Below, piece by piece: positions 1 to 21,601 of a DNA stretch of 21,601 nucleotides. Source of the stretch: Candidatus Altiarchaeota archaeon (lineage in GTDB: Archaea > Altiarchaeota > Altiarchaeia > IMC4 > QMZM01); contig JAWAEV010000009.1 in assembly GCA_038891095.1 (NCBI GenBank), positions 1 through 21,601 of the forward strand. The letters are read 5' to 3'. The translations under genes and the position numbers were made by a program. How positions within the stretch are numbered: the first letter of the stretch is position 1; each line of letters begins with the position of its first letter. The notes beneath the pieces were generated by a model, which had not been told where the DNA came from, ran no database searches, and saw nothing but the letters and a program-made list of their open reading frames with translations.

Positions 1-3000
1 GAAGGAAAGGAGAGAACCTTTTGAGATATCACTAAAAGAATTAGGAGAGAGACTTGCATTTGATGTTCATAAGGAGATAGAAGCTATAAGGGATAAAGAT
101 AGGAAAGAGTTCCCTCGTGCAACCCCAAGATTGATAAGTATAATTCAAATTGGTGTAGGTAAAGGTAGAAGTTTAAATGAGCTGTCTGAAATTTCAGATG
201 AGTATGTTGAAATTTTAGGAATAGGTGCAAGGAGATCTGAGGAATGGAAAACAAAAACTGTAGAGAGATCCTATATGCATTACCCAAGAGGAAATTGGCA
301 GGAACCATATGAGGTGAAATATACCGAATATCTATTGAATTGGAAAGTAGCAAGTATAAGAAAACTCATAAAAAAGGTATCTCATAGCCATTATGACTTT
401 GTTCTTGCAGATTTGTCGGATTATCCAGCTTCGTTAATAAATGAAATTTTGAATACTCTACATGTTATTGCCAAGCCACATGCTAAAATAGTAGTTGCAT
501 TATCAGAAAATGCATTAAAAGCAATTAAAGTTGATTCTGAAAAAATTAGATTAATAAGGCAAATTAGCAGTGGTGAAGGGATAATTGCACTACATTTTGA
601 AAATAGTAATAGAGCAGATTATAGAAACTCTGCAGCTAGGATCTATAAAGGAGTTAGAAATAATTTTGGTAGAAAACATGGTCAGATATATGAATACATT
701 GCAACACCGCTAAGTGAAGTTCAAGAAAGACTTGGATTTAATTTGTTAGAGGAGTTAAACTCATTAATTAATGATGCAGAAAAAACTGGAAGAGAAAAAC
801 CAAAAATATTGGATGTTGGTGCTGGCAATGGCGTAGCAATAATACAACTTGCTGAGAAGTCAAATTATAGAGCAGAATATTATGCTCTTGACATAAAAAG
901 ATGGCCAGGATGGACCAACACTAAAATTCATTGGAAAATAGGTCCTATGGAAGAACTTTCAAGGCTTTATAAAGATATAAAATTTGATTTGATCTACTCA
1001 CATTTTGGAATTTACAATAGTATTGATATAGAAAAAACAATTCAAGAGACTTATAAAATTTTGAATTATGGCGGAACACTTGTGACAAATTTAAAATTAA
1101 GTGGCTCAATATTTTCTGAAAAAATTTCTGAAATTAAAGAACTTCTCGGACCATTTGCAGAAGAGGCAGAGATTGAATATAAGCAAGTTAACGGAAGAGA
1201 TATTATAACAATAAAAAAGCCATATGAAAATCTAAAAAATTCATTTTCTGCTATCTATCAAAATGAATTTAAAGACGAGCAACTATCCACAAAAAAACTT
1301 GAGATAAAACTTAAACATAAGGAAAGACAAATTGCAGAACTAAATGAAAAATTAAGGGAAATTTCTAACATTAGACGCACCAAGCATGATACCCTAATCC
1401 CAAGACAAAAAAGAAGTTTGCAGAGATCTATAGGAAAGCTCAAAGAAGAAATTAACGAAATTAAACTAAAAATTTTAGAGATTAAAACTTCTGAGGTAAT
1501 TGCTTCTCATGAAGAGGTTAATTACAATGAAATTATCCATAAATCTGCAAAATTTGTAAATTTCAATGAACTCCACACTGACATTTCTCCAAAAAGAGAA
1601 ATTGCTATGAGTATGGCATTGTTTAGAGAATTAGGTTTTACTGATATTGCAATGGAAATTTTCAGAAAGGATGCTAATACTCAGAAGTTATTGGATGTAT
1701 ATTTTGCAGAAGAGAATCCCAATAAAATTAATGAATATGAATTTGAGATACTAAGAAAAATTTATGAGAAACTTGATGCTAGATGGTTAAAAGAAAATCC
1801 ATCTTTAGCTTATGAATATCTTGCTGTTGTTAAAGCTGCTAAAGAAAATGGCATAATGATAAGAGCAATTGATGTTCCTGCTGGTTATGAAAACTTAGAC
1901 AGAGATAAATTTATGGCTGACACTATAATTGAAATACTCCAAGAAGATGAAAGCAGAAGAGTTTTAGGATTGACAGGATATGCACATGGACATGAAAAAA
2001 GCTATTACTTTTATCCCGATTTTGAATTTGGAGAGCGTGCTTCTAGCTTTAGGATTAGTATGAGAACTTTACTTAATAAGAGAGGCATAGAGAGCGTATA
2101 CATTGATATAATGGAGAATGAGCCTAAATTAAACATACCTACTAATGCACTTGGCTTAGGAGAGTTATATGCTCCAAGCTCTTATTATAGATACCTCCTA
2201 TATCAGGCAGTTCTTAAAGCTAAATTGCAAAATAAAAGGTTTATGATTAATATGATAAATTTTCCAGAACTAAATTTGCAATGGGTTGTTTTCAGTCCAA
2301 GAGAATTTGTAGAGAGATTAACATTCCAATATGTTCCTAAAATTGAAAAATTAGAAGGAACCGGATTTAACTCATTTAGCTCAATTCACAAAGAGGATGA
2401 CAAAGAAAGAATATTTGAAACTCCTGATGGGACAAAGGTTTCAGAGAAAAATTATCAAGATGAAGAAGAAACCCCTAAAGAAAGAACAAAAAGATTAAGA
2501 GAGATAGCAAAATATTATTATCAGAGTCTGCTTAAGACACATACCGTTGTTCCAATAGGAAGTGTTTTTCATGGTGGTAGAGCAAGGGATAGCTTAGCTA
2601 TTTTTGAATATCCTGGAAGTACAAAAAAGGAAAGTGATATTGATATAATAACTATCTCTTATGAGGATGCAAAAACAGAAAGAGTTGATATAACCGACGC
2701 TACTGGTGTTGAGATAACAATTATAAAATTTCCATTTAGTGAGTTCTATAAAATTTTTTCACCAAAAGTTGGATATATAACAGAACTCCCTCTGGCCATA
2801 AACCCTATTTTTATCCAAGGGAAAAATTCTGATCTCGTGAAAAAAATTTTAGAAGAGGCGAATATACAAAATACTAAGATAGCTTTAGAGAGATATCTTT
2901 ATGAAAAAAATTCAAGAGAGGTTAGACCAATTGATTTAACAGACATAATAATGCGAAAACTTATGCCTTTGTCTTTTAGAATAATTTCTCCTGAATCTTA

Positions 3001-3754
3001 CTCAAGAGTAAATTTTATTAGGCAAATTTCAAACAATGTGGAGAATGCTCTTGAGAATGGCAATCTTGCTAAGAGAATTGGCAACAAGCCAGAAAAATTT
3101 ACTTCTTTATCAAAATTTATAATAAATGAAAACATTAAACCAAAACCTCATAGATTTCAACAACTGAAAAGCGATTATAATTTATTCTTTGGAAGAGGTT
3201 GGTTTTGGGATGGTAGAGCATTAAAGATAATCAGGATTGCCTTTAAACTAAATAAAAAATTTTATTGGATTAAAATTCCATTTAAAATTTCAAAGAAATT
3301 TGCCATATATGGAATAAAAATCATAAAATCAAAATTTACTAAATTCAAGAAGGAATTTAAGAATAGAATAAAAACTAAAAAAGCTCAGCAAATAAATCGT
3401 GGTTTAGAAATTTCACAAGAAAGTATAGAAATAGATTACCATCCAAGAAAGAATTCCTTAACTCTCTACTTTAATGTAGAAAATGTCGGCGAAAGTACAA
3501 TAAAGAAATTTTCAGCTGAGATAAGTTTTTCAGGCACAAAATATTCAACTATAATTGAAATTGAAAATATAAATTTAAAGAGGGGGCAATTTGCATTCAT
3601 AAATATTGAAATAGAAGACGAATTTCTGATCAAAAGATTTAGGGGCGGGGACTTTATTTCAGGAAGCATAAAAATAGTTTGTTTTGAGGATAAATATGGC
3701 AAAGTAGAAGACGCGAATGAACAGAGTTTTACTCGTTTTCCAGAAAGCATTTAA
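1..3754 (+). CDS. 3' part of a large multidomain protein (pseudo-MTase, class I SAM MTase, coiled coil, TIKI/ChaN/EreA-like domain, nucleotidyltransferase, Ig/CARDB-like C-terminus); 5' truncated by the window
   Basis: The frame is open from base 2 (KERREPFEISLKELGERLAF...) with no stop before the TTG at 131, so the true start is probably upstream. Motifs: ILDVGAGNG (806-832); NELH...IAME...RDKFMA...GYAH (1565-1987); FHGGRAR...SDIDI (2567-2647); LTLYFNVENVG near the C-terminus. Confidence 0.85.
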   Translation, partial: KERREPFEISLKELGERLAFDVHKEIEAIRDKDRKEFPRATPRLISIIQIGVGKGRSLNELSEISDEYVEILGIGARRSEEWKTKTVERSYMHYPRGNWQEPYEVKYTEYLLNWKVASIRKLIKKVSHSHYDFVLADLSDYPASLINEILNTLHVIAKPHAKIVVALSENALKAIKVDSEKIRLIRQISSGEGIIALHFENSNRADYRNSAARIYKGVRNNFGRKHGQIYEYIATPLSEVQERLGFNLLEELNSLINDAEKTGREKPKILDVGAGNGVAIIQLAEKSNYRAEYYALDIKRWPGWTNTKIHWKIGPMEELSRLYKDIKFDLIYSHFGIYNSIDIEKTIQETYKILNYGGTLVTNLKLSGSIFSEKISEIKELLGPFAEEAEIEYKQVNGRDIITIKKPYENLKNSFSAIYQNEFKDEQLSTKKLEIKLKHKERQIAELNEKLREISNIRRTKHDTLIPRQKRSLQRSIGKLKEEINEIKLKILEIKTSEVIASHEEVNYNEIIHKSAKFVNFNELHTDISPKREIAMSMALFRELGFTDIAMEIFRKDANTQKLLDVYFAEENPNKINEYEFEILRKIYEKLDARWLKENPSLAYEYLAVVKAAKENGIMIRAIDVPAGYENLDRDKFMADTIIEILQEDESRRVLGLTGYAHGHEKSYYFYPDFEFGERASSFRISMRTLLNKRGIESVYIDIMENEPKLNIPTNALGLGELYAPSSYYRYLLYQAVLKAKLQNKRFMINMINFPELNLQWVVFSPREFVERLTFQYVPKIEKLEGTGFNSFSSIHKEDDKERIFETPDGTKVSEKNYQDEEETPKERTKRLREIAKYYYQSLLKTHTVVPIGSVFHGGRARDSLAIFEYPGSTKKESDIDIITISYEDAKTERVDITDATGVEITIIKFPFSEFYKIFSPKVGYITELPLAINPIFIQGKNSDLVKKILEEANIQNTKIALERYLYEKNSREVRPIDLTDIIMRKLMPLSFRIISPESYSRVNFIRQISNNVENALENGNLAKRIGNKPEKFTSLSKFIINENIKPKPHRFQQLKSDYNLFFGRGWFWDGRALKIIRIAFKLNKKFYWIKIPFKISKKFAIYGIKIIKSKFTKFKKEFKNRIKTKKAQQINRGLEISQESIEIDYHPRKNSLTLYFNVENVGESTIKKFSAEISFSGTKYSTIIEIENINLKRGQFAFINIEIEDEFLIKRFRGGDFISGSIKIVCFEDKYGKVEDANEQSFTRFPESI

Positions 3755-4395
3755 ATTTTTATGGTTTCGCTAACATTCATAATTTTTACTTTTGTCTCTA
3801 AGTTTAGCATTTCAACTTTCTTTTTGAAATTTTCAGCATCTTCCAAAGAACCAACAATTTTAGCATAATGCATTGGCACAACAATTTCTGGTTTTATAAT
3901 TTTTACAGCTTCTGCTGCCTCTGAGAAATTCATCGTGTAAGTCCCGCCAATAGGGAGCAATGCTAAATTTATTTTCTTTTCAGCAAGTTCATTCATCTCT
4001 GGGATTAGGTCAGTATCGCCAGCATGATAAACCTTTTTGTTTTCTGCTTCAACAATGAAGCCAACTCCAAAATTTTTTTTATGGAATGGTTTTCTCATAT
4101 TGTAAGCAGGAACTGCACTTATTTTTATATCTCCTAAAGAAAGAGTTTCTCCTTCCTTTATAGATTTCAAATTTCCAGAAAGTTTTTTCGAAGTAATTTC
4201 ATTCGCAATAATTACTGTTTCTTTTGTTTTAATTTTCTTTATGGCTTCATTATCACAATGGTCATAATGCTCATGCGTCACAAGAATAATATCTGCTGTT
4301 TTAAAGTCAAGTGGCAATTCATAAGGATCTAAAAATATTCTCTTCCCAAGAGTTTCTATTTCAAATGCTGCATGTCCATGCCATCTAACTTCCAT
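3751..4395 (-). CDS. MBL-fold metallo-hydrolase (UPF0173/UlaG-like)
   Basis: WHGHAAF, DPY, THEHYDH, YHAGDT, LPIGG and PMHY motifs. Confidence 0.9.
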   Translation of the reverse strand: MEVRWHGHAAFEIETLGKRIFLDPYELPLDFKTADIILVTHEHYDHCDNEAIKKIKTKETVIIANEITSKKLSGNLKSIKEGETLSLGDIKISAVPAYNMRKPFHKKNFGVGFIVEAENKKVYHAGDTDLIPEMNELAEKKINLALLPIGGTYTMNFSEAAEAVKIIKPEIVVPMHYAKIVGSLEDAENFKKKVEMLNLETKVKIMNVSETIKI

Positions 4396-4452
4396 TTTTA
4401 TTTGTTTTTACTTTTTGTATGATATTAATAATAAGTCTAAATTTATATAAAA

Positions 4453-7281
4453 ATGTCTTTTTATGAAGTTTCTCTTTTCAAAGAAAAAAATTTTATCAGA
4501 AATAAATGCAATAAATGTGGAAGATTTTTCTGGAGTTTATCAGAGAAAGAAATTTGTGGTGAACCGCCTTGTAGTGAGTACTCCTTTATAGGGCACTCAG
4601 TAATGAAAAAAAAGTTAAATCTTCATGACATGAGAGAAGAATTTTTAAATTTTTTTGAGAAAAGAAATCACAAAAGGATTGCTCGATATCCTGTTGTTGC
4701 CCGTTGGCGGGATGACATTTTTTTCACAATTGCATCAATTTCATGTTTTCAGCCATGGGTTTTAAATAGAACTATTGAACCACCTGCAAACCCTCTTGTT
4801 ATGAGTCAGCCGTCTCTTAGGTTTAATGATATTGATAATGTAGGAAAAACAGGAAGACATTTGACACTTTTTGAAATGATGGCTCATCATGCTTTCAACA
4901 CAAAAGAAAATTTTATATATTTTAATGACAAAACAGTTGAGTTATGTCATGAATTTCTCTGTTCCTTAGGAATTCCTGAAGAAGATATTAACTATATGGA
5001 ATCAGAGTGGTCTGGTGGTGGTAATTCTGGACCTTGTTTCGAGGTAATAATTCGCGGCTTAGAAGTTGCAACTCTTGTATTTATGGTCTATGAAGATTTA
5101 CCAACTGGAAAAAAAGAGCTTGATATGCAAGTTGTTGATACAGGTTATGGGCTTGAGAGATTCACATGGCTCTCACTTGCATTACCAAATGTCTATGAGT
5201 CAATCTTTAAGGAAGTTTTAGAGAAACTAAAAAAAGAGGCAAAAATTTCAACTGATGAAAAAATTTTAGCAGAATACTCAAAATTAGCAGGGACAATGGA
5301 TATTGGTAGTAATCTAAAGCTAAAGGAACTTAGAAGAATAGCTGCAGAAAGACTTAAAATTTCTGTTGAAGAACTCACAAGCTATATAAACCCATTAGAA
5401 AATTTGTATGCAATTTGTGATCACACAAGAGCATTAGTTTTCATGCTAAATGATGGAATTATACCTTCAAATGTCAAGGGAGGATATTTCGCTAGGTTGC
5501 TTGCTAGAAGAACTTTAAGATCTATTAAATTTCTAAATCTAAAAATTTCCTTAGGAGAAATCTTAGAATTGCAAATAGAGTCTCTTAAGAGTAACTTCCC
5601 TGTTTTTAAAGAAAATAAAGATGATATACTAAGAATAATTTCTGTTGAAGAAAAAAAATATAGGAACACAGTTAATAAGGGAAGAGCAATTGTCTGTGAA
5701 TTAGAAAAAAAATGTGAAAAGGAAAATAGAAAAATAAATATTGAAGATCTTATAAAGCTTTATGATACATATGGCTTAACCCCTGAATTAGTTAAGGATT
5801 TTCTAAATAAATCTGATTTGGAAATTCCAGATGATTTTTATATACAAGTTTCAAAAAAACATGAAAAACCAGAGGAAATCGAATTTAAAGAGAAAAAGTT
5901 ACCTTTGCCAGATGAAATTTTACGAATAGCAGAAACTAAGTTAGGTTTTTATGAAGATGTAGAAGTTAGAAAATTCAAAGCAAAAGTTTTGGCGAAATTT
6001 GACAATTTTGTAATTTTAGATAAAACCTACTTCTATGCTGAAAGTGGCGGTCAAGAGGCAGATCATGGAAAAATTTCTGGTTTAGAGGTAATAGACACGA
6101 AAAAAGAGGGAAATATAATTTTACATAAAATTAAGGCAGGTATAGAAAAGCTTAAAGTAGGACAAGAAGTTGAATGCGAAATAAATTGGCAGAGAAGATT
6201 GCAATTGATGCAACATCATACTTCTGCACATATAATTAATGGTGCTGCAAGAAGAGTTTTAGGTAAACATGTATTTCAAGCAGGAGCTCATAAAAGTGAG
6301 AAGTTAGGTAGATTAGATATAACACACTATGAAAGTCTTAGCGAAGAGGAGTTGAAAAAAATTGAGGAACTTGCAAACAAAGTTGTAAATGAAAAGAGAG
6401 AAATTGAAATAAAATTTATGCCAAGAAATGAAGCTGAAGAGAAATTTGGTTTTAATATATATCAAGGTGGTGCAGTTCCTGGAAGGATAATAAGAGTTGT
6501 CAATATAAAAGATTGGGATGTTGAGGCTTGTGGCGGAACTCATTTTAATAACACAGGGAAAGTTGGCAAAATAAAATTGCTTAGAGCTAAAAGAATTCAA
6601 GATGGTGTCGTGAGATTAGAATTTAAAAGCGGTAGAGCACTTAGCAAGTATAGCGATGAAATTTCAGAAATTTGTAAAGAAATTTCAACTGAAGAAATTT
6701 CTGAGGAAGAATTAAAGAAAATTGCTAATGTTTTTTCTGTTTCAATAGATAAAGTTTCAAAAACAATAGAAAGATTCCAATATGAGCTGATAAGTAGAGA
6801 AAAAGTTATAGAAATGCTAAAAAATGAAATAATTTCACATGGAGGCAAAATTACTGAAAGAAAAATACAAAAAGAAATTTGTGTTCGCTCTTCAGAGGAT
6901 GCAGAAAAATTATTTAAAGAGTGGAAATCTCAATCAAAGTATATTGAAAAATTAAGTGAACAGTTAGTTGGAATTTTAAATGTTGAATTAAAAAAATACA
7001 GAGGCAAAACTATAAAGAAATTAATATCTGGTCTAGAGACAAATTATCTAATGAAAATTGCAAAGTCTTTGCCTGAGGTGGAATGTTTAATAATGATTAG
7101 TAATACCGAAGATAAAGTTAATTTCGTTGTGAGTTCAAATAGCAAGAAATTGAATGCACTTGAAATTGCAAAAGATATAGCAAAGAAATTAAATGGTGGC
7201 TGCCACGGAAATGAAAATTTCGCTGTTGGTGGCGGTTATTCTAAGGATGCAAAAAAAATTTTTGAATCAATAAAAATATGA
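4453..7281 (+). CDS. alaS: Alanine--tRNA ligase, archaeal type
   Basis: N-terminal CxxC...C..PC Zn motif, RYPVVARWRDD, VGKTGRHLTLFEMMAHH, VDTGYGLER, editing motifs HHTSAH and ACGGTH, C-terminal GGCHG C-Ala domain. Confidence 0.97.
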   Translation: MSFYEVSLFKEKNFIRNKCNKCGRFFWSLSEKEICGEPPCSEYSFIGHSVMKKKLNLHDMREEFLNFFEKRNHKRIARYPVVARWRDDIFFTIASISCFQPWVLNRTIEPPANPLVMSQPSLRFNDIDNVGKTGRHLTLFEMMAHHAFNTKENFIYFNDKTVELCHEFLCSLGIPEEDINYMESEWSGGGNSGPCFEVIIRGLEVATLVFMVYEDLPTGKKELDMQVVDTGYGLERFTWLSLALPNVYESIFKEVLEKLKKEAKISTDEKILAEYSKLAGTMDIGSNLKLKELRRIAAERLKISVEELTSYINPLENLYAICDHTRALVFMLNDGIIPSNVKGGYFARLLARRTLRSIKFLNLKISLGEILELQIESLKSNFPVFKENKDDILRIISVEEKKYRNTVNKGRAIVCELEKKCEKENRKINIEDLIKLYDTYGLTPELVKDFLNKSDLEIPDDFYIQVSKKHEKPEEIEFKEKKLPLPDEILRIAETKLGFYEDVEVRKFKAKVLAKFDNFVILDKTYFYAESGGQEADHGKISGLEVIDTKKEGNIILHKIKAGIEKLKVGQEVECEINWQRRLQLMQHHTSAHIINGAARRVLGKHVFQAGAHKSEKLGRLDITHYESLSEEELKKIEELANKVVNEKREIEIKFMPRNEAEEKFGFNIYQGGAVPGRIIRVVNIKDWDVEACGGTHFNNTGKVGKIKLLRAKRIQDGVVRLEFKSGRALSKYSDEISEICKEISTEEISEEELKKIANVFSVSIDKVSKTIERFQYELISREKVIEMLKNEIISHGGKITERKIQKEICVRSSEDAEKLFKEWKSQSKYIEKLSEQLVGILNVELKKYRGKTIKKLISGLETNYLMKIAKSLPEVECLIMISNTEDKVNFVVSSNSKKLNALEIAKDIAKKLNGGCHGNENFAVGGGYSKDAKKIFESIKI

Positions 7282-8216
7282 TAAGTGATGACTTAGTAAA
7301 AAGGATAAACTGGCAGATTAACTTAAATATTATAGGAAAGCCAGAAAAGTTGTATGAAGCATCGCAATATCTTATAAAACAAGGTGGAAAAAGAATAAGA
7401 CCTTTACTTTGTTTGCTTTCTTGTAAATCTGCAGGTGGAGAAATTGATAAAGCATTAAATACAGCTGTTGCTATTGAGCTTATCCATACATTCACATTAA
7501 TTCACGATGATATAATGGATAAAGATGATCTAAGAAGAGGAGTACCTTCAGTTCATAGAGTTTATGGTGAATCAACTTCAATTTTAGCTGGAGATCTCCT
7601 CTTTGCTAAAGCATTTGAAATTTGTGATCCAAGAGTTAAGGGAATTCTATCTAAGGCAACTGTGGAAATTTGTGAAGGTCAAGAAATGGATCTATCATTT
7701 GAGTTGCGAGATGATGTAAATGTTGATGAATACTTGGAAATGATAAGAAAAAAAACTGCTTCTCTTTTTGAAGCTTCAACTAAGTCTGGAGCAGTGATAG
7801 CAAATGCAGATAAAAAAACAATAGAAGATTTTGCTAATTATGGCAGAAATTTAGGCATGGCTTTTCAGATATATGATGATGTCTTAGACATAATCGGCGA
7901 AGAAGAAAAATTTGGAAAGCCTATTGGTAGTGATATAGAGAGAGGTAAAAAAAGTATAGTTATATTAAAAGCATTAGAAAAACTACCGGAAAAAGAAAGA
8001 GAAAATTTAAAAATTTTTTTAAGAAAAGAAAATTCAAAAAGTGAAATTCAGAAAGCTATAGCTCTGATAAAGAGTTCAAATGCTATAGAAGATTGCAAAG
8101 CTAAAGCAAAATTTTATATAGATGAAGCAAAAAAATCTTTAATTAACATCCCTGGCTCGGATGAAAAAAAATCACTAATTGAAATTGCAGATTTTGTGAT
8201 TAAGAGAGAAAAGTAG
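7278..8216 (+). CDS. idsA: Short-chain polyprenyl diphosphate synthase (type I GGPP synthase)
   Basis: GGKRIRP; FARM HTFTLIHDDIMD with Phe at -5 (archaeal type I chain-length signature); RRG; GQEMDL; KKTA; SARM FQIYDDVLD. ATGA overlap with alaS. Confidence 0.93.
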   Translation: MISDDLVKRINWQINLNIIGKPEKLYEASQYLIKQGGKRIRPLLCLLSCKSAGGEIDKALNTAVAIELIHTFTLIHDDIMDKDDLRRGVPSVHRVYGESTSILAGDLLFAKAFEICDPRVKGILSKATVEICEGQEMDLSFELRDDVNVDEYLEMIRKKTASLFEASTKSGAVIANADKKTIEDFANYGRNLGMAFQIYDDVLDIIGEEEKFGKPIGSDIERGKKSIVILKALEKLPEKERENLKIFLRKENSKSEIQKAIALIKSSNAIEDCKAKAKFYIDEAKKSLINIPGSDEKKSLIEIADFVIKREK

Positions 8217-8250
8217 CTAATTTATTTTATAAAACAAAATTAATAAGGAG

Positions 8251-9105
8251 ATGAAAGCTGTAATTCCAGCAGCAGGTTTGGGCACAAGATTTTTACCTGC
8301 AACAAAAGAGCAGCCAAAGGAAATGCTACCAATTGTTGACAAGCCAGTTATCCATTTTGTTGTAGAAGAAGCAATAAATTCTGGCATTGATGACATTTTG
8401 ATAATAACTGGCAGAGGTAAAAGAGCTATTGAAGATTACTTTGATAAATCTTTCGAGCTTGAATATATGCTTGAAGAACAAGGAAAATTAGAACTTTTAA
8501 AGCAAATTAGAGAGATTTCAGATTTGGTAGATATACATTATGTAAGACAAAAAGAGAGATTAGGTTTAGGACATGCCGTTTTATGTGCAAAAAACCATAT
8601 TGGTGATGAGCCATTTGCAGTTCTCTTAGGTGATACAATTGTTGAGTCGAAAATTCCATGCACAAAGCAATTGATAAATTTTTACAAGAAGTATGAGGCA
8701 AGCATAATTGCAATAGAGGAAGTCCCAAAACATAAAATTCCAAGTTATGGAATAGTTGATGGAAGTAGGATAGAGAATGGTGTATACCTAATAAAAAACC
8801 TAATTGAAAAGCCAAGTATTGAAGAAGCTCCTTCTAATTTAGGAATAATTGGCAGGTATATCCTAACGCCAGAAATTTTTGATATTTTAGAAGAAACTGA
8901 AAGAGGTGTTGGGAATGAAATTCAGATAACAGATGCTCTAAGAACTCTCTGCAAAAAAGAAAAAATTTATGCTTGTGAGTTCTTTGGAAAGAGATATGAC
9001 ATTGGAAATAAATTTGATTATATGGTAGCAAGCATTGAGTATGGGTTAAAACATAAGGAAATTGGTAATAGTCTTAGGGAGTATTTAAAGGGATTAAAAC
9101 TCTAA
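8251..9105 (+). CDS. galU: UTP--glucose-1-phosphate uridylyltransferase
   Basis: KAVIPAAGLGTRFLPATKEQPKEMLPIVDKP, RQKERLGLGHAV, EKP, GRYIL, GNEIQITDA, RYDIG. Confidence 0.95.
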   Translation: MKAVIPAAGLGTRFLPATKEQPKEMLPIVDKPVIHFVVEEAINSGIDDILIITGRGKRAIEDYFDKSFELEYMLEEQGKLELLKQIREISDLVDIHYVRQKERLGLGHAVLCAKNHIGDEPFAVLLGDTIVESKIPCTKQLINFYKKYEASIIAIEEVPKHKIPSYGIVDGSRIENGVYLIKNLIEKPSIEEAPSNLGIIGRYILTPEIFDILEETERGVGNEIQITDALRTLCKKEKIYACEFFGKRYDIGNKFDYMVASIEYGLKHKEIGNSLREYLKGLKL

Positions 9106-9809
9106 GCAAATCTAAAGAGGTCAGGATAAAGCCAAGGTTTTCTAAGGAATTCAAATTTTTTAGGATTTTTCATAAACTCATCATAAATACTTAAATTAAA
9201 ATTTTTTTGTAATGGCTTGCAATTTCTTATATCTGGTAATTCTCCATAATTTTCATTTTTTACCCAACCTTTCTTTAATTCAAAATATGCCGCTCCTTTT
9301 TTCTTCTTTATTGGTTCATAAATTGAGCTAAATTCTGTTGAAACTAAATTTGCCATTTTTAAATTTTTATTTGAGGGATTTATTGTTACATGCCCATAAT
9401 TTGGTGGAATTAAAACAACATCCCCTTTTTTTGCTTCTATTAAAACAACATCTTCCACTTTTCCTTTTGATAACTTTTGCAATAGATAGTGTGCTTTTCC
9501 TTCAAGAACTTCATAAATTTCTGGATATGAAATTTTTTTCTCTGCTAAAGGATGGTAATGTCCCAATGTTTTGACATACTCACAACCAAGCATTCCTTTT
9601 GGAATAATTGTTATGTCATATCTCACCTTTGCATTTAAAAATTTTTTTCTATCCTCTTCATTTTTTGCCAAATTTCTATACATGTAATAGACATCAAAAT
9701 TTTTTGCTTTTTTTAGCCATTCTCTATCATACACAACTTCTTTCATTTCAGATAGTTTTCTTACTTCAGGAGTAATTTTCCTGCCAAAAAAATTTAAAAT
9801 TTTTTCCAT
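9102..9809 (-). CDS. pgi: Cupin-type (metal-dependent, archaeal) glucose-6-phosphate isomerase
   Basis: RYDITII, KTLGHYH, YPEIYEVLEG, IPPNYGHVTIN cupin motifs. Confidence 0.88.
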   Translation of the reverse strand: MEKILNFFGRKITPEVRKLSEMKEVVYDREWLKKAKNFDVYYMYRNLAKNEEDRKKFLNAKVRYDITIIPKGMLGCEYVKTLGHYHPLAEKKISYPEIYEVLEGKAHYLLQKLSKGKVEDVVLIEAKKGDVVLIPPNYGHVTINPSNKNLKMANLVSTEFSSIYEPIKKKKGAAYFELKKGWVKNENYGELPDIRNCKPLQKNFNLSIYDEFMKNPKKFEFLRKPWLYPDLFRFA

Positions 9810-9868
9810 AGCTTGAGAATACTTTATTAATCTTTAATTTTAAGAATTATTAAAGCAAAATTCTAACA

Positions 9869-10846
9869 ATGAAAAAAAGAACATTGATAGAATATGGTTT
9901 TTTCACTATGCTTTTATTTTTGTTAGCAATATTTACTTTTAATCTTCTAGAAAAATTTACAAACATAAGAGTCGCAGATAGTATTGTAGAAGCAAGTCCA
10001 AAAATATTTGCTGCAATTTTTGTCTTACTTGGAACTAAATTATTCTTAGAGTTAAGCAAGAAAATTTTCATTGAAGTATTTGAAAAGACTAATGCAAAGT
10101 ACGAAGGTCTGTTGAGTATTTGGAATTATTTCGTTTGGGCAATTGGTATATTCTTGGCTTTATCTATCCTAATTGGAAATTTATCTGGATTTTTGTTATC
10201 AATAGGTCTAATTGGTTTTGGATTAACAGTTGCATTGCAGACTCCTTTAACTTGCTTTGTTGCATGGCTTTTAATCATAACAAAGAAGCCATTTAGGTTA
10301 GAAGACAGAATTAAAATTGATGATACTATAGGCGATGTGGTTGATATAACTCTACTCTACACAATGATCAGAGAAGTTGGAAATGAAGGTGAGCCAACTG
10401 GAAAGCTCGTAACTTTTCCAAATTCTTTATTATTGCAGAAATCTATCGTGAATTATACCTTAGATACTGAATATATTTGGGATGAAATTTCAGTTGCAGT
10501 AACATATGAGAGCGATAGAGAGCTTGCAGAAAAAGTAGTAACGGAATGTGTTGAAGAGGTTGTTTCTGAAACTATGAAAGAGGGAGCAGAAGTTATGAGA
10601 AAATTATCTAAAAGTTATGGCGCGATAAGCAGAGGCATGCAAGCTTATATTCATTCAACACCACAAATAAGAATTTCCTTAGGAGATTCTTGGTTTAATG
10701 TAACAGCTCGTTACATATGCAAAATTAGAGAAAGAAGAAAAATAAAGACTGAAATTTCTCGCAAAATTTTGGATAAATTTAAATCAACAAAAGGCATAGA
10801 GATTGCTTATCCCCATATTGAAATTATAACAAAAGAAAAAAGTTAG
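9869..10846 (+). CDS. mscS: Small-conductance mechanosensitive channel (MscS family)
   Basis: N-terminal TM helices, GLIGFGLTVALQ pore helix, PFRLEDRIKI..GDVVDI, FPNS, VTYESD, GIEIAYP. Confidence 0.9.
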   Translation: MKKRTLIEYGFFTMLLFLLAIFTFNLLEKFTNIRVADSIVEASPKIFAAIFVLLGTKLFLELSKKIFIEVFEKTNAKYEGLLSIWNYFVWAIGIFLALSILIGNLSGFLLSIGLIGFGLTVALQTPLTCFVAWLLIITKKPFRLEDRIKIDDTIGDVVDITLLYTMIREVGNEGEPTGKLVTFPNSLLLQKSIVNYTLDTEYIWDEISVAVTYESDRELAEKVVTECVEEVVSETMKEGAEVMRKLSKSYGAISRGMQAYIHSTPQIRISLGDSWFNVTARYICKIRERRKIKTEISRKILDKFKSTKGIEIAYPHIEIITKEKS

Positions 10847-10851
10847 TTGAG

Positions 10852-11406
10852 ATGACAATAACTTACGCTGATGTTCAGAGAATTTATAGGTTAGAGAAGA
10901 ATTCAACAATATTAGAAAAACTTCCTGATAATTTTTACATAGAAGTTAACTTTCTCCTATCACAAGTTGACAGTGAGCACAAAAAATACATAGAAAAAAT
11001 TGTTTCTGAAATTTATGAAAAGAGAAAGCAGAAAATACTTTTGCAAGCTATTCGTGGCGGTGATGTTCCAGTAAATGCAACATCTAAAGAAAAGCAATTA
11101 TATTTGGAAATTTTGGAAAAAATTGAGAATTATAGAAAAGCTATTTTTTCTGATACTCCAGAAGTTGTATTAGAAGAGAAAAAAGAAGAGCCTAAAGAGA
11201 ATGAAAATAGAAAAGAAGAAGTAAAAGAACTAAACGAAGAGAAAAAAAATAGCGATTTAGTTAAGGTGAGAATTTTAGCACCACTGCCAGCAATTGCAGG
11301 CTATAATTCCTTAAGTTACGGACCCTTTAGTGAAAATGATGAAGTTTTACTTCCAAAAAAAATTGCAAAAATTTTAATTGAAAGAGGAGTGGCAGTTTCT
11401 ATATAG
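10852..11406 (+). CDS. DNA replication complex GINS family protein (Gins51/Gins15 type)
   Basis: Helical A domain (EK...LEKLPDNFY, EKRKQKIL), charged linker, C-terminal B domain VRIL..LP.I.G....YGPF...D.V.LP...A..LI.RG.A. Confidence 0.85.
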   Translation: MTITYADVQRIYRLEKNSTILEKLPDNFYIEVNFLLSQVDSEHKKYIEKIVSEIYEKRKQKILLQAIRGGDVPVNATSKEKQLYLEILEKIENYRKAIFSDTPEVVLEEKKEEPKENENRKEEVKELNEEKKNSDLVKVRILAPLPAIAGYNSLSYGPFSENDEVLLPKKIAKILIERGVAVSI

Positions 11407-12490
11407 ATAGCTTATGATAAATTTTCATTAACTTTTTTATTGTATTTTCAATTGAATGCTCCTTTACATATTCAATACAATTTTTCGAAAGTGTTTTTCT
11501 ATGCTCATATGCCTTTTCAATTAATTCTGCCAAAGTTTTAACATCTCCTTGCTCATAAAGATAGCCAGTTTTTCCATCTTTGACAGTATCTTTAAGTGCA
11601 AATGCATTTGCTCCTATGACAGGAACTCCACAAGCCATTGCTTCTAATGCAACTAAACCTTGAGTTTCTGCAGTTGATGGAAATATAAACAAATCCAATG
11701 TTGAGTAAAATCCAAGTAGATCATCTCTATTTAAAAATCCAAGAAATTTAACATTCTTCTTACCTTTTGCCAATTTTTTATAATAACTTTCTGCTGGGCC
11801 TAAACCTGCAATCAAAATTTCTCCATCAAAATTTTCTGCTATAGAAATTAAATCTTCAAGATGTTTCTCATATCCAAATCTGCCACAAAAGCCAATGAAT
11901 TTTTTTCCATGAATACCAAACTTCCTTTTGAAATCCTTTGGATTTATCTTCCTAAAAAATTTTAAGTCTATGCCATTTGAAAGAACTATAACATCATTAA
12001 CACCTTTCTCAATTAATCTCTTTTTGATAACATTTGATGGAGCAGTCACAAGGTCAAAACTATTAAGAAGTTTTTTTTCATAGTAGTTATAAACCCGTAT
12101 TAATAATCTCTGCAACTTCTCTCTTCGAGTTACATAGTTTATGTATTGATCTGCTGGTGTATGATAAGTTAAAATTTTTGGTAATGAAAATTTTTTCGAA
12201 ATGTATAAACCTGCCCATGCCATTGTAAATAATCCATGCACATGGACAACATCTAAAAATCCGGCTTTTTTTGAAATTCTTGTTGGAAATGCAACTCTAT
12301 AGCCACGATAAAATTTAAACTCAATTGAATGAAAAGGAAATTCATTCTTTTCAGCTTTATAGGAACTTTTCGGATAATATACAAATATCTCTTCTCCAAT
12401 TTCTGATAGCTTGTCTTTCCATGTTTTTATTGTGTATGTAACTCCATTAACCTGTGGAAAATATGTATCTGTAAAAAAACCAATTTTCAT
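11399..12490 (-). CDS. GT4 glycosyltransferase, monoglycosyl-lipid synthase-like (MGS/LafA-like)
   Basis: The start is more likely ATG 12490 (MKIGFFTDTYFPQVNGV) than 12535. TYHT, SNGID, GRFGYEK, ETQGLVALEAMACG. Confidence 0.85.
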   Translation of the reverse strand: MKIGFFTDTYFPQVNGVTYTIKTWKDKLSEIGEEIFVYYPKSSYKAEKNEFPFHSIEFKFYRGYRVAFPTRISKKAGFLDVVHVHGLFTMAWAGLYISKKFSLPKILTYHTPADQYINYVTRREKLQRLLIRVYNYYEKKLLNSFDLVTAPSNVIKKRLIEKGVNDVIVLSNGIDLKFFRKINPKDFKRKFGIHGKKFIGFCGRFGYEKHLEDLISIAENFDGEILIAGLGPAESYYKKLAKGKKNVKFLGFLNRDDLLGFYSTLDLFIFPSTAETQGLVALEAMACGVPVIGANAFALKDTVKDGKTGYLYEQGDVKTLAELIEKAYEHRKTLSKNCIEYVKEHSIENTIKKLMKIYHKLSI

Positions 12491-12509
12491 TGTGTTTTGC
12501 AAAGATAAT

Positions 12510-13508
12510 TTATTTCTCAAGCAACAAAAATTCATATATGTCTTTCAATTTTTCTCCAATATTTTTAAGTGAGTGTTCCTCAGCTAGTTTATATGCCGTC
12601 TTTGATAGTCTCTCTCTAAGCCACTCATCTTCAAGAAGTCTTTTCATCTGCAAGAAAAATTCCTCTTCATTTTTTGCTTTTAAGCAATTTTGTTCATCTT
12701 TCAGCCAGCCCTCATATGTTTCTAAATCTCTTACAAGAATTGGTTTTTTACAAGCAGCAGCCTCAAGGAGCACAATACCTTGATTTTCGCAATATGAAGG
12801 AAATACAAAGACATCACAACCAGAATAAACTTCTATTATATCCTCAACATAATCTTTAAGAATCACATTTTCTGGTTTGTTCTTCAATAATTTTTTAATT
12901 CTAGAATCTTCAAGAGTTCTATATCTCCTACCGACCCAAACAAATGTATTTTTTGGAAATTCTCTTGCCAAATTAAAGAATGTTTCAATCCCTTTTCTTA
13001 TGAATACATGTCCAACAGAGAATGGAATTATGCCATTGAGGTTATTTTCCTCTCTAAATTTTTTTCTCTTCTCATCAGAATGTTGAAATTTTTCTAAGTT
13101 TATACCATTGCTTATCACTTTAATTCTTTTTTTAACACCTGCATTCTTTAAAATTTTTTTCGTATACTCCGAAGGACAAAGAACTAAGTCTGCTTGGTTA
13201 TAATAAAAGGTCAATAATTTTCCAAAAATTGGTGCTATTATGTTGCTAAAGCGATAACTATTTCTAAAATCATCTGCAGTTGAATGTGCATGAATTATAA
13301 CTTTCTTTCCTTTAGCTTTCATTTTCTTTGCAAGAAAGAAGGATTTTATACCAATAGTGTTTATATGCAATATATCAAAATCATCCTTTAGATTACTTGT
13401 ATAAGCAATACCATTTAACTCAAGTGCTTTTCTTTGATTTTCTATAGCAGTGCCAATGCCACTGCCCCTAAATTGTTTTTCAAGTTCTAAATACAAGCAG
13501 ACCTTCAT
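12510..13508 (-). CDS. GT4 glycosyltransferase, diglycosyl-lipid synthase-like
   Basis: SGIGTA..NQRKAL, DILHINT, HAHSTADDFRNS, PSEYTK, SNGI, RKG, ENQGIVLLEAAA. Confidence 0.85.
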   Translation of the reverse strand: MKVCLYLELEKQFRGSGIGTAIENQRKALELNGIAYTSNLKDDFDILHINTIGIKSFFLAKKMKAKGKKVIIHAHSTADDFRNSYRFSNIIAPIFGKLLTFYYNQADLVLCPSEYTKKILKNAGVKKRIKVISNGINLEKFQHSDEKRKKFREENNLNGIIPFSVGHVFIRKGIETFFNLAREFPKNTFVWVGRRYRTLEDSRIKKLLKNKPENVILKDYVEDIIEVYSGCDVFVFPSYCENQGIVLLEAAACKKPILVRDLETYEGWLKDEQNCLKAKNEEEFFLQMKRLLEDEWLRERLSKTAYKLAEEHSLKNIGEKLKDIYEFLLLEK

Positions 13509-13509
13509 T

Positions 13510-13644
13510 TTAATATTTCATCCCAGCAAGACAGCTTTTGCAAACTCCCTTATCAGGAATGAAACAATTTTGGCAAATATCCTTGCCACATAATCTGCAT
13601 GTATATTTTGATAAAGCACCACAGATTTTACATAGTTGTCTCAT
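13510..13644 (-). CDS. 44-aa zinc-finger microprotein (4 CxxC)
   Basis: Manual translation: MRQLCKICGALSKYTCRLCGKDICQNCFIPDKGVCKSCLAGMKY*. It fills the gap between co-oriented genes, with 9-nt and 1-nt spacers. Confidence 0.85.
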   Translation of the reverse strand: MRQLCKICGALSKYTCRLCGKDICQNCFIPDKGVCKSCLAGMKY

Positions 13645-13653
13645 CTTAAATTT

Positions 13654-14085
13654 TTAAGATGCCATATTAAATTCCATCTTCCCTTGTTTTAAATTTACCG
13701 ATGGAAGTTTTATTGGAATAGGTAAGCGAACTTTCTTTGCAAGAATTATCGCTTCAATTAAGGAGCCTTGTAAAACTGCATTTGAAATTTCGCTAGATGC
13801 ATCTGCTCTTAATGCTATCCTACCTTTTTTCTCTTCTAAAATTTCACTTTTTAGATCTTTTGAATAGTACCATAGCACTCCTTCAACAATTATGTTGCCT
13901 ATATCTGGGCTATAGTTAACATCAAACTTAAATGTAACATCTAAATAATCTCCAATTCTCTCATCTTTTCCTTTTCTTATTGAGGAAATTGTGAAGTTTG
14001 ATTTCACATCAACTTTTTTAATTTCCCCATCAAAATTTTTCCTAATTGCCTCAATTTTTGTTATCTGAAAATTTACAACTGGCAT
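13654..14085 (-). CDS. Conserved archaeal hypothetical protein, possible SecB-like fold
   Basis: AGGAGGT RBS upstream; four beta-strand pattern, then a helix and LPIPIKLPSVNL. Confidence 0.7.
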   Translation of the reverse strand: MPVVNFQITKIEAIRKNFDGEIKKVDVKSNFTISSIRKGKDERIGDYLDVTFKFDVNYSPDIGNIIVEGVLWYYSKDLKSEILEEKKGRIALRADASSEISNAVLQGSLIEAIILAKKVRLPIPIKLPSVNLKQGKMEFNMAS

Positions 14086-14115
14086 TTTTCCTACCTCCTT
14101 TAATTTTTCAGTAGA

Positions 14116-14574
14116 TCATTTAACATTTCCAAATACTATGCCTTCTGAGCTATGAAAGCTATTCGTTCTAATATTAATATAAATTATATCTATATTAGCT
14201 CTATAAGAACTGCCTCTTTGATATTTTTCATTTAAATTGCAATTTATTGTTAATGTAGTGCTGCTGCTAGGAGTAATTTCAATTGGAATCTCATAGATGC
14301 ATTGATAAGAGTAATCAAAAGTTAAATTTATCTTTCTTATCTGCAATATATCAGGTGCATCATTTTTCAGACTCATATTTACAAAATTTTCATTAACTGA
14401 AAAATCCTCAATAATAATTTGCGAGAAACCTTCTATTCTTGTATTAGTAGAAATTGGCTGATAGAATACACCAGATTGCCATGATAAAACAACTAAGATT
14501 ATAGTAGATATCACAGCAAAACCAAAAACAAGTAAATATTCAACAGATGCTTGCGCAATTTTTTTTGTTTTCAT
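14116..14574 (-). CDS. Class III signal peptide (type IV pilin-like) protein
   Basis: Likely start ATG 14574: MKTKKIA/QASVEY followed by a hydrophobic helix (QxSxE type), then a beta-rich domain with two Cys. Confidence 0.8.
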   Translation of the reverse strand: MKTKKIAQASVEYLLVFGFAVISTIILVVLSWQSGVFYQPISTNTRIEGFSQIIIEDFSVNENFVNMSLKNDAPDILQIRKINLTFDYSYQCIYEIPIEITPSSSTTLTINCNLNEKYQRGSSYRANIDIIYINIRTNSFHSSEGIVFGNVK

Positions 14575-14584
14575 AGTTTCAGAG

Positions 14585-14785
14585 CTACTGCTTTGCAAGT
14601 TTTATGTCATCAGCTGTAATTGTCTTTCTTCCTGCATGAGTTGCCAATTTTATTGCTTTTGAAGAAATTTCTTTTCCAATATTCTCAAGAATATCTCTTA
14701 GCTCCTTACTGGCTTCCTCACTAACACGGGATGCGCCAGCACTTCTTATTATTCTTTCGACAGATGCTAAAGGTAATATTGCCAT
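14585..14785 (-). CDS. Archaeal histone (HMfA/HMfB family)
   Basis: LPLASVERIIR.AGA.RVS..A...L, HAGRKTI..DDIKLA; 66 aa. Confidence 0.96.
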   Translation of the reverse strand: MAILPLASVERIIRSAGASRVSEEASKELRDILENIGKEISSKAIKLATHAGRKTITADDIKLAKQ

Positions 14786-14888
14786 TTTGTTTATTACTTA
14801 TAAATTTTACTAAATATAAATATAATTAAAAAAGTTAAATGTTCAAAAGTTTTATGTGTTTTAAAAGATAAATACAATTCTTAATAAA

Positions 14889-15707
14889 ATGATTAGAAAT
14901 CCAGCTGTTGCAGGACAATTTTATCCACTATCAGAAGAAATTTTATCTGAGCAAGTAAAAAATTTTACTGAGAAAAATGCAGAAAAACAGAATGCAATTG
15001 GAGCTTTAGTGCCACATGCTGGCTATATATATTCTGGCAGGATTGCTGGTAAGGTTTTCTCAAGAATAAAAAATGCTGACTCTTTTGTTATCTTAGGTCC
15101 AAATCATACTGGCATCGGGAGAGATTTTTCAATTGTGAAAGAAGGCATTTGGAGAACTCCATTAGGAGAGGTGAAAATTGATAATTTACTAGCAAGAGAA
15201 ATTTTGATGAGATCTAAAAATATCAGTGAAGATCTCTCAGCTCATACATATGAGCATTCAATAGAAGTGCAGCTACCTTTTTTACAATTTCTATTCAAAA
15301 ATTTTCAGTTTGTCCCAATTACGATAAGACATTATATACCTGAGAAAAATTTTATTGCAATATGTGAAGAAATTGGAAAAGCAATAGCAAATGCTATAAA
15401 AAATGTTCATGAAAAAGTTGTCATTGTCGCTTCTTCAGACTTAACTCATTATGAATCCCAGAAAAGTGCAAATGAGAAAGACAAAATTGCATTAAATGCG
15501 ATTCTTGAGTTAAATCCAGAAAAACTTTTCAGAGAAGTAAAAGCAAGAGAAATTTCAATGTGCGGATTTGGACCAGCAGCTATAATGCTATTTGCTTGCA
15601 GAGAATTAGGAGCGAAAAATTCAATGCTTATAGACTATAAAACGTCCGGAGATGTAACTCATGAGTATGAACAAGTTGTTGGTTATGGAGGAGCCCTTAT
15701 TTATTGA
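14889..15707 (+). CDS. MEMO1 family protein (AmmeMemoRadiSam system protein B)
   Basis: RNPAVAGQFYP, PHAGYIYSG, GPNHTG, EHSIEVQLPFLQ, ASSDLTHY, MCGFGP, VVGY. Confidence 0.93.
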   Translation: MIRNPAVAGQFYPLSEEILSEQVKNFTEKNAEKQNAIGALVPHAGYIYSGRIAGKVFSRIKNADSFVILGPNHTGIGRDFSIVKEGIWRTPLGEVKIDNLLAREILMRSKNISEDLSAHTYEHSIEVQLPFLQFLFKNFQFVPITIRHYIPEKNFIAICEEIGKAIANAIKNVHEKVVIVASSDLTHYESQKSANEKDKIALNAILELNPEKLFREVKAREISMCGFGPAAIMLFACRELGAKNSMLIDYKTSGDVTHEYEQVVGYGGALIY

Positions 15708-15754
15708 GTTTGAAATTTATTGCTATAGCCCTGACTCTCACTAATTTTTTGAAT

Positions 15755-16069
15755 TTAACCGAAGAGTGAAGCTAAGCCTGTTGCTGCTTCTGCTTCAGCT
15801 TTTTCAGTATCCTCTTTTTTCTTTTCTTCTTTCTTCTCTGCTTTTTGTGCTTCTGTTGTTGATACTTGTGGGGCTGTTTGTGTAAATGAGAACTGAGTTG
15901 CTGCTTTAATTGCCTCATCAATATTCACTCCTTGTAATGAAGATATAACTGCTTTAACCTTTGCTTCATCAACTTCAATTCCTGTTGCGTTCATAACCTT
16001 CTTCAAATTTTCCTCATTTATCTCTTTCCCTACAGAGTGCAAGAGCATAACGCCGTATATGTATTCCAT
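15755..16069 (-). CDS. rpl12: 50S ribosomal protein L12 (archaeal P1/P2-type stalk protein)
   Basis: Start ATG 16069 ([17 protein letters not shown]) after a GGTGA RBS; Ala/Thr hinge, charged tail, GLASLFG C-terminus. Confidence 0.95.
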
Positions 16070-16135
16070 TTTTTCACCTTTAGCATTTAAGTTCAACAAT
16101 AAAATATAAAATAGGAAAGGACATATAAAAATTAA

Positions 16136-16435
16136 CTATTTCTCTCTTAGAGTTTGCACTACAACTGAATTTTCAAATACTGAAATTGTTGCCCTTAAGT
16201 TATGGCCATTATCATCTTTGCCTAAGAGAATTGTGTGCTTGTAAATTGGTTTTTTGCTTTCTTCTTTGCCTTTTTCAAAACTTTTTAATTTTGCTTTGTC
16301 TAACGCATCCATAATTACTGGGCCTCTTGCTATAATTGCTTCAAAAATTCTTGTAGAAAATCTATTCACGCTTAGAACTTCATATTCTTTCTTATGTATT
16401 TCAACAACTTTCTTTTCTTTTAATTTTTTTGTCAT
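16136..16435 (-). CDS. Hypothetical protein (about 99 aa, basic)
   Basis: GGAGGTG RBS precedes ATG 16435 (MTKKLKEKK...); co-oriented with its neighbours; no family recognised. Confidence 0.65.
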   Translation of the reverse strand: MTKKLKEKKVVEIHKKEYEVLSVNRFSTRIFEAIIARGPVIMDALDKAKLKSFEKGKEESKKPIYKHTILLGKDDNGHNLRATISVFENSVVVQTLREK

Positions 16436-16454
16436 AGAACCACCTCCAATATTA

Positions 16455-17306
16455 TTACATACCATAAAGTGTTCTTATCCAATCAGGAGCTATAATATCT
16501 CTAACTATAATTGCAGCCTTTTGTATGCGATCATCATTACCTAAAATATAAATTTTATCCTCTCGAACTTCAATTTTCGTTTCATTTGAATATTGAATGA
16601 AAATTCCAGAATCAATTTCTTCGCATTGAAGAGTTATATTTCCTTCAGTTTCTTGGATTAAATTCTTGAACTTTTGTCTTGTGCAGTTATCACCATTTTT
16701 AACATAAGGATAAATGAAAACTTTATTTATTGCTTTTTCATACTCACTAAATTTTCTATCTTTATCAATATCAACAATTCCTGCCTGAATGAAACCATAT
16801 GCTGCTAAAATTTCTGAATATGCTTTAACTCCGTTTTGAGAGAGTTTTTCATCAACTACTATATTCATTTTATTTTCATATGGAATTAAATTTTTTATTT
16901 CAAGGAAATTTTCATGGCAAGAAACATTTGCGAGCAAACATGAGAAAACATGACAAGCGTTGAGTATCTCAATATCATCGCTACCTGAAATCACAGCTGA
17001 TTTTTCCCTTATATAAATTCCTTCCTTACCTTTTTTAATTTCTATTCTATTCCCATCAACACTTGGCGAGGAAATTGCAGAAATTTCGAAATTGCATGTA
17101 ATACCTGCTTTATTATCAGTTTTAAAAACAGCTGTCTTTTTCCATTTATGCAGATCTTCAATTGGTATTTTTGAGTATAATGGAACATTTGAGATTATCT
17201 CTGTATAAGGATAATTCTCATTAGAAAAGAGAGATCTATATGAAAAAAAGCCAAGTGCAATTGCAACTATTGTAAGTATCAGTGCAATGCTTATATTTCG
17301 TTCCAT
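16455..17306 (-). CDS. Membrane-anchored or exported hypothetical protein with two related domains and an EF-hand-like loop
   Basis: N-terminal hydrophobic helix, six Cys, repeated I.GxDD.I..A motif, DIDKDRKFSEYE. Confidence 0.7.
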   Translation of the reverse strand: MERNISIALILTIVAIALGFFSYRSLFSNENYPYTEIISNVPLYSKIPIEDLHKWKKTAVFKTDNKAGITCNFEISAISSPSVDGNRIEIKKGKEGIYIREKSAVISGSDDIEILNACHVFSCLLANVSCHENFLEIKNLIPYENKMNIVVDEKLSQNGVKAYSEILAAYGFIQAGIVDIDKDRKFSEYEKAINKVFIYPYVKNGDNCTRQKFKNLIQETEGNITLQCEEIDSGIFIQYSNETKIEVREDKIYILGNDDRIQKAAIIVRDIIAPDWIRTLYGM

Positions 17307-17345
17307 GATAAATATTAAAATTAGGGATAAAAATATAAGAATAGA

Positions 17346-18203
17346 ATGAGAATATTTCCAATAGCATTTGATTCTCTTGGTGTGAGATCGATGGCAACTT
17401 TCATAGAGACAGATAAAAAAATTTTTATAGATTCTGGAGCAGCATTGGGGCCTTTAAGATATGGATTGCCACCACATAAATTAGAAATCCAAAAATTAGC
17501 AGAAGTTGAAGAGAAAATAGAAAAATTTGCAAAAATCTCAGAAATTTTTACGATTTCGCATTATCATTATGACCATTACTCTCCATATGCTGATTTTTAT
17601 AAAAACAAAATTCTATTGATAAAAAATCCAAAAGAGAAGATAAATTTTTCTCAGAAGGAAAGAGCAAGAGATTTTTTGCAAAGAATAAATGCTAAAGCAA
17701 CAATAGAATTTTCAGACAACAAAGAATTCACTTTTGGAAAAACAAAGATAAATTTTTCAGAGCCATGTTTTCATGGTCAGGAAAATTCAAGGTTAGGTTA
17801 TGTCATAATGTGTTCAATTGAGTATGGAAGAAAAAAAGTTGTACATGCTTCTGATGTTCAGGGACCTCAAGTCAAAAAAACTACAGAGTGGATAATTAAT
17901 GAAAATCCAGACATTTTAATAATTTCTGGATATCCAACAATTTTTATTGGATGGAGATTCTCGTTAGCAGGCCTAAATGAAAGCAATAAAAATCTTATTG
18001 AAATTCTAGAAAAAACAAAAGTTAAAAAAGTTATTTTGGAGCATCATTTGTTGAGGGATATTAACTATAGAGAAAAAATTTCTGATGTTTTTAAAAGAGC
18101 AGAAGAATTAAAAAAGAAAATTCTAACAGCAGCTGAGTTCTTAGGAAGAGAAAATGAATTTTTAGAAGCAAAAAGAAAGGAGTTATATCAGGTTAACATC
18201 TAG
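17346..18203 (+). CDS. UPF0282 family MBL-fold hydrolase
   Basis: PIAFDSLGVRSMATF, GAALGPLRYGLPP, ISHYHYDHY, ASDVQGP, EHHLLRD, TAAEFLG. Confidence 0.88.
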   Translation: MRIFPIAFDSLGVRSMATFIETDKKIFIDSGAALGPLRYGLPPHKLEIQKLAEVEEKIEKFAKISEIFTISHYHYDHYSPYADFYKNKILLIKNPKEKINFSQKERARDFLQRINAKATIEFSDNKEFTFGKTKINFSEPCFHGQENSRLGYVIMCSIEYGRKKVVHASDVQGPQVKKTTEWIINENPDILIISGYPTIFIGWRFSLAGLNESNKNLIEILEKTKVKKVILEHHLLRDINYREKISDVFKRAEELKKKILTAAEFLGRENEFLEAKRKELYQVNI

Positions 18204-18249
18204 TTAGCTATTAATCCTCCTTTTAACTTTTGAAGTTCTATATATTATC

Positions 18250-18834
18250 ATGCCAGTAAAAAAAGCAATGGAGGAAATTGCAAAGCATGTTGTAGATATA
18301 ATTGATGAGCTAAATGACAATGAGATAAAAGCGATGATAGAAGCAATCAAAAAAGCAGATAGAATCTTTCTTATGGGTGCTGGTAGATCAGGATTAGCTG
18401 CAAGGGCATTTGCAATGCGTCTTGTTCAGTTAGGCCTCAATGCATATGTCATTGGCGAGGTAGTCACTCCTGCGATGAAAGAAAATGATCTGTTGATAGC
18501 AGTCTCTGGCTCTGGTGCAACTGATTCAGTAGTGCATGCAGCAAAAACAGCTAAAAAAATTGGTTCAAAAATTTTAGCAATTACCTCTTATCCTGATTCT
18601 GAATTAGGAAAAATTTCTGATTATGTTGTTAAAGTTAAAGGAAGAACAAAGATAGATATAGAAAAAGATCACTTAAAGCATCAAATTGAAGGGACACATT
18701 CAACTCTTACACCTCTTGGCACTTTATTTGAAGACACAGCAATTATCTTTTTTGATGGGGTTATCGCTGCTTTAATGGTTGAGTTAAATAAGGGAGAAAT
18801 AGAAATGAAGAAAAGGCATAGTGTTTTAGAATAA
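18250..18834 (+). CDS. hxlB: 6-phospho-3-hexuloisomerase (SIS domain)
   Basis: GAGRSGL..RAFAMRL, GE..TP, SGSG.T, PLGTLFE, C-terminal RH..LE. Confidence 0.92.
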   Translation: MPVKKAMEEIAKHVVDIIDELNDNEIKAMIEAIKKADRIFLMGAGRSGLAARAFAMRLVQLGLNAYVIGEVVTPAMKENDLLIAVSGSGATDSVVHAAKTAKKIGSKILAITSYPDSELGKISDYVVKVKGRTKIDIEKDHLKHQIEGTHSTLTPLGTLFEDTAIIFFDGVIAALMVELNKGEIEMKKRHSVLE

Positions 18835-18838
18835 TAAA

Positions 18839-20956
18839 TTATTTTTTCTCTTTCTCAAGCAATTCTCTAAAAATTCCTATCGAACCAGTAACATTGCCCT
18901 TGCTATCTCTTAAAACACTTATAGATAAGACAACATCTATTAGCTTACCATTTCCATTGATCATTTTTGTCTGCATACGATGTCTTATACCCTTTTTCCT
19001 CAAATTTTGAGCTCTTATTTTTTTCCACTCTTCAATTGGGTATAGAGATCTTACAGGCTTTAGATATAGTTGTTCTCTATTCATGGAAAGAAGGTCTTCA
19101 GTGTATTTATTCCAATATATAATTCTTTCATTTTTGTCTGCAAATGTTATTGCAACATAGGAATTATCAAATATTGTTCTATACCTCTCCTCGGATTCCT
19201 TCAGAGCATCCTCTAATCTCTTCTTTTCAGTTATATCCTCCGTAATACAATCAAAATATTTTGGTTTTCCATTTTCATCATAAACAACAACAGCATTCTC
19301 TCTAACAATTATTGGTGTGCCATCCTTTTTCTTTATCTTTAAAATTTCATCCTTCAAATAACCTTGTTTTAGTATTTTTTCATTAAATTTTTTTCTATCC
19401 TTTGGATTTTGATAAATATCACAGACATTAAGCTTTAAAAGTTCTTCTTTATTGGTGTATCCTAACATTCTTACAAATGCTGAGTTGACATCTATAAATC
19501 TTCCTTTTTCACCAGGAGTAACTCTATTGACACCTGCATTTACATTCTCAAATATTGTTCTATACCTTTCTTCAGATTCTTTCAGTGCTCTCTCTAATTC
19601 TTTTATTTCTGTGATATCATCAAACATACCATCATAATACCTTATATTTCCATTTTCATCACGAACTGCAATTGCAGTTTCTCTAACCCAAAATGAAGTG
19701 CCATCTTTTCTTTTATACTCAAATTCTTCATTTTTTATATACCCTTTTTCAGCAATCTTTTTTTCAAAAATTTCTCTATCCTTCGGATTTTTATAGTAGT
19801 CAGCAACATTAATTTTTGAAATTTCCTCTTTATCCTTAAACCCAAACATTTTCAATAGATAAGAATTTGCTTCTATAACTTTACCATTTTTTCCAGGAGT
19901 AGTTCGATAAATACCAACATTAACATTTTCAAAAATTTCTTTGTATCTACTTCTAGTTTCTTCTAATTTTTTCTCTAACTCCCTTATTTCAGTGATGTCC
20001 TCAATGATACCATCATAATACTTTATATTTCCATTTTCATCACGAACAGCACTTGCAGTTTCTCTAACAATGACTATAGAGCCATCTTTTCTTTTATATC
20101 TAGCTTCCCAATTTTTCACAAAACCCTTTTCTTTCATAATACTCTCAAATTCCTCTTTCTCTTTTATGTCAACATATGTATCCCTAACAAAAGTGTTTAA
20201 AGCTTCGTCTTTGCTTTTATAATTGAAAATTTTGACATATGCAGGATTTACATCTATGTGCCTTCCATCTATTCCAGGAGTTACACGATAAATCCCAACA
20301 TTCACATTGTTAAAAATTTCTTTATACCTCTCTTCTGAAGATTTCAGAGCGTTCTCTAGCATTCTTTTCTCTGTTATGCTTCTTCTTAAGAGTAAAACAC
20401 CAATTACATCGCCTTTTTTGTCTTTAATTACCGAACATTGGACTTCATAATAATGAAAATTCCCATTAAAGTCTTTATAGCTACCCTCCCTTATCTCAGT
20501 TCCTCCTGTTTTTAAAGTCTCAATAACAGCATAATAATCTGGAAAGAAAATTTTATCTTTCCGAAATATCTCCTCACAGCTTCTACCTTTAATTTTAGGC
20601 AAATAGCCCTTTTGGTTTCTTATCTGTTTTTTGTATCTCTCATTTATGTAGAGAAATTTTTTATCTTTATCAAGAATTGCAACTCCTGCACCAATTATAT
20701 CCAAAATAGTCTTTAGTCTGTAGTTAGATTCTTCCTCTCTTGCTAATAATTCCAAGATATGTGGTTTATGTGAATGCCAAAGTTTTGTCATTCCAGCATT
20801 TTTAAAATCCACCAATCCTTTTAGCCTCATTACTTCAAGATACTTGAGAAGTGTTGGTCTTGAGACATCTATCGCGTTGGAAATCTCAACTGCTGATGCG
20901 CCAAATTCCTTCTTTTCTAAAAAATCCAAAATTTTTGATTCTATGTCCTCTGCCAT
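18839..20956 (-). CDS. One-component regulator: N-terminal winged HTH plus five PAS/PAC domains, no kinase
   Basis: ASAVEISNAIDVSRPTLLKYLEVM...GLV.FK.AG..KLW (wHTH); repeated SEERY..IF.N...RDENG....G..EDITE PAS-PAC units. Confidence 0.9.
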   Translation of the reverse strand: MAEDIESKILDFLEKKEFGASAVEISNAIDVSRPTLLKYLEVMRLKGLVDFKNAGMTKLWHSHKPHILELLAREEESNYRLKTILDIIGAGVAILDKDKKFLYINERYKKQIRNQKGYLPKIKGRSCEEIFRKDKIFFPDYYAVIETLKTGGTEIREGSYKDFNGNFHYYEVQCSVIKDKKGDVIGVLLLRRSITEKRMLENALKSSEERYKEIFNNVNVGIYRVTPGIDGRHIDVNPAYVKIFNYKSKDEALNTFVRDTYVDIKEKEEFESIMKEKGFVKNWEARYKRKDGSIVIVRETASAVRDENGNIKYYDGIIEDITEIRELEKKLEETRSRYKEIFENVNVGIYRTTPGKNGKVIEANSYLLKMFGFKDKEEISKINVADYYKNPKDREIFEKKIAEKGYIKNEEFEYKRKDGTSFWVRETAIAVRDENGNIRYYDGMFDDITEIKELERALKESEERYRTIFENVNAGVNRVTPGEKGRFIDVNSAFVRMLGYTNKEELLKLNVCDIYQNPKDRKKFNEKILKQGYLKDEILKIKKKDGTPIIVRENAVVVYDENGKPKYFDCITEDITEKKRLEDALKESEERYRTIFDNSYVAITFADKNERIIYWNKYTEDLLSMNREQLYLKPVRSLYPIEEWKKIRAQNLRKKGIRHRMQTKMINGNGKLIDVVLSISVLRDSKGNVTGSIGIFRELLEKEKK
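19181..20340 (-). repeat. Intragenic tandem repeat of 381-nt (127-codon) PAS units
   Basis: The Tyr codons of the RY motif sit at 20324, 19943, 19562 and 19181, exactly 381 apart; 19626-19687 and 20007-20068 match at 59/62 nt. Confidence 0.9.
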
Positions 20957-21011
20957 TTTATACTGCTATTAACAACTAATATATTTTATAGAAACATTAT
21001 TTAAATACTGC

Positions 21012-21027
21012 TTTACAACATTGTAAA
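21012..21027. promoter_or_regulatory. Inverted repeat TTTACAA-CA-TTGTAAA, candidate operator
   Basis: Perfect 7-bp arms with a 2-nt spacer, 55 nt upstream of the wHTH-PAS start, in a divergent intergenic region. Confidence 0.5.
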
Positions 21028-21144
21028 ACACTGATGTTATACAGAGCTGTTGTTATATCTAATGCTTTTCTTATAATAACTGATAAAATGACAATTGCAA
21101 GTTATTATGTAATTGAAAGTTTAGTAGCACTGTTGGAGAGTAGC

Positions 21145-21375
21145 ATGGCAGGTAGTAAATACACTGAAGAGATCAAAAAATGCCTTGAAACTTTTGAGAA
21201 GTTAGTATATAGATATAGTGAGGATATTGAACTAAATAAAATTTTCGATAATTTTAAAATTGCTATAATCAAAAAAGATTTTATAAGAGTTGAAAGTGTA
21301 AAATCCGCTCTTAAAGAGTTAGGAAATTTGAGAAGATTAACAGAAAATCATTCGATTATGCCTCCATTAAGATGA
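21145..21375 (+). CDS. Small helical hypothetical protein (76 aa)
   Basis: GGAGAG precedes the in-frame ATG at 21145 (MAGSKYTEEIKK...), favoured over the 21034 start; amphipathic helices. Confidence 0.6.
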   Translation: MAGSKYTEEIKKCLETFEKLVYRYSEDIELNKIFDNFKIAIIKKDFIRVESVKSALKELGNLRRLTENHSIMPPLR

Positions 21376-21601
21376 AATTTTAAACCTTAAAATTGCTGCA
21401 ATTCCACCAAGAGAATTCAATTGTTGTCCAGGCTCAGAGTTATGATTTATAAATCTAAACTTTCCAGAGGTTTTCCTAACATTCTGAATTATCTTCTCTG
21501 AAAGCTCTTTGTTTTTAACAAAAAAATCATCAGTAAGAAGTAAAATTTCAATTGCTCCAAATTCAGATGCTTTCTCTACATCATTAAAGCCATAAATTCC
21601 A
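21367..21601 (-). CDS. pelA: Pelota (Dom34) mRNA surveillance protein, C-terminal fragment
   Basis: Manual translation: GIYGFNDVEKASEFGAIEILLLTDD...SEPGQQLNSLGGIAAILRFKISS*, an eRF1 domain 3 with pelota-like LGGIAA.LRF. aRF1 is a less likely alternative. Confidence 0.85.
   Translation of the reverse strand, partial: GIYGFNDVEKASEFGAIEILLLTDDFFVKNKELSEKIIQNVRKTSGKFRFINHNSEPGQQLNSLGGIAAILRFKISS

Follow-up and report, generated by a model that had tools for sequence, protein, structure and literature searches.

The open reading frame at the start of the stretch of DNA analysed here (the window, 21,601 nucleotides) makes up the final fifth of a gene that ranks among the largest known from archaea, and it codes for the C-terminal part of a giant polyvalent protein in which unrelated modules follow one another and a recurrent pentapeptide lies in the linkers at their borders. 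In the reading that we prefer, quite plausible in our judgement and far from secure, this protein is a polyprotein that is cut at its linkers into DNA-binding and modifying proteins, perhaps by its own TIKI modules. The original prediction had described a multi-effector or conflict protein; the string of unrelated modifying-enzyme modules that it saw is real (with about 20 modules in a full-length relative) and the polyvalent, multi-module reading is supported, while the step from these modules to an effector or toxin cassette is one that we infer.

The frame is free of stop codons back to base 2, as had been predicted for an ORF of at least 1250 aa open to the window edge. The first base of the window is also the first base of its contig, one of 15 in this genome of 958,546 bases (0.96 Mb, completeness 93.65%), so that the ORF is truncated by the assembly and not by biology. 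An HMMER search of 1.84 billion representatives retrieved a protein of 7011 aa, an NCBI MAG protein encoded on a contig of 85,158 bases, to which the window ORF is 95.6% identical along aa 5046-5857 and 98.1% identical along aa 6581-7011; by inference, the intact gene of the window strain would code for about 6300 aa. The gene is chromosomal and comes from a hot-spring archaeon, the near-identical relative being labelled Candidatus Altiarchaeota.

This relative is far more polyvalent than can be seen in the window. Its modules comprise HTH DNA-binding arrays, GNAT acetyltransferases, two methyltransferase (MTase) folds in tandem, a nucleotidyltransferase (NTase) and TIKI-family hydrolases, of which there are two or three, and HTH families predominate in its precomputed Pfam list. 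It contains one cysteine in 7011 aa (position 6988, in the terminal beta domain), the genome median being 1.09%, and no transmembrane or signal-peptide-like stretch, the highest 19-residue Kyte-Doolittle mean being 1.38; judged by its sequence, the giant protein is not a surface protein. No second giant relative was found among the related genomes, the genomes of the phylum and the protein representatives searched, and the 1250 aa of the window used as a query retrieved no relative in 40 related genomes. Among 60 other genomes of the phylum, 5 gave matches to the TIKI profile, always in open frames of 277-755 aa. Two of these phylum proteins were read, and the one of 428 aa begins with a signal-like stretch. 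The features of the window are collected in Table 1.

Table 1. Features of the giant ORF and of its convergent neighbour, in window coordinates.
Feature	Position (nt)	Strand	Residues (aa)	Basis or remark
Giant-gene C-terminal part	2..3754	+		1250 aa including stop; 5' end lost at contig start
SAM-methyltransferase fold 1	17..574	+	6-191	Divergent tandem duplicate; hhalign
SAM-methyltransferase fold 2, class I	620..1219	+	207-406	Pfam; GxGxG intact (VGAGNG)
Linker motif 1, N-S-F-S-A	1238..1252	+	413-417	Border of MTase module and coiled-coil-TIKI module
Helical hairpin or coiled coil	1274..1501	+	425-500	Read from sequence only
TIKI-superfamily hydrolase domain	1475..2320	+	492-773	Profile, conserved residues
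Linker motif 2, N-S-F-S-S	2369..2383	+	790-794	Border of TIKI module and NTase module
Strain-variable junction	2438..2458	+	813-819	VSEKNYQ; tblastn, assembly contigs
Pol-beta-type nucleotidyltransferase and winged-helix-like helical domain	2471..3154	+	824-1051
Basic amphipathic tail	3155..3406	+	1052-1135	28.6% K+R
C-terminal all-beta domain	3398..3751	+	1133-1250	Holds the sole cysteine
MBL-fold hydrolase, convergent neighbour	3751..4395	-		Pfam Lactamase_B_3, 3.9e-35; context only, outside the system

The string of modules that had been proposed from the letters of the DNA is confirmed, the helical hairpin being a reading of the sequence only. Of the two MTase folds, the second exceeds the Pfam cut-offs of four families, Methyltransf_31, _23, _25 and _11 (34.9, 30.6, 29.0 and 28.3 bits against 27, 27, 27 and 21.2), and the HMM of its family (A3) finds the matching module of the 7011-aa relative with a domain E of 7e-50. 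Fold 1 has no Pfam match and was recognised by hhalign against the 30-sequence A3 profile of fold 2 (probability 97.3%, E 2.1e-11, 154 columns); its atlas features lie at 0.92-0.94 to MTase clusters, which is a lead only. Its motif I reads IGVGKG, and it is probably an inactive duplicate that does not bind SAM, because Q is aligned to the acidic residue that precedes GxGxG and G to the Asp of motif II. The hairpin predicted to follow appears as two K/E/I/L-rich stretches with a Pro-containing turn between them.

The TIKI/ChaN-like domain scores 23.9 bits with the window sequence alone, below the Pfam cut-off of 27.7. When 15 proteins were scanned with Pfam, the 10 homologues among them that were tested for this domain, stand-alone or fused, all matched PF04187 (E 4e-05 to 5.7e-19). 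A 30-sequence profile of the module searched against the PDB found RRSP (6a8j and 5w6l, E 6.4e-17 and 7.4e-17), ChaN (2g5g, 6e-07) and HopBA1 (5t09, 8.2e-06), its best solved-structure match being RRSP, a MARTX effector domain. These profiles assign the module to the TIKI superfamily (PF04187 Cofac_haem_bdg/ChaN clan; RRSP, Tiki). This family also includes esterases (Ere) and the haem-binding protein ChaN, so that a peptidase activity of the module is not certain. The 2His/2Glu site is kept (E523, H525, E552 and H662, in invariant or nearly invariant columns of the TIKI alignment A2), as is R634, at a consensus R of the same alignment, and in the alignment with RRSP these residues correspond to its E-x-H, E, H and R. 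In the available part of PMC6254334, RRSP is described as a proven TIKI endopeptidase that needs its catalytic and basic residues (E3900, H3902, E3930, H4030 and R4001) and cleaves after the aromatic Tyr32. The 7011-aa relative carries two copies of the TIKI module, at 49% identity, and a weak third one.

Residues 824-1051 carry an NTase fold of the Pol-beta-type superfamily, as predicted. The motifs of these enzymes are hG[GS], [DE]x[DE] and a third carboxylate; GS occupies aa 853-854 and D-I-D aa 879-881, and a position occupied by E in 7/7 homologues is K in the window. Some modules of the giant protein may thus be inactive, since fold 1 lacks the SAM-binding acids and the NTase has this E to K replacement. 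In a library of viral structures the NTase module comes nearest to NTases of phages and giant viruses, and one stand-alone homologue is located among purine-biosynthesis genes in another archaeal MAG. The polybasic stretch that had been pointed out corresponds to a tail that is also present on stand-alone NTase homologues and has low pLDDT in both structure models. The terminus, predicted to be Ig-like, is an all-beta domain, Ig-like or CARDB-like and probably an Ig-like sandwich.

The feature that suggests processing is a pentapeptide, N-x-F-[SGA]-[SA], which occurs 17 times in the 7011 aa against a mean of 0.31 in 2000 shuffles (maximum 4), and at a density of 2.4 per 1000 aa in the giant protein, compared with 0.073 across 767 ORFs of the same genome, an enrichment that is somewhat inflated because the motif was defined after the sequence had been read. 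The copies sit in polar linkers at module borders (17-19 borders): their flanks are less hydrophobic than random (0.239 against 0.338 +/- 0.02 at 19 random sites, the lowest of 2000 draws being 0.27), none of the strong matches of three family profiles crosses a motif, and the C-terminal ends of profile matches lie 7-19 aa ahead of the next one (M3, M17 and M18). The two copies of the window are encoded by AAT TCA TTT TCT GCT and AAC TCA TTT AGC TCA, and since they use different codons (Ser TCT against AGC) the motif is conserved at the peptide level. The pentapeptide looks like a cutting site; alternatively, it may serve as a docking motif or a flexible spacer.

Strains differ in this gene by a whole cassette, which is the kind of shuffled domain content that the original prediction had proposed to look for among relatives. 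A sister variant carries an in-frame cassette of 723 aa, with exactly one motif, at the junction between the TIKI and NTase modules. The tblastn blocks between the window and its relative end at nt 2437 and restart at nt 2459; contigs of runs X2 and X4 diverge from the window at 2437, that of X2 rejoining it at 2458, and a contig of run X1 spans the junction. Both variants, from co-occurring strains, were found in runs of one study, and the module grammar is preserved across this variation. Codon changes between strains, scored at 36 of the 86 or more variant positions, number 19 non-synonymous and 12 synonymous; they agree with relaxed or diversifying evolution and are too incomplete to weigh. 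That the ORF could be an assembly chimera, a collapsed repeat or a decaying pseudogene is extremely improbable. The contig breaks inside the gene, and the cassette-free junction 2437/2459 could in principle be a collapse, but a 19,983-base contig assembled independently from the probable source run is identical to the window over 827-4500, the other variant stands on contigs (3386 and 18,938 bases) of another run, at about 31% G+C no stop interrupts the 1250 codons of the window ORF or the 7011 of the relative, and all four TIKI catalytic residues are retained.

The surroundings of the gene are those that the original prediction had outlined. The convergent MBL-fold hydrolase shares 4 nt with the end of the giant ORF, and beyond it lie AlaRS, GINS and ribosomal protein P1; no integrase or other mobility, virion, conjugation or secretion gene was found within 18 kb downstream, no tRNA in the readable context, and no immunity gene. 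PADLOC defence models gave 0 matches, PHROGs gave methyltransferase matches only, and 2.9 million viral contigs held no relative with the patterns used. The base composition, predicted to resemble that of the flanks, is native to the genome: the tetranucleotide distance of the ORF is at the 31st percentile among 249 genome windows, and its GC3 is 0.209, against 0.200 for AlaRS. Housekeeping context and native composition are equally compatible with a conflict function and with a resident role in the cell.

In the reading that we prefer, one chain would be synthesised from a single giant gene and then cleaved at the N-x-F-[S/G/A]-[S/A] linkers, giving DNA-binding and modifying proteins as separate products; the cutting would most plausibly be done by the TIKI-type endopeptidase modules of the chain itself, with their intact 2His/2Glu site, and the released pieces would act jointly on DNA, chromatin or proteins, in a setting of conflict or host manipulation. 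A bolder version, possible and no more than tentative, would have about 20 proteins (HTH regulators along with acetyl-, methyl- and nucleotidyl-transferases) made from one gene of 19-21 kb in a virus-like polyprotein strategy, the TIKI modules cutting between F and S in N-x-F-S-S, and the cysteine-free chain maybe passed unfolded into another cell; it would give archaea their first counterpart of the MARTX or polyvalent effectors. The most serious competitor, which we consider unlikely, is a giant hub of the nucleoid or chromatin that is never processed, in which the many HTH domains would tether peptidases and transferases (acetyl-, methyl- and nucleotidyl-) to DNA as a resident function and the pentapeptide would be a spacer or docking site. 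A chromosomal gene of native composition with housekeeping flanks, the mostly HTH families in the Pfam list of the relative, the lack of signal-peptide-like or transmembrane stretches and the NTase homologue amid purine-biosynthesis genes all suit such a hub. A core function should, however, be conserved, and the 1250-aa query found it in 0/40 related genomes, the TIKI-profile matches in 5/60 genomes of the phylum being in frames of 277-755 aa; moreover, one of two co-occurring strains does without the 723-aa cassette, a motif of five residues kept at 17-19 borders between modules exceeds what a spacer needs, and a near-total loss of cysteine over about 20 unrelated modules is not what resident cytoplasmic enzymes usually show in this genome.

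That the protein is the cargo of an invasive element (a virus, a plasmid or another), whether integrated or wrongly assigned, is rather improbable; it would then be a polyvalent protein proper, in the sense of Iyer et al. 2017, that enters a recipient together with packaged or transferred DNA and is processed there. Such cargo would account for the multi-enzyme architecture with an in-built peptidase, as in polyvalent proteins (described in the consulted portion of PMC5512222), for cassette-level strain variation and for the phage and giant-virus NTases that come nearest to the NTase module in the viral library, and the upstream side of the gene is unassembled; against it stand the 4-nt overlap with a housekeeping gene and the housekeeping genes beyond, a composition that agrees with the genome, the searches of viral contigs and PHROGs, and the absence of MPTase, ArdC-N, DdrB-ParB and other hallmarks from the precomputed Pfam list, which is non-exhaustive. 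A membrane-anchored surface or adhesion giant of the SPEARE kind, acting outside the cell, is very unlikely and already disfavoured: the Ig-like or CARDB-like C-terminal domain, the very low cysteine and the small genome would fit it, but no hydrophobic segment occurs in 7011 aa, the content is of intracellular type (HTH, GNAT, SAM-MTase, NTase), and SPEARE-type adhesion, protease or restriction domains are absent from the Pfam list.

Single-chain multi-effector proteins are already known in bacterial toxins, phages and conjugative elements; what is new here includes the enrichment and placement of the linker pentapeptide, the near cysteine-free chain and the polymorphism of the 723-aa cassette. 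The coincidence, in the same chain, of the motif at module borders with an intact TIKI-type active site is open to direct test. If the motif is a cutting site, it would define a new pair of protease and site and a case of polyprotein expression in a cellular genome, as well as a handle on how a small-genome hot-spring archaeon could manipulate DNA or chromatin, its own or that of another cell. An unprocessed chain would still be an unusual chromatin-tethered multi-enzyme protein of a single lineage.

Viral polyproteins are cut at short consensus sites by a protease that they encode. By analogy, the giant protein resembles them in its many units per frame and in a short consensus that recurs and places small residues behind a fixed one, and differs in its cellular chromosome, in that no viral hallmark gene was found and in that its cleavage is putative. 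It shares profile membership and the conserved E-x-H, E, G-x-x-H and Arg with the RRSP/TIKI superfamily (Tiki, RRSP, HopBA1, ChaN, erythromycin esterases, TraB/PrgY), although the window module does not have the N-terminal membrane-localisation lobe of RRSP and is preceded by the helical hairpin instead. The SPEARE proteins of Nanohaloarchaeota are, according to the sections of PMC6642349 consulted, 3315-8553 aa long, a size of 8553 aa ranking second among archaeal proteins; anchored in the membrane, they lie for the most part outside the cytoplasm and carry adhesion, serine-protease and restriction-enzyme domains. With 7011 aa the present example would also rank among the largest archaeal proteins, and it shares with them size class, small-genome archaeal origin and multi-domain build, but it lacks a hydrophobic segment, has cytoplasmic-type modules and falls outside the SPEARE group.

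MARTX toxins are, from the accessible text of PMC6315884, single chains of unrelated effector modules whose inter-module regions are cut by an in-chain protease. The giant protein is likewise a very long polypeptide with several unrelated modules in series and putative cutting sites, and its TIKI module, with 2His/2Glu and Arg retained, is closest to the catalytic domain of the effector RRSP. Of the MARTX hallmarks, neither RTX repeats (no family in the precomputed Pfam list of the relative or in the Pfam scan of the window part) nor a cysteine protease domain were seen, and the autoprocessing of MARTX by such a domain is impossible here, the terminal beta domain being the site of the lone cysteine in the whole chain of 7011 aa. 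The readable flank holds no type I secretion genes, the protein is archaeal and MARTX bacterial, with no eukaryotic host implied, and about 20 modules, mostly HTH DNA binders, compare with up to five in MARTX. Polyvalent proteins carry many enzymatic and nucleic-acid-binding domains per chain, which a peptidase is proposed to release, and their domain content is mosaic and fast-changing; those above 1000 aa are nearly all bacterial, with a paucity in archaea (PMC5512222, Iyer, Burroughs, Anantharaman, Aravind 2017, in the parts available), and a regular conserved linker pentapeptide does not appear in those parts. Their hallmarks (MPTase, ArdC-N, SNF2, DNA MTase, ParB-like and others), many of which lack Pfam models, are missing from the precomputed Pfam list of the relative. 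Several unrelated effector-type domains are joined in one giant polypeptide in both cases, the present one being distinguished by a chromosomal gene of native composition and by a putative peptidase of TIKI type, where theirs is a zincin-like MPTase.

The ORF at the left edge of the window runs on the forward strand from base 2 to a stop codon at 3752-3754, with 1250 open codons and no upstream stop, and, because the window is the entire contig C9 of the genome assembly (958,546 bases in 15 contigs, completeness 93.65%, contamination 0.48%), it is truncated by the contig end. Its base composition resembles that of its flanks, as the original prediction had stated: G+C lies between 0.29 and 0.33 along the ORF against 0.31 for the genome, its tetranucleotide distance to the genome ranks at the 31st percentile among 249 windows of equal size, and its GC3 of 0.209 compares with 0.200 for the adjoining AlaRS gene. 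A convergent hydrolase had also been expected as the next gene, and an MBL-fold hydrolase indeed adjoins the 3' end of the ORF with a 4 nt overlap. It is followed by genes for AlaRS, a polyprenyl synthase, an NTP-transferase, a cupin-type glucose-6-phosphate isomerase and an MscS-like channel and, beyond these, for GINS51, two GT4 glycosyltransferases, Memo, ribosomal protein P1, a SIS protein and a four-PAS protein (window 18839-20956, minus strand; 705 aa, at least four PAS domains, no Pfam-recognised output domain). Within this region, word depth rises sharply at window 4201-4350 in all four sequencing runs that contain the stretch (101.8 in run X1), probably reflecting a short stretch common to other organisms in the samples, and positions 4256-4296, in the 5' part of the MBL hydrolase gene, are the endpoint of many short foreign contigs. 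No RNA dataset containing the window stretch was found.

A HMMER search over 1.84 billion representatives returned 113 proteins at E <= 1e-3, one of which, P0002, is 7011 aa long. In NCBI it is a MAG protein entered as 'GNAT family N-acetyltransferase [Candidatus Altiarchaeota archaeon]'; its contig, of 85,158 bases, carries MEM2918020.1. When compared with the window's genome by tblastn, P0002 residues 5046-5857 correspond to nt 2-2437 (95.6% identity) and residues 6581-7011 to nt 2459-3751 (98.1%), while residues 662-940 also match the TIKI region of the window internally (47.6%). No match was obtained outside C9, so that the first 5045 residues are absent from the assembly; by subtraction, the gene in the window's strain would encode about 6300 aa. 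Open frames at the ends of contigs C6 (1661 aa), C13 (682 aa) and C2 (398 aa) were considered as the missing N-terminal pieces and discarded, since P0002 matches C9 only, and no other contig end overlaps the start of C9. The observation of a large multi-module protein was confirmed and extended to a giant gene.

Further giant relatives were not found. Word-indexed searches returned only the query itself, both with the window protein (8000 scored candidates) and with P0002 residues 1-5000 (3660 candidates of 3856-12,270 aa), and none of 7999 shorter candidates matched the latter at E <= 1e-06. Back-translated patterns gave 24, 85 and 8 matches in genome, metagenome and viral contig collections, respectively, none of them a relative, the window protein had no match in 40 related genomes (60-97% completeness), and neither protein collection yielded a second giant relative. 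Of 60 other genomes from the phylum, 5 have a match to the TIKI profile. The open frames concerned are 277-755 aa long, and two of them encode proteins of 428 aa (with a signal-like start) and 561 aa. Within these searches, the giant family has been found only in one lineage and one study, and none of the papers listed by a literature search on polyvalent proteins, giant proteins and polyproteins in archaea dealt with this gene.

Four runs of a single hot-springs study contain the window stretch. In the likely source run, X1, a contig of 19,983 bases from a separate assembly agrees with the window throughout 827-4500 and spans the 2437/2459 junction; at contig level, therefore, the ORF is not the assembly chimera that had been considered as a refutation. 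In run X2, a 3386-base contig tracks the window up to 2437 and continues with 2132 bases unlike it, and an 18,938-base contig rejoins the window at 2458; run X4 also has a contig that departs at 2437. As judged from contigs of one study, there are therefore two coexisting variants, one of which lacks a block of 723 aa. This block, present in P0002, is in frame and contains exactly one copy of the linker motif described below, and P0002 substitutions recur among the X2 differences shown. Between co-occurring strains, 36 of at least 86 variant positions give 19 non-synonymous and 12 synonymous codon changes; strain differences are dense at window 281-331 (codons 94-110), within the degenerate first methyltransferase fold, where 7 of 9 changed codons are non-synonymous.

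The architecture of P0002 is marked by a recurrent motif, N.F[SGA][SA], which occurs 17 times against 0.31 expected and a maximum of 4 in 2000 shuffles, figures that are somewhat flattering because the motif was spotted by eye in this sequence and the pattern then defined, the margin still being large. The strict motif is present 20 times in the 767 ORFs (275,435 aa) of the window's genome, a density about 33-fold below that of P0002. A relaxed form gives 19 sites, which delimit 20 modules (M1-M20) of 79-739 aa. The 12 residues on each side of the motifs have a hydrophobicity of 0.239, against 0.338 +/- 0.02 and a minimum of 0.27 in 2000 random site sets, and none of the strong matches of three family profiles spans a motif. 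The two motifs of the window ORF, at aa 413 and 790, differ in their Asn and Ser codons.

Strong family-profile matches within modules of P0002 (positions relative to the module)
Module	Module length (aa)	Match span (aa)
M3	312	26-305
M17	637	203-411 and 429-628
M18	377	77-358
M20	435	10-278

Several modules are repeated along the chain. The TIKI copies M3 and M18 share 49% identity, and M16 contains a weak third TIKI-like stretch; M4 and the cassette module M19 share an unassigned domain (47%), with a weaker match between M1 and M19 (32% across 81 aa) that was read as GNAT-like. Matches also occur among M8, M11, M12 and M13, which were read as HTH modules. The precomputed Pfam list of P0002 comprises 26 families, including four methyltransferase families and PF04187. 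PF00583, PF13673, PF13302 and PF13508 in this list are GNAT acetyltransferase families, and the remaining 17 are of HTH type, five of them identified by name in this analysis and the rest by accession number. Residues 445-472, outside the window, contain an H-x-H...S-x-x-D stretch whose resemblance to a JAMM/MPN+ metalloprotease site is one of pattern alone; the Pfam list has no JAB family.

The TIKI/ChaN-like domain had been predicted correctly. The window sequence alone scores 23.9 bits, below the Pfam cut-off of 27.7, and the assignment comes from its homologues, of which all 10 tested match PF04187, and from the family profile. In an alignment of 30 sequences, the columns corresponding to H525, E552, Q561, G659 and H662 of the window ORF are invariant and that of E523 nearly so. 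The best matches of this profile among solved structures are to the MARTX effector RRSP (6a8j, 6.4e-17; 5w6l, 7.4e-17), followed by ChaN (2g5g, 6e-07), HopBA1 (8.2e-06) and a Pasteurella toxin (5e-03). RRSP is reported to be a metal-independent TIKI endopeptidase that requires Glu-3900, His-3902, Glu-3930, His-4030 and Arg-4001 and cleaves Ras at the Tyr-32/Asp-33 bond (PMC6254334). In the profile alignment, GE-H, E and G--H pair with GEVH, LEH and GKAH of RRSP, and the profile R with the R of MYRAG.

Two methyltransferase folds had been called. The second is above the Pfam cut-offs of four families. The first has no Pfam match; it aligns to the second with hhalign (probability 97.3%, E 2.1e-11, 154 columns) and is, on sequence grounds, a divergent duplicate of it. 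The fold is thus homologous, but its acidic SAM-binding positions carry Q and G instead; an Atlas feature search was consistent with this fold, as a lead only. The nucleotidyltransferase module retains GS and D-I-D, and at one position the window has K where 7 of 7 homologues have E. Its family profile had no match among PDB sequences, and its homologues belong to no Pfam family. One stand-alone homologue, in another archaeal MAG, neighbours purA, purB and genes for a HAD hydrolase and an AIR-synthase-like protein. At most 6 kb from it are an Argonaute-like gene with a Piwi domain and a transposase of the IS240 type (locus L003, 73-1746 and 11116-12000). The polybasic stretch that had been noted contains 28.6% K+R and is common to stand-alone homologues. 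The helical hairpin comes from reading of the sequence alone; the C-terminal 126 aa gave a best Atlas feature of 0.88 and no family, and the whole ORF had no phmmer match among PDB sequences.

The remaining contigs offer a few observations. The last 106 bases of C9 (window 21496-21601) recur unchanged at the start of C6, and the two contigs probably adjoin; C7 and C13 share an overlap of 118 bases. C12 (L004:1-15722) has a 127-base overlap of its own ends, as a circle would, but it carries RtcB, TYW3, dCTP deaminase, stomatin/NfeD and BatA/VWA genes; it was dropped as a circular element, a piece of chromosome bounded by repeats being more likely than a plasmid or virus. Several further ORFs are very long, among them one of 2080 aa on C4 and the 1661-aa frame running off C6, and extremely cysteine-rich ones occur on C1 (1782 aa, 201 Cys) and C2 (1128 aa, 94 Cys), the opposite of the giant protein.

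P0002 contains a single cysteine, at position 6988, compared with a genome median of 1.09% in the 390 ORFs of at least 300 aa, 24 of which have at most 0.1%. Its maximum 19-residue hydropathy is 1.38, and a hydrophobic segment is absent. The near absence of cysteine, the lack of a membrane segment and the cytoplasmic-type modules suggest that the chain acts in a cytoplasm, its own or that of another cell, and it may have to travel unfolded. A surface protein, or an artefact at odds with the independently assembled contig, retains little probability. The regular alternation of modules and linkers, kept across the cassette indel, the conservation of the linkers at the peptide level and the presence, within the chain itself, of an intact active site of the TIKI type argue for a processed polyvalent polyprotein, to which we give about an even chance. 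The chain would be cut at its linkers into separate proteins and, by analogy with RRSP, which is no evidence in itself, the fixed aromatic of the motif would suit a protease cutting after an aromatic residue.

An unprocessed multi-enzyme hub tethered to DNA, in keeping with the HTH modules, appears only about half as probable. Cargo of an invasive element, a reading that overlaps with that of a polyprotein, is unlikely. The original prediction of no adjacent mobility gene holds on the readable downstream side, the window has no tRNA and no direct repeats of note, so none marks an insertion border, and PHROGs matched methyltransferases only. PADLOC gave no match. For the processed polyprotein, the conserved linker motif makes processing directly testable.

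The earlier interpretation of a polyvalent or MARTX-like multi-effector protein is partly supported. MARTX toxins, and the polyvalent proteins that phages and conjugative elements encode, are described as working in a similar way. The giant protein nevertheless departs from MARTX toxins, since a cysteine protease is impossible and its precomputed Pfam list has no RTX family. Nor is it classed with the polyvalent proteins that Iyer et al. described, as neither a mobile context nor their hallmark domains were established. These are reported to be scarce in archaea, nearly all of those above 1000 aa being bacterial (PMC5512222), and the supplementary lists of that work may include archaeal cases. 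The giant protein also differs from the SPEARE giants, which are membrane-anchored and extracytoplasmic (PMC6642349). It would be a new archaeal version of the multi-effector protein made as a single chain.
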